Shown here: one piece after another, positions 1 through 64,000 of the stretch
Position numbering within the stretch: the stretch's first letter is position 1
How the letters are laid out: every line of letters starts with the position of its first letter
Source: a virus
Strand: one strand, 5' to 3'
IMG/VR virus record: IMGVR_UViG_3300020469_000009
DNA length: 64,000 bases
The notes under the pieces: model-generated
Database searches by the model: none
Told to the model about the DNA's origin: nothing
Seen by the model: the letters and a program-made list of their open reading frames with translations, nothing else
Position numbers and translations under genes: made by a program

Positions 1-1
1 A

Positions 2-1078
2 GTGCACGACCCCAAACTCAACACTGATATGAAAGAGGTTTGCGAAGATGCAGACATAATCTTTGTTGCTGTTCCGACACCTCATCAACCTGCATACGGC
101 GGTGATAAACCTACATACAATTTACCAGCTACAGACTTTAATTATGAAATACTAAAAGATGTATTAATTGATTTGAATGACTATGCAAGAGAAGATGCTT
201 TAGTTGCAGTTATATCTACAGTATTACCAACCACATTTAGAAAACAACTTATTGACATACCAAAAAAATATAGATTAGTTTACAATCCATACTTAATAGC
301 AATGGGTACAGTAAAAGAAGACTTTTTAAATCCAGAAATGATGATTGCTGGTGGAGACCCAGGTGATAGGGCTGAACTTATAGCATTCTATCAAGAAATT
401 ATTACAACACCAGTAAGATGGGAAACAGGTACCTTTGAAGAAGCTGAATGTATCAAAGTTTTTTACAATACATTTATATCTATGAAAATATCTTTTGTGA
501 ATATGATACAAGATATTGCTATGGAAATAGGTAATATGGATGCTAATATAGTATGTAATGCATTAGCTAAATCAAATATAAGAATTACATCAGAAAAATA
601 TATGAGACCAGGACTTGGAGATGGTGGTCCATGCCACCCAAGAGATAATATTGCATTACGTAAACTAGCTGAAGATGTTAAATTAAAGTATGATTTGTTT
701 GCATCAATAATGGAAGCAAGAGATTTTCAAGCTAAACGTATGTCAGAATATTTAGAAACATTTCAAATGCCAATTGTCATATTAGACTTTGGATTTAAAA
801 TGGAATCAGATTTAACAGATGGTTCACCATCTTTGTTAGTAAGTTCTTTTATAGAAGAAGAAGAGCCGGATATGTTTAACAATCCGGATGTAAAGTATGA
901 TACGTATCTTAGCTCACCGGCTGTTTATTTAGCAAGCCGAGGACCTAATCAAAACATGATAGATAATGTAGCTCATGGTTCAATAATAGTAGACCCGTGG
1001 GGAGATGACACAAGCGAGTTAGAGGTACCTGAATCAATTAAGATTATCAGATACGGTACCCAAGAATGTTTCCATTAA
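2..1078 (+). CDS. ugd: UDP-glucose/GDP-mannose 6-dehydrogenase (5'-truncated)
   Basis: IFVAVPTP, STV, YNPYLIAMG, K..YNTF, PGLGDGGPCHPRD catalytic-Cys motif. Confidence 0.9.
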   Translation: MHDPKLNTDMKEVCEDADIIFVAVPTPHQPAYGGDKPTYNLPATDFNYEILKDVLIDLNDYAREDALVAVISTVLPTTFRKQLIDIPKKYRLVYNPYLIAMGTVKEDFLNPEMMIAGGDPGDRAELIAFYQEIITTPVRWETGTFEEAECIKVFYNTFISMKISFVNMIQDIAMEIGNMDANIVCNALAKSNIRITSEKYMRPGLGDGGPCHPRDNIALRKLAEDVKLKYDLFASIMEARDFQAKRMSEYLETFQMPIVILDFGFKMESDLTDGSPSLLVSSFIEEEEPDMFNNPDVKYDTYLSSPAVYLASRGPNQNMIDNVAHGSIIVDPWGDDTSELEVPESIKIIRYGTQECFH

Positions 1079-2109
1079 AAATATCTAACAATTATCAACA
1101 ACCATCAAGTTCGATATGGCAGCCTCTACTAGAGACTCTAAGAGAGAAGAAAGCTGTATATTGTTTTGAATATATGGGTGGTATGCATAAAGATAATTTA
1201 AAAGTTGCTAAAGACTTTTGGGAAGAACACTATGATAAAGACGGATATAAGATATTCAATATTGGTTTGGAACCTTGGTTTCAACAGTGGTTTCCATTAA
1301 AAGATGAATATCCATTTGATAAATGTACTTGGTGGCATTCACATGCTGGTCCACTCACTATGAACAATTGGATATATGCTCCATATTGGAAAAAGTCTGT
1401 AGATTGTACATTAGAACATGACCCATATAAACCAGTGCATCATAGAGTTGGAGCTGCATTGGTATCAAATCAAAAACAAAGAATGTTTACTTGGAATCGT
1501 AGACCACATCCTTGGAGAGTTGCTATGATACAAGGACTCTTAGAGAGAAACTTAGAGATGGAAATACGTATGCCACATCATAATGAAGAACCTGAAAGGC
1601 CTGGTGCTTTTAAACCACTGAAAGAACTCATACCACAGTGGGGTAAGTACAAACAAAGGATTACAAATGAAGGTGTTGATATTGAACCTGGTGAGAATGG
1701 AGCATTAAAAAACTCTTGGGAAGGAAGATGTGAACATACCTTTGAGGTGATATCAGAAACTACAGTTGAACGTGGTGGATTAGTCACCTTTGCTAGTGAA
1801 AAGACATTTAGAGCTTTAAGGTCTGGTAATCTATTCTTAGTGTGGGGACAACAAGGCCATGCTGCAAATTTAAGAACAAGAGGATGGAAATTATTTGAAA
1901 AATATATCAATTATGAGTATGATTTAATAGAGAATAATAAACTTCGTTTACAAAAGTTTTTAGATGAAGTTGAACGTATCTATAATATGTCAGATGATGA
2001 CTATGAAGATATGTGGAGTAATACGTATAAAGATAGAAAACATAACCAAGAGTATTCCTTACATTGGAATGCTTCAATAGATAGGTGGATGAATGAAGAA
2101 GCTCGGTAA
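1066..2109 (+). CDS. putative glycosyltransferase (GT10-like C-terminal motif)
   Basis: ISET...SEKTFRAL...FLVWG motif typical of phage GT10-like proteins; follows ugd. Confidence 0.55.
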   Translation: MFPLKISNNYQQPSSSIWQPLLETLREKKAVYCFEYMGGMHKDNLKVAKDFWEEHYDKDGYKIFNIGLEPWFQQWFPLKDEYPFDKCTWWHSHAGPLTMNNWIYAPYWKKSVDCTLEHDPYKPVHHRVGAALVSNQKQRMFTWNRRPHPWRVAMIQGLLERNLEMEIRMPHHNEEPERPGAFKPLKELIPQWGKYKQRITNEGVDIEPGENGALKNSWEGRCEHTFEVISETTVERGGLVTFASEKTFRALRSGNLFLVWGQQGHAANLRTRGWKLFEKYINYEYDLIENNKLRLQKFLDEVERIYNMSDDDYEDMWSNTYKDRKHNQEYSLHWNASIDRWMNEEAR

Positions 2110-3331
2110 AATGAAAGGAACTGGTAAGAAGACATTACCACTTGGACAGTATGCCTGGGTCATAGGTAATGGTGTGACACGTCAGGGTAAAGATATGAAG
2201 AAGCTCAAAGACTATGGTATCTTATATGCTTGCAATTGGTTCTATAAAAAAGAATTTGCACCACATGTCTTAGTGGCATCTGATGAACCTATGACAAGAA
2301 CAATATTAAAGACAACACCAGGCTGGCCAAGAAACAATTGGTTCTATACTTGGTTTCCTAAACCTGGGTCTGGTGCAAAGAAGATACCCACACCAGAGAA
2401 GTTTGCAGCTGGTCCATCAGCCTGTTATATTGCGGCTAAAGTCCATCAACATAAGAAGATATTTCTGATTGGTAATGATTTCTTTGGAAAGGGTAGTACC
2501 TTTGATGTCAATAATCCAGATGATAATGGTATTATGAATAATCTATATGAGGGTGAGAAGCATTATGCTAAAGTAAAAGATGGTATGTTAAATGGAGCAC
2601 CAACATTTAGAAACTGGCAAAGACGATATCAATGGATTATTAAACAATTTCCTGATACTGAGTTCTATCATGTGGAACCTTTTGAAGGTAAGAGTCCACC
2701 AAGAATGATTGGCTTTGATAACTTTCATCAAATTACTTGGGATAATCTTATGGACCATATTGATAATGATGCAGAACTTATTGACATAAAGGTGATTACC
2801 GATGAGGATAAGGCCATTGCTTATAGTGATAACCCTGATGATATTAAAGCTGCAGTGGAAAGACAAATGGCTGGACAAGAAAATGTTATCTATCCTGACC
2901 TTATGCATGCCGAAGATGTATTGAAACTCAGAATACAAGCCAAACGTGAACAGCAAAAGCATGGAGATAAAGGTAAGGACATACTTTTAGAGTGTGATAT
3001 TAGTACACAGGCTGGACAATTTAAGATACAAGTACCCTGGATGGGAATGAAAACACCAGGAGGTGCCTATGTCTATCCCACCGATCAAGAGCAGCAGATG
3101 TTCTTTAATAAGGAACTTGAAGACCGTATGAGATTACGTATGGCCTATACTGGTAGTGAAAATGCCTTAAACGGTTTGCCCCGCGCAATAGTTCCCGAGG
3201 AGGCTTCGAAACCTAAAGACATATTCTTAACAGCTCCGCCTCCACCGAATATCCCAGGAGCACAGCCGATTATACCGTTTGAAGATAATGATACACAGAA
3301 ATCGGTATTACCACCACCACCAATCATATAA
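2093..3331 (+). CDS. MAF/DUF115 (sialyltransferase-like) domain protein with Pro-rich C-terminus
   Basis: VIGNG, YACN, LVASD, IFLIGND motifs; ends APPPP...LPPPPII. Confidence 0.55.
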   Translation: MKKLGKMKGTGKKTLPLGQYAWVIGNGVTRQGKDMKKLKDYGILYACNWFYKKEFAPHVLVASDEPMTRTILKTTPGWPRNNWFYTWFPKPGSGAKKIPTPEKFAAGPSACYIAAKVHQHKKIFLIGNDFFGKGSTFDVNNPDDNGIMNNLYEGEKHYAKVKDGMLNGAPTFRNWQRRYQWIIKQFPDTEFYHVEPFEGKSPPRMIGFDNFHQITWDNLMDHIDNDAELIDIKVITDEDKAIAYSDNPDDIKAAVERQMAGQENVIYPDLMHAEDVLKLRIQAKREQQKHGDKGKDILLECDISTQAGQFKIQVPWMGMKTPGGAYVYPTDQEQQMFFNKELEDRMRLRMAYTGSENALNGLPRAIVPEEASKPKDIFLTAPPPPNIPGAQPIIPFEDNDTQKSVLPPPPII

Positions 3332-3543
3332 TGAATCGAGATATAATTGAAAGCCTTATTGATATTGGCAGCGGATTTATATTAGCAATAGTAATCCAAT
3401 TGACAATCTTTCCATACTATAATATCAGTGTATCGATATTCGAAAACTTCCAAATTGCACTGATATTCCTCTTAGTATCATTAACACGTTCAGCATTATG
3501 GAGAAGATTCTTTAGAAAGAGGAAAGAGTTTACAAAACCGTAA
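3331..3543 (+). CDS. small two-TM membrane protein
   Basis: two hydrophobic helices and a basic C-terminus; start overlaps upstream stop. Confidence 0.7.
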   Translation: MNRDIIESLIDIGSGFILAIVIQLTIFPYYNISVSIFENFQIALIFLLVSLTRSALWRRFFRKRKEFTKP

Positions 3544-3584
3544 CACAGATGAAACAAATCTGTCACAAACAGTATAAATTAAGT

Positions 3585-3728
3585 ATGGCTAATATAATAA
3601 TCAATACAATGATACTCCTCAGTCTACCATTCGGTATCTATGGGTTCTATATACTACTAGGCGATAAGCTTGATAACTTAATGAAAGCATCACGAATACA
3701 CAGAGTAGTAAACAACTTTATCAAATAA
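3585..3728 (+). CDS. 47-aa membrane peptide (not in ORF track)
   Basis: MANIIINTMILLSLPFGIYGFYILLG...; preceded by late-promoter-like TATAAATT at 3573-3580. Confidence 0.5.
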   Translation: MANIIINTMILLSLPFGIYGFYILLGDKLDNLMKASRIHRVVNNFIK

Positions 3729-3750
3729 AAATTTCTTCCGGAAAAATTTT
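3728..3750. repeat. near-perfect palindrome at the transcription convergence point
   Basis: AAAATTT(c)TTCCGGAAAAATTTT. Confidence 0.7.
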
Positions 3751-3882
3751 AAGGCTATCGTACCGTGAAAGGTCTAGTCACAGAGAACTGCTAGGCACTA
3801 CGCAAATGAGATCAAAGTCTCTGCGTGATTGCAGATTATACCTAGCTCACTGAGTATCGTTGCTGACGGTCGTCTCTGTCCC

Positions 3883-4401
3883 TTATTCGCCTATCTCAGA
3901 CACCAATCTCTCATTGATGTCCATGATTTCATCCCTGATATTATTAAGGGACTTACGCTTTGCGCCTGGTTTACTATTGATATCTTTAGCGATTTCGTCA
4001 AATGTATACCCTTCTGTACGCATACGGACTAGGCTCTGCTCATATTCGTTTAATTTACTAAACTCTTGAAGAGCATGAAAGGCGTCCATACTGTGTTCGT
4101 AGCCATTATCTGGAGCCCACTCTTCTGGTACTGTGGTATTATCCCATTTCCAGAAAGGGTCAACTGTATTCTGTATCTTCTTACGTATATAGAACCAAGC
4201 ATATGTCGTAAAGGATGCGCCCTTGCTATGATCGAACTTTTCCCATGCTTCACAGATACCCATATAGCCGTCCTGCATAAGGTCTTCGTATATGTGATAA
4301 TGATTACGTGTATATTTACGTGCGAACTTACGCACAACCGGTGTCATAACCTTAACGGCCTCGTCTAGAGTGTTAGGCTGCTTATATCCTGATTTTGCCA
4401 T
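3883..4401 (-). CDS. sigma-70 family RNA polymerase sigma factor (regions 2 and 4 only)
   Basis: DLMQDGYMGICEAWEKFDHSKGASFTTYAWFYIR (region 2); LNEYEQSLVRMRTEGYTFDEIAK (region 4 HTH); GGAG RBS. Confidence 0.88.
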   Translation of the reverse strand: MAKSGYKQPNTLDEAVKVMTPVVRKFARKYTRNHYHIYEDLMQDGYMGICEAWEKFDHSKGASFTTYAWFYIRKKIQNTVDPFWKWDNTTVPEEWAPDNGYEHSMDAFHALQEFSKLNEYEQSLVRMRTEGYTFDEIAKDINSKPGAKRKSLNNIRDEIMDINERLVSEIGE

Positions 4402-4513
4402 TATATATTGTCTCCAAAAATGTCTTTAGTGTGTAGGTAAAGGGCAACACAAGCACAATAGATTGTGAAACCCATAAGGGGAAATAGAACCCAGTATAAG
4501 ATTGCTTCTAACA

Positions 4514-4702
4514 TTATATGATACCTATTTCAGATGCAGTCTCAGCTTCTTGGTTAAAGATACCGGCAGCATCTTCGCCATACATATCTAGGAAGGCATC
4601 CTTAGCATCCATTAATGTAAAGTACTTTTTATCCGCATAATCAGATATAAAGTCTTGTGCTCTTTCGCTTAGTTCTAAATAAAGGTTTCCCATTTTACTC
4701 AT
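4514..4702 (-). CDS. hypothetical early protein
   Basis: AGGAG RBS; directly downstream of a sigma70 promoter cassette. Confidence 0.75.
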   Translation of the reverse strand: MSKMGNLYLELSERAQDFISDYADKKYFTLMDAKDAFLDMYGEDAAGIFNQEAETASEIGII

Positions 4703-4720
4703 ATTATTTCTCCTGTTTTA

Positions 4721-4837
4721 ATTAATTATAGGTACATTCTATCACAGTTCTACCCCATTGTAAAGGTTTTTTTTCAAATTATTTCCATGTTTACTATAGT
4801 TTAAACCATTGATAACACAACTATATGCAAAAAAGTT
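4721..4837 (-). promoter_or_regulatory. early promoter cassette copy 1 (sigma70 -35/-10 plus IHF-like site)
   Basis: TTTACA (4759-4764)-17 nt-TG.TAGAAT (4736-4741); WATCAANNNNTTR match at 4802-4814; repeated at 8172-8288. Confidence 0.8.
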
Positions 4838-4976
4838 TACTGCATATAACAGAAAGATAGGCACGAAAGTGCTCAGAACTCGAGCTCGCACACTTAAGTT
4901 GCAATTCTCTGAGATGTTCTGATCGTATAGAGGTCGCAGCTGCATTGTTTTTTTCATTGATTTAATCGCAAGGATT

Positions 4977-5282
4977 TTACGAGAAAAGCGCTAGGACATC
5001 AGCGATTATCATACAGACCGCAATGAATCCCATTATGAGTACAGTTCCGACTACTACGAGTAGACCTTTCATTACACTGATATTGTTATATGTGTATGTC
5101 TCCTCATTTGGTAGTTTATGCTTTATCCACTTTTCTGAATCGTTTACTGAATACTTGTTTGGTACTCCGAATATCGTACCATATCCTTTACTCATGTTAT
5201 ATACCGCTTTCGCTAAATCACTATCACTCATCGGTGCCGCCTCCTCGAAAACACGGCTCGCGCCATGTGTTTTTTTACTCAT
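4977..5282 (-). CDS. hypothetical membrane protein
   Basis: 101-aa ORF with a C-terminal TM helix. Confidence 0.55.
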   Translation of the reverse strand: MSKKTHGASRVFEEAAPMSDSDLAKAVYNMSKGYGTIFGVPNKYSVNDSEKWIKHKLPNEETYTYNNISVMKGLLVVVGTVLIMGFIAVCMIIADVLALFS

Positions 5283-5339
5283 GCTGGTGGTCCATTCATG
5301 AAAATCAGGAGTGTACCGAGATAAAGTATCAATAATAAC

Positions 5340-5663
5340 TCAAGTGGGGTCATACATCTGATAGGTTAATGTCAGTTCTTCTCCTGCGTTTATCTTACAT
5401 TTTGTCCATAGATACTTACATTCATAAATATCGATGACTTCATCAGTCTGTTCTAATGTTCCTATTTTTAAGATACAGTTAGAATTTTCAGGCTCATGAT
5501 TGACAAAACCTCCTAATGGCGTTCTGATTAATTTACTATCCAACAATACATGTGTCACGCCTAAACATATATTTGCTTCGATATCTGCCACAGCCATAAG
5601 ACCCAAGCCATGTATTACTGACTTGCCAATTGTTAATCTGTCATCTAAGGGCTTATATGTCAA
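5340..5663 (-). CDS. SET-domain methyltransferase-like protein
   Basis: S.IHGLGL.A, GGFVNH...NC, I.AGEELTLTY motifs. Confidence 0.85.
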   Translation of the reverse strand: MTYKPLDDRLTIGKSVIHGLGLMAVADIEANICLGVTHVLLDSKLIRTPLGGFVNHEPENSNCILKIGTLEQTDEVIDIYECKYLWTKCKINAGEELTLTYQMYDPT

Positions 5664-6103
5664 GATATCACCTTGCTTTGTGAAAGTTCTTTAAGCATAT
5701 GTACAAGTTGTACATCTTCAAACTCTTCTTTCAGTTCCATCTTATCAATATACCAACCAGCCATAGCTCTACCATCTCTTGTACGGATCATCTTAGGTCT
5801 ACGTGCATCATCGGTCTTTGGACATTCCCACACTTTAAGAGTGTCACTGTTGTCATATTCTAAGAACATCAACCGATCGACATCCATGCATTTACTGACC
5901 TGATTAGTGTGTTTCATATTGACTGTAAAGAAACCTGCCGGATGACGATTCTGAGTCTTAATTTCGACATTAAGTCCATCAGCATCTTTCGCATCTTTTT
6001 CCATATCATATTTGTCATCCGACAGGACGAGGTCATAACGAGCAGCCAGGCATTCTTCGCCTAACTGACCCATTAATTCTTTATTGGTTTTTTGCTTCTG
6101 CAT
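5660..6103 (-). CDS. PD-(D/E)XK nuclease-like protein
   Basis: GQLGEE...D....VEIKT; start moved to 6103 because an upstream ORF occupies 6081-6245. Confidence 0.55.
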   Translation of the reverse strand: MQKQKTNKELMGQLGEECLAARYDLVLSDDKYDMEKDAKDADGLNVEIKTQNRHPAGFFTVNMKHTNQVSKCMDVDRLMFLEYDNSDTLKVWECPKTDDARRPKMIRTRDGRAMAGWYIDKMELKEEFEDVQLVHMLKELSQSKVIS

Positions 6104-6245
6104 AAGAATCTTCAAACTTTTTGACAGCTTGTGTATTATCATGTATCTTATCGTCACATAACTCTAAGACTTTAGCATAGTCTTTTTCTTCTGCAGCATT
6201 TCTTATCTTGTATAGTAATGCTATTTCTTCTAGTACATCAATCAT
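6081..6245 (-). CDS. 54-aa hypothetical protein (not in ORF track)
   Basis: MIDVLEEIALLYKIRNAAEEKDY...; GAGG RBS and upstream AGTATAAT. Confidence 0.65.
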   Translation of the reverse strand: MIDVLEEIALLYKIRNAAEEKDYAKVLELCDDKIHDNTQAVKKFEDSYAEAKNQ

Positions 6246-6281
6246 ATATTTACCTCGCTTTATTATTATACTATTGTGTTG

Positions 6282-6734
6282 TTAAAAATTTCCTCTTTCG
6301 GGTTGAAAGGTCTTAATGGCATTTTCTCTCCACATGTCTACTACTGAGTCACGGTCATCAAATGCCATTTCTGGGAAGTCACCATCAAAATGTAGAATCA
6401 TATCCTGTAAATGATCACGTTTTAGCTCCACATCTGGTCTAAAATCAGTGTCACTCCTAAAGTATGACCTGTATGGTACTAACCCAGAATCTTTAAGTTG
6501 CTGTAAAGTCTTATCTCTAAGCTTTTTCTTTCTACCACTAGAAACTACAATCTTATATCCAGCATATTCTAGTAAAGCAGCCAGAGTAAAGACTTCTTTT
6601 ACAGGTTTGTCCATAGATACCTTTTCAGGGTCATTGAATGAATCCCAGTCTTTTGGTCTCTGTTCTACAAATCTACGTCTTTCATTGATGTTCATAAGTG
6701 TACCATCAACATCAAAAACTACATATTTACTCAT
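6282..6734 (-). CDS. HAD phosphatase, stand-alone PseT (polynucleotide kinase) 3'-phosphatase-like domain
   Basis: VFDVDGT, VVSSGR, DFRPD..LK, AFDDRDSVVDMWR. Confidence 0.85.
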   Translation of the reverse strand: MSKYVVFDVDGTLMNINERRRFVEQRPKDWDSFNDPEKVSMDKPVKEVFTLAALLEYAGYKIVVSSGRKKKLRDKTLQQLKDSGLVPYRSYFRSDTDFRPDVELKRDHLQDMILHFDGDFPEMAFDDRDSVVDMWRENAIKTFQPERGNF

Positions 6735-6826
6735 ATTACTATCCAACCTTCTGCTAATGCGATTAAAATTCCAATGAACGGTGTAAAACCAATCAAAAAC
6801 CAAATCAATCTTTCTTTATTACTCAT
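6731..6826 (-). CDS. 31-aa membrane peptide (not in ORF track)
   Basis: MSNKERLIWFLIGFTPFIGILIALAEGWIVI; ATGA overlaps at both ends. Confidence 0.55.
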   Translation of the reverse strand: MSNKERLIWFLIGFTPFIGILIALAEGWIVI

Positions 6827-7248
6827 GCAACCTTCTCTTTCCTGTACTCGTTTTTATAAATTACTTTACCTGTATTCAGGTTATCATGGTAAACATATCC
6901 ACCACGGTCACCATCAAATCTTCTAATCTTAATCCAATGACCATCTTCATTCTTAAAGAGTCTTGGCTCATAGTAAATGCTAGATTCAGAGAATTCTTTT
7001 TGTGATTTCTCATAAGATGGTACCCAATTATCAGTTTCTACTGACCATTCTAGCACATATTCTCTAGACATTGCATTATCATATTCAATCAATGGTATAA
7101 CTTCTGCTACCACTGATTGAATATTATTAACATCGACATCATCAATAATAAAGTCATGACCACCTTTGTATTTCCAATGACCTTCTTTAGTCAATTGGTC
7201 TACATCGTAGTTTTCCATATATTGTGTTTGTATTACTAATTTTGCCAT
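6823..7248 (-). CDS. hypothetical phage protein
   Basis: KLVIQTQYMENY...HWKYKGG; AAGGAG RBS. Confidence 0.75.
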   Translation of the reverse strand: MAKLVIQTQYMENYDVDQLTKEGHWKYKGGHDFIIDDVDVNNIQSVVAEVIPLIEYDNAMSREYVLEWSVETDNWVPSYEKSQKEFSESSIYYEPRLFKNEDGHWIKIRRFDGDRGGYVYHDNLNTGKVIYKNEYRKEKVA

Positions 7249-7277
7249 GTTTATCTCCTTGCTATTATTATTATACT

Positions 7278-7580
7278 CTAAGAGCGTCCTTTTTTTCGGT
7301 ACACTGCAAAAGTATCTGCATATTCTTTATGACAGTGCTCTTGTGGCCTAATATATCCAATATCAAGCTTTGAAGTACCTCTGTATTTGATTAAGTAGCC
7401 TTTGCCAAATAACAGTTTAAATGTATCAAGATACTTGATTGGTATACTCTTAAAGATGGATTGCTCCTTGTATGGACTTTTATATCTTTTTATGAATATA
7501 TCACGGGCATTTAAAGCAGCACCGTGAAATAATGCCAATTGATTTTCAAAGCCAATATCTGTAATTCCTGCTTTTATCAT
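7278..7580 (-). CDS. hypothetical protein
   Basis: GGAGG RBS; operon packing. Confidence 0.7.
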   Translation of the reverse strand: MIKAGITDIGFENQLALFHGAALNARDIFIKRYKSPYKEQSIFKSIPIKYLDTFKLLFGKGYLIKYRGTSKLDIGYIRPQEHCHKEYADTFAVYRKKGRS

Positions 7581-7581
7581 G

Positions 7582-7869
7582 TTATACTACCTCCATGATT
7601 GTTAATGGACAATTCCATCTTTGACCATCAATATCAACAATGGCTTTCGATCTTTTGATTTCAAGAATAGTACCAAATTGATCAGCAAATCTTGAGTCGG
7701 AAGTGAATTTGACTTTATCACCTACAACCATAGTTGCTCTAGCATTTCTGTTATTAGCAACTTTAAGATGTCTTTGTGTTTGTTTAACACAATCAATCAC
7801 ATCATTTAGTTCAGCTATCGTTTCGATATCTACCAAAAGTTTAGCTATTTTACTTACTGTTTTACTCAT
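7582..7869 (-). CDS. hypothetical protein with SH3-like C-terminal domain
   Basis: VGDKVKF...GTILEIKRSKAIV...WNCP; AAGGAG RBS. Confidence 0.7.
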   Translation of the reverse strand: MSKTVSKIAKLLVDIETIAELNDVIDCVKQTQRHLKVANNRNARATMVVGDKVKFTSDSRFADQFGTILEIKRSKAIVDIDGQRWNCPLTIMEVV

Positions 7870-7878
7870 ATTTTCTCC

Positions 7879-8151
7879 TTATGATTTGTTAGTTAATAAT
7901 TGTTTTCTTGCAGCAAAGTCATTTGCATCAAAGACTGAAAAGTATACTGGTACTTTTTTCTTTGTACCATCTTCTTGTTCTTTCTCTCTGAATCTAACTA
8001 GTCTAGCTACTGCTTTAAGACCTTTTACATTAGAACCTGAAATACCAAAGTATTTGATACCTTGTTTGAAAGTACAAACTTCTTCAACATCACCACATGC
8101 ATCTGCATTTGATCCGCTGTATTCATATCCAGTTGTTATATTAATTGTCAT
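7879..8151 (-). CDS. ArdC N-terminal (ssDNA-binding, antirestriction)-like protein
   Basis: N.TTG.EYSGSN, TFKQ, VKG.K, YFSVF pattern; first gene after an early promoter. Confidence 0.6.
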   Translation of the reverse strand: MTINITTGYEYSGSNADACGDVEEVCTFKQGIKYFGISGSNVKGLKAVARLVRFREKEQEDGTKKKVPVYFSVFDANDFAARKQLLTNKS

Positions 8152-8171
8152 AGTTTTTTTACCTCGTTTTT

Positions 8172-8288
8172 ATTAATTTATAGGTACATTCTATCACGAT
8201 TACGGCCAATTGTAAAGGTTTATTTTGAAAAAAATTCAAGGTTTACTATAGTTTAAGCCATTGATATTACAACTTATGCAAAAAAGTT
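8172..8288 (-). promoter_or_regulatory. early promoter cassette copy 2 (sigma70 -35/-10 plus IHF-like site)
   Basis: TTTACA (8211-8216)-17 nt-TAGAAT (8188-8193); IHF-like site at 8254-8266. Confidence 0.8.
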
Positions 8289-8302
8289 ATATCTTTATAA
8301 CC

Positions 8303-8330
8303 AAAAGTGGCCCTTTCGGGCCACCATTTT
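8303..8330 (-). terminator. intrinsic terminator
   Basis: GTGGCCC-GAAA-GGGCCAC hairpin followed by TTTT on the minus strand. Confidence 0.8.
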
Positions 8331-8338
8331 GATCAATT

Positions 8339-8899
8339 TTAGTCTATTAATGACACATGTTTGACTCGGTTCTTGACTAGAACCGTGTAGTCGGGATTGG
8401 TGGACCAAGCTTCTAAGTGGTCTACCATATCATATAAGTCAGCTCTAAATGCATAGTACATACTTCTTGCATCTCTAAACTTCTCATAAAAATGTAAGTT
8501 GTTTAGTATTCTCATCATGTCTTGTACACTATGACATTTGGTTTCATACTTTTTAACAGCCCATTTAGTACTAGAGTAGTTAAGTGGTTTTACATGTGGG
8601 CTTTTAAGGTCCCATGTGCGAATGCCAAATAAGTTATTTGCTTCATGAGCAAATCTACTAGTACCATAACCTGTTTCTAGTACTGCCATTGCGGCTACTA
8701 TTTCTACAGGTATTTGGTCTTGTTCATCTAATAATGTATTATGATATGTTGCACACTCTTTAACTGCTAATACAAAGCTATCATTATCATCATAGACAAT
8801 TTTAGGTTGTCCTGTGCTATTAGCATTGTGGGGTATTAACATAAAAAATAGGAACATCATAAACAATGCTCCCCATATTATTAGTTTTTCTTTTATCAT
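8339..8899 (-). CDS. glucosaminidase (GH73, Bax/FlgJ-like) with N-terminal anchor
   Basis: AMAVLETGYGTSRFA.EANNLFGI; WSTNPDY. Confidence 0.85.
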   Translation of the reverse strand: MIKEKLIIWGALFMMFLFFMLIPHNANSTGQPKIVYDDNDSFVLAVKECATYHNTLLDEQDQIPVEIVAAMAVLETGYGTSRFAHEANNLFGIRTWDLKSPHVKPLNYSSTKWAVKKYETKCHSVQDMMRILNNLHFYEKFRDARSMYYAFRADLYDMVDHLEAWSTNPDYTVLVKNRVKHVSLID

Positions 8900-9207
8900 T
8901 TGAAGTAATCCTCCTCTTTCTTCTTTATGTAAGCTTTAAGTTCATGCATATAAGATATTAAGGTCTCGTAAGACTTCTTATGAAATTGATCACGGGTCCT
9001 GTGAAACTTGACCTCATGTAATTCAATTACCTTATTTATAGCAATTATTGAGCTCTCATAGTCTTGTCGGATATACTTCCAAGCTGGAACATCATAGTCA
9101 TCTGTTGATTTTACTGTTTCAACTAACTTACCACGGGTTCCATCTTTCTTTTGTTCATACACAGTTTCTCCACCATCAGGTGATATGTAGATTTTTTCAT
9201 CAGGCAC
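8896..9207 (-). CDS. hypothetical protein
   Basis: IYISPDGGETVY motif; AAGGAG RBS. Confidence 0.7.
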   Translation of the reverse strand: MPDEKIYISPDGGETVYEQKKDGTRGKLVETVKSTDDYDVPAWKYIRQDYESSIIAINKVIELHEVKFHRTRDQFHKKSYETLISYMHELKAYIKKKEEDYFK

Positions 9208-9355
9208 TAGACTTCTCCTTTATTATTGCTAACTTGTCAGATAATTCTTGTATTATTTGTCGGTAATCTGCTATTTGTACTCGATAGCTACCACAATCAC
9301 GTTCTAATTCAGTGATTCGGTGTTTAAGTGATTCTACTTCTGGATGTGCTTCCAT
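9200..9355 (-). CDS. 51-aa coiled-coil peptide (not in ORF track)
   Basis: MEAHPEVESLKHRITELERDC...; GAGG RBS; fills the gap exactly. Confidence 0.65.
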   Translation of the reverse strand: MEAHPEVESLKHRITELERDCGSYRVQIADYRQIIQELSDKLAIIKEKSSA

Positions 9356-9356
9356 A

Positions 9357-10865
9357 TTAAACCTCGCTTTCTGTAATTATTATACTATCTCGAAATGATT
9401 TTAATTCAGGAAATGTAGCATTGAAATCAGTGTCTCTACGCTTATCATATTCAGCAATATATTTTACAAAGTCTTGTTCGTTTTGTTGTCTGAACGCATC
9501 TGACCATCTCGTATCACCCTTGAGTGTAGTGATTAACCTATCAATCTTTGTTATCTCATGGTCATTAAATCTACCAATCCTTGCATAGTACTTAGCATCT
9601 TCTAACCATTTTACAGCTGTTGGCATCATTTCTCTTTGAAACAAAAATATCGATAAAAAAGATGGATTACGTAGATATGGAAAATCTATAGTTAGTCTAC
9701 TATACTTTGGTATATTCTTAAGACCCATTTTCGGTGTATCTCTCATAGATGCCATAGATTTTACCCTTGCAACATCTTTTATAAACTCTGTGTATGATGG
9801 CAGACTTAGTGCATTTACTGTAGACATAATTGTGACATGAGACGGTGCATAATCTGTATCAGGCATATTCATAACATACCATTCCAGGTTCCTAATCCAC
9901 TTGTCATAGTCCATGCCAAATCTAATCCATTCTGATGCTGAGCCAAAAGCTTCAGCTGATGTATACATGTGTAGTTTCTTAATTTTCTTTTCAATAACTA
10001 GTCTCTTCAACATACCCATGACTCTTTCCCATAACTTATCTACTATACAAAAGTTAGAGTTAATGTGTAGTTCCATATTCGGTGCTGGATTATCAGTCAA
10101 GAATTCTAGTACTTTGATAGTGTCTTTTGACATAAATGGTTCACCACCAGTTATACGAAATACTTCTAACTTGTCATAGATATCTGGAAACCACTTCCAA
10201 AATGCTTCTACATATCTGTTAGGCTGATTGTTTGGTATTGGCATTTGATTTTGTGATTCAATATACTCTAGATTATTAAATTTACCAGATGTAGGATATG
10301 GACCATGCGACTTTATTTCTTGCATCCATTTAGAAGATATATGTGGTGCACAATACATACATTTAAAATTACATACATTACTAAATGATACTTCTAAATA
10401 AGATGGTGGTATATCAGCAGTAGAATCATTCTTTAATATTTCTGGTATGTATTTTGTAGCCCAAAAATCTCTTGACTTATAATATCTATCAGACAATGCA
10501 TCATCTTTTTTCTTACGGGCATCTTCTACCCGCCAACAATATTCACATTCACGTGGTCTAAATCCGTGTTTCATCTGATCACGCATTTTCATTTTATATT
10601 GTGTGTTATGCAAAGCACTAGGTCTGTTTAATAGTTCTGTCCAAGGTACTTTGTGAGTCCCTGGGTGGTGACAACTTTGTGTATGACCGTTTTGTAAGTG
10701 CAGTGTAGTTTGTTTCCATTTAGCTACACAAAAGGTGGGTGATATTTTATCTAAAGCTGATGCAAAATCTGTATCAGAGACAGCATTTCTACCATGCCTA
10801 ACATTTGATATACGTTCTAGGCTATCGCTATCTAAGTGCTTTAGATTTATTTTTCGATTTTCCAT
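9357..10865 (-). CDS. radical SAM protein with additional N-terminal Cys cluster (twitch/SPASM-like)
   Basis: CNFKCMYC, ITGGEP, FCVAKW...SCHH, ECEYCW. Confidence 0.9.
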   Translation of the reverse strand: MENRKINLKHLDSDSLERISNVRHGRNAVSDTDFASALDKISPTFCVAKWKQTTLHLQNGHTQSCHHPGTHKVPWTELLNRPSALHNTQYKMKMRDQMKHGFRPRECEYCWRVEDARKKKDDALSDRYYKSRDFWATKYIPEILKNDSTADIPPSYLEVSFSNVCNFKCMYCAPHISSKWMQEIKSHGPYPTSGKFNNLEYIESQNQMPIPNNQPNRYVEAFWKWFPDIYDKLEVFRITGGEPFMSKDTIKVLEFLTDNPAPNMELHINSNFCIVDKLWERVMGMLKRLVIEKKIKKLHMYTSAEAFGSASEWIRFGMDYDKWIRNLEWYVMNMPDTDYAPSHVTIMSTVNALSLPSYTEFIKDVARVKSMASMRDTPKMGLKNIPKYSRLTIDFPYLRNPSFLSIFLFQREMMPTAVKWLEDAKYYARIGRFNDHEITKIDRLITTLKGDTRWSDAFRQQNEQDFVKYIAEYDKRRDTDFNATFPELKSFRDSIIITESEV

Positions 10866-11043
10866 TATATACTCGATGTGGCTTTACATCTCCTGATTCA
10901 AATAAACTAAGGTCAGTTTGAGCTTCACCTTCAGTCATATATGGTCCAGAAACTTCTTCCCATTCATTATTATTTATTTGTATTATTGTATAAGCACCGC
11001 CGAATGTAGGTACTACTTTATATTTCGCTGTATTGTGCTGCAT
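10828..11043 (-). CDS. hypothetical protein
   Basis: ORF packed in operon. Confidence 0.6.
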   Translation of the reverse strand: MQHNTAKYKVVPTFGGAYTIIQINNNEWEEVSGPYMTEGEAQTDLSLFESGDVKPHRVYNGKSKNKSKALR

Positions 11044-11689
11044 AAGTACTTTCTTTCATAGCTTCATGCATATTTTGCTTTTGCTTTGCTTGCTGTTTTT
11101 CTTGCAAAAACATTTGTACACCTGCTTCATCTAATTTTTTGAACCATGAAGGCATTGGTGTACCCTTATTCCAATCGCATGGCATATAACTTTGTTTGGC
11201 CATATAGTAATTACGGTATGACTCAACAGGGTCAGGAGTAATACATTCTGGTAAATTAGACATAGCCATAGCAAAATTTGTAAACCCTCTATCTCTAGGT
11301 ATATTGACTGGTGGTTTTTTTAGTCTCTCTAGGAGTAACGATTCAGTTAAATGTGTCTTTTTAAAACGTTTAGTAAATTCATTGCATAGTTCTGCAAATA
11401 ATTCATAGTGCCAATTGTAATTATTTAGTGATTCTCTAGTCCATATAGTGCATGGGTGATTATGATGAACTGCTTTGTATAATAGTTCTTCATCAAGAGG
11501 GTCTGGATGTTCCCAGTACTTTATAATACGTTTGCCTGACTTAGATGGTTTCATAATAGTACTACCATCGCACATACGGTGGGCAGTAGAAATCATTTGT
11601 GCAGATTCTACAATCATCTTTGGGACATGTTTGTCGCAATGCATTTGTGCTGCAATTACTGGGTCTTCATGTAATACAAATACGTTCAC
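11018..11689 (-). CDS. pyrimidine-dimer DNA glycosylase/DenV-superfamily protein
   Basis: MNVFVL...HCDKHVPKMIVESAQM, HHNHPCTIWTRES, DPVESYRNYY. Confidence 0.8.
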   Translation of the reverse strand: MNVFVLHEDPVIAAQMHCDKHVPKMIVESAQMISTAHRMCDGSTIMKPSKSGKRIIKYWEHPDPLDEELLYKAVHHNHPCTIWTRESLNNYNWHYELFAELCNEFTKRFKKTHLTESLLLERLKKPPVNIPRDRGFTNFAMAMSNLPECITPDPVESYRNYYMAKQSYMPCDWNKGTPMPSWFKKLDEAGVQMFLQEKQQAKQKQNMHEAMKESTYAAQYSEI

Positions 11690-11892
11690 GTATTATCACC
11701 TTCTGTATAAGTTGCTGTTTTCTGCATATCAAATACACCTTTTGTTTTTTTCGGTGCTTGGTCTTTTGTAATATCAAACAAAGTATATGTTTTTATTCTT
11801 TTGTCTTGTAATGTAAAAATACTCATTGCAACAATAGCCATAGCTAAAGGTGAAAGTATTACTATATAAGCTTGTATTTCGTGTATATCCAT
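11686..11892 (-). CDS. small membrane protein
   Basis: N-terminal TM helix. Confidence 0.65.
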   Translation of the reverse strand: MDIHEIQAYIVILSPLAMAIVAMSIFTLQDKRIKTYTLFDITKDQAPKKTKGVFDMQKTATYTEGDNT

Positions 11893-12276
11893 TTATAAAT
11901 TATACCACGGATAATGAAAAGTTTTCTTTGGTTCACCTTCCGCATATATTTCCTCCATCACAAAGTGTTTTGGTATAGTTAACAACTGATGTGTTTCTTC
12001 CATCCTATAATTTACAAAACTTAAATCACAGAATTTACTGTTATCTACATGAAATGCTAAGTAAAATGCAGGTAAATCTGCATGTCCAGGTAATATGTTT
12101 ATACCTAGTTTTTTAGCAATTAAGTAAGCTGGTATAATGTCAATAGCTTCTACAGGAAAAATAGCTTTAACATCTTTATCTTTACTTGAAGCAATTTGGT
12201 CAGCTATCTGACTTGACCAACTTACTACTTCTTCCCAGCTTACTGCTGTGCTGCTGCTGTTTGGTTTGAATGCCAT
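11893..12276 (-). CDS. degenerate phosphoribosyltransferase-like protein
   Basis: VSWEEV, IPAYLIAKKLG and C-terminal YPW resemble purine PRTases; VDD loop absent. Confidence 0.45.
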   Translation of the reverse strand: MAFKPNSSSTAVSWEEVVSWSSQIADQIASSKDKDVKAIFPVEAIDIIPAYLIAKKLGINILPGHADLPAFYLAFHVDNSKFCDLSFVNYRMEETHQLLTIPKHFVMEEIYAEGEPKKTFHYPWYNL

Positions 12277-12716
12277 ATCTTTTCGTACTCCTTTAATACA
12301 CTATTAGCTACAGGTAATTGTAGAAAGTATGCTTCTATTTCCCAGGGACAGTCTTTGTAATTTACTTTCCTAGTGTCAAATAGTTCACCTTTCCATATCT
12401 TTTTATCTACACTAATATCTCTAACTTCTTTTCTTAAATACTGTTTAATGTGTATACACTCATGTGTAATTGTCACTATTAATTCTTCTAAGTCTTGTAA
12501 TATAGCCTGACTAATAATAATGTTAAATTCATCATCATCTTCTTCATGCATATATCCTACTGCTCTACCCATATCTTCTTCAAGGCCAACTTCTACATTA
12601 ATATAAATTGGTTTTACTCTACGTGGCATAAGTATATCAAATGCATTTTTTATAGCATCATGAATAGCAACACCTTGTCTTGGATCGTTAATACCTACAA
12701 TATCAAGTTCTATCAT
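12240..12716 (-). CDS. HExxH zinc metallopeptidase-like protein
   Basis: ITHECIHIKQ...PWEIEAY. Confidence 0.75.
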   Translation of the reverse strand: MIELDIVGINDPRQGVAIHDAIKNAFDILMPRRVKPIYINVEVGLEEDMGRAVGYMHEEDDDEFNIIISQAILQDLEELIVTITHECIHIKQYLRKEVRDISVDKKIWKGELFDTRKVNYKDCPWEIEAYFLQLPVANSVLKEYEKIWHSNQTAAAQQ

Positions 12717-13339
12717 TTTCTTTTATACCTCAAAGTTAGTCCTGTTTTTTTACCTGTAAAATTATTAGTACAATGTATTTTTTTATTATCAAATATAATT
12801 ATACTGTTTTCTTCAAATCTATATGTCTTACCTGATAAGTGTTGCCAACACCAAGTTGGAAACTGTGTAAGATGTTCTTTATAAAAAAATTCGTCTATCT
12901 TTCTACCTGTTTTATCTGTAATATTATAATCAAATGGACATCCACTTAATGCTGTATTTACACTGAACCTAGTGACTGGATGTATCATCATCCAAGTTTT
13001 GCTGTCCTCTTCCCATTTTTGGTCAAATATTACTAAACGACCTGTACCATTTGTTTCATCTTGTAATGGTATGACAATATTGACACTATCTTTCCATTCT
13101 TTCTGAAAATCTGTATGTGGATAAAAAGGTTTTGTGTGGCTATAATAATTACCTGATACATAGATAAAATCTGTACCAAGACACTGCCTTATAGTTTCTT
13201 GTACTAAATCTAAAGTCTCAGGTGTGACTGGTGCTTTAGCCATCTCAAATGTGTCATATTCATCAAAGCTATGGTAGATATCTAATAGTTTATTTCTAGT
13301 GTCGTCACTAAATATTTCACTAAGTTGTGCGGTGCGCAT
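12713..13339 (-). CDS. 2OG-Fe(II) oxygenase-like protein
   Basis: PHTD, NIVIPL, IFDNKKIHCT. Confidence 0.6.
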   Translation of the reverse strand: MRTAQLSEIFSDDTRNKLLDIYHSFDEYDTFEMAKAPVTPETLDLVQETIRQCLGTDFIYVSGNYYSHTKPFYPHTDFQKEWKDSVNIVIPLQDETNGTGRLVIFDQKWEEDSKTWMMIHPVTRFSVNTALSGCPFDYNITDKTGRKIDEFFYKEHLTQFPTWCWQHLSGKTYRFEENSIIIFDNKKIHCTNNFTGKKTGLTLRYKRK

Positions 13340-13343
13340 ATTA

Positions 13344-13577
13344 TTACTTTCGTAATAGCTTTCTAAGTATTCTTAGACCTGTTTCTTGTACCCATGAATT
13401 GTCTGGATTTTTATTCATCCATCTTTCAATTTTAGATTCAGCTTCTTCAGTTAAATACTTTTTCTTATACCAAGATGCAAACTCTGGTTCTTCTTTGAAT
13501 AACTCATATACCTCTTTTGCAGGTACTTGGTCTGATCTGATACAGTCAGCATATACTTGAAATTCTTTTTCTTGCAT
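13344..13577 (-). CDS. hypothetical protein
   Basis: YADCIRSDQVP; coupled to upstream stop. Confidence 0.7.
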   Translation of the reverse strand: MQEKEFQVYADCIRSDQVPAKEVYELFKEEPEFASWYKKKYLTEEAESKIERWMNKNPDNSWVQETGLRILRKLLRK

Positions 13578-14002
13578 TAGTTTCTCCTCATATTTGCTAT
13601 ATCTATAGCAGATTGTTTATCAATAACAGGTACAGCATTAGATTTATGCATTTGAGCAATACCTTTAACTAGTGTACCTGTATATCTTTGTGGCTCTTTC
13701 TTAAATGTATTACCACTCATACCATTCGAAACTGAAGGATACTGCTTTGATGATTTATGTGGAGATTCAGGTTGTTGATATAACTTTCTAGGTGCAGCCT
13801 GTACTTGTACTTTGTACTTGCCGTGGCAATAGTCAATATAGTCATCAAAAGAAAGTATAAAGTCATGTAAGCGATTTGACTTAGCCCATTTGTTATGCTT
13901 TTTCCATTGCACTTGATACTTTGCAATTTTAGCTTTAGTCATTTTGATTTTAGGTTTTTTAGTGTTGAGACCTGGTGTGCCTCTTAGTAAATGCATAGTC
14001 AT
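13577..14002 (-). CDS. conserved T4-like phage hypothetical protein
   Basis: YTGTLVKGIAQMHKSNAVPV...MRR; AGGAG RBS. Confidence 0.75.
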   Translation of the reverse strand: MTMHLLRGTPGLNTKKPKIKMTKAKIAKYQVQWKKHNKWAKSNRLHDFILSFDDYIDYCHGKYKVQVQAAPRKLYQQPESPHKSSKQYPSVSNGMSGNTFKKEPQRYTGTLVKGIAQMHKSNAVPVIDKQSAIDIANMRRN

Positions 14003-14038
14003 AATAATATCTCCTGTAATATTATTATACTGTTTACG

Positions 14039-15037
14039 TTATAAATTATCGCCAAAGTCCATTGGTTGACTTGATTGTAAGAAGTTTTCTTGTGCCTGTA
14101 TTGAAGCACCATTATTTTTCAATATCTTTCTCATTGCCTTTTGTTCTTCAGATAATGTGGCTGAATTTGGGATATATACTGTTGTTGGAACCCCACAGAT
14201 GAGTGCTAGCAATGCTAATCCATTCAATGAGCCATGGTAATATTTACTATTTTTCAATTTTTTGACAACAGAAATCAAGTCTGTGTTTGTATCACTATCA
14301 AAATTCCATGCATCTGTGTTTTCAGTTTTCCATTTAGTCTTGAACTCTTCACTGAGTCCTACACCTTCACTATCATCACCAAACTTATGTGCATGTGTGT
14401 AATGTGTTTCACCACTACGATATCTTGGTTGTAAGTCAGTTCTTAGTTTTGGAAATGTAAGTGCAGTTGAACCACTACTCTTAAAGAATAAAGATTGGAA
14501 TATATCCATACTTACAGTTATTATCTTATTATCTACACCTCCAGTGGATAATACTTTATCAAGAACAAATTGTACTTCTCTTTTATGCAACTCTGAATCT
14601 GTAGATGCATTATACATATCCACACTATTACCTGTATCACTATCTATCCAAAATACATGTTCATTTGCTAATTCATTATAATTATCTTTGTAAGGTACAA
14701 ATGGTAGCCATCTCATCATTGGATTATTTACCCAGTCACTATCAAAGATAGAGTCCATAGATTTTCTACGATATAATATCTGACCATTACCATCAGAATC
14801 AGGGTACAATACTTTAAATATAGGACTCCATGCTTCTGAATCAGCTCTTTGTGTAGCATTTGGAAAGTAATCTACTAATTGTGATTGTAAGCAAAGCGAA
14901 TGAAATAAACCAAAGTTCACATTATCAGAATCAGTATACTGATAACCTTTTCTACGAGCTTGTTTAGCTTTATGTCTATGTCTTAATAAGACACGAAAAT
15001 TAATGTTTGTAATAAACTTATTTTTATCATCAGCCAT
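14039..15037 (-). CDS. D-S-[D/E]-rich protein with GT-B-like C-terminus; paralog of 15037-15924
   Basis: 8 DS[DE] motifs; YHGSLNGLALLALICGVPTTVY. Confidence 0.65.
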   Translation of the reverse strand: MADDKNKFITNINFRVLLRHRHKAKQARRKGYQYTDSDNVNFGLFHSLCLQSQLVDYFPNATQRADSEAWSPIFKVLYPDSDGNGQILYRRKSMDSIFDSDWVNNPMMRWLPFVPYKDNYNELANEHVFWIDSDTGNSVDMYNASTDSELHKREVQFVLDKVLSTGGVDNKIITVSMDIFQSLFFKSSGSTALTFPKLRTDLQPRYRSGETHYTHAHKFGDDSEGVGLSEEFKTKWKTENTDAWNFDSDTNTDLISVVKKLKNSKYYHGSLNGLALLALICGVPTTVYIPNSATLSEEQKAMRKILKNNGASIQAQENFLQSSQPMDFGDNL

Positions 15038-15924
15038 TAGATGTCAGCCTCTTTAAATTTAGCACCAGAACGTTTTGCTAAATGTTTCATCATCTTCTCT
15101 TCCGCTGTTAATTTATGTCTTTTGTTAATCCATATTGTTGTAGGTATATCCATAGACAGTGCTAAAAATGATAACCCACCAAGTGTCCCATGAAACTCTT
15201 TTACTTTAGACATTTGTCTAATTACTTTATCTAATTTACCTTTAAACTTAAAAAAATCAAATCTACTTGTAGGATAATCAGCTTCAAATTTTTCTCTAAA
15301 TTTAGCTGACATAGTTTTATTAGGATTACTAGATGCAAAATGATAACCTGCTTCTATAATAGGATTTCTGTATTTGTACATTGGTTTAGGTAATGCCCAG
15401 TATGGTTCAAAGCATCTGTCTATATTGCATGGAATATAATGGTCATTATTATCAGTCCCAAATGTTGGTGCGAATGACATATATGTTTTAGTATCACCTG
15501 GCATTGCACAACTAAATCTTGTTTTTTTATCTAATTCACTTTCGTAATCACATTCGTTAGACGGTAGATATGAATCATACACAGTAGAAAGATGCGGTTC
15601 AGCATTCATATTTTGTACACCATCAAAGTTTTCTGTTAAATCATCTACTCTAAGACATTCAGTACCATCTTTTAATTTTGGATAGTATACGGTTGCTTGT
15701 TTAGAGTCATAATTGTATGCCCACAGACCAGCAATACATAAAGTATGTGCTAAACCAAAAGAAAATTTAGGTCTGTTCTTTGCATCTTCACTACCAAGTA
15801 CATTTATGTGTTGATAACACTGCACTTCATATATGTTTCTAAGTACTGACTTATACTTATCTTCTTTATATAAATGTTTTTTACCTTGAGCAAATGCTTT
15901 ATTTTTTAATTCTTTGCCGTCCAT
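15037..15924 (-). CDS. GT-B-like hypothetical protein; paralog of 14039-15037
   Basis: FGLAHTLC vs FGLFHSLC; FHGTLGGLSFLALSMDIPTTIW. Confidence 0.65.
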   Translation of the reverse strand: MDGKELKNKAFAQGKKHLYKEDKYKSVLRNIYEVQCYQHINVLGSEDAKNRPKFSFGLAHTLCIAGLWAYNYDSKQATVYYPKLKDGTECLRVDDLTENFDGVQNMNAEPHLSTVYDSYLPSNECDYESELDKKTRFSCAMPGDTKTYMSFAPTFGTDNNDHYIPCNIDRCFEPYWALPKPMYKYRNPIIEAGYHFASSNPNKTMSAKFREKFEADYPTSRFDFFKFKGKLDKVIRQMSKVKEFHGTLGGLSFLALSMDIPTTIWINKRHKLTAEEKMMKHLAKRSGAKFKEADI

Positions 15925-15940
15925 ATCATATTTATTCCCA

Positions 15941-16186
15941 TTATAAGTCTGTGTATGTCTTTGACTCGCAGAAGTACTCCCAACTTAATAGGTGATTTCC
16001 TTTATCATCTTCTAAGTGTTTTTCAAATAATCCTAATGTAAGCATTACTTTATTAGATTGCAGAAACTCTCTACATTCGTATAACGTTTCAAACTCACCA
16101 CCTGGCCAGTCTGTTTGCATTTGAATAGGATTATTGGCATACCATAACAAAGCAGTTATTATTACTACAGTTTTCATTTTTGCCAT
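15941..16186 (-). CDS. small exported protein
   Basis: signal-like N-terminus; FETLYEC. Confidence 0.6.
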   Translation of the reverse strand: MAKMKTVVIITALLWYANNPIQMQTDWPGGEFETLYECREFLQSNKVMLTLGLFEKHLEDDKGNHLLSWEYFCESKTYTDL

Positions 16187-17400
16187 CCTTTCATGACGTC
16201 ATCAGAAAAATTATTGTATGAGAATTCTAATCTATCTACAAACTTAACAGCTTCACCTTTCTTAGAATTAATAGCAACAAAACCCTCTGGGTTAGTCACT
16301 TTAAATCCTTTGCTTGTTTTAATGAACTGTTTTTGTTTATCTAATGACACTAGTTTTTTTATTATCAAAACTTTAGCTTGTGTAATGTAATCTACAAATT
16401 GAAATGCTTTTTTTAATATATCAGCATTTTTACCTAACTCACTACGTAGTTGGCTTTTTGCAGCTATTTTAGTTTCTTTAGCTGCATCTGTTTTTAGTTT
16501 ACTTACCACTTTGTCTTGATAATATGTATCTACATACTCAATATAATCTTTTACTGGATTTTTTTGAGCCATTGGCAATTTGCCTTTTCTAATATTTGAA
16601 TTGATATAAGTTTTTATACCTGCACCTACAGCAGTAGATGGTATCATATCCATAATTGCTTTTAATTTATCAAATCCACCAATTAAATTTTGTGCTTGTG
16701 CTAATAGACTTTCTACATCAGTTTTTTCTGTATCTGTAAATGCTACATTAGCACCTTTAAAGTATGCATCATCCATAAACACTGAACGTGTAGCTTTTAG
16801 TTTTTTTACATTTACACCAAATCTAGCTTTATACTTTTGCAAATCGTCTCTTCCAGAGTATGTGGTATGCCACACTACACCAATATCTGCATTTCTAATA
16901 TTTTTACCTGCTTCGCTTTCTACATCCCAAGCATATACTATTGTATTTGGATGTACTGTAATAAATCTTTTACCATCAATTGTTTCATACTTTTGTTCAC
17001 CTTTTGTAAATAGTAAATCACCCTGTATGACTACACCTGTTGGTATGTTTAATTTTTGGAATTCTTTATGTGCTATTGCTAACTTAGCACCAGTTGCAAA
17101 CTTACTTTTATCTTGTGGACCTTTATATGTAAGTGGTGTTTTATTGAATACACCTTTTGTTGATACAAAAAACTGACCATCAGCAGGGTCTACACCTGCA
17201 AATATAGCTGGTGCACCGTCCCATTTTAAGGTAAGTTGAGTTTCGCCTGTACCAAGACCACCAACAATATTTCTACAGGATTCAATAGCAGCTCTTGCAC
17301 CTATATCTCCTCTTTCAAAGAGGTCTTCATCAACATGCGTTAAATGTAAATTTTTGCCACTATCAGCTGCTTCACTTAAAAAATTCTTAACCGAATTCAT
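16174..17400 (-). CDS. conserved T4-like marine phage protein (DUF6267-like), probably head-packaged
   Basis: KNLHLTH, KWDGAPA, QGDLLF, PEGFVA, KFVDRLEFS; N-terminal MNSVKNFLSE. Confidence 0.75.
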   Translation of the reverse strand: MNSVKNFLSEAADSGKNLHLTHVDEDLFERGDIGARAAIESCRNIVGGLGTGETQLTLKWDGAPAIFAGVDPADGQFFVSTKGVFNKTPLTYKGPQDKSKFATGAKLAIAHKEFQKLNIPTGVVIQGDLLFTKGEQKYETIDGKRFITVHPNTIVYAWDVESEAGKNIRNADIGVVWHTTYSGRDDLQKYKARFGVNVKKLKATRSVFMDDAYFKGANVAFTDTEKTDVESLLAQAQNLIGGFDKLKAIMDMIPSTAVGAGIKTYINSNIRKGKLPMAQKNPVKDYIEYVDTYYQDKVVSKLKTDAAKETKIAAKSQLRSELGKNADILKKAFQFVDYITQAKVLIIKKLVSLDKQKQFIKTSKGFKVTNPEGFVAINSKKGEAVKFVDRLEFSYNNFSDDVMKGWQK

Positions 17401-18445
17401 GTCCTGCTACTCTTTTCATTTGTTTTTTGAACTCTGCAAAATCAGGTTTTTCTTTATAAAGCTTTATACTGATTTCATCACGGTCCTTACCTTTAATACG
17501 CCAATTGTAGCCATCTTTTTTATGTTCAGGGTCTGTAGTTTTTACAACACGTCTTTTAAAACCATCTTCCCACTCTTCAGTACCTTCCTTGAATGTACCA
17601 AAACTAATTAATTCTCTATTTGATATGATTTCAAAATATGTTTTAGATTCCGCACCATTAAGTTTATTATAGTTTTTTAACTCTACTTCAGACATAGTTG
17701 GTCTATATGTAAATACTTTGTCTTTAGGATTAAGCATAATTTGTCCAGTAGTTCTCATCACACCTTTACCTTTGTTTATTCGTATAGGATTCATTTGTGG
17801 ATTACTTTTCGGAGCTACACCTAGTGCATTTAATAATGCCTGAGGGTCTTTTGCTTTTTTAACTTCAGCTGTAGCTATTTTTAATCTGCTTTCAGATGAC
17901 AGTCTATCAGGCTTTTGGTCTGGGTCTGACATTTTATATCCAGTCCATGGTAATTCAAGACCATGATTTGTTCTCACACATATATCTTTAGGATTAATTT
18001 TTTTAACAACACTATGATATTTTTGGTCTGGTTTTTCATAGTTAGTAAATGCACCTTCTAAAAGATAACATATATTACCGTCAGTTATAAGTGTATTACC
18101 AGGAATTTGTGATTTTAGTAGACTTTTGACAGCTGCATCTACTGTTTTTTGATATAATGCTCTTCTAATTCTTTGTCCATCAGGTGATGTCCAGTTCTGA
18201 GAATCTGATGCTCTACCTCCACCTTCTTTTTCATCTTTCTTTACCATTACAGATGCTGATACTATAGCAATACCATATTCATTTAGGCCTTCACTATAAC
18301 CAGTAGTAGTATCTCTTAGGAATAATCTTTCTATACCTGCTCTTTGTGATTGAACAAGTTTTACTTCAGTAGGATAGTTTCTATCTCTGTTTTTTACTAA
18401 TATCCAACCAGTATCTTTAAAATGCTTTGCAGCTACAACACACAT
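17387..18445 (-). CDS. Ntn-hydrolase (N-terminal Cys) with appended C-terminal module
   Basis: M-C-VV, KNRDR, EGLNEYG, VRTNHG, SSESR. Confidence 0.75.
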   Translation of the reverse strand: MCVVAAKHFKDTGWILVKNRDRNYPTEVKLVQSQRAGIERLFLRDTTTGYSEGLNEYGIAIVSASVMVKKDEKEGGGRASDSQNWTSPDGQRIRRALYQKTVDAAVKSLLKSQIPGNTLITDGNICYLLEGAFTNYEKPDQKYHSVVKKINPKDICVRTNHGLELPWTGYKMSDPDQKPDRLSSESRLKIATAEVKKAKDPQALLNALGVAPKSNPQMNPIRINKGKGVMRTTGQIMLNPKDKVFTYRPTMSEVELKNYNKLNGAESKTYFEIISNRELISFGTFKEGTEEWEDGFKRRVVKTTDPEHKKDGYNWRIKGKDRDEISIKLYKEKPDFAEFKKQMKRVAGHEFG

Positions 18446-18958
18446 TTACTCACCGTTTAAACGTGAGTTAACCTTGTCCCAATCTATAATTTCAAATACT
18501 GACTCTATAAATGCTGCTCTGTCATGACCGAAAGTATATGCATAAGCATGTTCCCAACAATCAATAATCATCGCAACATTATCTACTATTCTATAATTTG
18601 GAATAATATTTACATACCCTTGCATGTTCATAAATACCCAACCAGAACCTTGTAGCCTAGAAGCTTGTTCTTGAACTTGCTTCTTAAAGTTAGCATTATT
18701 GCCGTAACGCTGACTAATAATATGCTCGGCTTTACCAATTGGAACGTTGTTATCTCTTCGTTCCCTTAAGTTATCGAAGTACAATCCGTGAAGATGTGCT
18801 CCGGCTTTGTTAAATGCAAAGTCGCCTACACCATTGTTAAAATCGTCTACTAAACCACGATATATCTTATTATAATGTACATCGAAACCAACTTCATTAA
18901 TTGCTGGTTTTAATTGGCCTATATCGTGACCAAATTTCACGCATTCTAGTGGTTGCAT
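18446..18958 (-). CDS. sod: Fe/Mn superoxide dismutase
   Basis: VHY, LH.LYF, GSGWV, DCWEHAY metal ligands. Confidence 0.85.
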   Translation of the reverse strand: MQPLECVKFGHDIGQLKPAINEVGFDVHYNKIYRGLVDDFNNGVGDFAFNKAGAHLHGLYFDNLRERRDNNVPIGKAEHIISQRYGNNANFKKQVQEQASRLQGSGWVFMNMQGYVNIIPNYRIVDNVAMIIDCWEHAYAYTFGHDRAAFIESVFEIIDWDKVNSRLNGE

Positions 18959-18967
18959 AATCTACCC

Positions 18968-19543
18968 TTATATCGCTTTAGCTTTGTCGGCTAATTCCTT
19001 TGCTAAACTATTTAATCCTTTTGCTTCTTCTTTTAAAGCTTTGACTTGTGCCAAAAGGTCCTCTTTTTGTTCTTCAGCTGTAGGTTCAGGGATGTCTTCA
19101 GCAACTAACCCCATATCAGGATATGCTGCATTTACTACATCTTCTGTAATATCTGATATTTCACTTAGGTTTCCATCCTTGGCATGACATATCATTTCAG
19201 CTTCTTGTAAATCCAAAGCTTGAAGCATTTCAATAAACAAGTTTTCTCTTTTTAATTCAGGTAATTGTTTACCCTGTGCAGAGTTTACAAAACTAGGAAA
19301 TAGTTTTAGATAGGACCACAAGTTTTGTGGTGAGTCACCGTCTTTATCTTCTTTATCAAATGGTGGTTCACCTTCGGGTAGCATTGATTGAATAGACTTG
19401 TCAAAGTTCCATCTAAGTACATATTGTAATGGTGTGTGATTACTATACTTAGTTCTAATTAAGTCTACTTTTCTTTGTTTGGTGGTACAAGCATTTAGTT
19501 CTTCTAGAATTTCAAACACTTGCATGTCTTGTGGTTTTGTCAT
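18968..19543 (-). CDS. conserved T4-like hypothetical protein
   Basis: LPEGEPPF, KRENLFIEML. Confidence 0.75.
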   Translation of the reverse strand: MTKPQDMQVFEILEELNACTTKQRKVDLIRTKYSNHTPLQYVLRWNFDKSIQSMLPEGEPPFDKEDKDGDSPQNLWSYLKLFPSFVNSAQGKQLPELKRENLFIEMLQALDLQEAEMICHAKDGNLSEISDITEDVVNAAYPDMGLVAEDIPEPTAEEQKEDLLAQVKALKEEAKGLNSLAKELADKAKAI

Positions 19544-19553
19544 AATATAGTCC

Positions 19554-20090
19554 TTATAAATTTTTTCTTATTGTATCATATACTTTTTTAGCATTTCTTT
19601 GTAGCGGTCCTGGGAGACCTTTTTTAAATAAATCAAAGTCATCATCTGTTGCTGCCTGCCTCATTTTACTGGCTGACATTCCAGCTAAACCTTCTTCATC
19701 TGGGTCTCTTTGTCCCGCGCTTGTAATAGTTATACTATCAAAGTCATATTCTTTTCCATTATATTTATTTAAAAGTGACTCAAATTCTGATACTCTATCT
19801 GAACCTACTACCATATTAACACTATCAAAGCGTTTTTCTAGGTCTTTCATTAAATCAAATATATTGCGACCTTTGTGGTCTTGTACAATATTGCCAAATG
19901 CATTTTTAGCATATTTTAATTTGTCTCTGTATAATAGTGGATTTTTCTTTTTGTCTGATGTTTTAGACAAAAATACGTAAGGTGTACCTTTTACGATTTT
20001 ACTCACCTTACGTATTTTGTTTACCAGTTTTTCATGACCTACAGTGGGTGGATTCATTCTACCGAATGTAAAGACCGCTGTCTTCGCCAT
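19554..20090 (-). CDS. cytidyltransferase-like (HIGH) protein
   Basis: FTFGRMNPPTVGHEKL, VVGSDR, MSASKMR. Confidence 0.85.
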   Translation of the reverse strand: MAKTAVFTFGRMNPPTVGHEKLVNKIRKVSKIVKGTPYVFLSKTSDKKKNPLLYRDKLKYAKNAFGNIVQDHKGRNIFDLMKDLEKRFDSVNMVVGSDRVSEFESLLNKYNGKEYDFDSITITSAGQRDPDEEGLAGMSASKMRQAATDDDFDLFKKGLPGPLQRNAKKVYDTIRKNL

Positions 20091-20100
20091 ATTAAACTAC

Positions 20101-20751
20101 CTATATCTTGAATTTAGCTGTTGGTGCATCTACGACTGTTCCAGCAAATTCAATATCTTGACCTTTATGCTGTTGGTTTGAAGTAGTATATTTCCAAGCT
20201 GCTGTACCGTCAAAACCCTGCCAGTTTCCTGATACCGGACGAATCTGAATATCATTATTACCAGCTGTTTTACCAGTGACATAGCCTTCGTAATAAACTC
20301 CACCACCTTGAACTGCTACGACATAGTCTCCTACGCCACAATCAGAATCTCTAGTTGCGAATTTTAATGTGTATATACCATTTTCAACTTGAACATCAGT
20401 AGAAGTTCCTAGGTCTGTACCAAATACGCCCTCTCCATCAGAATCTGCAATAGATGTAGTTCCTTTTGATGAGTCGCCTTTCATGTACCAACCTGGCAGC
20501 GCTTCCAAGATTTCTAATGATTTGACTGTTCCTTTGTTTCCATCGGAATCCGAAGTTGCTACAGTATTTGGGCTTGCTTTTCTAGAAGTGACTGCATGTG
20601 TGACTCCAAAACCGCCGACTGTAGCTAACGTATTATCGTCAGAATCAGTAGTCCCCGTGGTAGTCGTATCAACAGAGCCCACGTACTGCAGAGCTGTCTC
20701 TGAGTCTGAACCTCTAAATACGAATGGTTTTCTATAACCTTTATATGCCAT
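20101..20751 (-). CDS. Thr/Gly/Asp-rich putative virion protein with repeated D-S-[D/E]
   Basis: 5 DS[DE] motifs; AAGGAG RBS; late-like AATAAATA upstream. Confidence 0.65.
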   Translation of the reverse strand: MAYKGYRKPFVFRGSDSETALQYVGSVDTTTTGTTDSDDNTLATVGGFGVTHAVTSRKASPNTVATSDSDGNKGTVKSLEILEALPGWYMKGDSSKGTTSIADSDGEGVFGTDLGTSTDVQVENGIYTLKFATRDSDCGVGDYVVAVQGGGVYYEGYVTGKTAGNNDIQIRPVSGNWQGFDGTAAWKYTTSNQQHKGQDIEFAGTVVDAPTAKFKI

Positions 20752-20796
20752 TTGGAGTCTCCTTAAAATTAAATGTTATTGTCGACAGTCTATTTA

Positions 20797-21648
20797 TTAA
20801 TGTCGAATCTCAAAATCGTCTAAAGATTCAAGGAGAAGCTTCATTTTGTGCTTCATAAGGTAGTTCATCCACAACTGAATGTTGCCTTTTGACTCTGTAT
20901 TGAACTGTTCTTCTATTTGATTCTTGTATTCAGGTGGTGTCATTTGTAAATCAATTAAGTCTTTATTGCGTATCCAGTTTTTTTGGATTTTTGTAGGCCA
21001 ATCATTTGGGTCTGTGTCCAATAGTCTTAATTGTTTTTGTGTGACTGGTGTTTGTCTTGCACCTTCTGTAATTAGAACTTCATCATCAGATAATATGTTT
21101 GGTACACCATCACCTGTATCACCTTTGATAATCTTTAACCTTAGTTCATCTACAGCATTATTACACTTTACCCATTTCTTTTGGATATTTGAAAATTGTG
21201 CAACATTATCATAACACTGTAGCTGTTTGAAATCATTATCTGGTGATACAATTAATATATGGTCATTGTTTTTATGTTCATTGTGTACAATCCAACCAAT
21301 TGCATCATCGGCTTCACAGCCATCTACAAATATGCATCTATATGGACTAAGTTCAATAATATCTTCACGTACTTGATTAACCATTTTAAAGATACCATTC
21401 CAATCATGTATGCTATTATCACGACCTTTGCGTCTACTAGCTTTATATGGTGGAAACTGCTGTCTACGCCAAGAATTACCAGCATCAAAACATATTACAG
21501 TCTCTCCGTACTTGCCTCTATAATCAACATTATACTTACGTATAATATTCAACATTGTGTGGCGAATTAAGTCTTTATCTTCATCATAATCATCAATACG
21601 TGGGAATATTGACGACATTGCAATACTACTAAAATCTAATAGAATCAT
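20797..21648 (-). CDS. rnh: T4 RNase H (5'-3' exonuclease)
   Basis: MILLDFS, WRR..FPPYKASR, EADD, SPDNDF.QL, GDTGDGVPN. Confidence 0.92.
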   Translation of the reverse strand: MILLDFSSIAMSSIFPRIDDYDEDKDLIRHTMLNIIRKYNVDYRGKYGETVICFDAGNSWRRQQFPPYKASRRKGRDNSIHDWNGIFKMVNQVREDIIELSPYRCIFVDGCEADDAIGWIVHNEHKNNDHILIVSPDNDFKQLQCYDNVAQFSNIQKKWVKCNNAVDELRLKIIKGDTGDGVPNILSDDEVLITEGARQTPVTQKQLRLLDTDPNDWPTKIQKNWIRNKDLIDLQMTPPEYKNQIEEQFNTESKGNIQLWMNYLMKHKMKLLLESLDDFEIRH

Positions 21649-21675
21649 ATTATCTCCTTTGCTATTAGAATTATA

Positions 21676-23046
21676 CTAGTTCCAATCGATATTTAATGAT
21701 GGCTGTGGAGTTGATGCTTGTTTACCTGCTGTATTTTGAGCTTCTATGTGAGAAGGTTGGTCTTTAATATCAGTGACTTTCATATGTTCATAATCGACAC
21801 CCAACAGCCAGTTACGTCTGTCTGCTGGGTCACCATATCGATTTTTAAGTTGACTAAACCTGATTAAGTTATCATCTCTTAATTGGTCATTTGTAGTCAT
21901 AGCAAAGAAATAATCTGCAGTCATTGGTAAACCAAAAGACTCTGATACATCAGTCATACCGACATCAGCATCAGTCATACCTTGCCTATTTGTTTGAGTT
22001 GCTGTAAGAATAGGAATATTAAATTCCATAGCCATTGCTCTTAATTCTTCAGCAATTGCTTTGATTTTTTCATAACTATTTGCATTCTTAGATACGCTTA
22101 GTGAATTACAAATATTAAGGTAATCAATACAAATTAACTCAGGAACAAAATTCTTTTTCATATCAAGTTCTTTTAATAAACTTCTAAAGTGTGCTGCCGT
22201 TGGCATACCAGTTGGATATTCTTTTACAATTAACTTACCTTGTGTTTTAGTTCTAAGATTTTGAAACCTTTTTAAGAAACTATCTTTACCAATACTATCA
22301 AGTTCTTCTTGTGTCATATCAAGTAAATTTTGGTCAATACGTTGTGCAATTTTTTCTTCAGCCATTTCCATAGAAATATACAAAACATTTCTACCACGTT
22401 CTAGTAAACTAGATGATATTGAACACATAAATAAAGACTTACCAACACCTGTACCAGCCATAATTACACCAAGTGTTTTTTCTGGTATACCGCCACGTAA
22501 AATATAATCTATATGTTCTAAACCTGTTTCTAATTTGTTTTCTTTCTTATTATAGTAATCCCATCTTTCTTCAACTTCATCTGTATAATCATGACCAACT
22601 GATTTATCAAATGATGTTGCAATTGCGTCATGTAATAATTCAGGTAATGCTGTCATAGGTGTTTTCTTATCATCACCACCAATAACATTTACCGCTTGAT
22701 AAACTGCATTTACAATGGCTCTTTCTTGACACCAAGATTCTGTTTTATTTACCAACCATTCTGTTTTATTAATAGGTTCTACTTTCTTTGTAAGAAACTC
22801 TTGTACTGAATTGTAAATAGGTTCAGTCAAATCAGTTCTTGATTCAACTTCAATTTGTAATGCTGTGGAATTAGGTAATGAATTGTTCTTGTTAAAGTAT
22901 CTAACAATCTCTTCAAATATTACCTTTTCATGTTTTTCAGAAAAGTAATCATCTTTTACAAATGGTGCAACTTTACGACAGTACTCTTCATTTACCATCA
23001 TATTGTATAGTATGCCTTTTCGTAACTCTGATGAATCAATACTCAT
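21676..23046 (-). CDS. gp41: replicative DNA helicase gp41
   Basis: AGTGVGKS, SMEMAEE, IDYL, TATQTNR, SESFGLP, KNRYG. Confidence 0.95.
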   Translation of the reverse strand: MSIDSSELRKGILYNMMVNEEYCRKVAPFVKDDYFSEKHEKVIFEEIVRYFNKNNSLPNSTALQIEVESRTDLTEPIYNSVQEFLTKKVEPINKTEWLVNKTESWCQERAIVNAVYQAVNVIGGDDKKTPMTALPELLHDAIATSFDKSVGHDYTDEVEERWDYYNKKENKLETGLEHIDYILRGGIPEKTLGVIMAGTGVGKSLFMCSISSSLLERGRNVLYISMEMAEEKIAQRIDQNLLDMTQEELDSIGKDSFLKRFQNLRTKTQGKLIVKEYPTGMPTAAHFRSLLKELDMKKNFVPELICIDYLNICNSLSVSKNANSYEKIKAIAEELRAMAMEFNIPILTATQTNRQGMTDADVGMTDVSESFGLPMTADYFFAMTTNDQLRDDNLIRFSQLKNRYGDPADRRNWLLGVDYEHMKVTDIKDQPSHIEAQNTAGKQASTPQPSLNIDWN

Positions 23047-23342
23047 ATATCAGTAATAATACTTGGTGCTTCGTTCTTTTTAACATTTAATATATCTGCT
23101 ATAATATCACTAGCCATATTTTGAAATTTATCTTCTCTTGCATATTTTTCAGCATCTTCTACAGTTAAGAACTCTACTTGGAAATTAAATTTATCTCCAT
23201 CTAAACTCATATCAACTGGTCTCCAAGTGACATTTTCATATTTATGACCCTTGCCAGTGATTTTTATCCATTCACCACCTTCTGGGTCTACCCACGCTTT
23301 AAAATTTTTAGGATTTTGTTTTGACATTCCACGGCCTTTCAT
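23043..23342 (-). CDS. hypothetical protein, possibly gp40-like
   Basis: small ORF in the uvsX-gp41 interval, where T4 has gene 40. Confidence 0.5.
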   Translation of the reverse strand: MKGRGMSKQNPKNFKAWVDPEGGEWIKITGKGHKYENVTWRPVDMSLDGDKFNFQVEFLTVEDAEKYAREDKFQNMASDIIADILNVKKNEAPSIITDI

Positions 23343-24150
23343 AGTTAATTGTTGTTAAAAATTCGTCTGTAAATACTCCATCAACCCGTATTGTATAGGT
23401 CCATTTAGGACTTGGGTCGACACCGTGGTAATTAAGGTCATGAAACACATAACAATTACTATCCACGTAATGCTGTTTATCGTTTTCTTGGTCATAAATA
23501 AATCCTTTTTTCTCCATATTAGGACTAATCATTATTGAATTATGGTCTTCTAACATTACAAAGGGATTATTATCTCTATGTACTGTCACATGTTGGCAAC
23601 TATCTACTCCAAATATATTAATTCTACCTATTTGTTTAAATGGTAATTTTTCTAATATCCAATCTATTAAAAATGGGAAATACTTTTTTGCTTCTGCTCT
23701 GATGTATTTTCCTGCTGTAGAGCTTTGTTCATTCCAGGGGGACCACATGATTGGATATACGTCTCTCCAAGGATAGTAAGCTCCTTTTTTATACTTGATA
23801 TATTTTTCAAGAATTTTCTGTTTCTTATAATCATTTTCAGGTAATGTTTTAACTCTATGTATTTCTTCATCATATAATTTTGCTCTTGCATATTTGACAT
23901 CTAAATAATCACTGTCAAAGAATTTTGTAAATGCATCTCCTCTAGAATAATCATCACCTACACTAAATATAAGGTCATCACTTCTAGCCATACCCCAGCA
24001 AACTTCATCATTAATTTTAACTGCAGCATCTTTTGTTAATAAATCTAAATGATGAAATGGTTTACCATTGATTTTGATTAAAGGCTGTATTCTTTTTTTC
24101 TTTGGAGGATTTGCAATAAAATCATCTCTAGACTTAAATTGATAATCCAT
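23308..24150 (-). CDS. cupin/2OG-Fe(II) oxygenase-like protein
   Basis: VHRD...YHGVD...TIRVDG. Confidence 0.6.
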   Translation of the reverse strand: MDYQFKSRDDFIANPPKKKRIQPLIKINGKPFHHLDLLTKDAAVKINDEVCWGMARSDDLIFSVGDDYSRGDAFTKFFDSDYLDVKYARAKLYDEEIHRVKTLPENDYKKQKILEKYIKYKKGAYYPWRDVYPIMWSPWNEQSSTAGKYIRAEAKKYFPFLIDWILEKLPFKQIGRINIFGVDSCQHVTVHRDNNPFVMLEDHNSIMISPNMEKKGFIYDQENDKQHYVDSNCYVFHDLNYHGVDPSPKWTYTIRVDGVFTDEFLTTINYERPWNVKTKS

Positions 24151-25202
24151 TACTCTTCTTCTACTTCTTCTACTTCCTCTACCACTGCTTTTGTACTAGT
24201 ACCAATTGCATATCTATCTTTAATTGCATCAGCAAAACCAGCTTTAAACATAGGAATCCAAAATTCAGAATGTGATGTATCAGCTTTACGCTTTTTATCT
24301 GTAATTACTTCACCCGTTTTAGGATTAGTACCTTCAAACCAACCTACTGAAGGTTTGTTTACCCAGCCTAATTCTAATCCAATGTCAAGTAAACCAGACC
24401 ATTTGTTAATACCACCTTCCCAGGTGACACTTAAAGGTAATCTAGTTTTTTCTCTTACAAATCTAGATTTTTCTACACCCATCATAAAGTGATAACCTGC
24501 TATTTCAGTACCTTCTTTTTCTTGCTGCCTACCCATAAATAATATTTGATTTGCAGAATAGTAAATACCAGTACCACCACCCATTACATCTTTAGGAAAC
24601 ATTCCAATCTCTTTATAAGTGTGATTGACTGCAACTAAAGGTATATCTCTTGTTGTAAGATAAGGTGTACAAATTCTAAATAATGATTTAAGTGCTTTAG
24701 CTCTTGACATATCTGCTACTGATTTACCATCAAGTGCATCTTCTAATTCTTTTTTAGATGCTAAATTACCGACTGAATCAATTACAATAATAACTTTATC
24801 ACCTTTATCTATTTCTTCTAATTGTTTTGTAATATCAAACTTAAGTTGTTCTACATGTTCAATTGGTGTGTGTATACATCTTTGTGGGTCTACACCCATA
24901 CTTTCTAAGTATTCAGGTGTGATACCAAACTCTGTATCATATAATAAACAAACAGCTTCTGGATATTTTTTCATATAAGCATGAGCCATAAGTAATGCCA
25001 GGTTTGATTTGAAATGTTTTGATGGACCTGCTAAGACAGTAAGTCCAGGTGTTAATCCTCCATCAATAGAACCAGATAATGCAATATTCAAAACCGGTAC
25101 ATCTGTTGGTACCATATCTTTTTTATTGAATAATGCTGAATCTGATAAGACTGCTGTGGATTTTACGGTTGAAGTTTTTTTAAGCTTTTCTAGTAGCGAC
25201 AT
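24150..25202 (-). CDS. uvsX: RecA-like recombinase UvsX
   Basis: AGPSKHFKS, YDTEFG, IDSVGNLASKKE, DMSRAK. Confidence 0.95.
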   Translation of the reverse strand: MSLLEKLKKTSTVKSTAVLSDSALFNKKDMVPTDVPVLNIALSGSIDGGLTPGLTVLAGPSKHFKSNLALLMAHAYMKKYPEAVCLLYDTEFGITPEYLESMGVDPQRCIHTPIEHVEQLKFDITKQLEEIDKGDKVIIVIDSVGNLASKKELEDALDGKSVADMSRAKALKSLFRICTPYLTTRDIPLVAVNHTYKEIGMFPKDVMGGGTGIYYSANQILFMGRQQEKEGTEIAGYHFMMGVEKSRFVREKTRLPLSVTWEGGINKWSGLLDIGLELGWVNKPSVGWFEGTNPKTGEVITDKKRKADTSHSEFWIPMFKAGFADAIKDRYAIGTSTKAVVEEVEEVEEE

Positions 25203-25217
25203 AATGTTTCCTTTGTT

Positions 25218-25260
25218 GGTTGTTTTATTCAGCGTATACCAACGCCGTACTATATTTATA
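25218..25260 (-). promoter_or_regulatory. late promoter plus conserved leader motif, copy A (uvsX leader)
   Basis: TATAAATA-N9-GTTGGTATA-N8-AAAACAACC; same layout at 43045-43087. Confidence 0.75.
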
Positions 25261-25283
25261 CCACTACTAGAAGCTTTTTTATG

Positions 25284-25712
25284 TTAGCCTTTGAGATATT
25301 CAGGCTCACCTTTATTAATCTTAATGGCTTTGGGCTTCTTTTCTTCTGGAAGCTTATATTCCAATTCGACTACTAACAAACCATTTGTAATGGCTGCATT
25401 GGTGACTTCAATATATTCTTGAAGTTTAAAAGTCTTAACAAATTTACGAGATGAAATACCTTTGTGTAAATATTCTTTCTCTTTGCCATCAACTTTGCCT
25501 GTGATGATTAACTCGCCATCTTTGACTGTGACATCAATATCTTTCTCACCAAAACCAGCAATAGCAAGTTCGATTGCGAACTTATCTTCACCTGTTTTTA
25601 CAATATTGTGTGGTGGATAGGACTCGATGTTTGTCCAGTGTGTTGAGTTTAATTCATCGAAAAGACGGTCAAATCCAATAAAGGCAGACCGCGGGAATGT
25701 AATTGCGTTCAT
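25284..25712 (-). CDS. hsp20: small heat-shock protein Hsp20
   Basis: IGFDRLF, YPPHNI, IELAIAGF, YLHKGISSRKF, NGLL; AAGGAGG RBS places the start at 25712. Confidence 0.93.
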   Translation of the reverse strand: MNAITFPRSAFIGFDRLFDELNSTHWTNIESYPPHNIVKTGEDKFAIELAIAGFGEKDIDVTVKDGELIITGKVDGKEKEYLHKGISSRKFVKTFKLQEYIEVTNAAITNGLLVVELEYKLPEEKKPKAIKINKGEPEYLKG

Positions 25713-25768
25713 AGTTTCCTCCTTATTAAGCAAGTTTACAAATGAGTCCCATAATTGGCAACTCGTAT

Positions 25769-25776
25769 TATTTATA
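25769..25776 (-). promoter_or_regulatory. T4-type late promoter upstream of hsp20
   Basis: TATAAATA. Confidence 0.75.
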
Positions 25777-25838
25777 CTATATGGTGGTCTGTTTTTAGGT
25801 GATATCTATGCTACAACTTCGGTTGAAATTGTTTTTAC

Positions 25839-25982
25839 TTAGTAGTAGCCGTAGTTCCCTATTAATGCGAGTATCATGGGCATAGTAATAGTGCCAATCA
25901 AAATCGAGAAATCTCTGATCAATTCACAAACTCTACAGGTTTTGGGATGCTCGGCTTTCCATGTTTTATAGTAAGCTTTCAC
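25839..25982 (-). CDS. 47-aa CxxC membrane peptide (not in ORF track)
   Basis: GTG start; KAYYKTWKAEHPKTCRVCELIRDFSILIGTITMPMILALIGNYGYY. Confidence 0.6.
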   Translation of the reverse strand: MKAYYKTWKAEHPKTCRVCELIRDFSILIGTITMPMILALIGNYGYY

Positions 25983-26063
25983 GTAAATATTTAATAGAAT
26001 TATACTGAGCCCTAGGGCTTTATGATTAATAATTAATTGCCATTATGGCAAATGATCTAAGAA

Positions 26064-26201
26064 TCATTCTTTTAATAACTTTTGGTTATATTTCTTTTTG
26101 CGTGGTATTTGTTTCTTTTTGTTAGGCTCAACTTTATGACCATACGGTTTGTCATGGTCAAATAAAACTTTATGTGTTCTTGTTTTATATTTTTGTGCCA
26201 A
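26064..26201 (-). CDS. 45-aa basic peptide, ArfA-like (not in ORF track)
   Basis: TTG start; THKVLFDHDKPYGHKVEPNKKKQIPRKKKY. Confidence 0.55.
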   Translation of the reverse strand: MAQKYKTRTHKVLFDHDKPYGHKVEPNKKKQIPRKKKYNQKLLKE

Positions 26202-26538
26202 CGGTTCTTCTCACTATATCGTTGTGGTTAAATTCCGCCCAATATAGTTCAAATGCAACACCGTCTTCAATACCTTCAAATTGATGAACCTTACCAGGTT
26301 TTACCTGTGTAAATTCTCCTGGTCCCAAGATAGTTTCATCTACTAATCCTTCTTGGTCTTCTTGCCATACTCTAATTAGCATTTTTCCTGATTCCACAAA
26401 GAAACCATTCCATTTGAATTTATGTTCATGTTCACTACATTTATATCCCGCTTTGTACTCTATGCGGTGGAATTCAAGTGCGCCGTTAGCAGCTATCAGC
26501 TCAGTTTGACCCCAAATTTTTCCAGCTTTGATACTCAT
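26185..26538 (-). CDS. cupin domain protein
   Basis: KAGKIWG, CSEHEH, FFVESG, PGKVHQF. Confidence 0.85.
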   Translation of the reverse strand: MSIKAGKIWGQTELIAANGALEFHRIEYKAGYKCSEHEHKFKWNGFFVESGKMLIRVWQEDQEGLVDETILGPGEFTQVKPGKVHQFEGIEDGVAFELYWAEFNHNDIVRRTVGTKI

Positions 26539-26573
26539 AATAAATATAATACTTATATAATGGAGTATTTATT

Positions 26574-26903
26574 ATGGCGAGCAAAAAAAATCATAGAGTC
26601 TATGTGACTTATTTTCCTGATGGCAGATATTATATTGGATATTCAGGTAAGACAGAAAAACAGTTTGAAAAGTATTTTGGTAGCAGTACACTTATTAAAG
26701 AGTATACTGAGGATGACTTATTTAAAGAAGTTATCTTTGAAAGTGAGAAAAAGAATGAAGCTAAAGTACAAGAGTTCTTACTTCAATGGCAGCAAAGAGA
26801 TGACCCTGATTGTTTAAATGATATGATACATATAAGACTTAGATTAAAACACTTAAAAGAATTTACACCAATAAGATGGGAGCCTAGAGACCAACCTGTA
26901 TGA
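26574..26903 (+). CDS. GIY-YIG (Seg-like) nuclease domain, stand-alone
   Basis: RVY...YYIG...YFGSS...E...LN. Confidence 0.7.
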   Translation: MASKKNHRVYVTYFPDGRYYIGYSGKTEKQFEKYFGSSTLIKEYTEDDLFKEVIFESEKKNEAKVQEFLLQWQQRDDPDCLNDMIHIRLRLKHLKEFTPIRWEPRDQPV

Positions 26904-27643
26904 CAATATCAAATGTACCTAATTGGAAACAATTCGAAATAGATGGCTGGCAAGAATGCTGTGCTGAACTAAAAGAATTTGTTTTACATAAAAAACCTGA
27001 AATTGCATTAGGTATGAGCTTAATGGTGTGGCGTAGATGTTGGCCACAGCCTTACTTACAATTACCAGAAGAATGTCCTAAATTATGGGATTTACTAGAA
27101 CCTACATTTGGTAAAATACGACAAGTAGGTTTTTTTGTAATGCATGATAAATGGACTGCAATACACACTGATAATTATGATGCTATTGCCGATGGTAAAG
27201 GTGCAGCTGGTAGACGTATTAATATGCCAGTTATGAATTGCGAACAATCTGTCACCAGATTTTGGAAACAAAAACCTGTAGAAATATTAGAACAAAATAT
27301 GAAAGATGAAGAACCTCATGATAGAAATGTAAATGGTGCAAGAGTAGCTGTGTCACTTGCAAGTGTAGATGATGATGCACAGGGCCAAAGCCCAGAATGG
27401 GTAGCCGATAGATTAGGTGCTGAAAATTTAAAATGGAAACCAACTAGAATATTAATGCCTGATGGAACTCACTATAATAACTTTGCATATAAAAATATGT
27501 TAGAAATAGATTCAGTTGTAGTAGATAAACCAACAATATTAAGAGTAGATGTACCTCATAATGTGACTGTGACAGGTTGGAATTTTCCAAGAGTCACTGT
27601 GACTGTAGGATTTGAAGATGAAGAACTGCTGGAAACATATTAA
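26900..27643 (+). CDS. 2OG-Fe(II) oxygenase-like paralog 1
   Basis: IHTD, RINMPVMN, LRVDVPHNV, FPR. Confidence 0.7.
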   Translation: MTISNVPNWKQFEIDGWQECCAELKEFVLHKKPEIALGMSLMVWRRCWPQPYLQLPEECPKLWDLLEPTFGKIRQVGFFVMHDKWTAIHTDNYDAIADGKGAAGRRINMPVMNCEQSVTRFWKQKPVEILEQNMKDEEPHDRNVNGARVAVSLASVDDDAQGQSPEWVADRLGAENLKWKPTRILMPDGTHYNNFAYKNMLEIDSVVVDKPTILRVDVPHNVTVTGWNFPRVTVTVGFEDEELLETY

Positions 27644-28253
27644 TTTACCTGGCTGGGAAACAGCCCAGGATGAGTTATACAAATACGTTACTGAAGTAGA
27701 AAAAAAGTATGCGTATAATATGGACCTTGAAGTTGTAAGAAACTGTTATCCATATCCACATGATGATATGTTAGATTATGTGCCTGCACTACCAAAATTA
27801 GTAGAACACATTGGTGAAATTAAATCAGTTTCTCTTATATGTTTATACAAACCAATTATGACTATACACACTGATATGTACACTGACAATGAAGGTAATA
27901 CAAATGCAAAATGGAAACTTAATATACCTGTACTAAATGTGCATGAGAAGACTACTACATATTGGTATGAAAGAACAAATCCAAGAAATACAAAAGGTGA
28001 AGATTATCCTTTTCCATATTACATAGCTGCCGGTCATGCTGCAAACAATAAAAAAGTAGCCAGTAATATTATGGAAGCTGATGTAATATTTCATCCAGAT
28101 GAGATGACTAAAATAGATGAAGTAATATTAGACAAACCTGTAATATTTGATTCACATACACCACATAATGTAGTTATTGAAGGTTGGAAGTTTCCTAGAA
28201 TTACAGCATCTGTATACTTTAAAGATAATGAGGCTTTACATGAATACTTATAA
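27612..28253 (+). CDS. 2OG-Fe(II) oxygenase-like paralog 2
   Basis: IHTD, KLNIPVLN, PHNV, FPR. Confidence 0.7.
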   Translation: MKMKNCWKHINLPGWETAQDELYKYVTEVEKKYAYNMDLEVVRNCYPYPHDDMLDYVPALPKLVEHIGEIKSVSLICLYKPIMTIHTDMYTDNEGNTNAKWKLNIPVLNVHEKTTTYWYERTNPRNTKGEDYPFPYYIAAGHAANNKKVASNIMEADVIFHPDEMTKIDEVILDKPVIFDSHTPHNVVIEGWKFPRITASVYFKDNEALHEYL

Positions 28254-28986
28254 GAAAGTAAACATACCACATTATGATACTATAGTAGAAGAACTAAAAG
28301 AGTATACTAAAGTCACACATCCGTACTTATATAGTGGTATTAGTTGGACTGGCAAGAAGATGGATAGAGCCGCTGGTAAAAATGCACAAAAATTATTTGA
28401 ACGTGCTATGATAGAAGAAAAAATAAAAAATGAACACAAAGGACAAGCTGGTTTTTGGAGACAGTGCTACCCAGATATATTTCAAGATACATTAGAAAAA
28501 TGCCCACACTTATCTAAGGGATTAGCAGAATATGGTAATGTAGTTAATGTAGCTTTTTTCTGTATGTGGGATAAACATTCACCAATACATTCTGATGATA
28601 TTGTTATGGATTTACAAACTCAAAGATACCGTATGGACCCAGCAATGGAAGAATATTATGACAAGTTTCCACCATTTCCTATACGTACTAGAATTAATAT
28701 ACCTTTATTTAACTGTGAAAAATCATCAACTAAATGGTGGCAACCACATGTAGATAAACCACCTAAAAGAAATGACTTTAGGTCCTATCAAGAAGATGAG
28801 TGTGATTTAATTAATGAAACAGTATTAGATAAAGCTATGTTAATAAGAGTTGATATACCTCACCAAGTAGTAAATCATTCATGGAGATTTCCAAGAATGG
28901 CAGCAACGATTTCTACTGATAAAGATTTAACAGACTTTATAGATGATTATGATAAATGGGAAGACCCGCTAGGATACGGCTACTGA
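28240..28986 (+). CDS. 2OG-Fe(II) oxygenase-like paralog 3
   Basis: IHSD, RINIPLFN, IRVDIPHQV, FPR; start set at MNTYKK after GAGG. Confidence 0.7.
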   Translation: MNTYKKVNIPHYDTIVEELKEYTKVTHPYLYSGISWTGKKMDRAAGKNAQKLFERAMIEEKIKNEHKGQAGFWRQCYPDIFQDTLEKCPHLSKGLAEYGNVVNVAFFCMWDKHSPIHSDDIVMDLQTQRYRMDPAMEEYYDKFPPFPIRTRINIPLFNCEKSSTKWWQPHVDKPPKRNDFRSYQEDECDLINETVLDKAMLIRVDIPHQVVNHSWRFPRMAATISTDKDLTDFIDDYDKWEDPLGYGY

Positions 28987-29934
28987 ATCCCATCCCCATT
29001 CACCTTCCATACCTGCAACTGAATATTCAGTCACACGTTTTTCAAAGAAGTTGTCATGTGATACTCCATTTAGTACCCAATCTAACCAAGGTAAAGGATT
29101 TTCTTTTGCTTTGAATTTCGCTTTGAGACCAAGTTGAAGCAAACGTCTATCAGCAATATGTCTAATATATTCTTTTACTTCCTCTTCTTCTAAACCTTCC
29201 ACTTTATTATCTTTATATGCTAATGCTATAAATCTATCTTCTAGTTTTACAGCATTTCTAGCCATTTGATAAATTTTGGATTTAAGTTCATCATTTACAA
29301 TTCTAGGATGTTCATCACATAATGTTCTAAACAATTTAGCATTACCTTGTACGTGCAGAGTTTCATCTCTTATAGACCATTCTACAATAGTACCCATGCC
29401 TTTCATTTTACCAAATCTTTGAAAGTTTAGTAGCATTACAAAAGATGCAAATAATGACATGCCTTCATTAAATACTGATTGTGCTAATGCTAGAGCGAGA
29501 CCAGATAATGATGTAATATTACTATCCGCCATGAAGTCTAGCTTATCAGCCATTTCTTTGTATTCAATAAATTTGTGGAAATCTTCTTCTGGTAAACCAA
29601 GAGTGTCATTTAATAAAGCATAAGCTCTTTGATGAACACCCTCTCTATTTGCAAAAGAAGCTAACATGTTTCTAACTTCATTGTTCTTCATTTTAGGTAT
29701 CAAGAACTCATGATAGTTAGAACCAACTTGTACATCTGACTGTGTAAATAAACGTAAGATATTCTCAATGAAATCTTTTTCCTGGACAGACAGTTTTGTC
29801 CTCCAGTCTTGTACATCTTCTGAAAGTTCAGCTTCGTCTTCTACCCAGTGCACCTCTTCATGCTTTTTAGTTAGCTCAACGGCCCACGGGTAAGCAAAAG
29901 GCTTGTAAGCTTTACTTTCGTCTAGTACAGTCAT
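28969..29934 (-). CDS. nrdB: ribonucleotide reductase class Ia beta subunit
   Basis: EGVHQRAY, EGMSLFASF, SIRDETLH, NFFE. Confidence 0.95.
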   Translation of the reverse strand: MTVLDESKAYKPFAYPWAVELTKKHEEVHWVEDEAELSEDVQDWRTKLSVQEKDFIENILRLFTQSDVQVGSNYHEFLIPKMKNNEVRNMLASFANREGVHQRAYALLNDTLGLPEEDFHKFIEYKEMADKLDFMADSNITSLSGLALALAQSVFNEGMSLFASFVMLLNFQRFGKMKGMGTIVEWSIRDETLHVQGNAKLFRTLCDEHPRIVNDELKSKIYQMARNAVKLEDRFIALAYKDNKVEGLEEEEVKEYIRHIADRRLLQLGLKAKFKAKENPLPWLDWVLNGVSHDNFFEKRVTEYSVAGMEGEWGWDSVAVS

Positions 29935-29949
29935 ATGTATCTCCTTGAT

Positions 29950-30120
29950 TTACTTTTTGTCGTCTAATACGATTTGCTCTTCCAATGCTTTAATTCGCTC
30001 ATTCATTCTAAAGATAACAGAACACAAAGATTTCATATCTTGTGCATTCGGATTACCTCTAGCAACTGTGCGATCAAGCATCGTCTGAAGCTCCTCGGTA
30101 TAACTAATTTTATCAGCCAT
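29950..30120 (-). CDS. 56-aa peptide between nrdA and nrdB (not in ORF track)
   Basis: MADKISYTEELQTMLDRTVARG...; AAGGAGG RBS. Confidence 0.7.
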   Translation of the reverse strand: MADKISYTEELQTMLDRTVARGNPNAQDMKSLCSVIFRMNERIKALEEQIVLDDKK

Positions 30121-30140
30121 ACTTTCCTCCTTCGCTAGGC

Positions 30141-32123
30141 CTAACCTTCACAGGCTCGGCATTCATCGTTTTCCTCATGACCTTTATTTATATGAGCCAT
30201 GAACTCGTCATAACCACCTACATATTCACCTTTAAGATAAATTTGTGGGACAGTCTTAACATCTTTTCTTCCAGTGACTTCCGCAGCTGTTTTACCAAGT
30301 TTTTCAATATCAATAAAATCATACGGTATGTTTAGAATTCTAAATTCTTCTTTTGCCATGTGACAAAATGGACAGTCGTCTTTTCCATATATTACATTTC
30401 TGTCATTATCAACAAGAGCTACTCTTGCAACTTTATCAGATACAGTTTCGGCTCTTACTTTTGATTCAGTACGTAAATAATACAAACCTTTTAATCCTTC
30501 TTTCCAAGCTTTAACATGTACATCATTAACATAACTTCTATCTACACCTGTTGGAAAAAATAAATTAACACTTTGACCTTGGCAAATATATTTTTGTCTA
30601 TCTGCTGCATGTTGTACTACCCATCTTTGGTCTAATTCATCTGCTGTTTTAAATAATGTTTTATCTTCATCAGTTAAAAAAGTTAGATGCTGAACTGAAC
30701 CCTTATTAGTAATAATACTTTTCCATACACCCTTTTTATTTTCTCCAATATTCTCTAATACTCTTTCTAAATATTTGTTTTTTACCAAGAAACTTCCAGC
30801 TCTTGTTCTATGTGTATATGCATTTGCTTTCATCGGTTCAATAGAAGGAGAAGTAGAAAGAATGATACCACTACTAGCGTTGGGAGCAATTGCCAATAAG
30901 TGAGAATTACGTTTACCACTTCCATCACCGTCTAAATAATCTCCTCTTTCTTTTGCCAATAACTCTGTTTGTTCATGTGCTCTTTCATTTATTACTTTAA
31001 ATATATTAGTATTATACTCTCTTGCAACCTCAGTTTGCCAAGAACATCCTTTTCTTTGCAAGTATGAATGGAAACCCATTGCACCAAGACCTATACTTCT
31101 TTCTCTAGCTGCTGAGTATTTTGCTCTTGATATTGTATCTGGTGCATTTTTGATAAAATATTCTAATACATTATCAAGCATTGTAATCAAATCCTGCACT
31201 ATTGTAGTGTCTTTCCAATCGTCATAATACTCTAGGTTGAGTGAAGACAGACAACATACAGCTGTTCTATCCTCACTCGTAGGTAGATGGATTTCATTGC
31301 AGAGATTAGAACCATTGATTTTAAGACCAGCTTTTTTCAATGGTGCAGGAAGATGTTTATTTGCGGTGTCAATAAAGTTTAGATATGGCTCACCAGTTCT
31401 AAATCTTGTTTCTAATATTTGTTGCCATACTTTTCTAGCATTTTGTGTATCGGTGACACGTTGATCGTTAGGGTCTATAAAATCCCATTTTTCATTTGCA
31501 ATCACAGCTTTCATAAAATCATCTGTGATATTAATTGCATTGTGTATATTCAGTGCTTTTCTTTGTACATCACCTGTAGGTATTCTCAACTGCAAAAATT
31601 CCATAACATCGGGATGACCAATATCCATATATGCAGCATAAGAACCTTTTCGGGTTTTACCCTGACGATATGCTATCATATCTGCATCTACTGTATGTAA
31701 AAAAGGTATAGGTCCAGGTGCAATATCAGATATAGTACGGACATCTGACCAGTGGCCACCAACTCCACCACCATAAACTGATAACCATCTTAGTTCAGAT
31801 GAATGACCAATCAAACCTTCTAAGGTATCTGGTACATAAGTTAAAAAACATGATATAGGCATACCTTTGTCTTCATTAGGTTTACCATTTGGTGCATTTG
31901 ATAAAACTGGAGATGCAAACATAAACCATTTTTTGCTAGCATACTCATATAGTCTTTGTGCTAATTCTTTATCTTCTTTATTTTTAAATTTAGACCATGC
32001 TGTTGCTGCTCTAGCATAAGCCTCTTGGGGAGACTTTTCGCTTTTACGCATATAAAAATCTCTTAACATTCCTCTTGCGTAATCTGCCAACAAGCCATCA
32101 CGTTCGGTATTAACTTTTACCAT
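30141..32123 (-). CDS. nrdA: ribonucleotide reductase class Ia alpha subunit with C-terminal glutaredoxin domain
   Basis: ISCF, SNLCNE, APNASS, LYY; CPFC...TVPQI...GGY; terminal CRAC. Confidence 0.95.
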   Translation of the reverse strand: MVKVNTERDGLLADYARGMLRDFYMRKSEKSPQEAYARAATAWSKFKNKEDKELAQRLYEYASKKWFMFASPVLSNAPNGKPNEDKGMPISCFLTYVPDTLEGLIGHSSELRWLSVYGGGVGGHWSDVRTISDIAPGPIPFLHTVDADMIAYRQGKTRKGSYAAYMDIGHPDVMEFLQLRIPTGDVQRKALNIHNAINITDDFMKAVIANEKWDFIDPNDQRVTDTQNARKVWQQILETRFRTGEPYLNFIDTANKHLPAPLKKAGLKINGSNLCNEIHLPTSEDRTAVCCLSSLNLEYYDDWKDTTIVQDLITMLDNVLEYFIKNAPDTISRAKYSAARERSIGLGAMGFHSYLQRKGCSWQTEVAREYNTNIFKVINERAHEQTELLAKERGDYLDGDGSGKRNSHLLAIAPNASSGIILSTSPSIEPMKANAYTHRTRAGSFLVKNKYLERVLENIGENKKGVWKSIITNKGSVQHLTFLTDEDKTLFKTADELDQRWVVQHAADRQKYICQGQSVNLFFPTGVDRSYVNDVHVKAWKEGLKGLYYLRTESKVRAETVSDKVARVALVDNDRNVIYGKDDCPFCHMAKEEFRILNIPYDFIDIEKLGKTAAEVTGRKDVKTVPQIYLKGEYVGGYDEFMAHINKGHEENDECRACEG

Positions 32124-32953
32124 TATACTCTCTTCCAGTTATCTAATTTAATTTTCGCTTGTAGACCTTGATAGATATTTTCTTGAATGATTTTGTGAGG
32201 ATTGAGGTTTTCTAATATCATATCATTTATATCTTTTGTTCTTACATTATCAGGCCAAATTACTATCTTGAAACCTCTGTCAATAAACTTAGAATATTTA
32301 GAAATTATTTCTGCATTTCGCGGTTCATTGTCTAGACATATTATCATGTCCGAATTAAGATATTTATTTTTAGCCATATCCGAACCGGCCATCGCGAGGC
32401 AATTAGGCAAAAATAAACTGTCAATAGGACCTTCTACTACTATAGTTTCTTTAGTTTCATCCCATCTTTCTAAACCAAATATTTTATCTTTACTTTTATC
32501 TAGTAATATAGTGATATATTTTGGTTGACTATCATCTAAGGCTCTTGCTTGTAAAGCAAATAGCTTATTTTCTTTGTCATAAAATGGTATGATTATTTTT
32601 TTTTGGCCGTCTTTGAGATTGTACCCGTACCTATTAACCAAGCTTCCAAGAAACTCAGTGTATAGAAACTTATTATAATGGCTAACAGGAATCCTACGGC
32701 TCCGTAAGAATTGTATGCACTCATGAGAATCGTGAAGACTAGAAGCCCTCGGCAAATCAGATAAGATGCTGCTATGATTGATGGAGACTTGCTTGTTAAT
32801 GCTAGGCCTAGACTTATTAGAGAGGCTGTTAATAATAGTATCATATCTTTGGTTACGTTGACATCCATGACATAAAAACATTTTTACATCATTATCATTG
32901 TACACAAACGCAGGGGTAGTGCCGCAATACGGGCACGCTATTTCCATCACCAT
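32123..32953 (-). CDS. gp61: DNA primase gp61
   Basis: CPYC/CHGC zinc finger, IIIPFYD, QARAL, VEGPIDSLF, DNEPRN, KDINDM. Confidence 0.92.
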   Translation of the reverse strand: MVMEIACPYCGTTPAFVYNDNDVKMFLCHGCQRNQRYDTIINSLSNKSRPSINKQVSINHSSILSDLPRASSLHDSHECIQFLRSRRIPVSHYNKFLYTEFLGSLVNRYGYNLKDGQKKIIIPFYDKENKLFALQARALDDSQPKYITILLDKSKDKIFGLERWDETKETIVVEGPIDSLFLPNCLAMAGSDMAKNKYLNSDMIICLDNEPRNAEIISKYSKFIDRGFKIVIWPDNVRTKDINDMILENLNPHKIIQENIYQGLQAKIKLDNWKRV

Positions 32954-32960
32954 AGATAGA

Positions 32961-33518
32961 TTATACTTCTATCTTTTTCTTCTTTTTCTTTTTTTCAGTG
33001 CCACCGTCAAGTAAAGAATCTATTCCTACTAAACCAGTAGCATTTAAAGCTGCATTAGTATCAGCTCCAGATAAAGGTCCACCAAATGCTGCACCAGATG
33101 TCATAGACTCTTCCATAGCATCTAACATAGCATCCCAATAACCTTCTTTTGTAGTGAGGTCCCAATCTTCTTTGGTACAAATACCGTGTTCAACAAATCT
33201 TTCTTGTAAATACTCTGCAGTTTCAGAGTTTGTATGTTGTTCTGTATATTCTTTAATAAGCATAAGTGCAGCTACATAAGTGCCAAACCTAGCACCACCT
33301 GGTACTTTAGATATTAGTCTTTTTAAATTCCAAACTAATCTGTCTAGCATATTGAAAGAGGCTTTTTGCTTTTTATCTCTATCTCTTTTATTTACTAGTA
33401 TCTTGCCTTTTTTATCAATAACACCTGTTTTAAACGCATCCCATTTGGAATACTTCATTGTAAGTTTACGAAGCATTCTAAAAACAAATATTGTATCTAC
33501 TACACTTTTTCCAGCCAT
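32961..33518 (-). CDS. conserved T4-like hypothetical protein
   Basis: WDAFKTGVIDKKG, RLVWNLKRL, AALMLIKE. Confidence 0.75.
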   Translation of the reverse strand: MAGKSVVDTIFVFRMLRKLTMKYSKWDAFKTGVIDKKGKILVNKRDRDKKQKASFNMLDRLVWNLKRLISKVPGGARFGTYVAALMLIKEYTEQHTNSETAEYLQERFVEHGICTKEDWDLTTKEGYWDAMLDAMEESMTSGAAFGGPLSGADTNAALNATGLVGIDSLLDGGTEKKKKKKKIEV

Positions 33519-33525
33519 ACTCTAT

Positions 33526-33900
33526 TTAATTCCCAAGTTTCTTTAGTAATACTGCAGTTTCCAGGCTAAATTTAACTTCAACCCAATCAGATTCATGAAG
33601 ATATGATAGATATTCAAATATTGTTTTAAACACTCTTTTTTCAGCATCATTGCAATGGAACATCATAAGTTCTTTGGCAGCATCTGTTTCAAATACATTA
33701 AAGAACAATATAACATGGTTGACTAATAAACGTATGTTTACATCTTTACCATTTACAATTTTTGTGGCTAATTTACGAGCATATTGTGATTTACGTAAGT
33801 CGTCTTGGAATTCTTTTTTGTCGGCAGCATAGACATTTCTATAATGCTTAAAAGCGTATTTCTCGAAATTTTTCTTATCCAGCTGCATCGATGTGACCAT
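33526..33900 (-). CDS. conserved T4-like hypothetical protein
   Basis: YAFKHY, EFQDDL, RLLVNHVILFFNVF. Confidence 0.75.
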   Translation of the reverse strand: MVTSMQLDKKNFEKYAFKHYRNVYAADKKEFQDDLRKSQYARKLATKIVNGKDVNIRLLVNHVILFFNVFETDAAKELMMFHCNDAEKRVFKTIFEYLSYLHESDWVEVKFSLETAVLLKKLGN

Positions 33901-34273
33901 ACTCAGACGGATTTAATTTTGTCTGTGGCTTGGTATCGACTTTGTCTTTCTTACCGCTTAATTTGACTTCACGGGTTTTTTCGGCATCAGCTTCATCATT
34001 GTCAAATTCTTTATTACCAATTGCTACGTTTGCACCAGGTACTTCACCTGGAACAGATGCTGGTGCTCCAGCCACTGCAGATGCGGGTGCATTAGCAGGT
34101 GCAGCTTCGCCATCAGATACTTCTTCCTCTTCTTCATCATCAGATTTTTCTAATGGGTTTTTACCATTAGAAATTTGTTCACCTTCATCCTCTTTAATTT
34201 GATTTAAGAGTTTTATGAAGTCGTCAATATCACCTTCAAATTCTTGTAGAATATCTTTTATGTTGATTGCCAT
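33875..34273 (-). CDS. acidic low-complexity protein
   Basis: E/D- and A/P-rich; TATAAATA 4 nt upstream of the ATG. Confidence 0.7.
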   Translation of the reverse strand: MAINIKDILQEFEGDIDDFIKLLNQIKEDEGEQISNGKNPLEKSDDEEEEEVSDGEAAPANAPASAVAGAPASVPGEVPGANVAIGNKEFDNDEADAEKTREVKLSGKKDKVDTKPQTKLNPSEYGHIDAAG

Positions 34274-34277
34274 AGGT

Positions 34278-34285
34278 TATTTATA
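34278..34285 (-). promoter_or_regulatory. T4-type late promoter (near-leaderless transcript)
   Basis: TATAAATA-ACCT-ATG. Confidence 0.7.
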
Positions 34286-34288
34286 CAA

Positions 34289-34319
34289 GAAGGGAAGAGA
34301 TGTTAAGTCTCTTCCCTTC
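34289..34319 (-). terminator. hairpin terminator after the YRG peptide gene
   Basis: 12-bp stem GAAGGGAAGAGA/TCTCTTCCCTTC. Confidence 0.7.
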
Positions 34320-34343
34320 CGTTCTTATACTGTTGCAATAAGC

Positions 34344-34466
34344 TTAAGCAGCAAGTTTTCCAGTAATTCCACGATAAGTGACTTCGTCACTTTTCTTCGC
34401 TTTAGTTACTGGCGGCTTGCTTTTTAAGGTTTTTGCATCGTATTTGATACCTCTGTAGCAGTACAT
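34344..34466 (-). CDS. 40-aa DUF4278-like (YRG) peptide
   Basis: MYCYRGIKY...TYRGITGKLAA; GGAGG RBS at 34471-34475. Confidence 0.75.
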   Translation of the reverse strand: MYCYRGIKYDAKTLKSKPPVTKAKKSDEVTYRGITGKLAA

Positions 34467-34526
34467 ATTACCTCCGGTTTTCGTATCGATTTCGTACATA
34501 CACCTTTCGGTGTACACCCTTCTCAA

Positions 34527-34663
34527 CGCGTTCCTTCAGCAAACTTTCGGTCTCGTTCCCTTCTGGATTTATTGACCCAAAAAGAAGGTACTTGCTTTCC
34601 CCTAAGAATAGGGAGGTTTTCAGGTTTTGCCTACTTCCGTCATATATTGCTATATGATGAACG
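34527..34663 (-). ncRNA. glutamine riboswitch, glnA class (glutamine-I), with enlarged P3
   Basis: CGUUCAUC-hairpin-GACGGAAGUAG...UGAAGGAACGCG consensus; lies between a late promoter and the DUF4278-like ORF. Confidence 0.8.
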
Positions 34664-34668
34664 TATAA

Positions 34669-34676
34669 TATTTATA
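34669..34676 (-). promoter_or_regulatory. T4-type late promoter driving the riboswitch transcript
   Basis: TATAAATA 5 nt upstream of the aptamer 5' end. Confidence 0.75.
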
Positions 34677-34679
34677 CTA

Positions 34680-37175
34680 TTATTCAAAAAAATTTGTTAG
34701 TGTAAGCCGCTTCTCAATTGACCAACCTATTGGGTCTAAGATACCTTCCATAGGTTCAACAATAATTTTTTGGAACATTTTTTGATAGTCAATATACTCT
34801 CTGACTTTAAATGTATTAGGTATTGCAGTCATATAAGATATAACATCTGAACCTACATTGTTAGGTTCTCTTAGCCAAAGGAATTTACCTTTTTCACCAT
34901 TGTTGATATATTCCCATGTGTTTTCTAGTTTATGTTGCTTGACAAGACGATTGAATAAAACAGCACCACGAATATGCGGTGGTGTACCTTTTTTAAAACC
35001 AATATTATCTCTTGGAGTATATGCCCACACATTATTCATAGTTCTTGGAAATGCGATATCTTCACCACGCAATGTCAAGAAATACTTTTTAAAATCTTGA
35101 ACAGCTTTTTGTACTTCAGCTTCATCACTTACCAAACACAATTCAATAAGTTTAAGTAAAGGTTCCCTGCAAATTTGTGGTGTTGAAGAACGTATAGCTT
35201 CAAGGCCTTGAATTTTTAGTTTAGGTTTTTCAGGACGATAGCCTTCAATATCCCAAACATTCATAGCATATCTTTTCTTGGCAGTCCAAAATGCAGAATC
35301 AGCTATATTTTCACGGCCCATAACCATTTTTTGTTCATACACATTTTGATATTTAGCTATCTTATCAAATTCTTGATTAAGAGCTTTGGTTAACTGTTCT
35401 TCGCAAACTCTGTCAAGAATATCTACAACTTCAGTTTTAGATTTGTCTGCGAAGAACTTATCAACCAATGGTTGAAGATTTACATAGTTTGAATCTGTGT
35501 CTATTGCTATAACATAATCAACTTTATCTGTTTTTAATAACTTATTTAGATAAGCATTGATTGCCATTTCAGCACGTTGAATTACAAATTGGCCAGATAA
35601 TGTAATTGATGAACCTAGCCTTGGGTCAAACCATCTATAATATTTGTTTGTTATTGCACCATAACCTGAGTTAAGTAATATTTTTCTAACATATTGAGCC
35701 AGGTGTAATTTAGTAATATCCTTACCTTCTTTTTGTGCCTTCTTCATTACACCCTGAATTTTTTTACGTTCAGAATATAGTTTACGCATAGCTCTTGGAA
35801 TCATACCTTCACGGTCTTTTTTGAAACACCAGCCAGATGCTGCAACAGCAAAATCACCAGGATTTTTAAATGTTTTATTATGTAAAAAATCACGCATACG
35901 TTTATCTTCAGATATATCAGGCCACACTTGAAGTTTGTCCATAATAGTTTCTGGAGATATATTATATTGCATAATTAAATGTGGATATAGAGAATTCAAA
36001 TCAAAAGATGCTACCCACCCATGTTTACCAACCTGTGGAGTTTTAACATAACCACCTGGAATAGCTTCAGTCAAACTATATTTAGGAAATGTAGTTGGTG
36101 GTATTTTATTTTCAACAGCCATTTCACGGTTAATCAAAGCATCCCAAGTTTTAACTACACCTGATACATCTTCATAATTAATACCAGCTTTATATGCCAC
36201 AGCTATTTGCACATCTATCAAACCCATTTTATCATCAAGTCTTTTAACAAGGTTTGTATCTTGAATATTGTAATCAATAAACTTATTAAAATCATCAAAG
36301 AATAATCTATGTAAAGTACCTGCTTCTTCATAATCAAGTTTCTTTTCACCAAGTTCTACAGTGGCAATATGGTCTAAACGATATGATTCTTGTACTGAAT
36401 TTTTTTTGTATCGGTCTAGATAATCAATATCATCTACACCCATGATTTCTACTCTTAGTTGTGTACCTTGTTTAGTTGGAAACTCACGTAATCTTGTGAC
36501 ATTCCAAGGTGATAATCTTTTAACATCAAAACCTAGTTTGACCATTCGGTTATGAATATACGGCATATCAAAAGTTTGTGTATTCCAACCCGTCACAACT
36601 TGTGGAAAGTTATCACACCAATACTTTAAGAAAAATTCTAGTATTTGTCTTTCAGAATTGCATGGTACATAAAATACCTTGTCAACTAATTCTTCAGGCA
36701 ACACAGAATCATTCCTTGACCAATCACCATTGCCAAATGTGATAAATTTATCCCTTAAACTGTCATGTACACAAATGGCTGTAATAGGATGTTTAGCTTC
36801 ATCAGGCTCTGGAAAACCTTCTTCAGAACTTACCTCAATATCAATAGTAAATACTCTAATCTCTTCACGCTTCCATTCGGTTTCAGCATTAGGATAAGTT
36901 TCTATACAATATTGAGAATTATAAAATGGAAAACCATATACTTTTAAATTTGTTTCTTCGTTTTGTTTAGCAAAAGTACGAGCATCAGGAATACTATCAA
37001 ATTGTAATGGTTTTAAATGATTACCATATATGTCAGTATAGCCTGTTTGTTTAGCTGATTGTATGTATAATGTTGGTTGATATTTTATTTTACTACGGAA
37101 TTCTTGACCATCTCTTATTCCACGAACAAGTAGATTTTGACCATACATGGCCACATTAGTGTAGTATTCTGACAT
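34680..37175 (-). CDS. gp43: family B DNA polymerase gp43
   Basis: IDIE exonuclease motif, SFDLNSLYP, K..LNS.YG, IDTDS, KKRYA. Confidence 0.97.
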   Translation of the reverse strand: MSEYYTNVAMYGQNLLVRGIRDGQEFRSKIKYQPTLYIQSAKQTGYTDIYGNHLKPLQFDSIPDARTFAKQNEETNLKVYGFPFYNSQYCIETYPNAETEWKREEIRVFTIDIEVSSEEGFPEPDEAKHPITAICVHDSLRDKFITFGNGDWSRNDSVLPEELVDKVFYVPCNSERQILEFFLKYWCDNFPQVVTGWNTQTFDMPYIHNRMVKLGFDVKRLSPWNVTRLREFPTKQGTQLRVEIMGVDDIDYLDRYKKNSVQESYRLDHIATVELGEKKLDYEEAGTLHRLFFDDFNKFIDYNIQDTNLVKRLDDKMGLIDVQIAVAYKAGINYEDVSGVVKTWDALINREMAVENKIPPTTFPKYSLTEAIPGGYVKTPQVGKHGWVASFDLNSLYPHLIMQYNISPETIMDKLQVWPDISEDKRMRDFLHNKTFKNPGDFAVAASGWCFKKDREGMIPRAMRKLYSERKKIQGVMKKAQKEGKDITKLHLAQYVRKILLNSGYGAITNKYYRWFDPRLGSSITLSGQFVIQRAEMAINAYLNKLLKTDKVDYVIAIDTDSNYVNLQPLVDKFFADKSKTEVVDILDRVCEEQLTKALNQEFDKIAKYQNVYEQKMVMGRENIADSAFWTAKKRYAMNVWDIEGYRPEKPKLKIQGLEAIRSSTPQICREPLLKLIELCLVSDEAEVQKAVQDFKKYFLTLRGEDIAFPRTMNNVWAYTPRDNIGFKKGTPPHIRGAVLFNRLVKQHKLENTWEYINNGEKGKFLWLREPNNVGSDVISYMTAIPNTFKVREYIDYQKMFQKIIVEPMEGILDPIGWSIEKRLTLTNFFE

Positions 37176-37187
37176 ATTAGTATTATA

Positions 37188-37568
37188 CTAATTTGACGAC
37201 TTTTTGCCTATAGTATAATTAGCTTTTAATGTCCAAGATGATTTTTCTTTGAAAGGGATTATCTTTACTTTTTGTAAAGATGCTGGTTCTGGGTTTCCTA
37301 CTACTGAACAGAGTTTCCATTCTTCAAGCAACTTAGCAATGCCATTCCTACGAGCAACATCTTCTTGTGTTATCTCACGGTCAAAGCCATCAAGCTTAAA
37401 TAACTCTCTATAGTGGCAGAGATAATACTTTCCTTTTTTATGTAAAATATGACAAGTTTGAACTAGTTTTCTGTCTTTGCTCTCTAGTCCAATCCTAGTC
37501 AAAGTTTCTACAATTTTTAGGAAGTCATCTCGCTCTTTGAGTTGAATTTCTAGTAATTCCTCTAACAT
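37188..37568 (-). CDS. regA: translational repressor RegA
   Basis: DDFLKIVETLTRIG, QTCHILHKKGKY, WTLKANYTIG; GGAG RBS. Confidence 0.93.
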   Translation of the reverse strand: MLEELLEIQLKERDDFLKIVETLTRIGLESKDRKLVQTCHILHKKGKYYLCHYRELFKLDGFDREITQEDVARRNGIAKLLEEWKLCSVVGNPEPASLQKVKIIPFKEKSSWTLKANYTIGKKSSN

Positions 37569-37606
37569 AATCTCCAAAAGTTTAAGTTAGATACGCCTGA
37601 ATCTAT

Positions 37607-38044
37607 TTATTTGATAGGTTTCCTACCACCTTGACCATTAGAGCTTTTGATTACCGTGATTTGTTCTGGAGTTAATACCTTGCAATAGTCTACAGCTGTA
37701 CGTTTTGATACACCAAAATATTCAGCTACTTCATCAACTCCATCTGTCTTAGTCATCTTTTGCCATTTAGCAAAATAACTATTTTTAGGCATTCCATGAA
37801 AGTAAAATGCATATTGTTCTTCTTCAGATACATTATCATATTTGTTCATCTCATTGGCAAAGTGAACTGTGTCACTTCTCATAGAGAATGCTAAATTGAC
37901 TACATATTTTACATAACCATTTAATTCACTAGCCCATTTTTTATTACCAATTGATTTAATATAATCAAAAGGTGATGGCTTTTTAATCTCGTATGTTTCT
38001 TCAGAAACTTCTTTGATTACGTTTCCGAATAAATCTATTTGCAT
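37607..38044 (-). CDS. gp62: clamp loader small subunit gp62
   Basis: SPFDYIKSI, FANEMN, FAKW; upstream of regA. Confidence 0.88.
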   Translation of the reverse strand: MQIDLFGNVIKEVSEETYEIKKPSPFDYIKSIGNKKWASELNGYVKYVVNLAFSMRSDTVHFANEMNKYDNVSEEEQYAFYFHGMPKNSYFAKWQKMTKTDGVDEVAEYFGVSKRTAVDYCKVLTPEQITVIKSSNGQGGRKPIK

Positions 38045-38546
38045 TTGATTTTTTCTTTCTCCAATGTCCTATTAATTCTTTATACTGTCCCATCATAGAC
38101 TTTTCTTGATATTTGCATACAATCCACCATTGACCTGGGAATACCATAAATGCAGGTATATGAAATGCTGATGGTGAATGAAATAAAACATAAGGCATAT
38201 CACCTTTCCACATTAATTTTCTCATCCAGCTTTTAGGCTTGTACCCACTTATCATACCAAAAGACGCGCCATAGTCACCCAGTCCCAATTTAAGGCCTCT
38301 AAACTTTGATATACGTCTATGGCTATTATAATATGTACCTTTTTCCCATGCATAAAAGTAATTACCACGTCTAATAATATAGCATGGGTGTGTTTCGTTA
38401 TAACCAATACGTTTAGCACGAGCTCTAGGATAGTGTGTACTTAGAAAAAAGTATATCCTACTAATTTTGTAAGAGAGGAACAATTCTAACAATTTGTTCC
38501 AGGCATTTTTCAGCCACTTCTCTATGCTCTTTTTGTGTACTTGCAT
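38001..38546 (-). CDS. hypothetical basic/aromatic protein (start uncertain)
   Basis: ORF between thyX and gp62. Confidence 0.6.
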   Translation of the reverse strand: MQVHKKSIEKWLKNAWNKLLELFLSYKISRIYFFLSTHYPRARAKRIGYNETHPCYIIRRGNYFYAWEKGTYYNSHRRISKFRGLKLGLGDYGASFGMISGYKPKSWMRKLMWKGDMPYVLFHSPSAFHIPAFMVFPGQWWIVCKYQEKSMMGQYKELIGHWRKKKSNANRFIRKRNQRSF

Positions 38547-39093
38547 CTTTTCTTAACTCAATGTAATGAATCCAACTTCGTAATGTACCATTTACGTATA
38601 GCGTTGACATAGTGTTTCCTTCTGGTAAAACTGCTCTTGCTTGTTCTTTTGCAATACCTTTATCTAGTGCCCATTGATAAACTAATTTTGCTTCATCAAT
38701 AACACCCTGCTGTTTATGTTCCCAAGCTTTTTGTAAATCCATATCGGCATTATCTATAGAATTTTGTCTGTTCTTATTGTCTTGCATTCTAGCTTCTCTA
38801 AGAGTAAAATCCTGTGCAACCGCATACCTTTGACTAAACTCTTGAAAAGAAAAACTTCTATGTCTTAAAATTTGCCTTGCAATATCTCTTGTTGTCTTAA
38901 TTTCTAAACAAATATTTACCATTTCAAATGGAGACCAATGTTTATTTTTCATAAGATAATTTAGTAGCTTGTTTGCTGTTTCAGAATTATTTTGATTATC
39001 TGGATTTGACACTCTTGCTGTATATGCTACTAACTCTTGAAGATTAGCTTTCTCACCGTTTGTATAACTTATGATGCTAACTGAACTTGACAT
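38461..39093 (-). CDS. thyX: FAD-dependent thymidylate synthase
   Basis: HWSPFEM, RQILRHRSFSFQEFSQRY, EQARAVLP. Confidence 0.95.
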   Translation of the reverse strand: MSSSVSIISYTNGEKANLQELVAYTARVSNPDNQNNSETANKLLNYLMKNKHWSPFEMVNICLEIKTTRDIARQILRHRSFSFQEFSQRYAVAQDFTLREARMQDNKNRQNSIDNADMDLQKAWEHKQQGVIDEAKLVYQWALDKGIAKEQARAVLPEGNTMSTLYVNGTLRSWIHYIELRKDASTQKEHREVAEKCLEQIVRIVPLLQN

Positions 39094-40012
39094 TCTTCAT
39101 AACCTCTACTACAAATGCAGCTAAATTAATTTCTTGGCTAGTCACAAAAGCTGCCCTGTGTTGATATTCACCAATGATTAATATAAGATTAGGTATAGAA
39201 CTTGCTTCTACATACTCATTAATATTACGGTAAAAATCTTCAAATAAACTATCAGGGTCTGGATTATCAGCAATCCATTGACGACATGATTTAAAATCTT
39301 TTTGTTTGATAAATTTAATAAGTGTTTTAACTTTAGTAGTATTTACTAAACTAATAATACCACTATCAATTTCTCCAGATATATTAGAGTATCTTTGTAA
39401 TTCATTTATGATACGACGATTATCTGGAAAATACTGTTTGACAACTTCCAATACTGCTTTTTGATCAGCTTTAATACCTTCCTGATTTAATATTGATAAA
39501 CATTTTTTAGCTACAGCACCAGCAATTGCTGGTAAATCTTTCTTTGTAATACTAAAGTCAATAACACTACACCTTGAATGTAATGGTGGAATAATTTTAT
39601 GTTTGTAATTACAGGTTAATATGAATCTAGCATTACCACTAAATTCTTCAATAAAATTACGAAGAGCTGGTTGCACTGCCAAACCCAGGTAGTCGGCTTC
39701 ATCAATAATCACTACTTTCGGCTTAGTAGTTGTACTAACGGTAGAGACGAATTTTTTTATCTTATCTCTAAGTATGTCTATAGACCTACCTTCATCTGAC
39801 CCGTTGATTATGATGTAATCACAACCTAGCTCTTCGCAAAGGGCCCTAGCTACAGTAGTTTTGCCAGTCCCTGCCGAACCTGATAACAAAAGGTTCATCA
39901 TTTCACCTTTATCTTTTAGTGAGATGAATACCTTTTTCAAATTGTCTGGTAAAATTATATCATCCAAAAGTTTAGGACGATATTTTTCTACCCATAAAAA
40001 ATTATCTTTCAT
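39077..40012 (-). CDS. gp44: clamp loader large subunit gp44
   Basis: LWVEKYRP, GSAGTGKT, IIDEAD, LHSRC. Confidence 0.95.
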   Translation of the reverse strand: MKDNFLWVEKYRPKLLDDIILPDNLKKVFISLKDKGEMMNLLLSGSAGTGKTTVARALCEELGCDYIIINGSDEGRSIDILRDKIKKFVSTVSTTTKPKVVIIDEADYLGLAVQPALRNFIEEFSGNARFILTCNYKHKIIPPLHSRCSVIDFSITKKDLPAIAGAVAKKCLSILNQEGIKADQKAVLEVVKQYFPDNRRIINELQRYSNISGEIDSGIISLVNTTKVKTLIKFIKQKDFKSCRQWIADNPDPDSLFEDFYRNINEYVEASSIPNLILIIGEYQHRAAFVTSQEINLAAFVVEVMKNVKFS

Positions 40013-40245
40013 TTAAGTTCCTTGCTATGTTTTTTAATATATCCAATTGACCTACCTGTAGCTCTTGATGCAGCCGATAAACTATCATATACCTTACCAT
40101 TATACTCTACTGCTATAGAATTTTTTACAGCACCAGGTTTTCCTAATGGTTTAAATCCGTCTTTCCATTTTTTTTCGAGATTAGCAGCCTTGCGTTCCCA
40201 CGTCTTCTTCCAACGTGTCTTCTCGAACTCTTTCGTATTTGTCAA
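40009..40245 (-). CDS. small NUMOD1-like HTH protein
   Basis: YNGKVYDSLSAASRATG. Confidence 0.6.
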   Translation of the reverse strand: MTNTKEFEKTRWKKTWERKAANLEKKWKDGFKPLGKPGAVKNSIAVEYNGKVYDSLSAASRATGRSIGYIKKHSKELK

Positions 40246-40639
40246 CTTGTACTCCGCATTCTTCTAAAAAATCTATGCCATCACATATTCTATATGGTTC
40301 ATCATAGACAACACGAACTACACCCGCCTGATGGATGAGCTTTGCACAATCATAGCAAGGAGATAGTGAGACATAAAGCGTCGATCCCTCTGCACTGGCT
40401 GTAGTTCGCGCGACTTTTGCAATTGCGTTTGATTCCGCATGCAAAACTTCTCTTTTGGTTTTATATGAATCATCTTCACAACAGTTATCCCACCCACGTG
40501 GGGTACCATTATAACCAAAAGCTAGTATGTTGTCATCTTTTACTATGATGGCACCACACTTAAATCTTTTACTGTAAGAATTTTGTCCTACAACATTTGC
40601 TAGTTCCATATACAATTTGTCTTGTCTACTCTGTTTCAT
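40181..40639 (-). CDS. cd: dCMP deaminase
   Basis: GYNG, HAESNAI, SPCYDC. Confidence 0.92.
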   Translation of the reverse strand: MKQSRQDKLYMELANVVGQNSYSKRFKCGAIIVKDDNILAFGYNGTPRGWDNCCEDDSYKTKREVLHAESNAIAKVARTTASAEGSTLYVSLSPCYDCAKLIHQAGVVRVVYDEPYRICDGIDFLEECGVQVDKYERVREDTLEEDVGTQGC

Positions 40640-40916
40640 CTTCTTCTTTTAATAACTCTAATACTTGCACGGGTACTAACATATGAATTTTGTATGTTTC
40701 TTTTTTTGGATCGTTTTTTAATGCTTCTTTATAGAGACTTAATGCACTTAATGCATCATCAACAGTCACTTCTAAAAGTTTCTTATGTAAATCTTTTTGA
40801 GTTTTTAAGAACCTTTCAGCGGCAGCTGTAGCATCTTCAATAGCATCTTCAATAGATACTCTATCTTCTTCTGTGATATCAGACAGCACTGTACTCGCCA
40901 TCAGGTTGAAGGGCAA
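40626..40916 (-). CDS. hypothetical acidic protein
   Basis: ORF packed in operon. Confidence 0.6.
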   Translation of the reverse strand: MPFNLMASTVLSDITEEDRVSIEDAIEDATAAAERFLKTQKDLHKKLLEVTVDDALSALSLYKEALKNDPKKETYKIHMLVPVQVLELLKEEDETE

Positions 40917-41538
40917 TAAAGTAGTCTATACCACCAGCACCTTTAAACAAACATAATCCCTTAGCACATATATCAATACTATAATCATCAAGGACCATCT
41001 TTAATTTATCAACTGAGATTGACAAGTTATACTTTTGACTTTTTAATTCTTGTTGTGTTATTTTAAATTTGTTTGAAGTGGGTATTGTTTTATCATGTAC
41101 AATAATACCTTCCTCAGTAAATGTAATATCTGAAGCATTATTAATAGTAGCTGCTTTTGCTAACCTACCTAAATTTTCTTTAGTGATTTCTTTTTGTACA
41201 TCTACTTCTGGTAGTGTGATACCTTTTTCTGGTGGCCTTGCAATAATATTTTCATCTGCATAATAATATTTTTGTTCACCATTTGCATCTGATATTGTTA
41301 GTGAATCTTCACCAAATTCAAATTCAGCATCTTGATCAAATAGTGATACAACACCCATAAATTCATTTAAGTCATATATTGCAAATCTTACTGGAAATGT
41401 TTCATCAACAGTGACCTTTGCATAAATGTCTTTAATATTAGAAATGGTTTCAATTGTACTACCTTCTTCAATTAAGATGGATTGGTTAATTGAGGCAAAG
41501 TTTTTAAGTATGCCCAGTGTTCTCTTGCTAATTTTCAT
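40879..41538 (-). CDS. gp45: sliding clamp gp45
   Basis: LKNFASINQSI, FAIYDLNEF, YFIAL. Confidence 0.93.
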   Translation of the reverse strand: MKISKRTLGILKNFASINQSILIEEGSTIETISNIKDIYAKVTVDETFPVRFAIYDLNEFMGVVSLFDQDAEFEFGEDSLTISDANGEQKYYYADENIIARPPEKGITLPEVDVQKEITKENLGRLAKAATINNASDITFTEEGIIVHDKTIPTSNKFKITQQELKSQKYNLSISVDKLKMVLDDYSIDICAKGLCLFKGAGGIDYFIALQPDGEYSAV

Positions 41539-41540
41539 TA

Positions 41541-42758
41541 CTATCTCCTTTTATCTGTACGCAATATAACAAAGTTGTTATTAAAACGTCCATTAGGATT
41601 ATACTCCTTAGTGGTTAATTTTTGATATTCTTTATCAAACTGTTTTTCTGTCTTTGATAGTGCTGTTTGCAGGAATTCATCTGCTTTTCTTAACTTTTTA
41701 CCTCTACAACTTGTGACATGCTGAAGTGCTTGACCTTTTACTTCAAAACCTTCTACTCTATCAGAAAAATACTCTACAATTTTTTTATCTTTGCAATTAA
41801 ACAATATTAATCTATGTGCACCGATAATAGTTGTAGGATGTACTGAAACTACTTTATGTTCTGCACAGTCTGGCATATAATTTAGTTTAGCTACTTGTTT
41901 GTCTGCCGCTTTTGGCTTTCTAACTCTACCTGATTTATTTGCTTTTGTAGACATTTTAATTTTGTTTAAATCTTCCATAATCTTATTGAGTTGATTTATA
42001 CGCCATTTGACTTCTTTATTATCTAAATGACTATAACCTTCTATCAATTGTAGATTCCAATCGTCATCTAGCTTTTGTTTTCTAGCAGTCATTAGCTCAA
42101 CATACTCTACAAGCCACTTATTAATTACTTCTTCTACTATACCATTTGCTTTAGAAGTCAGTCCATATTTTTGAAATAGTGTATAAGCATCTATGGTTGA
42201 TCGTTTGCCTTCAATCCAATCATCTTCCATATCATATACATCAGTCATTACAGTGTCCCATACTTTTTCTCTATATAGTTCTATTGGAGACTTACGTTCT
42301 ACTTTAGGCTTATCATCATCTTCTTCTTTAGTATCTTTTTCACCTTCTACTAAAATTAGCTCTAATTTGTTATTGATATATTCTTTTATATCTCTAACTT
42401 TTCCAGATGTACCTGGTAATGTTTCCCAATACTCAGCATATTTCTTATTATAAGAAGGCCAACCTTTTAATACACATTGAATTTCAGCTGACAAAGCTGC
42501 ACCATATCTCCAGTCTTTGACTGCTCTTAGTTGTTTTAATCTTTGAGAAAATTGTGGTGTTTGCTTTGCATATTCTAATGCTATTTTCTTTCCATCTTTT
42601 TTCTGACCTTCTAATCTATAATAGTCAGTAGCATTATTCTTGGCACGGCCAAACTCTTCACCAGTCATTTTTTCTAATTCAATTTGAGTTGGTGGAACAG
42701 GTTCAGCTGTTTTTAACATCACAGCATTACGTTGCTTTTGTTTACGTGTTAGTGGCAT
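41541..42758 (-). CDS. conserved T4-like hypothetical protein
   Basis: EGYSHL, KQVAKLNY, PTTIIGA, KKLRK, NGRFN. Confidence 0.75.
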   Translation of the reverse strand: MPLTRKQKQRNAVMLKTAEPVPPTQIELEKMTGEEFGRAKNNATDYYRLEGQKKDGKKIALEYAKQTPQFSQRLKQLRAVKDWRYGAALSAEIQCVLKGWPSYNKKYAEYWETLPGTSGKVRDIKEYINNKLELILVEGEKDTKEEDDDKPKVERKSPIELYREKVWDTVMTDVYDMEDDWIEGKRSTIDAYTLFQKYGLTSKANGIVEEVINKWLVEYVELMTARKQKLDDDWNLQLIEGYSHLDNKEVKWRINQLNKIMEDLNKIKMSTKANKSGRVRKPKAADKQVAKLNYMPDCAEHKVVSVHPTTIIGAHRLILFNCKDKKIVEYFSDRVEGFEVKGQALQHVTSCRGKKLRKADEFLQTALSKTEKQFDKEYQKLTTKEYNPNGRFNNNFVILRTDKRR

Positions 42759-42809
42759 AAAAATACTCCTTGCAAAAAGTGCTTACAGTATTATTATACT
42801 AAGTTTTGA

Positions 42810-42995
42810 TTATTTCTTCTTGGAGGATTTTTCTTCTTGATGAAATTTGATTAGCCATTTCATATCTGTTTGAATTTCTGTGATGGCTTTTTCAATGTGG
42901 GTAAGGTGATTGGTCTCTATAAGGTAAACCCTCCATGCGAGGAATCCTATAAAGCCCACTAGTGTCGTAATAAAGATTGATTCGTATATACCCAT
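42810..42995 (-). CDS. small membrane protein, TM plus coiled coil (holin/XhlA-like)
   Basis: TM helix followed by IETNHLTHIE...TDMKWL. Confidence 0.55.
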   Translation of the reverse strand: MGIYESIFITTLVGFIGFLAWRVYLIETNHLTHIEKAITEIQTDMKWLIKFHQEEKSSKKK

Positions 42996-43044
42996 CAGTT
43001 TTTCCTAAATTTAAAAGATAATATAATTTATTGTGATATGTTGC

Positions 43045-43087
43045 GGTTGTTTTAAATCCAGTTTACCAACTGTATAGTGTATTTATA
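43045..43087 (-). promoter_or_regulatory. late promoter plus conserved leader motif, copy B
   Basis: TATAAATA-N9-GTTGGTAAA-N8-AAAACAACC. Confidence 0.75.
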
Positions 43088-43089
43088 CT

Positions 43090-43995
43090 TTAGATAATAA
43101 TAATGGATGCTGAATCTCGAAATGATTTTAATGTTTTATATCCAGCAAATTTACAGCTCTTACTAAGTTGTCTTTGCATGTCGATTGCAGTATTTATAAT
43201 TTGCCCATTATACTGTGTATCGTTTTTAAACATTTTACCATCAATAGTTTCTGTACGGCCAAAAGATTCTTCATGGCCATAAAACATTTCAGATATTTCT
43301 ACTCCTGTTGCACCTAGACAGATGGACTTGGAGATGTCAGCAGTGTCAGTATAGTGTCCAGAAGAAAAGATATGTTTACCAGCGTTCCTAGCAATTTCAC
43401 TATTAATGCTAATGCAACTAGCGTGAGGCATAGCAATCCCAGTCTCCATATAATCCTGAGAATCGAACCTAGAATCAAATCCCACCCTGACAACCTCGAC
43501 GCCAACTTCGAAAAGCTTTCTGGTGGCTGTGGGGTCTGCGACTGGTCCTGCGATAATTTTAACATTTTGGTTTTCCTCCTTAAATTTTGCTACCTTGTAG
43601 ATATATTCTACACTGTGCGTATTATTTGTTTTACTTACTAAGTTTACCCACTGAATTTTTCCTGAAGGTAATTTAGATTTAAGTGCTTTCCACTTATTCA
43701 ATTGTTGTTCTGTATCACCTATAGATACAGCTACATTTTTTCGACCTTTAAAGAAAAAGTCATATAATTCATCTATATCATATCTAGTGGATAACATTAC
43801 TCCACAATTAGTATCAGAATCTGATATAGTTTCAGCTATTTCAAAAGTACCTGTTGCTGGATCTGATGATGCCCATATTACAGGTATATCATCAATTTGC
43901 ATTTCAGGATTGTCACTATTTAGAATACTGGAATAGCGTGGCTCAATGACCACGCTATCCAAGTTAACTGGTTTTTGATTATGCAGCTTGTGCAT
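43090..43995 (-). CDS. degenerate GMP reductase/IMPDH-fold protein
   Basis: LDSVVIEP, IIAGPVA, VVRVG, TGIAMP, DISKSICLGA, MFYGHEES; catalytic loop altered. Confidence 0.65.
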   Translation of the reverse strand: MHKLHNQKPVNLDSVVIEPRYSSILNSDNPEMQIDDIPVIWASSDPATGTFEIAETISDSDTNCGVMLSTRYDIDELYDFFFKGRKNVAVSIGDTEQQLNKWKALKSKLPSGKIQWVNLVSKTNNTHSVEYIYKVAKFKEENQNVKIIAGPVADPTATRKLFEVGVEVVRVGFDSRFDSQDYMETGIAMPHASCISINSEIARNAGKHIFSSGHYTDTADISKSICLGATGVEISEMFYGHEESFGRTETIDGKMFKNDTQYNGQIINTAIDMQRQLSKSCKFAGYKTLKSFRDSASIIII

Positions 43996-44917
43996 ATTCA
44001 ACAGCTTTTTTAACAGCGTTAATTTTCTTAACTCTGTTTCCACCAAACCAAGCAGAGTGAACTCTGTTATCTCTAGTGTTAGCCAACTCATGGTCAGTCA
44101 TGTAAGTGACTGCATTAAGAGCTTGCCAGAAAGTACCCTTTTGAAAATTAGCACCCGGTTGAGTGTCAATAACTTCAAGAGCTCTTTGACCATTTCTAGT
44201 CAAGATAACATTATCTTTCTCTGATTTTGATGATTTGCCAAATACATCAGCAAAGTAGTTGTTAAGAGAGTCTTTAGTAAATCTCTTAGTACCTAAGAAC
44301 TCAGCTACTTCTTTGTATTCGTCCATTGACTCTTTAGCTAAACCTAATGTTTGCTGCACAGTTTGAGCATCAAATACTTTCCTGTGGTCTAGTGAAACAC
44401 CAGATTTTCCACCAAGAGCCATTGTCAATGTGTTATTGCATACAACTCTGATAGGTGAGAATCTTACATCAATAGATTTACCATATTGATGTGGATTAGA
44501 AAAAAGTAAATATGATTCAATTTTATCACCATTGAATAATTCAAAGTCATCATCTACTTTAGCCAATGCCCATACCATTTTGCCATCTTGTAAAGAACCA
44601 GCAGTATGCATTTGCATATTACCTTGTTTTACAAAATCAACAAAGAAGTCAAAAGCTTCATCATTTTGTACAGGCTCCCAATTTTGTCCGATAACACTTA
44701 AAACCTTTTGGTCTGTGCTACGTACAAGAGCTTGTTGTGAAGGTATACGAATTTCTTCGTTACCTGATTTTGCTACCATTGGAAGTTTTTCAACACTCCA
44801 ATCTAGCCCCGCAGCTTCTTGCATCTCACGAGGTGTGAGACTATCCGCTACTTTTACTCCAAGACCATGCCAAGGTAATTCCCCCGCATAAGCCATTGTT
44901 TCTACTGCATGTGCCAT
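43979..44917 (-). CDS. DUF932 family phage/plasmid protein
   Basis: MAHAVETMAY..ELPWHGLG, PVQN.EAF.FF, TAGSL..G, PIRVVCNNTL. Confidence 0.88.
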   Translation of the reverse strand: MAHAVETMAYAGELPWHGLGVKVADSLTPREMQEAAGLDWSVEKLPMVAKSGNEEIRIPSQQALVRSTDQKVLSVIGQNWEPVQNDEAFDFFVDFVKQGNMQMHTAGSLQDGKMVWALAKVDDDFELFNGDKIESYLLFSNPHQYGKSIDVRFSPIRVVCNNTLTMALGGKSGVSLDHRKVFDAQTVQQTLGLAKESMDEYKEVAEFLGTKRFTKDSLNNYFADVFGKSSKSEKDNVILTRNGQRALEVIDTQPGANFQKGTFWQALNAVTYMTDHELANTRDNRVHSAWFGGNRVKKINAVKKAVEYAQAA

Positions 44918-45107
44918 AATAATCCTCCTTTTGTTTGCTATGATATTATGATATTAAAGTTATACTCTTGAAGCGTGATTTTTTTATTTTTTTAAAAAAA
45001 ACTTGATTTCTGCATTGTTTTATTATTTTAACAATTAATTTAACCATTCAATTCATAACAATTTCTTTTGCAAAAATAGCAATCTGAAACAGTGCTGCAG
45101 CAATTGT

Positions 45108-45452
45108 TTAGACGCCATGTAAATTAGAAACTGGATTCTGTGAACGCTCAATATCATTTTCATTGCTATTTCCTTCCCATATTTCTACAATCTCAGCAAC
45201 CTCTTTACCAGGATTGAATGGTCTATGCCACCCTTTTACTGGTATCTGAAATGCCTTGAATTTCTTTAACTCTGTGATTGATTTGTATTCATTCTCAATA
45301 GAACACTCACCTTTAATAAGGGTCCAATATTCTGCCCTTCTGAAGTGTCTCTGCATTGATAGTGATTTACCTGGTTGAATTACCAGGAGTTTTACCGAAT
45401 AGTTGTCACCTTCGGCTAATATTTTATAATGTCCCCACTGTCGCTTAATCAT
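45108..45452 (-). CDS. mannose-6-phosphate isomerase type II cupin domain
   Basis: RQWG, PGKSLSMQRHFRRAEYW, WHR..N, ENDIER. Confidence 0.85.
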   Translation of the reverse strand: MIKRQWGHYKILAEGDNYSVKLLVIQPGKSLSMQRHFRRAEYWTLIKGECSIENEYKSITELKKFKAFQIPVKGWHRPFNPGKEVAEIVEIWEGNSNENDIERSQNPVSNLHGV

Positions 45453-45485
45453 GACGGATGGAGTCCCCGAAGGGACTCCTAATAA

Positions 45486-45686
45486 TTAAAACATACCTTC
45501 ATCTTTTAAGATAGTAAAAACACCATAACCTATTGCAGCCATAGCTACAATTTTGGTCAATGGAGATGCGATAAGTATAAGAGTTCCAATACCGATAATT
45601 ACGATACCGTCCCAAGATGTTCTTTCTTTAAGACGTGAAGTCACCCATTCAATACCTTCCATTACTGTTTCTTTAATTGATTCCAT
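45486..45686 (-). CDS. small membrane protein
   Basis: RLKERTSWDG followed by two TM helices; AAGGAG RBS. Confidence 0.75.
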   Translation of the reverse strand: MESIKETVMEGIEWVTSRLKERTSWDGIVIIGIGTLILIASPLTKIVAMAAIGYGVFTILKDEGMF

Positions 45687-45718
45687 GTTAGTTTTCTCCT
45701 TTTGTTATAACAATATAT

Positions 45719-46711
45719 TTATTCTATATTGTTAGCTATTGCAAGAGTTCTTGGATTACCTCTATTAGTAAGTCTAAAAGATAATCTATGTAAAACTCTC
45801 TGTTCTAGTACCTCATCTTTTTCAGGTACTCTTTTGTGTTGAGTAAGTAATTGGTCCATTATAATGACATCTCCTACTTCCCAATCATGTTGATAGATAT
45901 ACTTAGGTTGAAATAAGTATTCTTCTAATTCATCTCTTAATTTATGTCCTGGGTCATCATTTATTTGCATGTGATTATACTTATGCCAATAGATACCTTT
46001 TGTACCACCAGCATTTTCTTGTATTAGCCAAAGCTTAAATGGTTTTTTACCTGCTAATTTAAAGACCATGTGTTGTTCTTTTGACATGACCTTTCCCCAT
46101 TTTTCATAGTCATAAATATACGTAGCATATCTACCTTCTATTTTTTTTCTTAAATTATCTGGCATTTCTTTTAATGCCGGAATAGTATTCATAAATAATG
46201 TAGGTGTATTTTCAGCTCCTTTTATAGCTTGTAATGCGACTCCATCTGCACCGTGTAATTGATTAAGATTACAGTGCCAGTCTAAATAACCTAATTGAAA
46301 AATACCTGTCCATTTATTATTTTTCTTTTCACCAGTGACTCTTTGTACAGGATATTTTTTATGTGCTGGCCAATTAAATGGGTCAGGGTAATCAGAATTT
46401 TCTCTAAAATTATCATCACCCCAGTAATCACCAGGATTAGGATTTGGCATTTGTTTATTCATTAGACCTTCTAAACCTGTTTTTGCTGATGTACCATCTG
46501 CATTCCAAGCCATAAATCTATAATTATCAATGCCCCATATTTTACTAACAATTTTCGAAAAATGTATTGGATTTATATTTTGTTTTGGTATTATCAAAAT
46601 ACCACATGCCTCTACGGCCCTTTTGATTCTGTCATAATCAGGGTCTTTTAAATTAGTGATATCACAATCATCAAAAACTATTTTGTTGTTCTCTAACCCA
46701 TTCATCATCAT
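45719..46711 (-). CDS. TauD/TfdA family dioxygenase-like (H-x-N)
   Basis: LDWHCN, T.F, HDWEVGDVIIMDQ..TQHKR, RVLHR. Confidence 0.8.
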   Translation of the reverse strand: MMMNGLENNKIVFDDCDITNLKDPDYDRIKRAVEACGILIIPKQNINPIHFSKIVSKIWGIDNYRFMAWNADGTSAKTGLEGLMNKQMPNPNPGDYWGDDNFRENSDYPDPFNWPAHKKYPVQRVTGEKKNNKWTGIFQLGYLDWHCNLNQLHGADGVALQAIKGAENTPTLFMNTIPALKEMPDNLRKKIEGRYATYIYDYEKWGKVMSKEQHMVFKLAGKKPFKLWLIQENAGGTKGIYWHKYNHMQINDDPGHKLRDELEEYLFQPKYIYQHDWEVGDVIIMDQLLTQHKRVPEKDEVLEQRVLHRLSFRLTNRGNPRTLAIANNIE

Positions 46712-47699
46712 TATTTACCATAAATGTAAATCTATGCAGAACTCTTTTTTCTAGTAATTCTTCTGCTACAAATTCTCTTTTGTGTTGTGTAATTAATTGG
46801 TCCATAAGTATAATATCGCCATCTTCCCAATGATGCTCATATACATATTTGTCTTGAAACATCCAATCATATAAATCTTGTACTAATGTTTCATCGCCTT
46901 CAACACTCATATTATTTAGCCTATGAAAGTAAATACCTTCAATACCTTTTCTATTTTTCTGTATTAGTTTCATATCCATTGCTCTTCTTTCTTTGTTTAA
47001 AGATAAGAATTGCATAGTAATTCTTTGCATTGGATGCATTTTAGAAACATCAGCCCATTTCTTGTGGTCATATTCAAAGTGAGCTTTTTTACCTTCACAT
47101 CTAGCTCTTAATTCTTCTGGCATCTCTTTCAAAGCAGGTACACTGTTAGCATAAAAAGTACTTGCAACATTAGAATCTTTAATTGCTTGTAATCCTACAC
47201 CATCAGCTTCATAAAAATTACCTAAATTGCAGTGCCAATCTAAATCTCCTGTACCAAATATACCACCGCCAAATTTACCTTTCTTTTCACCAGTGACTCT
47301 TTGCACTGGATATGTGTTAGGTTCAGTTAATTGATACGGGTCTTTATAAGGTAATTGTTCAGTAAGTGCTGATGCTGGTGCTCTTGCATTATCCCAAGAT
47401 TGATTGCCTGCTTCAGGTGTAGATGTATATCCAACATTGCCAGTCCACTGCTCTGGTATTTCTATTAAGTCTCCATTTGGCATCCAGGAACACTGTCTCC
47501 AGTTATAGATACCATCTCTTGCTATAGTATCTACAATTTTAGCAAAGTAATTAGAATCTGTATTTTGTTTTCTTAGTAATACTATTTGTTTATTGAATAA
47601 CCACTCCCTGCATATTTTTCCAAGTTCTCTAATATCATTATCATTATCAGGAGAATCTACTACAATTTCGCAGTGAGTTGGATGTATTAATGTGTCCAT
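46671..47699 (-). CDS. TauD/TfdA family dioxygenase-like (H-x-N), paralog
   Basis: YPVQRVTGEKK shared with neighbour; LDWHCN; HHWEDGDIILMDQ..TQHKR. Confidence 0.8.
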   Translation of the reverse strand: MDTLIHPTHCEIVVDSPDNDNDIRELGKICREWLFNKQIVLLRKQNTDSNYFAKIVDTIARDGIYNWRQCSWMPNGDLIEIPEQWTGNVGYTSTPEAGNQSWDNARAPASALTEQLPYKDPYQLTEPNTYPVQRVTGEKKGKFGGGIFGTGDLDWHCNLGNFYEADGVGLQAIKDSNVASTFYANSVPALKEMPEELRARCEGKKAHFEYDHKKWADVSKMHPMQRITMQFLSLNKERRAMDMKLIQKNRKGIEGIYFHRLNNMSVEGDETLVQDLYDWMFQDKYVYEHHWEDGDIILMDQLITQHKREFVAEELLEKRVLHRFTFMVNNDDEWVREQQNSF

Positions 47700-47926
47700 T
47701 ACGTATTTAACTCGTTTTTATTCATATAAAATCTTACACCTTTAAAGCCAACTATATCTGTAGGTTCTATTTTAAATTGAAACTTTTTACCCATTTCATG
47801 TTGTCTTCTTAAAAAACTCATAGCATTTTCATGTGCCTCAAACATATCTTTACCATTTACCATCTTTGTAGTGGTATAGCCAGGAAACTTTAATATTGCA
47901 CGGACATGCACAGGTTTTGATTTCAT
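47699..47926 (-). CDS. small basic hypothetical protein
   Basis: translationally coupled on both sides. Confidence 0.6.
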   Translation of the reverse strand: MKSKPVHVRAILKFPGYTTTKMVNGKDMFEAHENAMSFLRRQHEMGKKFQFKIEPTDIVGFKGVRFYMNKNELNT

Positions 47927-49161
47927 TAGTCAGCTTTTGATAATAGTGCGACAGAAGACCTGCCACCAAAACCAAAACTATTTTTTAAAGCATAATTAAT
48001 TTGCATTTCTTTAGGCTTTGTAATTAAGTCAAAATAATCATCACAAGGGTCTTTTAAATTAGCTGTATGTAAAGCAATTCCTTTATTCATCATCATACAT
48101 GTATAAGTTATTTCTGCTAATGTACATGCACCCATTGCATGACCTATATGTCCTTTTAGTGCTGATATTGTTGTACCCTTGGGAAGATAATCTTTTAAGG
48201 TGTTCAATTCTATTTCATCTCCCCTCGGTGTACCTGTGGCGTGCGCATTTACGTAGTCAATATCATCATACGTAATATCTTTGTCTTTCATTAAAGACTC
48301 CAAAGCCATTCTATAAGCTTTGCCATCGTCAGCTGGTGCCATAGGATGTCCAGCATCATTTCGATTTCTTACATCATCTACATAACAAAGAATTTTGGCC
48401 CCTCTTTTTTTAGCCTCATCTTCTCTTTCTACAATCATAGCTGCATAAGAGTTTCTAAGTACTGTGCCTGTTCTATTTTTGTCAAATGGTCTACAAACAC
48501 CATCTGGTGCTGCTGCACCTAAAGACATAAAGAACCATCTTGTTAATTCATGAGCATCTAATTGTTCATATCCTGTCAATATTGCATATTTGTTTCCTCT
48601 TTCCAAATATGCTTTTGCCATATCTAATAAGTAAATACCTGATGAACAAGTAGCAGCTGACTGATATACCGGTCCGTGTAATCCATAAATTCTTGATATT
48701 TCTGTTTGTAAGAAATCAATATTTACATTTAGTAAAAAATATGGATTCATACGTTTAAACTTTTTAATTAGTCCTTGATATATTTCTGCTTTTTTAGCAG
48801 GGTCTTCTTCATGTTCTTCTTTCCATTTTTCAAACCAATAAGACTGAAAGTATTCTAATGTAGTTGTAATAGGACCTCTTGTAGTACCAGTCATAATAGG
48901 TGCTTCTATATCAGATTTAAAATCAATATCAGCCATATTTTTTGCTTTATCAACTAAATCTAATACTGTCATTGTAGACCTATCATAATATTTAGTCATA
49001 GCTTTTCTTAATAATCCTTTTTCAACTATAGAGCTTTTTATAGCATCAATATCCATAGATACTGAAGTATCATCTTTCATATATCTGTCAAAATTATTTT
49101 CAATACCATCACTTCCCATACAGTCCGCAATAGCAACTCCTGTCACAGCTAATCTAGTCAT
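47926..49161 (-). CDS. fabF: beta-ketoacyl-ACP synthase (FabF/FabB-like)
   Basis: ATCSSG, RPFD..R.G, NAHATGTP.GD, KGHIGH, NSFGFGG. Confidence 0.9.
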   Translation of the reverse strand: MTRLAVTGVAIADCMGSDGIENNFDRYMKDDTSVSMDIDAIKSSIVEKGLLRKAMTKYYDRSTMTVLDLVDKAKNMADIDFKSDIEAPIMTGTTRGPITTTLEYFQSYWFEKWKEEHEEDPAKKAEIYQGLIKKFKRMNPYFLLNVNIDFLQTEISRIYGLHGPVYQSAATCSSGIYLLDMAKAYLERGNKYAILTGYEQLDAHELTRWFFMSLGAAAPDGVCRPFDKNRTGTVLRNSYAAMIVEREDEAKKRGAKILCYVDDVRNRNDAGHPMAPADDGKAYRMALESLMKDKDITYDDIDYVNAHATGTPRGDEIELNTLKDYLPKGTTISALKGHIGHAMGACTLAEITYTCMMMNKGIALHTANLKDPCDDYFDLITKPKEMQINYALKNSFGFGGRSSVALLSKAD

Positions 49162-50005
49162 CTAATACTCCCATTGTTGGGTCTCCAGCTTTTAATTGTT
49201 CAATAGCTTTTTCTCCAACTTTTGCATCTTGAGTTTTTTTAATTCTTTTTGCAATTAAATTTTTCATTGCTTGTCTATCTCCTCCTGCTTGTGCTGCTTC
49301 TTCATCAATACCAAATGCACTTTGTACATCTTCTTCTATATTATTTTCTATATCTTTTAATCTTTGTCTTGCAGCCGTTGGTGATATTTCAAAATATGTA
49401 CCAAACGTTAGTTCTTGTATATGAATATCTTCTGGTTGTTCAACTAACCAATGTACTTTTTTAGCTACTTCTTCACCGTCCATAAAACTTTCTGGTGTAA
49501 ATACAGGTTTAAACAAAGCAACTGCATCTGTATCTACAAATCCAGGTTTCATACAAGTCACTTTACATGGGTACTTTCTAGTAAATCTGTGTGATAATTG
49601 TTTACCAATAAATTGTAATCTATTTTTTTCACTGACATACGGACCCCAGAACTCATTATAAAATGCTCTAGTAATATCATTGTTAGCCATTTCACTAAAA
49701 TTTGTATGAGCCATACCACTTGTAGAACTCATAATAATAATGTGCTTCTTTTTATCTTGCCACTTATTATAAAGACCATAAGTAATTTTTGCTTGACTAT
49801 CTGGCCAGTAAACATTATTAATAAAAATATCTGGGTCTTCTTGTAATACCCAATTAATTACTGATTTATGTTTACCTACATTAACACCATTAGAACGAGA
49901 ACCACCTACAACTGTATAGTGATTAGCTTCTAATCTTTCTTTAATTGCTTTACCAACACCTTTAGTATGTCCAGTAATGCATACTTTTTTATTTTCAAAT
50001 GCCAT
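49154..50005 (-). CDS. short-chain dehydrogenase/reductase
   Basis: ITGHTKGVG, FINN, MSS, YVSEK, PGFVDT. Confidence 0.85.
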   Translation of the reverse strand: MAFENKKVCITGHTKGVGKAIKERLEANHYTVVGGSRSNGVNVGKHKSVINWVLQEDPDIFINNVYWPDSQAKITYGLYNKWQDKKKHIIIMSSTSGMAHTNFSEMANNDITRAFYNEFWGPYVSEKNRLQFIGKQLSHRFTRKYPCKVTCMKPGFVDTDAVALFKPVFTPESFMDGEEVAKKVHWLVEQPEDIHIQELTFGTYFEISPTAARQRLKDIENNIEEDVQSAFGIDEEAAQAGGDRQAMKNLIAKRIKKTQDAKVGEKAIEQLKAGDPTMGVLDD

Positions 50006-50220
50006 TAGTCAAAATACTTTTTTAAAGCGTCTAGTTTATCATCACACTCAGCAATCTTCATAAGTTCACCTTCAATAGTGACTGCTGTGTCAGGATGTTC
50101 TGCAACACCTACACCATTTGTGATAAGTGTTCTTACATTTAAAATATGAGCTTCTTTTTCACCTCTTAGTTTAAGAGTTAAAGCATTAACCCATTGTTCA
50201 CTTAAATTACTATTACTCAT
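50005..50220 (-). CDS. small conserved phage protein
   Basis: GVGVAEHPD motif. Confidence 0.7.
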   Translation of the reverse strand: MSNSNLSEQWVNALTLKLRGEKEAHILNVRTLITNGVGVAEHPDTAVTIEGELMKIAECDDKLDALKKYFD

Positions 50221-50918
50221 TTATAGTTCTCCTTTATCCAATCATGTTTCTCCAACACTTGTTCAGGGTTGGGTTCTCCGTGGAATACACAGACTTTCCC
50301 GCCATCAGGAATTTCTCTTCCAAACATTTCACTTCTATCTCCTGCATGGGCGCCTCTTGCCATTCCTTTTTTGTAGGACCATGCCCACTCGTCTGGGAAT
50401 GGCTTACAGTAATCAGGGTAAGCATTAAAGTAGCTACTAATAACATTTTGATCACCGAAAAATGATACTTGTTTTTGAAAATCATGAAACACCTTTTTAT
50501 TAGTAATATAATACTCATAAATTGAAGAATATTCTTTGGAATTAAATCTCATGATTGAAGAATTATATTCTTTTCCAGGTAATATACCATTATCTGGTCT
50601 TATAAAGTCTCTTAAAATACCAAATTTTTCATGTTCAAAGAAACAATCTATATTATCTACAATAACTACATCTAAATCAAAATATAACCATTCACCTTCA
50701 CCCATTACATCAGTATTAAACATTTGTAATTTGTTCCACCAACCTTGAAAGCCTGGTAATAGTTCAATAGGTTTAATTGGGCCCGTGTAAAAATTCTGGT
50801 CGGTCATTACATAAAAGTTAAACTCTTTTGTAGTGTTTCGTTTGACCATATTGTATAATCTTTCAGTATAAGACTTAGGATATTTAGTACCCCAGTTTGT
50901 GCATACTACATTTATCAT
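50217..50918 (-). CDS. GT-A glycosyltransferase (GT8-like)
   Basis: WGTKY, GWWNKL, YFDLDVVI, NSS, GDQ, VFHG.P. Confidence 0.8.
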   Translation of the reverse strand: MINVVCTNWGTKYPKSYTERLYNMVKRNTTKEFNFYVMTDQNFYTGPIKPIELLPGFQGWWNKLQMFNTDVMGEGEWLYFDLDVVIVDNIDCFFEHEKFGILRDFIRPDNGILPGKEYNSSIMRFNSKEYSSIYEYYITNKKVFHDFQKQVSFFGDQNVISSYFNAYPDYCKPFPDEWAWSYKKGMARGAHAGDRSEMFGREIPDGGKVCVFHGEPNPEQVLEKHDWIKENYK

Positions 50919-51583
50919 ATTTCTAACCAGTCCTTACACATATCAGTCCATGCTTGGTGATATTCGCATCTTCTATAGTTTGCAAACCAAGGACCACCGT
51001 CTGTGTAATGTACGATATTTGATTCTTCTGGTTTGTCATAATAACCTATTAAATGATTCCACTTATAATCTAATTCACCTATATTATCTGCCCATAACAT
51101 TCTATGAAGATACATTGGTGACTCAGTATTTACTATTTCTGGTGTGAGATTCTTACATTTTTCGTTATTGAATAACATTACACTTGACCAATTTTTTCTT
51201 GGATAAGCATGCTGCATTTTGCCGTCCATCTTTGTCATAGATTTTGGTGAATAATCGTGTTTTACACAAGAAACTGATGCATTTCTATGTTTTGGATTAT
51301 TCATAATATTAACTAAATCAGCTTGCACTAACATATCACAATCCATAAACAAAGAATAACCTTTATAATTCATAAGTGCTGGTGGTAAAAATCTAGTAAT
51401 TGTAAATTCAGTAGAACCTTTTTTATCGTCTGCTCTTGTATAGAAACCTTGTTCTCTCAGTTCATGTAATTTAAGTGGTACAACTTCTATATTTGGATTT
51501 TCTTTTTGTATAGAGTGTTTTGCTACTTGGTATGCAATATCTTCTCTAGAATCCCAACCTATAAAGACTTTAAAATCCTGCAC
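50915..51583 (-). CDS. GT-A glycosyltransferase (GT8-like)
   Basis: FIGWDSRE, STEF..TRF, FMDCD, YPRKNWSS, HYTDGGPWF. Confidence 0.85.
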   Translation of the reverse strand: MQDFKVFIGWDSREDIAYQVAKHSIQKENPNIEVVPLKLHELREQGFYTRADDKKGSTEFTITRFLPPALMNYKGYSLFMDCDMLVQADLVNIMNNPKHRNASVSCVKHDYSPKSMTKMDGKMQHAYPRKNWSSVMLFNNEKCKNLTPEIVNTESPMYLHRMLWADNIGELDYKWNHLIGYYDKPEESNIVHYTDGGPWFANYRRCEYHQAWTDMCKDWLEI

Positions 51584-52331
51584 TTTTTCTTTCCTTTGAA
51601 TAACCTAATTGTTTTCTAGATGGTCCTTTTAAATGATCAAAATATTCACCTAATGGACCTACAACTAGTGGATGTTTACTTTGTGCACCAAAACCTAAGT
51701 CCATACACTTTATAACATTTGATTTAATCATAGGAAAAGTAGTTTCATCAAAGGCAATACAGTCGTGCCAAGCTGAATATTCAAATATTTTATCACCATC
51801 ATACATATTACGATAAACACTGCACCACTCGTTGTGATTTTTATTTTCAGTGTCCCAAATCATAATGCTAGTTTCAGTATATTTAGCTGGCATTCTATTT
51901 ACAAATGACAGATAAACATCTGGGTGTACTATTTTTTCTAAAACTTCTAAAGGTAAGTCTTTCATAGTGACATTATCACCATCTAAATAAATTACGTATT
52001 TAGTCTTAGGATTTTCCAGTTCTTCTAGTTGTGCATATACTTTGTATGCAAATTTAGATGCTTGATGTGTAATATTATTTACATGCACATCATTTACATG
52101 TGGGTGTCTATCTTTATTTCTTTCAGCAAATTGCTTGTGTTCAGGTATTTCAGTATGGTAATCTAAAAAGTGTACTCTTGGTGATACAAAATCTGGTGGT
52201 TGACCTTCATAATAAACATATAAGTGTATATCTTTTGGCCAATGCTTATCAAAAGCTGCTACGGATTTATGTCCATATTGTTCCCAATTATGTGGGCCTA
52301 GTGTCATTACGACTGAAAATTTACTTACCAT
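51570..52331 (-). CDS. GT-A glycosyltransferase-like protein
   Basis: KFAYKVYA, YLDGD, WHDC, HLKG. Confidence 0.7.
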   Translation of the reverse strand: MVSKFSVVMTLGPHNWEQYGHKSVAAFDKHWPKDIHLYVYYEGQPPDFVSPRVHFLDYHTEIPEHKQFAERNKDRHPHVNDVHVNNITHQASKFAYKVYAQLEELENPKTKYVIYLDGDNVTMKDLPLEVLEKIVHPDVYLSFVNRMPAKYTETSIMIWDTENKNHNEWCSVYRNMYDGDKIFEYSAWHDCIAFDETTFPMIKSNVIKCMDLGFGAQSKHPLVVGPLGEYFDHLKGPSRKQLGYSKERKSAGF

Positions 52332-53506
52332 GTGTACCCTGAGCTGTGTAATTCATGAGCTATTACATCATAAGCCAAATCAATTTTGTCTGTAATATCT
52401 ACTGAATCATTACCTAAGAAAAAACCGTGGTCATGAATAGTATCAGCATTTGGTAATGTACCAATTACTTCATAATCTAAATGTTCAATGACAGGGTTTC
52501 TTAAAAAATTACCTGCAACAATTGGTCTAATTTCTACTTGTGCTGCTTGCAATGCAGTGGTTAATTTTTTTCTATCAAAATCTGGATGTATTACTGAAAA
52601 ACCAAACCAAGAACTAGTGCCATGCTCTTCTTGTGTAATTACCATATCTTTAAATTTTTCTTTAAAGTACTTTGCATTTTTTCTTCTTTCTTCCATCATT
52701 GCAGGCCATTTTGCTAATTGTACTTGTCCAATTGCTCCACTCATATCTAATGGTCTTACACTATAACCAGGTAATACAAATTTAAAGCTATCTTCAAATG
52801 GGTCTCCTGTTTTGTCATGTATAAAATTCTTATCAGGTAATGTTCTTAACCAACCATGTGCTCTCATAGAGTCTAAGTAATGAGAATCTTCTTCTGTATG
52901 ACACAAAATCATACCACCCTCCATAGTTTGTAGATGATGACTAAAGAAAAATGAGTGTGTACCCATGTCTCCCAATGTACCAGTTTTCTTACCCTCTAAC
53001 TCAGCACCAAATGATTCACAATTGTCTTCAAATAAATGCATATCATTTTCGTCACAAATATCTCTTAGTTCTTGTAAGTGTGATGGATTGCCAAGTAAAT
53101 TTACAGTAAATATAGCTTTTGGTTTTAAATATGGATTATTAACAGCTTTTTTAACTTGTTCTACATCTAGATTAAGTGTATGCAAATCAACATCGCAAAA
53201 AATTAATCTAAGTCCATATTGTTGTAGTGGAAAGTATGTAGTAGACCAAGATACTGCTGGTACAATAACATAATCACCTTTCCATAAATTGTATGATGGA
53301 TTTAACACTGCAGAACCAATTGCTAATAAATTTGCAGATGAACCACTATTGACCATCTTAGCATAAGGTGCACCCATATATTCAGCAAACTGTTTTTCAA
53401 AGGTAAATACTTCTTCACCCATAGTGTATCTACCAGATTTAATTACTTTTTGAATGGCATCAACTTCTTCAGTTCCCCATGTATCACAGCTTAATGGGTA
53501 CTTCAT
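52325..53506 (-). CDS. colD: GDP-4-keto-6-deoxymannose 3-dehydratase (ColD-type, DegT family)
   Basis: [28 protein letters not shown] with His at the usual Lys position. Confidence 0.8.
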
Positions 53507-54540
53507 GGTCTCACCAAATGTTTTTCTAATTCTTTATCTATCATATCATCCATTAGTGTTTTAAAATTATATTCAAACTTCCAACCTAATTCTTTTTGTG
53601 CTTTAGAAGAATCACCATGTAATAACTGTACTTCAGCAGGTCTAAAAAATTCTTCATCACACTCAATAACTAATTTGTCACCAAAATAACCTTTTTCTTC
53701 TATACCTTTGCCTTCCCATTTTAAAGGCATACCTAATTTACCAAAAACATATTCACAACATTCTTTTACAGAATGTATTTCTCCAGTTGCTAATACATAA
53801 TCTTCAGGTTTATCTTGTTGTAGCATTAGATACATACCATTAACATAATCTTTTGCATGTCCCCAGTCTCTCATGGCATCTAAATTACCAAGTGTTAACT
53901 TTTCTTGTTCATCACTGGATATAGCTACTGCAGCTTTTACAATTTTTTGAGTCACAAAATCATCACCACGTCTTGGTGATTCATGATTAAACAATATGCC
54001 ATTACATGCAAACATACCGTAAGATTCTCTATAATTTCTTGTAATCCAATATGCATATATTTTAGATACACCATAAGGTGAACGTGGCCAAAATGGCGTA
54101 TTTTCTGTTTGTGGTGTTTCAACTACTTTACCATACAATTCTGATGTAGAAGCTTGATAAAACTTACATGTTTTTTCTAAACCAGCTGTTCTAATAGCTT
54201 CTAATAATCTTGTCACTCCTAATCCTGATGCATCAGCTGTGTACACAGGAATGTCAAAAGATATTCTTACATGTGACATAGCAGCTAAATTATAAACTTC
54301 ATCAGGTTTTATCATTGACACTAATTTATCTAGTGTAGAACCATCTGTCATATCACCATAGTGTAGCCAAAAACGTTCGTGATTTAATATATTTTTAATT
54401 CTGCCTGTATTATCTGTTGCTCCTCTTCTACGAATGGCATGCACTTCATACCCTTTTTCTAATAAAAGTTCAGCTAAATATGGCCCGTCTTGTCCTGTAA
54501 TACCAGTGACAAAAGCTTTTTTGTTATCTCTAGTCTTCAT
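53503..54540 (-). CDS. gmd: GDP-mannose 4,6-dehydratase
   Basis: [35 protein letters not shown]. Confidence 0.96.
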
Positions 54541-55504
54541 TATTTTGTCCTTTTAACATATTAGTATAATACCGTAATACTTCAATAGTTTTCAATTCTT
54601 CAATGGACCAAGATGTATAAGCTAAGTTATATAACCATTGATGTCTTTTATCCCATTCAAAAAACTGAAAAGCATTATTAATGTCTTTTATATCAGTGAG
54701 ATACATAGGTGAACCAAATGCTCTTTTGCTTAACGCAAAAGTTGGTATACCTTCAGTCACAGCTTCTAATGCACCAGATGAACTATGAGTGACACATGCA
54801 TATGCTCCATTTAATGATTCAAATAAAGTTCTTCTAGATACTGGACAGTTATGCACTTCTAAATTTTCAATACCTTCAATACATTTTTTCAATGGTGACC
54901 TTGGGTCTAATTTTGGATGTGTTCTATAAATTATTTTTCTTTCTGTAATTTCTCTTATTTGTTTTAATGTTCTATTTGCAAATTTATGATAAGGTTCTAA
55001 ATCATCAAATTGCCACCCTGTTTCTGTTTGTGCTAAAAATACTATTGGACCGTCTTTATTATCTTGTGGTGGACCATCACAAAAATTAAATTGTTTTTTA
55101 AATGCTTCATATCTTTCTTTGGGTAAGTCTTGATTCCAGAATATACCTTGACCTGTACAAGAGTTTAAACCAACTCTAAACATCTGTGTTTCACTACTAT
55201 TCAGTGCATTTCTAATATGAGTTGAAAAGGCTGCTGAGTCTAAAAAGTAGCATGGTTGTTTTGCTGCTTCAATACCTCTTATAAGTACTGCTCTTTCTGT
55301 GTCTAATTTTCTTTGAGTGTATGAACCAAAAGCAAAACCTACATCACAACTTACTGTATGTGTGCCTTCATGTTTATATGCTGTAAATTCACCGCCTGAA
55401 TTATTGGCAGCACTGACTATAGATTCTAAAGCTGCAGTGATAGGATTACCACCATTATATCTTTTACCAGCTTTAATCGATGAGATATAGCTTACTATTT
55501 TCAT
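54530..55504 (-). CDS. capsule-biosynthesis (KpsS/KpsC-like) GT-B protein 1
   Basis: [24 protein letters not shown]. Confidence 0.65.
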
Positions 55505-56285
55505 AACAAATTCCTTCGCGCATTTCTTTTATAGAGTATTGTTTATAAGCTAAATTATAAAACAGTTGTTCTCTATCATATAGTTTTAAATTATTTATTT
55601 GGTCTAAAGAGTTGCTACACCAAGCAGCTGGACAATATTCTTTATTAGTAGATATTACGGGTATACCTGCTTTTAATGCATCAATTGATGTTAATGAACC
55701 TGCAGTAATTAAACAATATGCATTTTCTAATTCATCTTCAATACTTTTTTTAGCAACCGACGGTCCAGACGTACCTTTCCCTCTTGGTTTTAATCTTAGT
55801 TTTATAGGCCTATCAGTCTGATCAGATACATAGTCAACTACTTTTTGTACCCATTGTTCTACTGTCATGCCTGTCATATAATGTGTCATTGTTTGTGATG
55901 ATGGACATATTAATATATGCTCACCACTTGGTTGCCAAGGCTTTACTCCATCCGACCATTCTAAAAATCTATCAGCAGGTACATTTAGTCTTCTATTATC
56001 ATGCAAACTATTTGCACACCATCTCCAATAAGTGTTATCCCAGCCAAGCAATCTTACATTTGTTGGGTCATACCGACCATTATACGGCATATCACAAAAA
56101 ATATAATTATCATCACTTTTCATTATTTGAGGATTATTACCTATCAATCCCCACAATACATAATTATTATGCAAACCACTGTTAATTTTTGCACCTGGCC
56201 AACCTTCTTCTAAGGCTTTATAAATTTTATCCATCTTAGGAGATGGTCTAGGCTGTATTAAAGATATTCCTTTAGAAGTTTCCAA
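55473..56285 (-). CDS. capsule-biosynthesis-like GT-B protein 2
   Basis: LRLKP, GS...DA..GIPV, LAYKQY. Confidence 0.6.
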   Translation of the reverse strand: METSKGISLIQPRPSPKMDKIYKALEEGWPGAKINSGLHNNYVLWGLIGNNPQIMKSDDNYIFCDMPYNGRYDPTNVRLLGWDNTYWRWCANSLHDNRRLNVPADRFLEWSDGVKPWQPSGEHILICPSSQTMTHYMTGMTVEQWVQKVVDYVSDQTDRPIKLRLKPRGKGTSGPSVAKKSIEDELENAYCLITAGSLTSIDALKAGIPVISTNKEYCPAAWCSNSLDQINNLKLYDREQLFYNLAYKQYSIKEMREGICYENSKLYLID

Positions 56286-57115
56286 GGCTGCCCCTCTGCT
56301 AATTCTTGTTCATACCATTCAGTATATGCCATTTTTTCTAGCCATTCTGTACGGTCAGGTTTGTTTGGTGCTTCTATTTGTTTTATGTCAGTTGTTAAAT
56401 CATATGCAAATGAATTTGGACTTGTAATTACAGGTACTCCATTTAGTATTGCTTCAATTGCTGGTCCAGATGACCAATTAATTACACAATGTGTTTTTTG
56501 TAATAACTGTGGAAAATCTACTTTATCAATATCATTTAATGACTTGGGCTGAGATATTAATGTGTCAGGGTGTTTATAACTTACATAAGCAAAGTCAGTA
56601 AGATAATCTCTAGGATGTGGTCTTAATACAATTGGTCTATTTGAATGTTTTTTCAGTAAGTCGATCCATTGAACAACCCACTTTTCCATAGGTGGTAAAC
56701 CATGCCACTGCATCGAATCCCCTCTTTGAGTCGCAATAACAATATAGTCTTTATATTCTGATTCTCTCCAAGGTTTGACATCAATTCCAAATTTTTCCCA
56801 TCTTGGTTCTTTTTGTGGTTGTGGAAATTTTGCTGCTGCATTTATACCGTCAATTCCTAATCGCCAAGTAAGTCCTCTTCTTAATTGCCCGATTTCGATG
56901 ACAACGACTGGCTTTCCTCTACTTTTGAAATCATTATAGACATCTTGGTTAGGCTCCATTCTGCCAGCGAAAAGAATAGACCAAATAACAGCAACATCAG
57001 CATCCCTATCATTGTGAACAATGCTATCACCGCAAGACTCAATCCCTCTACCAAGGGCTTCAAATATTGGAGGACTGTTAAGCGCACCATAAGCAGTGAA
57101 TAAACTTACTTTCAT
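56258..57115 (-). CDS. capsule-biosynthesis-like GT-B protein 3
   Basis: LRPHP, NWSSGPAIEAILNGVPV, MAYTEW. Confidence 0.65.
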   Translation of the reverse strand: MKVSLFTAYGALNSPPIFEALGRGIESCGDSIVHNDRDADVAVIWSILFAGRMEPNQDVYNDFKSRGKPVVVIEIGQLRRGLTWRLGIDGINAAAKFPQPQKEPRWEKFGIDVKPWRESEYKDYIVIATQRGDSMQWHGLPPMEKWVVQWIDLLKKHSNRPIVLRPHPRDYLTDFAYVSYKHPDTLISQPKSLNDIDKVDFPQLLQKTHCVINWSSGPAIEAILNGVPVITSPNSFAYDLTTDIKQIEAPNKPDRTEWLEKMAYTEWYEQELAEGQPWKLLKEYL

Positions 57116-57133
57116 TGTAAGTATTATACTTCA

Positions 57134-58333
57134 TTAATTGTATGATTTAGTGCTTTTCAGAAATTTTGTGTATGAAGACATTACATCTGAAGCATCATCT
57201 ACAGCTGATGGCATAGACTCTCTGTCATGGTATTCTACTGCTTCTCTATAATTGTCACTAGTTTTGACTCTAGTTGTTGCCATGCCTCTTGGTGCCATAT
57301 TATTATCGGCACCACGATTTGAAAATATTCTTGCTTTATCAGATATTTTCTTTAGTTTAATGTCGTAATCTCTACCCTCATATCTAACCCAATCTTGTGC
57401 AAATTTCTTTAGATTACCTTTTAATGGTTCAAAAGATATAATTGCATCTTCTGGTCTCATACTTCGGCCAAAACCATCTTGTCTATTACCAGATGCTACT
57501 ATTACATTTTTGCCATCTGTATAAAAGTAAATATCACCAATAGCCGTATTACCTTGCTCTGTGTTTTGTACATAAGCTACTACAGGTTTACCAACTGTGT
57601 GAAATTTCATGTGGTCGTTAGCTAGTTTTGTAGACAAACCTCTAAAATTAGACTCTGCTAGTTTGTGTTGTCTTTTAGCTTTTGCTAATTGTGTTTCTAA
57701 ATCTTTAAGTTCTTTTTTGTTTTTAATTAAGATAGTACCACCCATACCGCCAGTTTTAGATATCTCTAAACCTTTCTTTGTTTTATCAGTGGCATTATTA
57801 AAGGCTTTAATTTTAATATTCTCATCAACTTCTGATTCTGGTAATGCTTGACCAGTGACATCACTATCTTCATATCCAAACTTTTGATATCTTTGTTTAG
57901 CCATATTAGCAGCGCCTTTTAATTCATCATCTTCAATATCAGGACTTGGAGCATCACCGTCATCTACATTATCTCCTGTTGAATCATCAGTAGTTTCTAC
58001 AACTTTACCAAATTGTTCTTTTTTTGTAATAAGTAAATCAGTAAGTTCACTAAATAAATTAGATTCTTCTTTGATAGTACAAGGATAAGTCTTCTCTTTA
58101 AATACAAAAGATTTTTTACCACTGGCAAATGCTTGTCTTGCTGCTAATATGAATGCTCTTTTTTCAGATAGCATTATACCAGAATCTTTCATAAGCACAT
58201 TTTCAGCACTTAGTTTAGCTGCAATAGCCATTTGGCGTCTTTTGTCTTTGGATTTTCCTTTAAATTGTGGAGCATCAGATTTATAGAAATCTTTTATCCA
58301 ATCTCCCATATCATCTGACTTATCTAAAGGCAT
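57134..58333 (-). CDS. modular charged protein, putative internal head polyprotein
   Basis: short modules separated by hydrophobic-x-E sites; C-terminal domain paralogous to 58335-59831. Confidence 0.6.
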   Translation of the reverse strand: MPLDKSDDMGDWIKDFYKSDAPQFKGKSKDKRRQMAIAAKLSAENVLMKDSGIMLSEKRAFILAARQAFASGKKSFVFKEKTYPCTIKEESNLFSELTDLLITKKEQFGKVVETTDDSTGDNVDDGDAPSPDIEDDELKGAANMAKQRYQKFGYEDSDVTGQALPESEVDENIKIKAFNNATDKTKKGLEISKTGGMGGTILIKNKKELKDLETQLAKAKRQHKLAESNFRGLSTKLANDHMKFHTVGKPVVAYVQNTEQGNTAIGDIYFYTDGKNVIVASGNRQDGFGRSMRPEDAIISFEPLKGNLKKFAQDWVRYEGRDYDIKLKKISDKARIFSNRGADNNMAPRGMATTRVKTSDNYREAVEYHDRESMPSAVDDASDVMSSYTKFLKSTKSYN

Positions 58334-58334
58334 A

Positions 58335-59831
58335 TTAACCTCTAAAAGGAGTTTTAGGCAGTCTTCTCACATCAAATTGTGACTCACCGTCTTCATCTTT
58401 AAAGACTCTTATTTTAGTATCAAATTTTAAAACTCTCATTGGTGCACTATTAAATGCACCTTTTGCAGCTTTCATCGCTTCTTTTTTAAAGTCATTATAG
58501 TTTGGCTTATGGTCAAACATAAATGCTTCTTCATCTGGTGGTGCTCCATAAGCATCTGCATTTTCTCTATGACCTGGAGCAGCAAAACCATATTTACCAT
58601 CACTATAAAAAACAAAATCAAAATGACCATCATCTTTACTAACACAATGAGCCACAATTGGTTTTCCAAATCTTGGATTATGAAATTTCATTGGGTCTTG
58701 GTCAATAATATCTGTGTCTACACTATCACCATCATCTGTTGCTTTCAATTTATCACCAATAGTTGATTCACTAAGTCTATCTACGTTAACTTCTTCTTCC
58801 ATTCCTAACTTTTTAAGCTCTTTCTTAATAAGTCTATCAACTTTCTTCATTTCTGGTTTCATGAATGCAGCTTTACCAAACTGACCAATCATATCAGCTT
58901 TTTGTTTCATTAGGTCTGAATATTTTAAGAATCTAGAAGTTTCGTCGATATCTTCGCCTTGTGCTTTCTTAATTGCGTCCTGAGAAGGTGCACCTTTGTC
59001 ACCTTTGTTTCTCATTTTTTCTCCACGTTTTCTTTTTGCGTGGATATTAGCCCATAGGCCTTTTTCTTCTAATTCGTTTTTAATATCTTCAGGAAACTCT
59101 ACATCTTCAGCATAGAATTTTAGTGCAGCCGCAACACTAGGATTTTTTGATAAACCTCTTTCTAATTTTTCAATTTGTTTCATAGCACCAGTATAATCGC
59201 CTTCTGCATCTACTGCAATTTCCATAGCCATAAGTAAATTTTGTTTATGTTTTTCGACATCTCTTTCATTTCTAAAATTCATTTTTGCTTCAGCAAAAAT
59301 ATTGTGGTCTCCAGTAAATATTGACATGGTAGTCTCCTTATTATACATTTGATGGTATTTTTTAGTGTGTTTAGATAATTTAGTTTTCTTTAATTCGCCA
59401 TCAGCATCTTTATCGCCTGGTGCTGGTTTGTAAGCATCTGGATCGTCATCAGACATTTTAGCTTGTTTTTTGAACTGAGCTTCTCTATCGTCTTTTTTAT
59501 CTTTTTTGACACCTTTCATATAGTTGCCATCATCTTTCATATTCTTATCTTCTTCTACAGCTTCTTTCTTGACTTTTGCAGCTAAGTCTTTATCAGCTTT
59601 TCCCCATGTACCAGAACCTTTACTAATAAAGCTATTTACTCTAGCAAATGCCCATTGTTGTGATGTAGTTCCTGGACGGTGGCCAGTTTTCCAAGCAGCC
59701 ATGCCTCGGTCATACACTTGTTTTAGTATACCGTATGCGATACCACTTTCTTTTGATTTTGTTTTTAGGCCTGCAATTTCTTTTTCAGCAATAACAGCCC
59801 TCTCAAATATATTGTCTTGAAAGATACTCAT
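58335..59831 (-). CDS. modular charged protein, putative internal head polyprotein with nested start at 59327
   Basis: VYDRGMAAW...QWAFARVNSF and GLWANIHAKR modules; internal AAGGAG-ATG. Confidence 0.65.
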   Translation of the reverse strand: MSIFQDNIFERAVIAEKEIAGLKTKSKESGIAYGILKQVYDRGMAAWKTGHRPGTTSQQWAFARVNSFISKGSGTWGKADKDLAAKVKKEAVEEDKNMKDDGNYMKGVKKDKKDDREAQFKKQAKMSDDDPDAYKPAPGDKDADGELKKTKLSKHTKKYHQMYNKETTMSIFTGDHNIFAEAKMNFRNERDVEKHKQNLLMAMEIAVDAEGDYTGAMKQIEKLERGLSKNPSVAAALKFYAEDVEFPEDIKNELEEKGLWANIHAKRKRGEKMRNKGDKGAPSQDAIKKAQGEDIDETSRFLKYSDLMKQKADMIGQFGKAAFMKPEMKKVDRLIKKELKKLGMEEEVNVDRLSESTIGDKLKATDDGDSVDTDIIDQDPMKFHNPRFGKPIVAHCVSKDDGHFDFVFYSDGKYGFAAPGHRENADAYGAPPDEEAFMFDHKPNYNDFKKEAMKAAKGAFNSAPMRVLKFDTKIRVFKDEDGESQFDVRRLPKTPFRG

Positions 59832-59841
59832 TGTGTATTAT

Positions 59842-61548
59842 TTATTTCTTTGAGTCCTTAATCTTAGAGAAATTGCCATCTTTATAAAACTCTATGAATC
59901 TTTTAAACCTATCTGCATTGTGAGCTTTGTGCGATATTACAAATATATTAGTATTCTCCATATTACTTACAATATCCCATAGCATTTCTGTTGCATCAGC
60001 ATCAAGAGAACTATCACCTACTTCATCCATCATAAGCAAATTAGTATTGACAGAGTTCTTAATCTTAGCTATTTCTCTCCAAGTAAACATTAGTGCTAAA
60101 TCAATTCTCATCTTTTCACCTTCTGAAAATGAAGCATAAGTAAAGTTATCTCTATATCTTGATTTGATTACCTCATTGAATTGTTCATCTAAAGTAAATG
60201 AGAATGCAGCTGACATCTTTTCTAGATGTACATTTATAAGCTTATTCATAACTGGTACATATTGCTTAATAATCTTAGCTTTGATACCGGTATCTCTTAA
60301 TAGCAATTTACATACATCATAGAAATGATTTTTTTCGCTCATATCCATAAGGTCTTTTGTAAACACTTTCTCTTCATCAAATAGTGAGGCTAGTAATTCC
60401 TTAGCATTGGGTAATGAAGTATCATCATTTTCGATTTTCAGATTTTCATTAAGTGTACTAAGATAAGTGCTAAGGGTACTAACCTCACTTCTTACTGACG
60501 ATTGCTGATTAATCAGCTCTGTAAGCTCTTGTTCTCTAGCTCTTGTAGTTTCCAATTCTTTAGATAGCTTGGCAAGTGCTTTTTCATAAGCAGGGATGAG
60601 ATTCTCATTTTTCTTTTTTTCTTTTTCAAGGCTGCTAATTTTTTCGTTCTTGAACGACTCTGATATTTCTTGTCCGCAAACTTCGCACTCAGTTTCTGTT
60701 CTATAGTAAGTGATGCGCTTCTGTTTTTCATCTATCCTCCTTTTTAACTCATTACCATGAGTCACACATTTTTGTTTTTCATCTACTACTTTGTTTACAT
60801 TTGGTGCAGCAATAGAATCTATTTTGTTTTGTAATCCATCATTTTCATCTACTAATATCTTTTTTTCACCTTCAACTCTTTGTATTTCTTTTTTAATCTT
60901 ATCTGCTGATTGTTCATTTTTCTTTTGCAATGTTTCAATAAGACTTTTTTGTCCATTTATTTTAGTTGTATGTACTTCTTTTTGATACTCTTTTTCTTTG
61001 ATATCGAGACCTAAATCAGTCAGTTTAGTTTTTAGAATATCATTCATCTTAGAGAATATTGTAATATCTAAAATCTCTTCTATGATTTGCCTTCTTTCAC
61101 CACCGCTTAAATCCATAAATGACTGATATCTAGCTGAACCTAATATAACAATTTGTGTAAATGATTTAAAGTTTAGACCAATTAAATCTTCTAGTTTCTT
61201 TTGATAATCTTTTTGATGTGCATCTTGTGTTATAAGAACTTCATTCTTATAAATTTCGAATATACCTGGTTTCATACCTCTTACAACACGATAAGATGTA
61301 TTATTAACATCAAATTTAACTTGAACTACACAGTCTTTATCATTAACTGTATTAATCAACTGTGTTTTTGAAACATTACGATATGGTTTATTAAAGATTG
61401 CATAACATAAAGCATCCAGCACAGTAGATTTACCACTACCATTTTGGCCTGTAATTAAAACTGTAGGTTTATCACTTAAGAATATAGTATTGCCATTATT
61501 ACCAGTACTTAAAAAATTCTTATATTGTATTTCTTTAAATATTATCAT
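59842..61548 (-). CDS. gp46: recombination endonuclease subunit gp46 (Rad50/SbcC-like)
   Basis: GQNGSGKS, CEVC hook, FSEGEK, MMDE, ISH. Confidence 0.95.
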   Translation of the reverse strand: MIIFKEIQYKNFLSTGNNGNTIFLSDKPTVLITGQNGSGKSTVLDALCYAIFNKPYRNVSKTQLINTVNDKDCVVQVKFDVNNTSYRVVRGMKPGIFEIYKNEVLITQDAHQKDYQKKLEDLIGLNFKSFTQIVILGSARYQSFMDLSGGERRQIIEEILDITIFSKMNDILKTKLTDLGLDIKEKEYQKEVHTTKINGQKSLIETLQKKNEQSADKIKKEIQRVEGEKKILVDENDGLQNKIDSIAAPNVNKVVDEKQKCVTHGNELKRRIDEKQKRITYYRTETECEVCGQEISESFKNEKISSLEKEKKKNENLIPAYEKALAKLSKELETTRAREQELTELINQQSSVRSEVSTLSTYLSTLNENLKIENDDTSLPNAKELLASLFDEEKVFTKDLMDMSEKNHFYDVCKLLLRDTGIKAKIIKQYVPVMNKLINVHLEKMSAAFSFTLDEQFNEVIKSRYRDNFTYASFSEGEKMRIDLALMFTWREIAKIKNSVNTNLLMMDEVGDSSLDADATEMLWDIVSNMENTNIFVISHKAHNADRFKRFIEFYKDGNFSKIKDSKK

Positions 61549-62587
61549 CAGCTTCTTTTGCTTCTTCGTAAATTTCTATCATTATTTGTTTGATTTGGTC
61601 TTTATTAATATCTGTAGCTACATCATCAATATATTCACTAATTAAGTCTGTAGTTTCAGATAGTTCAATAATATCTTCAACATTATCTGCATTAAACTGT
61701 TCAAAGCTTTCAATTATTTTAAGTTCAAATGGTTCTTTTAAATTAATTGCATCAATATATTTTTCAAAGTTTTCAAATGATTCTTTTTCTTTTACATATA
61801 GCTTAACATAAGTATTTTTTAAATCTTCACCTTCTAAATCTTTTGGCTCACTATTGTTTGCATATATTAATTTAACATGATAACCAAGAGGATTTTTAAT
61901 AAACTCTAATTCTTTAGTTGCTGTATCTAATACCCAAAATCCATGACGTCCACCTGAATCAGACCACATAAGTTCATAAGGTGTACCAGTATATGTAAAG
62001 TTTTCTGTTGTGCTTTGAGAATGATAATGACCAGATATTACTCTATTCCAATCTTTAAAATCAAATAAATCAAACCCATCTTTACTGTAATGTCCTGGAA
62101 ACATAAGTGCACCTTGTACATCATAGTGTCCTATAAGTATATCGCCACCAGCTCTAATAGTATCAAAACTATCTTCATAATTATCTTTACACACCCACGG
62201 CATAAGTGTAATGCAACAGTCTTCTACATCAAAAGATTCTATAGTTTCATAAACATTTACGTTTGGCTCATTACCAATTACTTGTTGTGGTGAGTTATTT
62301 TTAAGGGAATGTTTAAAAGGAATATCGTGATTACCTACAATCACATCTAATTTCATATTTCGTTTTTGAATAGGTGTCACCATCATTTCTTTTTGAAATG
62401 CTAGTGTTTGAATGTTTAACCACTTACGTGAATCAAACCAGTCACCCACTTGAATTACATGCTGTATTTTTTCTTTATCTATGTAAGGCCAAAAAACTTC
62501 TTTATAAAATCTTTTTTGCCAAGCTTCAATTACAACATTTCTATTTCGAGCGCCAAAGTGGGTATCACCCAGTATCGCTATTTTCAT
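61535..62587 (-). CDS. gp47: recombination endonuclease subunit gp47 (Mre11/SbcD-like)
   Basis: GDTHFG, GD.FD, GNHD, SGHYH. Confidence 0.95.
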   Translation of the reverse strand: MKIAILGDTHFGARNRNVVIEAWQKRFYKEVFWPYIDKEKIQHVIQVGDWFDSRKWLNIQTLAFQKEMMVTPIQKRNMKLDVIVGNHDIPFKHSLKNNSPQQVIGNEPNVNVYETIESFDVEDCCITLMPWVCKDNYEDSFDTIRAGGDILIGHYDVQGALMFPGHYSKDGFDLFDFKDWNRVISGHYHSQSTTENFTYTGTPYELMWSDSGGRHGFWVLDTATKELEFIKNPLGYHVKLIYANNSEPKDLEGEDLKNTYVKLYVKEKESFENFEKYIDAINLKEPFELKIIESFEQFNADNVEDIIELSETTDLISEYIDDVATDINKDQIKQIMIEIYEEAKEADDNI

Positions 62588-62939
62588 CTAATAGTTTTTC
62601 CCTTATCTTAGTAGCAGATATTTCTTCAATATCTTTATCGAAATGTTCCTGCTCAATTTTATAGCCCACGTCACGGCCATAAGTAATATGAGTAATGTTT
62701 GGAACATTAATGATATCATAATTATTATTATACTCGTAGCCTTCTTTTTTTAACTCTGCTATAATTTGCTCTTTTCTTTGTTCAAAAGTGAAAGGGTTTT
62801 TTTCAGTGCCATCTTGTTCTCTTAACAAAATAACTACTTGACCAGTTTTGGAAATTGCTCTCTTAAAAAGAGCAGTATGTCCTTTATGCCAGGGTTGGAA
62901 TCTGCCAAGCATTTGCGTAGTTTCTTTATATCTATCCAT
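62565..62939 (-). CDS. cytidyltransferase-like (HIGH) protein
   Basis: GRFQPWHKGH, KNPF, ISATKIR. Confidence 0.8.
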   Translation of the reverse strand: MDRYKETTQMLGRFQPWHKGHTALFKRAISKTGQVVILLREQDGTEKNPFTFEQRKEQIIAELKKEGYEYNNNYDIINVPNITHITYGRDVGYKIEQEHFDKDIEEISATKIREKLLDENSDTG

Positions 62940-63274
62940 TCGTTTACTATGTAGTCTACATCTGACTCATTAGGAACTTCAAACAATTTGTCTGTGTCTT
63001 TATGTTCAGATTCTGTTATTGTATTCATCCATATTGATATAGTAGGTTTTACTATGTCTCTATAGTCCTGTTTTGGTGCTATAAAATCTAATATACCAGT
63101 TTTACCAGCCATTCTATAAGCTTGTCTTAACCTTCCATCATCAGAAAAATCCCAATCATCATGTAATAATCTATAATAATCAGCATTGTGGTGTGGAACT
63201 GTAAAATGATATGCTAACTCTTTAGCAACAGTGGTTTTGCCAGAACCTGATAACCCAAATATTAGTATTTTCAT
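62834..63274 (-). CDS. adenylylsulfate-kinase-like P-loop kinase
   Basis: GLSGSGKTT, NAD, DWDFS..GR.RQ. Confidence 0.7.
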   Translation of the reverse strand: MKILIFGLSGSGKTTVAKELAYHFTVPHHNADYYRLLHDDWDFSDDGRLRQAYRMAGKTGILDFIAPKQDYRDIVKPTISIWMNTITESEHKDTDKLFEVPNESDVDYIVNEWIDIKKLRKCLADSNPGIKDILLFLREQFPKLVK

Positions 63275-63987
63275 TTATCTTCTTTAGTAGTCTTAGTTTT
63301 TCTAGGTTTACGTTTCTTTTTAACTTTAAAATCAGGATTCTCTTTAAAAAATTCTTCTTTCTTTGCTTCTCTTACTTTGTAATGTTTACCTTCAACTTCA
63401 AATTCAGTGATACCTTCCTTTATTGCTTCAATTTCATGTTTGACTCTTAAAGTATGTGACCGTAAAGTAAAACCTGTTCTCCCTTTTTCAGCAGCAGTTT
63501 TTGGTTTTGCTTCTTCAATATCACCTAGTTTTTGGTCAGCATAAGCTCTTGCTTTTTGGCTGGCTTCATCACTAAATTCACCATGTAAAAACAAACTTTG
63601 TTCAGCTTGTTGTATAAGCTTTAAGTCTATCATATACTTTCTTTTTTCTTTCTTAATTCTTTGTACCATGTGAGAGAACAATATCTGAGTCACAAAAGCG
63701 AATCCATTATTAAATCTATCACCATCAAATCTGTAAGCATATTTTACTGCCGCCAGAATTGCATCTTGAATCATTTCATCTCTATAAGAATAATTTACAA
63801 AATTAGGTCTTAATGCTAATCTATTAGCCATTCTTATAATACAATCTCCAAGATACCTACTCATCTCAGGTCTGTCTTTATTTTTTTCCATTTGCTTCCT
63901 GCATTTACGTGAATATTCATCTAAAGCTTTAGTGAATTCTTTATTGTTTACGTAATGAGCAGAGTCTTTTGTTTGTCTCTTTGCCAT
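63271..63987 (-). CDS. gp55: late sigma factor gp55
   Basis: HYVNNKEF, RPNFVNYSYRDEMIQD, FAFVTQI, RIKKEK. Confidence 0.93.
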   Translation of the reverse strand: MAKRQTKDSAHYVNNKEFTKALDEYSRKCRKQMEKNKDRPEMSRYLGDCIIRMANRLALRPNFVNYSYRDEMIQDAILAAVKYAYRFDGDRFNNGFAFVTQILFSHMVQRIKKEKRKYMIDLKLIQQAEQSLFLHGEFSDEASQKARAYADQKLGDIEEAKPKTAAEKGRTGFTLRSHTLRVKHEIEAIKEGITEFEVEGKHYKVREAKKEEFFKENPDFKVKKKRKPRKTKTTKEDK

Positions 63988-64000
63988 TTATATGTCCACA

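Follow-up and report, generated by a model that had tools for sequence, protein, structure and literature searches.

Among the leaders described for T4-type phages, that of gene 32 is among the closest to the element reported here. In T4, T2, and RB69, this leader carries a compact H-type pseudoknot at its 5' end, from which an unstructured A-rich stretch runs to the ribosome-binding site of a replication/recombination gene (PMC3014915). It is both an autogenous translational operator and an mRNA-stabilizing leader, and its pseudoknot may be the only viral one known in translational autoregulation (PMC3014915). No riboswitch has been characterized in T4-type phages (PMC3014915). A different device is found in T4 genes e, soc, 49, and I-TevI, where long transcripts hide the start site of translation and a late promoter inside the 5' arm of the hairpin gives open transcripts (PMC3014915). 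Finally, PeSL cassettes, which occupy hyperplastic regions of T4-type genomes, consist of sigma-70-type early promoters and terminator stem-loops (Arbiol et al. 2010, PMC2839356).

The DNA analyzed here (the window) is a stretch of 64,000 nt from IMG/VR virus record IMGVR_UViG_3300020469_000009, with a G+C content of 33.6%. Its source is an uncultured marine T4-like myophage. It encodes gp41, gp43, gp44/62, gp45, Hsp20, and a RegA homolog (37188..37577; PF01818, 1e-37), and its UvsX shares at most 60% identity with any cultured-phage protein (∼59% with UvsX of T4-like phages, as assessed by tblastn). As a stand-in for the window's genome, we used a 152-kb IMG/VR contig, G001, whose UvsX is 85% identical. 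The element of interest is a short motif that follows a late promoter at two places in the window, upstream of uvsX (copy A) and upstream of an operon leading to the sliding clamp gene (copy B). The conservation and covariation described below give good support to the view that it represents a new leader RNA acting in cis.

Like the pseudoknot of gene 32, the motif opens a T4-type leader and serves a replication/recombination gene. It may also take up a compact H-type fold, after which an A-rich stretch, unpaired in folds of copy A, would lead on to the ribosome-binding site. The two have no sequence similarity. The motif also differs from the gene 32 element in serving uvsX and a small ORF, in lying 15-65 nt from the AUG, and in having, in its marine form, a second helix of only 3-4 bp. 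In G001, gene 32 (78.5-79.1 kb) is ∼47 kb away from uvsX (31.8 kb) and the motif is not in the gene 32 leader, and in G010 gene 32 directly adjoins the gene before it, with no pseudoknot in its leader.

The two copies of the motif and their conservation

An earlier note, made from the letters of this DNA, had reported a 43-nt promoter-leader motif present twice with identical spacing. Both 43-mers were found in the exact form quoted there, on the minus strand, copy A running from 25260 to 25218 and copy B from 43087 to 43045. Copy A has the layout TATAAATA-TAGTACG-GCGT-TGGTAT-ACGC-TGAA-TAAAACAACC, and copy B has the layout TATAAATA-CACTATA-CAGT-TGGTAA-ACTG-GATT-TAAAACAACC; the tail is a 10-mer once the conserved T before AAAACAACC is counted. 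A degenerate pattern allowing up to three mismatches matched copies A and B alone in the window, with no match in 100 dinucleotide shuffles. The window contains only eight TATAAATA boxes, none of them on the plus strand; the motif follows two and is lacking at the other six. The view of a conserved, strand-specific element that directly follows T4-type late promoters is borne out.

The 4-bp core of the copy A stem can be extended to 6 bp (CGGCGU/ACGCUG), and the hairpin has a minimum-free-energy fold of -8.6 kcal/mol. This stem is also a short palindrome centered on GTATAC. The end of copy A is 15 nt from the uvsX ATG. Copy B is 49 nt from the start of a 61-aa ORF in the window (49-65 nt to the AUG for copy B overall), after which come a 405-aa ORF without known function and then the gene for sliding clamp gp45 (40879..41538). 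Relatives of the 405-aa ORF are either close or of 25% identity, with none between. The features are listed in Table 1.

Table 1. Positions in the window of both motif copies, the pairing regions around them, and the genes that they precede
Feature	Position	Strand	Details
Copy A, T4-type late promoter box TATAAATA	25253..25260	(-)	Transcript start predicted at ∼25247 from the T4 rule (box at -13 to -6)
Copy A, hairpin S1	25230..25247	(-)	Core GCGU (25245-25242) with ACGC (25235-25232); loop UGGUAU (25241-25236)
Copy A, tail UAAAACAACC(A)	25217..25227	(-)	Invariant; possible minimal pseudoknot helix S2 between ACCA (25220-25217) and loop UGGU (25241-25238)
Long-range helix enclosing copy A	25182..25276	(-)	5' arm 25276-25256, AAGCUUCUAGUAGUGGUAUAA; 3' arm 25204-25182, UUAUGUCGCUACUAGAAAAGCUU
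uvsX recombinase gene, downstream of copy A	24150..25202	(-)	PHROG UvsX-like, 1e-92
Copy B, late promoter box TATAAATA	43080..43087	(-)	
Copy B, motif	43045..43072	(-)	S1 CAGU (43072-43069) with ACUG (43062-43059); loop UGGUAA; linker GAUU; tail UAAAACAACC, 43054-43045
Copy B, start region complementary to motif	42993..43016	(-)	Start codon AUG, 42995-42993
61-aa ORF, downstream of copy B	42810..42995	(-)	N-terminal stretch hydrophobic, probably membrane-spanning

When related phages were searched, as had been suggested, exact-pattern scans recovered the motif at the same two loci in 23 IMG/VR viral and 18 metagenome stretches, all from one marine clade. G001 and other long contigs have, like the window, exactly two copies ∼18 kb apart. 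The leftover scan matches, which have no promoter and lie in other contexts, include apparently coding sequence (L011 and L013) and a repeat (L067); only one of the seven stray metagenome matches (L067) has a pairing stem. The motif is absent from the uvsX leaders of relatives whose uvsX is ∼60% identical. Only two late promoters per genome carry the element, which is therefore not general to late mRNAs. In the window and two relative genomes, scans with generic and family-specific pseudoknot descriptors gave, apart from the known copies, no excess over shuffles. In this abundant, uncultured clade of marine T4-like phages, two particular late transcripts are distinguished by a small leader RNA under strong conservation.

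Conservation of the motif is confined to blocks. When variants are compared, nearly every position of the promoter-stem spacer and of the 4-nt linker is substituted, close to saturation. GUUGGUA, AC, and UAAAACAACC are invariant, as is the following AACAAAGGA in copy A, and the sixth loop base can be U, A, or C. Some 24 positions common to the two paralogous copies, unpaired loop and tail bases included, show no change, so that the reported conservation of the loop (UGGUAN) and A-rich tail extends to all relatives. The identical spacing holds within the window but not among copy-B relatives, in which the promoter-to-stem distance is 7-16 nt.

The stem, NNGU/ACNN, changes by compensation. Its outer two pairs occur as GC/GC, GA/UC, and CA/UG, and orthologous copy A stems replace a C-G pair with A-U. 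In an 11-sequence alignment, 98.7% of the S1 cells are paired and two pairs show double-sided changes (G-C/C-G and C-G/A-U/G-C); none of 500 shuffles scored as high, and slid controls reached at most 58% paired. The compensatory stem first noticed between the two copies in the window is thus found throughout the marine relatives, and homologs that keep the sequence while losing the pairing, which the earlier note had named as the sign of a DNA operator, were not what we found. An RNAalifold consensus of 11 copy-B leaders retained the S1 hairpin alone, because two copy-B subgroups fail to align in the start region. As judged by sequence comparison, stem compensation together with block conservation is the mark left by strong selection on a folded single strand; it is not that of a protein site in double-stranded DNA or of a duplication evolving neutrally.

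These patterns bear on two alternatives that need no RNA function. The first is a promoter-proximal site in the DNA, a palindrome plus A-rich block through which a DNA-binding protein, or else the late RNA polymerase holoenzyme, would tune these two late promoters. Its location directly downstream of the late promoter box (+1 to +30) would suit such a site, as would the palindromic stem of copy A. However, the half-sites compensate rather than conserve, as expected of a folded single strand, the promoter-to-stem distance ranges from 6 to 16 bp, and the loop-tail pairs covary in L063 and a wider family (see below), in which some copies have no recognizable promoter. Given a stem that changes by compensation and a promoter distance that varies, we regard a DNA-level site as very unlikely. 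The second alternative is a duplicated promoter cassette without a function of its own, similar to the regulatory cassettes that are shuffled among T4-type phages. PeSLs provide a precedent for repeated promoter and stem-loop modules in T4-type genomes (PMC2839356), and the motif does occur as two copies 18 kb apart with a promoter at the head of each. Against this, the similarity is limited to discrete blocks between which the nucleotides have fully diverged, and throughout the clade both copies stay at their orthologous positions and are subject to strong purifying selection. Moreover, whereas PeSLs combine sigma-70 promoters with terminators, the motif has a late-type promoter (TATAAATA), an invariant loop and tail, conserved loci, and no U tract, and no terminator-like site overlaps copy A or B. 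A functionless cassette is therefore extremely improbable.

Two further candidates were rejected. A conserved mini-ORF (TTG GTA NAC NNN NNT AA in the marine copies) shows no amino-acid conservation, and its stop is absent in the freshwater family described below. An NtcA-type or other palindromic DNA site is at odds with a stem that covaries instead of being conserved.

A probably related family of leader pseudoknots in aquatic T4-like phages

Outside the marine clade, one locus (L063) has TATAAATA at the same spacing and keeps the GUUGGUA..AC..UAAAAC frame. Its loop UGGUAG and tail CUACCA are fully complementary, and the 6-bp helix between them is the minimum-free-energy structure. L063 sits upstream of a 90-aa ORF (P0002), which heads a cluster with a cell-wall hydrolase, gp33, gp59, and gp32, and which has no relation to the 61-aa ORF downstream of copy B. 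Homologs of the 90-aa ORF were found in at least 600 IMG/VR stretches, and about half of 80 fetched loci have an H-type pseudoknot in the leader of this ORF. The T4-like contigs of this family encode a tmRNA as well. The layout of the family is S1 (3-6 bp), UU, S2a (5-6 nt), A(U), S1b, (A/U)UAAAA, S2b. A late-promoter-like box (CTAAATAAT or TATAAATA) precedes the pseudoknot, and a CA-rich spacer with a Shine-Dalgarno sequence follows it.

Both helices of the family covary. The forms of S2 include GAAGG/CCUUC, GAUGG/CCAUC, GGCAG/CUGCC, GGUGA/UCACC, and GUUAG/CUAAC. In a plain MAFFT alignment, four of the six S2 pairs show double-sided changes, with a covariation score of 0.456 versus at most 0.14 when slid. 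For S1 and S2 together (23 distinct sequences, model-aligned, with S1 outside the model), 94.6% of cells are paired and 7 of 10 pairs are double-sided; no shuffle out of 500 was as high, and the score of 0.458 fell to at most 0.11 when slid.

At the same position, other phages have H-type pseudoknots of differing stem and loop lengths, some without a junction loop. Extra family copies precede other genes, one of them lying directly after the 3' end of a phage-encoded tmRNA, and the distance from pseudoknot to start codon varies from 2 to ∼115 nt. In freshwater phages, paralogous pseudoknots of a single phage differ in both stems. The freely varying stems, the differences in shape between phages, the variable distance to the AUG, and the copy at an RNA-processed 5' end point, in these sequence comparisons, to selection for a compact pseudoknot as such in the freshwater family.

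No described RNA corresponding to the motif or to the family was found. At the gathering threshold, Rfam gave no match in the window, and in 21 related loci it matched only tmRNAs and one TYMV_upPK. At E ≤ 10, nothing relevant was obtained for copies A and B (best E > 0.7, and no preQ1 or other riboswitch family) or for a representative of the L063-type leader family. Literature searches returned no description of the marine motif or of the related pseudoknot family. The novelty claimed for the window copies with respect to Rfam is thus confirmed, and it applies equally to the related leaders, a covariation-supported pseudoknot family that is present in hundreds of environmental T4-like contigs.

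Whether the window copies belong to this family was assessed in several ways. By inspection, the motif occupies the same position after a late promoter and has the same order of elements (S1, UU, S2a, A, S1b, AUAAAA, S2b). Read in the family layout, copy A is CGGCG-UU-GGUAU-A-CGCUG-AAUAAAA-CAACC and copy B is CAG-UU-GGUAA-A-CUG-GAUUUAAAA-CAACC, with the family junctions GUUG and UAAAAC present in both. In MAFFT alignment A2, the marine motif aligned column for column with the family. On the other hand, loop and tail covary in the family but are invariant in the window copies, in which the inner two S2 pairs are mismatched, and the window copies score below noise, neither being listed at E ≤ 10 by the family covariance models R1 and R2. 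The link between the marine and freshwater groups is a single intermediate, L063, which scores 19.5 bits with the freshwater model and 26.3 bits with the marine model and is the sole match of a marine-only model among the family loci. We consider it plausible, and somewhat more probable than the opposite, that the window motif is a member of this family of leader pseudoknots of aquatic T4-like phages, a relationship read from sequence layout.

In the marine form, S2 would have 3-4 bp with two inner mismatches, three of the five S2 pairs, the outer ones, being formed, and UGGU/ACCA as an isolated duplex is worth ∼-2.5 kcal/mol. Loop GGU and tail ACC are invariant in the marine clade, and three viral scans and one metagenome scan yielded no variant altered in either; their pairing therefore shows no covariation there. 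By analogy with the relatives, it is plausible that tail ACC(A/G) pairs with loop (U)GGU to give a minimal H-type pseudoknot in the marine form, an idea that gains indirect support because the equivalent helix is 5-6 bp and covarying in L063 and the related family. The longer GUUGGU/ACCAAC pairing that had been suggested is possible in copy A but has no counterpart in copy B. Downstream of the motif, the leader of copy A is A/C-rich and unpaired in folds.

Proposed role of the element

The reading that we favor, with a probability of roughly 45%, is that the motif is a cis-acting 5' leader RNA that governs the accessibility of the 5' end and of the start site. Both copies would form the first ∼30 nt of T4-type late-promoter mRNAs and would act as RNA, in cis. 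The element would be transcribed first, 0-3 nt from the predicted 5' end, and could fold before the remaining leader exists. Folding would bury the 5' end, hindering decay that depends on a free 5' end, and would withdraw the nucleotides of the element from competing long-range pairing with the ribosome-binding region. In this way, the element would set the stability and translatability of these particular late messages. It would most likely be a marine form, with a shortened second helix, of the leader-pseudoknot family of aquatic T4-like phages.

T4 late transcripts start ∼6 nt after the promoter box, which lies at -13 to -6. By this rule, the predicted stem starts at +1 in copy A (extended stem) and in L063 (S1), at +3 in copy B, at -1 to +2 in other marine copy-A variants, and at ∼+10 in some copy-B relatives. 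The last of these values speaks against burial of the 5' end, since in these relatives the stem begins ∼9 nt past the predicted start and leaves the 5' end free. The family offers a further indication. Considering that the distance to the start codon varies between 2 and ∼115 nt and that one copy follows a tmRNA 3' end, a role at the 5' end fits better than direct occlusion of the Shine-Dalgarno sequence.

The invariance of unpaired loop and tail bases exceeds the needs of a purely structural cap. Sharing of an invariant loop and tail by two paralogous copies hints, at the level of sequence, at a common trans-acting reader, most likely a protein. The motif might thus be a sequence-specific operator, in which a phage RNA-binding protein recognizes the hairpin loop together with the single-stranded, A/C-rich tail and thereby turns translation down or up in a small regulon, comprising uvsX and the operon upstream of gp45. 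Candidates for this protein would be the RegA homolog of the window, gp32, or an unknown factor, and the closest analogues would be the T4 gene 32, gene 43, and RegA operators. Such an operator would account for the ∼24 positions kept in both paralogues while their neighbors are saturated with change, an invariance that is unusual beside freshwater phages and their divergent paralogous pseudoknots. A RegA homolog is indeed encoded, replication/recombination genes are present in both served operons, and a pseudoknot followed by an unstructured leader has its T4 precedent (PMC3014915). However, known RegA sites are unstructured and overlap the AUG (PMC3014915), which here lies 15 nt (copy A) or 49-65 nt (copy B) away, and gene 32 is elsewhere in the genome. 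We hold an operator to be rather unlikely, but it is the main rival of the favored reading. If a function in the leader were confirmed, the element would constitute a new class of 5' leader element in phage gene control, and would provide a natural module of compact size with which mRNA stability or translation could be controlled.

Pairing with the start regions

The copy B motif and the start region of the gene that it serves are complementary. UUUUAAAUUUAG (43016-43005) pairs with CUGGAUUUAAAA (43061-43050), and AACUG (43000-42996), next to the AUG, pairs with CAGUU (43072-43068). Closure of the start region by the motif is found in the minimum-free-energy folds of 11 of 11 copy-B late-transcript variants, two subgroups reaching it with different sequences. 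When leaders were shuffled, between 0 and 21 of 500 gave a duplex as good. Formation of the S1 hairpin is predicted to exclude this closure, which we regard as only suggestive because the z-scores of the whole leaders are modest (-1.2 to -2.0). The earlier note had overlooked this complementarity between copy B and its start site.

Two ligand-type readings can be set against the favored cis-acting role. In its length (∼30-34 nt), putative H-type topology, short first helix, A-rich 3' tail, and 3-4-bp second helix, the motif resembles preQ1-I aptamers. It could accordingly be a very small riboswitch of this size and topology, whose ligand would stabilize the pseudoknot and thereby free the start region (copy B) or shift leader pairing (copy A). 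The pseudoknot topology, the A-rich third loop, and the many invariant bases are all compatible with a riboswitch, the competing anti-start-site fold of copy B could serve as an expression platform, and since no known family was matched it would be a new class. Nevertheless, the preQ1-I covariance model (RF00522) gives no match at E ≤ 10, nor does any other riboswitch family in Rfam, and the conserved bases differ from those of preQ1-I. The related pseudoknots vary in architecture and stem length, some without a junction loop, leaving no conserved pocket; copy A has no equivalent of the copy B platform; and the genes served (uvsX, the 61-aa ORF for a probable small membrane protein, and the 90-aa ORF of unknown function) have no common metabolic theme and do not provide a queuosine/preQ1 context. 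With no family match, no shared metabolic theme, and no conserved pocket in the relatives, a riboswitch is very improbable. Of the earlier proposal of a new cis-regulatory RNA at the 5' end of late transcripts, the leader RNA stands, supported by conservation and covariation, while the riboswitch part is argued against by the variable relatives and the lack of any indication of a ligand.

A broader version of this idea is a long shot. The motif could be a switch of ∼30 nt, below the size of any known riboswitch aptamer, in which binding of a ligand or of a phage protein would lock hairpin and loop-tail contact in place. This would free the Shine-Dalgarno-AUG region of copy B and turn on a small late recombination/replication regulon. 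The marine motif would then be a sensor-bearing branch of an otherwise purely structural family.

Copy A is enclosed in a long-range helix of 16-21 bp (Table 1), with the 43-nt motif in its apical part; the same motif would form the 5' end of the open late transcript. The 5' arm, AAGCUUCUAGUAGUGGUAUAA, includes UAUAA, the first five bases of the promoter box, and the 3' arm, UUAUGUCGCUACUAGAAAAGCUU, includes the uvsX AUG. The fold of an RNA starting upstream of the promoter reaches -29.4 kcal/mol (z = -4.39), and none of 200 shuffles was as good. In all eight leader variants, the 16 core pairs are intact, and one pair covaries, a synonymous TCG/TCA change at uvsX codon 2 being matched by C/U in the upstream arm. 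No terminator was found between hsp20 and uvsX. In these models, the uvsX AUG is hidden in read-through transcripts, while late-promoter transcripts, which have no 5' arm, are open. This would add a separate layer of control at copy A, as read-through RNA would hide the AUG and starts at the late promoter alone would open it.

The predicted fold reproduces the layout of the T4 gene e, soc, 49, and I-TevI hairpins, with the AUG paired to an arm that holds the late promoter. The likeness concerns the helix around copy A, not the 43-nt motif itself, and no such helix is described for uvsX in PMC3014915. The uvsX leader would thereby extend the T4 gene e device, a late promoter inside an inhibitory hairpin, to a recombination gene. 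The uvsX helix with its internal late promoter had also gone unnoticed in the earlier note.

Predicted pairing of leaders with their own start sites

The uvsX leader around copy A of the conserved late-leader motif (a hairpin followed by an A-rich tail) is part of a long helix that hides the uvsX start site (see table). The 5' arm of this helix contains the late promoter of uvsX, and its opposite strand includes the uvsX AUG together with codons 2-7. Covariation is seen at one pair, where it is matched to a synonymous codon change. The helix is of the same type as the start-site hiding of the T4 genes e, soc, and I-TevI. Copy B sits in the leader of the late mRNA for the 61-aa ORF, and this leader can close on itself by pairing between the motif and the start region. 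In a second subgroup of relatives, an equivalent closure of the leader is made using other sequences.

Coordinates and properties of features in the window and in related contigs (L, loci; G009, a T4-like genome)
Feature	Position	Strand	Details
Start-site-hiding helix, uvsX leader	25182-25276	-	16-21 bp; fold z = -4.39
RegA translational-repressor homologue	37188-37577	-	PF01818, 1e-37
Self-closing late leader, 61-aa ORF	42993-43072	-	motif nucleotides pair with Shine-Dalgarno/AUG surroundings
Phage tmRNA	L092:1094-1438; L146:21-393; L168:423-759; further loci too		
Tandem leader pseudoknots (n=2)	L095:1415-1473; L096:1415-1474		5' of 90-aa ORF
Strong H-type pseudoknot, other shape	G009:C1 around 132549	-	GGGGC-ACG-AGGUGU-GCCCU-GAUA-ACACUU
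Pseudoknot-like sequence	L170:1900-1935		CACA-U-GGUGG-UGUG-AAAAUAAAA-CCACC

Late promoter boxes, Rfam matches, and RegA

Across the whole window there are fewer TATAAATA boxes, the T4-type late promoter box, than expected from shuffles (8 versus 13.4), and all eight are on the minus strand. At 34285, an ATG lies only 4 nt downstream of the box. This box may therefore not act as a promoter, or its transcript may lack a leader. At the gathering threshold, zero Rfam families matched in the whole window. The RegA homologue is flanked by clamp-loader genes and DNA polymerase, the same placement as that of regA in T4.

Pseudoknots and tmRNA in T4-like relatives

T4-like contigs with the H-type leader pseudoknot in front of a 90-aa ORF also encode a tmRNA, which matches the beta_tmRNA and tmRNA_permuted models. 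It is located immediately 5' of the 90-aa ORF; some of the contigs have the tmRNA 3' end right next to the leader of this ORF or to a pseudoknot copy. At the homologous leader position of one locus (L099:1443-1465), the tiny Rfam model of the TYMV upstream pseudoknot scores 42 bits, above its gathering threshold of 38, which is probably a chance likeness among small pseudoknots. The pseudoknot of other shape found in G009, a complete T4-like genome of 174 kb, is immediately 3' of a TATAAATA box and ahead of a 263-aa ORF. The pseudoknot-like sequence in L170 is ∼350 nt 3' of the 90-aa ORF, apparently within or past the next gene.

Follow-up and report, generated by a model that had tools for sequence, protein, structure and literature searches.

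A type-1 glutamine riboswitch with a structured domain nested in its P3 arm, carried by a virus and probably native to the SAR86 clade

We analysed a cassette of approximately 390 nt that lies between gp43 and the next gene on the minus strand (34289–34676) of a viral DNA stretch of 64,000 nt (IMG/VR record IMGVR_UViG_3300020469_000009; hereafter, the window). In our judgement, the RNA element of this cassette is very probably a true glutamine riboswitch of type 1 and represents a separate long-P3 subclass, native to the SAR86 clade, in which a domain nested in P3 is an integral accessory; the cassette itself is carried by a marine T4-like phage and probably served by a late promoter. Published descriptions present glutamine riboswitches as a device of cyanobacteria, built on a minimal aptamer of 60 nt. 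The version characterized here is larger and strictly conserved, and it is common both in SAR86, which is among the most abundant uncultured heterotrophs of the ocean, and in many uncultured T4-like phages.

Organization of the cassette

All of the minus-strand elements named in the original prediction were located in the cassette, from the promoter-like box through to the terminator (Table 1). With the box, aptamer, leader, ORF and terminator all present behind gp43, the unit is indeed self-contained, as had been claimed. A 60-aa ORF with a TTG start (34344–34526) is the reading frame of the YRG gene prolonged in the upstream direction, across the conserved leader RNA, and probably has no real start at that position.

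The unit begins at a T4-type box, TATAAATA, which is situated on the gene strand and is identical in 10 of the 10 gp43-linked relatives carrying the cassette. These properties agree with the late promoter that had been predicted, in which the box would lie at about −10, and we infer that TATAAATA is used as a T4-type late promoter. The window contains eight copies of this sequence, all on the minus (gene) strand, compared with a shuffled expectation of 13.4, indicating no enrichment. A second TATAAATA at 34278–34285 ends 4 nt before the ATG of a 132-aa ORF (33875–34273); this ORF would be near-leaderless if that box is its promoter, or else its start codon is mis-assigned.

Table 1. Features of the riboswitch cassette, given as positions of the window
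Feature	Position	Strand	Remarks
TATAAATA box	34669–34676	(-)	T4-type late-promoter consensus; 5 nt upstream of P1
Aptamer core strands	34527–34665	(-)	P1 CGUUC/GAACG, P2 hairpin, GACGGAAGUAGG, GAAGGAACGC
Glutamine-I riboswitch aptamer with P3 insert	34525–34665	(-)	RF01739 44.4 bits; own model R1 108.6 bits
P1 5′ strand CGUUC	34659–34663	(-)	Partner 34529–34533; invariant (n=74 distinct sequences)
P2 hairpin	34640–34657	(-)	Compensatory changes in 3/4 modelled pairs
J2/3 CGGAAGUA	34632–34639	(-)	Ligand-contact G, linchpin G and outer E-loop 5′ strand; invariant
Helix a (extended P3 stem), 5′ strand	34624–34631	(-)	Partner 34538–34544; 5/6 modelled pairs compensatory
Nested domain core	34547–34621	(-)	R2 57.6 bits, E 2.8e-12; strands invariant
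Hairpin 1, nested domain	34599–34614	(-)	4/6 pairs compensatory; 100% of cells paired
Inner E-loop	34554–34594	(-)	CAAGUA 34589–34594 with GAACG 34554–34558; carries hairpin 2
Hairpin 2, nested domain	34559–34588	(-)	Covariation at the hairpin base
GAAG outer E-loop 3′ strand, GAACG P1 3′ strand and linchpin C 34528	34528–34537	(-)	Invariant
Leader domain	34482–34528	(-)	Closing helix C34528-G-U34526 with A34484-C-G34482; covaries
GAAA-capped leader hairpin	34497–34516	(-)	Compensatory in 5/5 pairs
Shine–Dalgarno GGAGG	34471–34475	(-)	AAAACC just before; kept in 44/46 distinct leaders
YRG mini-protein gene, 40 aa, two YRG	34347–34466 (with stop, 34344–34466)	(-)	DUF4278 23.1 bits, E 9.5e-5
Terminator hairpin	34289–34319	(-)	13 pairs, then UUGUAU; stems of relatives change sequence and stay paired

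Identity of the aptamer

The reading of this RNA as a glnA/glutamine-I aptamer was confirmed by comparison with Rfam. Under permissive filters, RF01739 matched 34525–34665 over the full model (1–53) with 44.4 bits, compared with a gathering score of 35 (E 1.7e-8), and this match is not due to chance. Other Rfam families, including Downstream-peptide, manA and c-di-GMP, gave no match at E ≤ 10 with either the region or the insert alone. A default Rfam gathering scan of the whole window returned no match at all, indicating that the usual Rfam filters lose the element, and default Rfam annotation under-counts the glutamine riboswitch class.

The diagnostic features of RF01739 were then compared with the window and with 74 distinct sequences. 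P1 (CGUUC/GAACG) is unvarying, P2 carries three compensatory pairs, and the E-loop strands GGAAGUA and GAAGG required by RF01739 are both present in the window. The pocket pairs C1–G59 and G2–C58 of RF01739 correspond to C34663–G34529 and G34662–C34530, G22 corresponds to G34638, and the linchpin pair G23–C60 corresponds to G34637 and C34528; all of these nucleotides are invariant (the roles of the pocket, J2/3 and linchpin nucleotides are taken from PMC6698751 and PMC6212724). Since the pocket nucleotides and both partners of the linchpin pair are intact, glutamine is the expected ligand of the window RNA. In place of the short P3 hairpin of RF01739, 86 nt are inserted in the P3 loop relative to the model, and this insertion defines the variant.

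Structure and conservation of the nested P3 domain

The P3 arm opens into GCAAAAC/GUUUGC and two hairpins. For its analysis, we used a covariance model of the aptamer with its insert (R1) and a model of the insert only (R2). In a model-guided alignment of 74 distinct sequences, which was thus fitted to the model, 97.1% of the pair cells were standard, compared with 83% after shuffling and 33–63% with slid partners, and compensatory changes were found in 14 of the 23 pairs. Covariation was observed in P2, helix a, hairpin 1 and the base of hairpin 2, while P1 never varies. A segment table obtained by plain pattern matching, independently of the model fit, agrees with the covariance alignment. 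The P3 junction with two hairpins that had been proposed is therefore both conserved and covarying in these 74 relatives, properties whose absence would have counted against the original prediction, and the nested domain is a real structured domain.

In contrast to the variable helices, approximately 30 junction nucleotides were unchanged across the 74 relatives. The core runs in the order G–A cap, AAAACCUC strand, hairpin 1, inner E-loop, hairpin 2 and GAGACCGA strand, and the invariant strands between the helices are GAAAACCUC, GG, AGCAAGUA and GAACGAGACCGA. Around hairpin 2, AAGUA and GAA mirror the GGAAGUA and GAAGG strands around P3, which is the pattern of an E-loop. Two kinds of paired change were detected at this place: a U inserted in AGC(U)AAGUA is accompanied by an A inserted in GAAC(A)GAG (7/7), and CGAGUA is accompanied by GAAA (3/3). 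Both are as expected if the first G of GAG pairs with the C of AGC to close an E-loop. On the other side of the domain, the GA located 3′ of the helix a 5′ strand and the GA preceding its 3′ strand are both invariant and can form a tandem sheared G–A cap, a type of pairing suggested by the sequence. The P3 arm would thus consist of a 7-bp helix, a tandem G–A cap and then a three-way junction with hairpins 1 and 2, hairpin 2 being mounted, as judged from sequence and covariation, on a second AGUA/GAA E-loop. The remaining junction strands are AAAACC and ACC; as the junction core is invariant, covariation cannot probe its internal pairing.

Several other arrangements were considered but not adopted. 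The junction strands do not show the pattern of a k-turn at the G–A cap, as there is no 3-nt bulge. An alternative P1, in which minimum-free-energy folds pair CGUUC with the GAACG of the insert, is not conserved, the relatives having GAAAG or GAACA. The pairing of CGG in the aptamer with CCG in the insert, proposed by RNAalifold, joins two invariant segments and crosses the covarying helix a, and a GGGU/ACCU pairing showed no covariation.

Hairpin 2 carries an optional extension, UUUUGGGUCAAUAAAUCCAG and close variants (34565–34583 in the window), which recurs in L033, L045, L081, L094 and L100. It is found on several otherwise different riboswitch backgrounds, like a sub-module moving between copies.

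R2 recovered the insert of the window, the variant of which was absent from its seed (Table 1). In 151 SAR86-order genomes, R2 gave 44 strong matches, all inside long-form aptamers, and two marginal additional matches (E about 0.009). Neither these 151 genomes nor the viral loci contained the nested domain outside a glutamine aptamer. This speaks against the import of an independent aptamer, while a sensing role is compatible with it.

Distribution in viruses

Using the C-terminal part of the adjacent DNA polymerase as query, we obtained 17 IMG/VR contigs with 68–100% identity. Fifteen of these reach past the gp43 stop, of which 10 carry the cassette and five do not. In the five cassette-free contigs, gp43 runs straight into the next gene; in two of them (L011 and L012), the gp43 stop is directly followed by a remnant of the terminator, namely the 3′ half of its stem, indicating that the cassette was deleted there.

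Pattern scans of IMG/VR yielded 62 contigs with the glnA core and a P3 of 65–95 nt, two of which proved to be tandem short aptamers, and 41 contigs with the insert core. Over both scans, the long form was present in approximately 77 contigs, and the insert belongs to one family that always lies inside a glutamine aptamer. In many T4-like contigs, the cassette occupies another site, adjoining a homologue of the window ORF at 63271–63987. In 50,697 GenBank phage records, neither the cassette nor the aptamer was matched by blastn with the window RNA (E ≤ 1), and the gp43 of the window is only approximately 43% identical to that of any deposited phage. Two T4-like viral contigs (L032, 3698–3808; L076, 2590–2700) contain tandem short glutamine aptamers and no long form; their gp43 is about 40% identical to that of the window.

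Occurrence in the SAR86 clade

To cover prokaryotes, a pattern scan was performed on one genome per species, 185,579 species in total, and gave 65 loci. Approximately 50 of these belong to SAR86-cluster single-cell or metagenome genomes and a few to other marine Gammaproteobacteria; one is a contig of a Flavobacteriales bin that is identical to a viral contig, and the rest are chance matches in GC-rich coding DNA. No cyanobacterial locus was found among these species genomes. In the Flavobacteriales contig (L155, bin NAT55), both the riboswitch and the YRG gene match the IMG/VR viral contig L088 exactly, and the Flavobacteriales contig is probably phage DNA binned into a metagenome-assembled genome.

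R1 detected the long form in 44 of the 151 sampled SAR86-order genomes, and most of the other 53 genomes that it matched contain short canonical glutamine aptamers, often in tandem. The short forms (L162–L189) precede glutamine synthetase (glnA), a second GS-like gene and the amidotransferase domain of glutamate synthase (gltB), as well as a CP_ATPgrasp gene, a Gcw_chp gene and small ORFs. These short riboswitches of SAR86 contradict the literature, in which the class is restricted to cyanobacteria.

The domain had originally been taken as grafted into the aptamer by the phage. This does not agree with the SAR86-order genomes, 44 of which have the long arm, the leader and the peptide as native elements. 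The long-armed switch, its extra domain and the YRG protein thus appear to be native to SAR86 and borrowed by phages. Given this and the lack of a cyanobacterial match, the nitrogen status read by the switch is probably that of a SAR86-type heterotroph. The host of the window phage is probably also SAR86-like, as suggested by the sharing of the cassette, which in this way provides a sequence-based link between uncultured T4-like phages and a host.

The YRG mini-protein

The ORF downstream of the long form encoded a YRG peptide in all 80 complete ORFs (35–59 aa), and 35 of the 35 relatives tested matched DUF4278 (E < 0.01; best, 6e-10), in agreement with the DUF4278-type peptide predicted to follow the riboswitch. 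The window peptide itself scored 23.1 bits against Pfam DUF4278 (PF14105), the cutoff being 25.3. Forms with two YRG (35–41 aa) were detected in viral contigs only, and in these the middle repeat is absent. A tblastn search of GenBank phages with a three-YRG peptide as query gave no match. According to the literature, the GS-binding residues of IF17 are located in its C-terminal part, which is missing in short DUF4278 proteins. The terminal LAA had been proposed to act as an ssrA/ClpXP degron; this proposal was not supported, as LAA occurs in the window type only and the C-termini of the relatives vary (KIAA, KVAA, KYAA, KWVA, KHV, KWTN and others).

In 16 of approximately 50 SAR86 loci, an ammonium transporter gene directly adjoins the locus, in two arrangements, suggesting that the locus may be connected with ammonium uptake or with PII signalling. 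In L137 (3958–5545) and L150 (5880–7106), for example, the long riboswitch and YRG gene adjoin the ammonium transporter, once right after glnK–amtB. The findings as a whole also point to a nitrogen-control role of DUF4278 mini-proteins outside cyanobacteria.

Leader and proposed mode of switching

The closing helix of the leader domain (34528–34526 with 34484–34482), of which the ACG strand lies seven nt upstream of GGAGG, occurs in the relatives as CGU/ACG, CUA/UAG and CAU/AUG, i.e. in three pair-type combinations. This covariation supports a 3-bp helix between the linchpin C with its two neighbours and a segment lying shortly ahead of the ribosome-binding site. The ribosome-binding site of the window lies in an A-rich, apparently open stretch, and a pyrimidine-rich anti-Shine–Dalgarno segment is absent from the leader itself. 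In simple SAR86 leaders with short aptamers, P1 is immediately followed by CAUCU, which can pair with an AGAUG at the ribosome-binding site, in agreement with the model proposed for gifB. On the basis of this arrangement and of the gifB switch model, in which the linchpin couples ligand to translation (PMC6212724), we take the window leader to follow the same design in modified form. As in the gifB model, the binding of glutamine would pull C34528 into the linchpin pair, this pairing would melt the closing helix, and translation would rise when glutamine is high.

Role of the nested domain

P3 is the part of the aptamer that moves most on ligand binding, and its loop has been engineered in crystal constructs. 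Because P3 is the mobile arm, a domain placed there will move with it, and the nested domain would most likely set the geometry, folding or response curve of this arm. Two SAR86 leaders of YRG genes (L175 and L182) are informative in this respect, as they contain two tandem short aptamers without the domain, indicating that the domain is dispensable for running the YRG gene. The nested domain may do a job similar to that of the second aptamer in these leaders.

It is possible, but unlikely, that the domain acts as another sensor, recognizing either a small molecule or a protein, in which case the RNA would be a natural nested two-input switch. The approximately 30 invariant junction nucleotides around variable, covarying helices are a typical signature of a binding pocket, the insert is matched by no Rfam family, and the domain sits on the arm that moves upon glutamine binding. 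However, the domain never stands alone in the 151 SAR86-order genomes or the viral loci, no candidate ligand is known, and the YRG leaders of L175 and L182, which are closely related in the leader part, run on two tandem ordinary aptamers. We likewise regard as doubtful that a metabolite, or the basic YRG peptide itself, is bound at a further site formed by the junction. If this were so, the RNA would be the first natural riboswitch with one sensor placed within a mobile helix of a second one, an arrangement that SAR86 uses and its phages have copied.

That the domain is instead part of the expression platform seems quite improbable to us. Its invariant ACCUC(C/U) would pair with GGAGG(U) in one ligand state, and the swing of P3 would toggle this pairing. 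The two segments are conserved in most relatives, ACCUCC and GGAGGU are perfectly complementary over 6 nt in the window, and the leader has no anti-Shine–Dalgarno segment of its own. On the other hand, both segments are invariant and hence show no covariation, the U and C of the ACCUC motif also close hairpin 1, and minimum-free-energy folds leave ACCUC and GGAGG unpaired to each other. Moreover, a closely related leader and ribosome-binding site work with the insert-less tandem aptamers of L175 and L182.

It is very unlikely that the nested domain derives from the glutamine aptamer itself as a degenerate copy, serving as the equivalent of a tandem arrangement with a steeper response. The topology of the domain is the same as that of the aptamer (UC-ending strand, hairpin, AAGUA-ending purine strand, hairpin, GAA, return strand and C), and tandem short aptamers replace the domain in the two SAR86 YRG leaders mentioned above. 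This likeness does not extend to the sequence, as the insert alone matched neither RF01739 nor RF01704 at E ≤ 10, the equivalent of P1 has at most three Watson–Crick pairs, and the positions corresponding to those of glutamine contact are mismatched. Finally, a neutral, functionless expansion of a loop tolerant enough to accept foreign sequence in crystal constructs is hardly credible, given that SAR86 species share the approximately 30 invariant nucleotides and the compensatory changes with several phage lineages, the neighbouring proteins of which are only 30–50% identical to those of the window.

The reading that we prefer remains that of an accessory domain acting on the mobile P3 arm. With its 139 nt and a clean design for deletion, the RNA is a small and convenient system in which to study how the function of a riboswitch is tuned or extended by a peripheral domain that sits on a moving helix.

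Comparison with known systems

Glutamine riboswitches in front of DUF4278 genes are established in cyanobacteria, and the class has been called exclusive to them except for unassigned metagenome hits. A 2025 paper briefly notes RF01739 matches in SAR86 bins. At least 11–13 GOS sequences with this insert, leader and YRG ORF are contained in the glnA alignment of Weinberg et al. 2010 (PMC2864571, Additional file 4), where, in the part of the alignment concerned, the insert is treated as variable P3 sequence and the organism was not known at the time; the main text of that paper holds no description of the insert. In the searchable literature, a scope that does not include Ames and Breaker (2011) and Ren et al. 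(2015), no text describing the nested domain was found.

Among the closest known systems is the gifB/IF17 leader of Synechocystis sp. PCC 6803 (Klaehn et al. 2018, PMC6212724), which shares P1, P2, the E-loop, the pocket and the linchpin with the window RNA and likewise precedes a DUF4278-type gene. In both, a helix using the nucleotide after P1 couples ligand to translation, as read for the window by analogy. The two differ in P3, which is a 94-nt arm with a conserved junction in the window and a 3-bp hairpin in gifB, and in the leader between aptamer and ribosome-binding site, where the window has a conserved 55-nt domain different from that of gifB. They also differ in the product, as the 40-aa window peptide is without the IF7-like C-terminal part of IF17, and in the organisms, which are SAR86-type Gammaproteobacteria and their phages here and cyanobacteria in the case of gifB.

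Among phages, glnA-type riboswitches are carried by Melnitz (OM43) and by pelagimyophages (Buchholz et al. 2022, PMC9004378), which are likewise T4-like marine phages of streamlined heterotrophs. Those switches are linked to a tmRNA gene and no P3 domain has been described for them, whereas that of the window precedes a YRG gene. Tandem glutamine riboswitches, which some SAR86 YRG genes use, resemble the window RNA in having two structured modules per leader; in the window, however, the second module is nested in P3 and is unrecognisable as a glutamine aptamer.

Follow-up and report, generated by a model that had tools for sequence, protein, structure and literature searches.

An uncultured marine T4-like phage (IMG/VR record IMGVR_UViG_3300020469_000009) carries a ketosynthase (KS) that belongs to a large virus-only lineage with a perfectly kept active site, which is one of the new points of this analysis. 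Judged from its sequence, this KS is not an ordinary FabF, though every catalytic residue is kept. It is encoded on the minus strand of the 64,000 nt stretch of DNA that we analyzed (the window), in a cassette at positions 45719–50005 that comprises a short SDR, the FabF-fold KS, a 75-aa ORF and two TauD-fold paralogs. We tentatively read the cassette, with not quite even confidence, as a lipid-remodeling helper module that would operate on host ACP and be this clade's own form of the lipid auxiliary islands found in aquatic T4-like phages. The five-ORF run described in a first-pass annotation was found complete, and the glycosylation genes to which it was said to lie directly downstream are encoded on the same strand:

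50217..55504, minus strand: sugar island, upstream context, with a GT-like gene, GMD, a DegT-family enzyme and three GT-A-like genes
49154..50005, minus strand: SDR-like protein, 283 aa, with TGxxxGxG, NN and YxxxK; candidate 3-ketoacyl reductase
47926..49161, minus strand: KS, 411 aa, PF00109 and PF02801; virus-specific FabF-fold beta-ketoacyl synthase
47699..47926, minus strand: 75-aa ORF, a variable insert without family match
46671..47699, minus strand: TauD-A, 342 aa, PF02668 at 60.8 bits, H-C-N motif
45719..46711, minus strand: TauD-B, 330 aa, PF02668 at 67.9 bits, H-C-N motif
45108..45686, minus strand: downstream context, a 66-aa membrane peptide and a 114-aa cupin

Neighboring cassette genes overlap by 1–41 nt, a tight packing that is ordinary for this phage because the upstream glycosylation genes overlap likewise. 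All four enzymes are under purifying selection in comparison with an 84%-identical relative, with dN/dS values from 0.10 to 0.22 (KS 0.10, TauD-B 0.11, TauD-A 0.21, SDR 0.22).

Both KS domains, PF00109 and PF02801, scored above their Pfam cut-offs, and in the alignment to E. coli FabF the catalytic residues C163, H303, H340, K335 and F400 are all kept. The Cys-His-His triad, previously called intact, is indeed found in the window KS and throughout the 38 viral clade representatives, in which C163, H303, T305, T307, D311, E314, K335, H340, F400 and G402 are invariant. The AF2 model (pLDDT 91.5) matched many FabF structures in Foldseek over the full length at TM 0.80–0.85, and the likeness to FabF (KAS II) of type II fatty-acid synthesis comprises this fold, the triad, Lys335, the Phe400/GFGG gate and Thr305/Thr307. 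However, identity to FabF is only 24–35%, and none of the NCBIfam KS models reaches its cut-off with the window KS (fabF TIGR03150: 174 bits versus a cut-off of 494). In a phylogeny with FabF and FabB, the check that had been proposed for an ordinary FabF, the KS fell into a separate virus-only clade with support 100, and the ordinary-FabF outcome was not borne out; its nearest cellular relative is at most 35% identical over part of the protein only. The charged insertion pointed out earlier is real: it spans residues ~99–134, exceeds FabF there by ~22 residues, is predicted as two helices in the structure model and is common only to the nearest outgroups. This insert has been gained, whereas the FabF loops 40–60 and 200–206 are missing. 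In the acyl pocket, I108 of FabF is replaced by Arg and A193 by Asp, so that the enzyme may use something other than an ordinary fatty acyl substrate. The basic K/R pair of FabF positions 127/128, which we take to be ACP contact sites, is retained.

The absence of a visible ACP from the window was corroborated by HMM searches, in which the best E-value in the 64 kb was 1.2 and three viral ACPs serving as control were recovered at E 1e-12 to 1e-18. PPTase, FabD and acyl ligase were likewise not detected in the window, and a 152-kb, 85%-complete relative yielded no ACP, PPTase, FabD or AMP-ligase. Cellular FabF has a fab-operon context (acpP, fabD, fabG), whereas the phage KS never adjoins these genes; ACP, FabD or FabH occurred within 10 kb of the KS in 0 of 76 viral loci in a scan that detected the bacterial control locus. 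None of four contigs from the window's own clade held an ACP, and three of ten other KS-bearing phage contigs searched did, each 30–55 kb from the KS. The lack of ACP, PPTase and FabD in the phage lineage implies that the KS needs host ACP, in line with the host dependence suggested earlier. A type II polyketide or secondary-metabolite cluster was rejected, as a chain-length factor, ACP, cyclase, thioesterase or ligase was found in neither the window nor the 152-kb relative.

The exact four-gene set occurs only in a single narrow phage clade (KS 84–99% identical), and the SDR and H-x-N TauD families are widespread in phages without KS, so that a "mini-biosynthetic operon" of four genes, self-contained and conserved, as read from the first-pass annotation, is not supported. 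Synteny across aquatic phages revealed as the recurring KS partner a desaturase that NCBIfam classes as DesA-like: of 38 KS-clade representatives, 20 have a desaturase-family gene no more than 10 kb from the KS, and in 15 it is the immediate same-strand neighbor of the KS, these being raw counts that ignore the relatedness of the phages. FabI adjoins the KS in L020 and L035, and in L021 and L052 its neighbor is a FabG-like SDR. These neighbors support the acyl-chain or lipid part of the role that had been proposed; its other part, acylation of the virion or a glycan, is unsupported, as the cassette island yielded no acyltransferase of any type. No PF00487-type desaturase is located within 10 kb of the KS in the window or its clade. 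When the same island position, before DUF932 and an IMPDH-like gene, is compared, the window has KS, the 75-aa ORF and two TauD genes, L007 (KS 43% identical) has KS followed by three desaturases, and L182 (KS 42% identical) has KS, three desaturases, an H-x-N TauD, another desaturase and AhpC. In L045, KS, two desaturases and a window-type SDR are contiguous, with no sugar genes within 10 kb. This organization resembles that of known viral lipid auxiliary genes, which provide T4-like aquatic phages with single host-lipid steps while the rest of the pathway is absent, and such desaturases adjoin members of the window's KS clade in relatives; however, the known cases have a desaturase where the window has two TauD-fold proteins and a short SDR. 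Freshwater pelagimyophages have been noted to carry fabF and stearoyl-CoA desaturase (Zaragoza-Solas et al. 2020, PMC7029224), and cyanophage delta-9 desaturases were shown to be active (Roitman et al. 2017, PMC5776448). We found no report in the literature of a combination of KS, short SDR and two TauD-fold proteins.

The SDR is a short, divergent classical member of its family with a ~200-aa core, an ~80-aa charged C-terminal tail and the motifs TGHTKGVG, INN and YVSEK. Its YxxxK aligns with that of the PDB SDRs 3tn7 and 3l77, and T11, G12, G16, G18, N63, N64, Y123, K127, P154 and G155 are conserved in a 30-member family. The Pfam adh_short score of 20.3 bits is below the cut-off of 26.6, and NCBIfam FabG models gave ~19 bits versus cut-offs >220. 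The protein is a candidate 3-ketoacyl reductase; its family also occurs in phages without KS, for example downstream of gp46 or beside a SAM synthetase.

The two TauD paralogs, which share 40% identity and the same H-C-N motif, are both above the PF02668 cut-off of 27. The AF2 model of TauD-B (pLDDT 88.7) matched TauD, AAD, CarC and ScoE in Foldseek at TM ~0.6 with probability 1.00, and SfaA was matched structurally as well. The phage proteins thus have the Pfam family and fold of TauD/TfdA Fe(II)/2-oxoglutarate dioxygenases (TauD, AtsK, CarC, ScoE) in common, and in the sequence their distal His lines up, as do the Arg residues of the putative 2-oxoglutarate site. In 117 members of the TauD-B family, H146, N148, H292, R294, R305 and R309 are invariant, the three Arg residues being at the position of the TauD RxxHR motif by sequence comparison only. 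In contrast to the acidic iron ligand of these dioxygenases, the phage family has Asn: aligned to CarC, WHCN of TauD-A falls on H101-x-D103, with Asn at D103, and QHKR on H251. The H-C-N motif of TauD-A is kept in relatives, and W-H-x-N, with Asn in the place of the acidic ligand, was seen in 85 of the 87 viral members and in each of the 120 homologs from databases. Neither paralog has the 2-His-1-carboxylate triad (H-x-D/E ... H), a loss of the carboxylate iron ligand that the first-pass annotation had overlooked. Known exceptions to the triad are halogenases, with Ala or Gly, and AspH, with two His only (PMC13168262, PMC10915816), not Asn. The H-x-N family is mostly independent of KS, as none of 74 TauD-seeded loci outside the window clade holds one; a desaturase lies within 10 kb in 22 of these 74 loci.

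In the helper module that we favor, the KS would be an active decarboxylating condensing enzyme adding C2 units, drawing acyl-ACP and malonyl-ACP from the infected cell; both would have to come from the host because the phage lacks a carrier, an activator and a malonyl transferase. Its 3-keto product would most likely be reduced by the adjacent short SDR. The two TauD-fold proteins, holding the slot of the membrane DesA-like desaturases of the nearest relatives, would most likely oxidize the acyl chain or derived lipids by hydroxylation or desaturation, using O2 and probably 2-oxoglutarate, with iron bound at an atypical 2-His-1-Asn site. Overall, host fatty acids or membrane lipids would come to differ in chain length and oxidation state in the course of infection, and the module would not be a free-standing natural-product pathway. 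Speaking against such a lipid role are the missing desaturase in the window, the mostly KS-free occurrence of the H-x-N TauD family, the small soluble molecules that are the usual substrates of TauD-family enzymes, the SDR family that also occurs without KS and whose member here could serve the adjacent sugar pathway instead, and the altered acyl pocket (I108 to Arg, A193 to Asp).

Alternatively, the cassette may hold four independently useful accessory genes that are chance neighbors in a hypervariable island, with the KS aiding host fatty-acid synthesis, the SDR acting, for instance, as the missing 4-ketoreductase of a GMD/3-dehydratase deoxy-sugar route, and the H-x-N TauD proteins working on an unrelated small molecule. 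We regard this as unlikely, yet as a serious contender. Each gene family occurs alone in other phages, the exact combination is limited to the narrow clade described above, packing is just as tight for every gene in this part of the phage genome, and GMD together with a ColD/RfbH-type enzyme needs a reductase, of which no other is visible. However, oxygenases of two unrelated folds recur after the KS in the same slot in three lineages (KS 42–52% identical), and the window-type SDR of L045 is contiguous with KS and desaturases where no sugar genes are near.

The sugar context raises the possibility, which we consider improbable, that the KS, SDR and TauD enzymes build a short hydroxylated acyl group on host ACP, which is then attached to the deoxy-sugar glycan of the flanking genes and so modifies a virion glycan or the surface of the host. 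The cassette does lie between sugar genes: the upstream island encodes a GDP-mannose 4,6-dehydratase (gmd TIGR01472, 510 bits), a 3-dehydratase-type DegT enzyme with RfbH as best match (241 bits) and His at the Schiff-base Lys position (SFFFSHH), and GTs, among them a match to the phrog_1962 glycosyltransferase family, and downstream the 114-aa cupin (PF01050, 76 bits) resembles the C-terminal domain of mannose-6-phosphate isomerase (PMI). The 66-aa peptide beside it has a hydrophobic stretch in its translation. The KS has a GMD-like gene no farther than 10 kb away in the window clade, L007, L021, L050 and L052, and DegT and GT genes are kept upstream of the KS in L182. On the other hand, no acyltransferase turned up in the island, whose 253-aa (a GT-A lead in an Atlas search), 222-aa and 233-aa proteins resemble GT-A or other phage GT families, sugar genes are absent near most phage KS loci, and unrelated accessory genes gather in such hypervariable islands (PMC7029224).

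A bolder version, in which KS, SDR and the 2-His-1-Asn TauD enzymes would form a real pathway from host acyl-ACP to a distinct oxidized, possibly halogenated or decarboxylated lipid, and H-x-N would be a new class of non-haem iron ligand with undescribed chemistry, appears very improbable to us. Least probable is a discrete secreted or signaling lipid (an oxidatively decarboxylated, halogenated or isonitrile-type fatty-acid derivative) instead of a bulk lipid change: the TauD fold includes ScoE-type enzymes acting on fatty-acid derivatives, ScoE and SfaA are among the structural matches, ScoE gave weak NCBIfam matches, the acyl pocket of the KS is unlike FabF and the lost carboxylate ligand is a hallmark of Fe/2OG halogenases, but these ScoE matches are far below cut-off, known halogenases have Ala or Gly rather than Asn, and the cassette contains no ACP, ligase, thioesterase, chain-length factor, NRPS or isonitrile-pathway partners.

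Until now, fabF and desaturase genes of phages had only been listed as helper genes. It is also new that the KS of the window lineage comes without a carrier protein, which is beside the KS in none of the phage loci examined but is encoded elsewhere in the genome of a few phages, and that this KS lineage is repeatedly linked to iron enzymes that depend on oxygen and belong to two unrelated folds. If the lipid-remodeling module is confirmed, phages in the ocean would commonly control the chain length and oxidation of host lipids, with effects on the properties of membranes and on the pool of lipids that lysis sets free. The H-x-N TauD-fold family, abundant in marine phages, would be a well-defined target for enzymology.

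The 75-aa ORF had no match in Pfam, NCBIfam or PHROG, and its leads in the Atlas search were all below 0.9. It was rejected as an ACP, as it was not among the ACP HMM matches even at E up to 100. It is missing in L001–L003, in which the TauD start directly follows the KS stop, whereas L004–L006 have it.

The window belongs to a T4-like marine myovirus with a G+C content of ~33%. Its gp43-type polymerase is 43% identical to those of Synechococcus phages, and it also encodes homologs of gp45 and gp44 and a gp46-like ATPase. At the DNA level (blastn), its sole match to a cultured phage is a glycosyltransferase gene of the pelagimyophage Mosig, a Pelagibacter phage. The first-pass annotation had read a run of five genes at 45719-50005 as a mini-biosynthetic operon for a tailored acyl chain, perhaps built on host ACP; the gene run itself was borne out as written, and the cassette is real and intact. 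All genes around it, like its own, are on the minus strand.

Genes in transcription order
54530-55504, minus strand, glycosyltransferase (GT)-like gene, first in the order
53503-54540, minus strand, GDP-mannose 4,6-dehydratase (GMD; gmd model, 510 bits)
52325-53506, minus strand, DegT-family enzyme (best model RfbH; motif SFFFSHH)
downstream of DegT, minus strand, three GT-A-like or phage GT genes
between the GT genes and the cassette, minus strand, 71-aa protein (phrog_1811)
49154-50005, minus strand, short-chain reductase candidate (SDR)
47926-49161, minus strand, FabF-fold ketosynthase (KS)
47699-47926, minus strand, 75-aa ORF
46671-47699, minus strand, TauD-A, TauD-fold protein with an H-x-N motif (HxN TauD)
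45719-46711, minus strand, TauD-B, its HxN paralog
directly after TauD-B, minus strand, 66-aa membrane peptide
next, minus strand, PMI-type cupin
next, minus strand, DUF932 gene
43090-44091, minus strand, IMPDH/GMP-reductase-like gene

The last of these, downstream of DUF932, is common to the window and to L008 and L182, two of its nearest outgroup loci. Scans for promoters, terminators and T4 late promoters yielded nothing above chance within 43.2-64 kb of the window.

The best-supported explanation, which we hold tentatively and at somewhat less than even confidence, is that the genes form a lipid helper module fed by the acyl-ACP and malonyl-ACP of the host. The KS would condense a host-derived acyl-ACP with malonyl-ACP, the SDR would probably perform the ketoreduction, and the HxN TauD pair may oxidise the chain or derived lipids in place of the desaturases of related phages. 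The intact genes and KS active site, the missing carrier and the gene contexts in relatives are observed; which substrates are used, that host ACP serves as carrier and that TauD is tied to lipids at all are what we infer here.

The KS carries both KS Pfam domains, scores 174 bits against the fabF equivalog model (cut-off 494) and passed none of the NCBIfam KS models at cut-off. Sequence similarity to solved structures was limited to residues 133-406 (top match Arabidopsis mitochondrial KAS, 136 bits), and the AlphaFold model (pLDDT 91.5) superposes over its full length on FabF structures with TM 0.80-0.85. The active site is intact: in the alignment to E. coli FabF, the KS retains C163, H303, H340, K335, T305, T307, D311, E314, F400 and the GFGG loop, which are invariant in 38/38 representatives of the viral KS clade. 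Unlike FabF, it is devoid of the 40-60 and 200-206 loops (FabF numbering), has Arg at I108 and Asp at A193 of the acyl pocket and gains a charged insertion of ~22 residues, which the model folds within a helical hairpin (residues ~99-134) and which is common only to the two nearest outgroups. The phylogeny against FabF and FabB proposed along with the operon reading, here one quick IQ-TREE run and one FastTree run, placed the KS in a separate clade made up of viral sequences alone; the FabF and FabB of E. coli, a Pelagibacterales FabF and the KS of a genuine fabD-fabG-acpP-fabF locus all fall outside it. Across 185,579 prokaryotic species, each represented by a single genome, the closest relatives are ≤35% identical, and the similarity covers part of the protein. 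No cultured phage with this KS was found, the tblastn matches being 24-30% identical and on records resembling bacterial sequence. An ordinary host-derived FabF or bacterial contamination is ruled out by score, tree, context and the lack of a close cellular relative. Because the active-site residues are kept, the fabF score falls below the cut-off, the clade is virus-only and cellular relatives are distant, the KS is predicted to be an intact condensing enzyme outside the FabF equivalog.

A carrier protein was sought in the window with a two-sequence ACP HMM that recovers three viral ACPs at E values of 1e-12 to 1e-18; none was found (best E 1.2), in agreement with the first-pass annotation, and the search it proposed beyond the window also yielded neither ACP nor PPTase. 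There, a relative that is 84% identical supplied a contig of 152 kb, put at 85% complete, in which PF00550, PF01648, PF00698 and PF00501 gave no match even at an E of 10. ACP, FabD and FabH were absent within 10 kb at all of the IMG/VR KS loci examined (0/76); the same search did pick up the bacterial control locus. Four contigs from the clade of the window were searched and gave no ACP. Of ten further KS-bearing phage contigs searched in full, three encode one, at a distance of 30-55 kb from the KS in each case; other phages may therefore have a carrier of their own, but not the window lineage as known. The 75-aa ORF was rejected as a hidden ACP: it has no family match and no Asp-Ser-Leu-type site, is not among the sensitive ACP HMM matches, and is an insertion/deletion polymorphism among close relatives: the window and L004-L006 have it, and L001-L003 lack it, the TauD start there directly following the KS stop. 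The 71-aa upstream ORF was also rejected, as it belongs to phrog_1811, a family of unknown function. A complete jumbo phage (the L052 contig, G008; 364 kb, terminal repeats, CheckV 100%) encodes a KS, a FabG-like SDR, a desaturase and a GMD-like gene, and no PF00550 carrier was found across its whole genome.

Synteny across viromes, by which the operon reading was to be judged, proved narrow for the exact SDR-KS-(75 aa)-TauD-TauD set, which is confined to six IMG/VR contigs whose KS is 84-99% identical. All four enzymes are maintained genes, with dN/dS values against one of those six of 0.22 (SDR), 0.10 (KS), 0.21 (TauD-A) and 0.11 (TauD-B), and 0.12 for GMD. Outside the window clade, the recurrent neighbour of the KS is a desaturase-family gene of ~250-260 aa (PF00487; NCBIfam best model DesA family), found within 10 kb in 20/38 representatives of the viral KS clade and directly adjacent on the same strand in 15/38; arrays of two to eight are frequent. 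At three phage loci, L057 (IMGVR_UViG_3300023179_000086), L058 and L059, five to eight such genes surround the KS within 20 kb. The enoyl-ACP reductase FabI is added at two KS loci of uncultured phages (L020:13022-13873, 340 bits; L035:10901-11677, 214 bits), in the same run as the KS and five desaturase-family genes, and FabG-like SDRs are added at two KS loci. The L020 run adjoins gp38/DUF4815 tail-fibre genes. A single sentence of a pelagimyophage survey mentions fabF and a stearoyl-CoA desaturase for freshwater genomes (PMC7029224), a virome survey names fabF, fabG, fabZ and desC as helper genes (PMC10653327), and cyanophage desaturases are demonstrated active delta-9 enzymes (PMC5776448); the window's gene combination is described in none of the three.

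TauD-A and TauD-B each pass PF02668. Foldseek with the TauD-B model (pLDDT 88.7) matches TauD, AAD, CarC, PlaO1, ScoE and SfaA at TM ~0.6, which supports the fold and does not separate substrates. In the alignment to CarC, W-H-C-N falls on H101-x-D103 and Q-H-K-R on H251, and H146, N148, H292, R294, R305 and R309 are invariant across 117 HxN TauD family members. Since W-H-x-N is present in 120/120 database homologs and 85/87 viral copies, the predicted loss of the carboxylate ligand is fixed throughout the family and is not a sign of decay. Fe/2OG halogenases depart from the facial triad with Ala or Gly at the carboxylate position. AspH departs from it with two His only (PMC13168262, PMC10915816), and no report of Asn as the replacement was found in the literature. 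The virus-only KS lineage and this 2-His-1-Asn family are two parts that merit biochemistry.

As a gene on its own, the HxN TauD is widespread among marine phages. Outside the window clade, 74 viral loci were seeded on TauD and none has a KS; a desaturase lies within 10 kb at 22 of these loci and a window-type SDR at nine, tallies that cover phages related to one another and do not represent independent events. Marine phages with no KS at the locus repeatedly combine an HxN TauD with a desaturase-family gene and a window-type short SDR, the three lying within 10-15 kb of each other (L012, L209, L212, L216-L218, L238, L264). That the four genes are independent neighbours with no common pathway we consider unlikely; the main argument that the TauD proteins act in the same process as the KS is slot replacement. 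The same island position, between sugar/GT genes and DUF932/IMPDH-like genes, is shared by three lineages whose KS proteins show 42-52% mutual identity.

Gene content after the KS in the three lineages
L007 and L008: KS, three desaturases, AhpC
L182: KS, three desaturases, 70-aa ORF, HxN TauD, fourth desaturase, AhpC; AhpD-like gene upstream
Window: KS, 75-aa ORF, two TauD paralogs

Right after the KS, then, iron enzymes that depend on oxygen and have two unrelated folds substitute for or accompany one another. The HxN TauD of L182 is 44% identical to TauD-B, and HxN TauD genes lie near the KS also in L066, L070 and L073. In the nearest outgroups L182 (2308-2766 and 9637-10167) and L008 (868-1338 and 6747-7304), the run of KS and desaturases is flanked by an AhpD-like (CMD family) gene and an AhpC peroxiredoxin, a hint that organic or lipid hydroperoxides are dealt with there.

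The SDR has a core of ~200 aa that keeps TGxxxGxG, NN, YxxxK and PG across a small phage-borne family, and an 80-aa charged tail is an addition of the window clade. Relatives adjoin SAM synthetase and radical-SAM genes or sit between gp46 and peptide deformylase, and at the phage locus L045 a window-type SDR is contiguous with a KS and two successive desaturases; a lipid role is plausible, not secure. The DegT-family enzyme has His at the position of the aminotransferase Schiff-base Lys, and GMD followed by this His-type DegT (52325-54540, minus strand) suggests a GDP-3,6-dideoxyhexose (colitose-like) route. Because a route from GMD and a 3-dehydratase-type DegT requires a 4-ketoreductase and no Fcl/ColC-type or other reductase is visible in the window, a role of the SDR as that sugar-pathway enzyme is a live alternative. 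Placement of an acyl group on the glycan product of the neighbouring sugar genes is improbable and is weakened by the lack of an acyltransferase, PDB and Atlas searches with a 253-aa protein having given only a GT-A lead. Least probable is a discrete specialised metabolite as the product of the cassette. In kind, the cassette would be a variation on the phage lipid auxiliary genes already known. In a related phage, a window-type SDR (L101:2871-3775) lies directly between the gp46-like ATPase and peptide deformylase; the window's entire sugar island therefore occupies what is one junction elsewhere.
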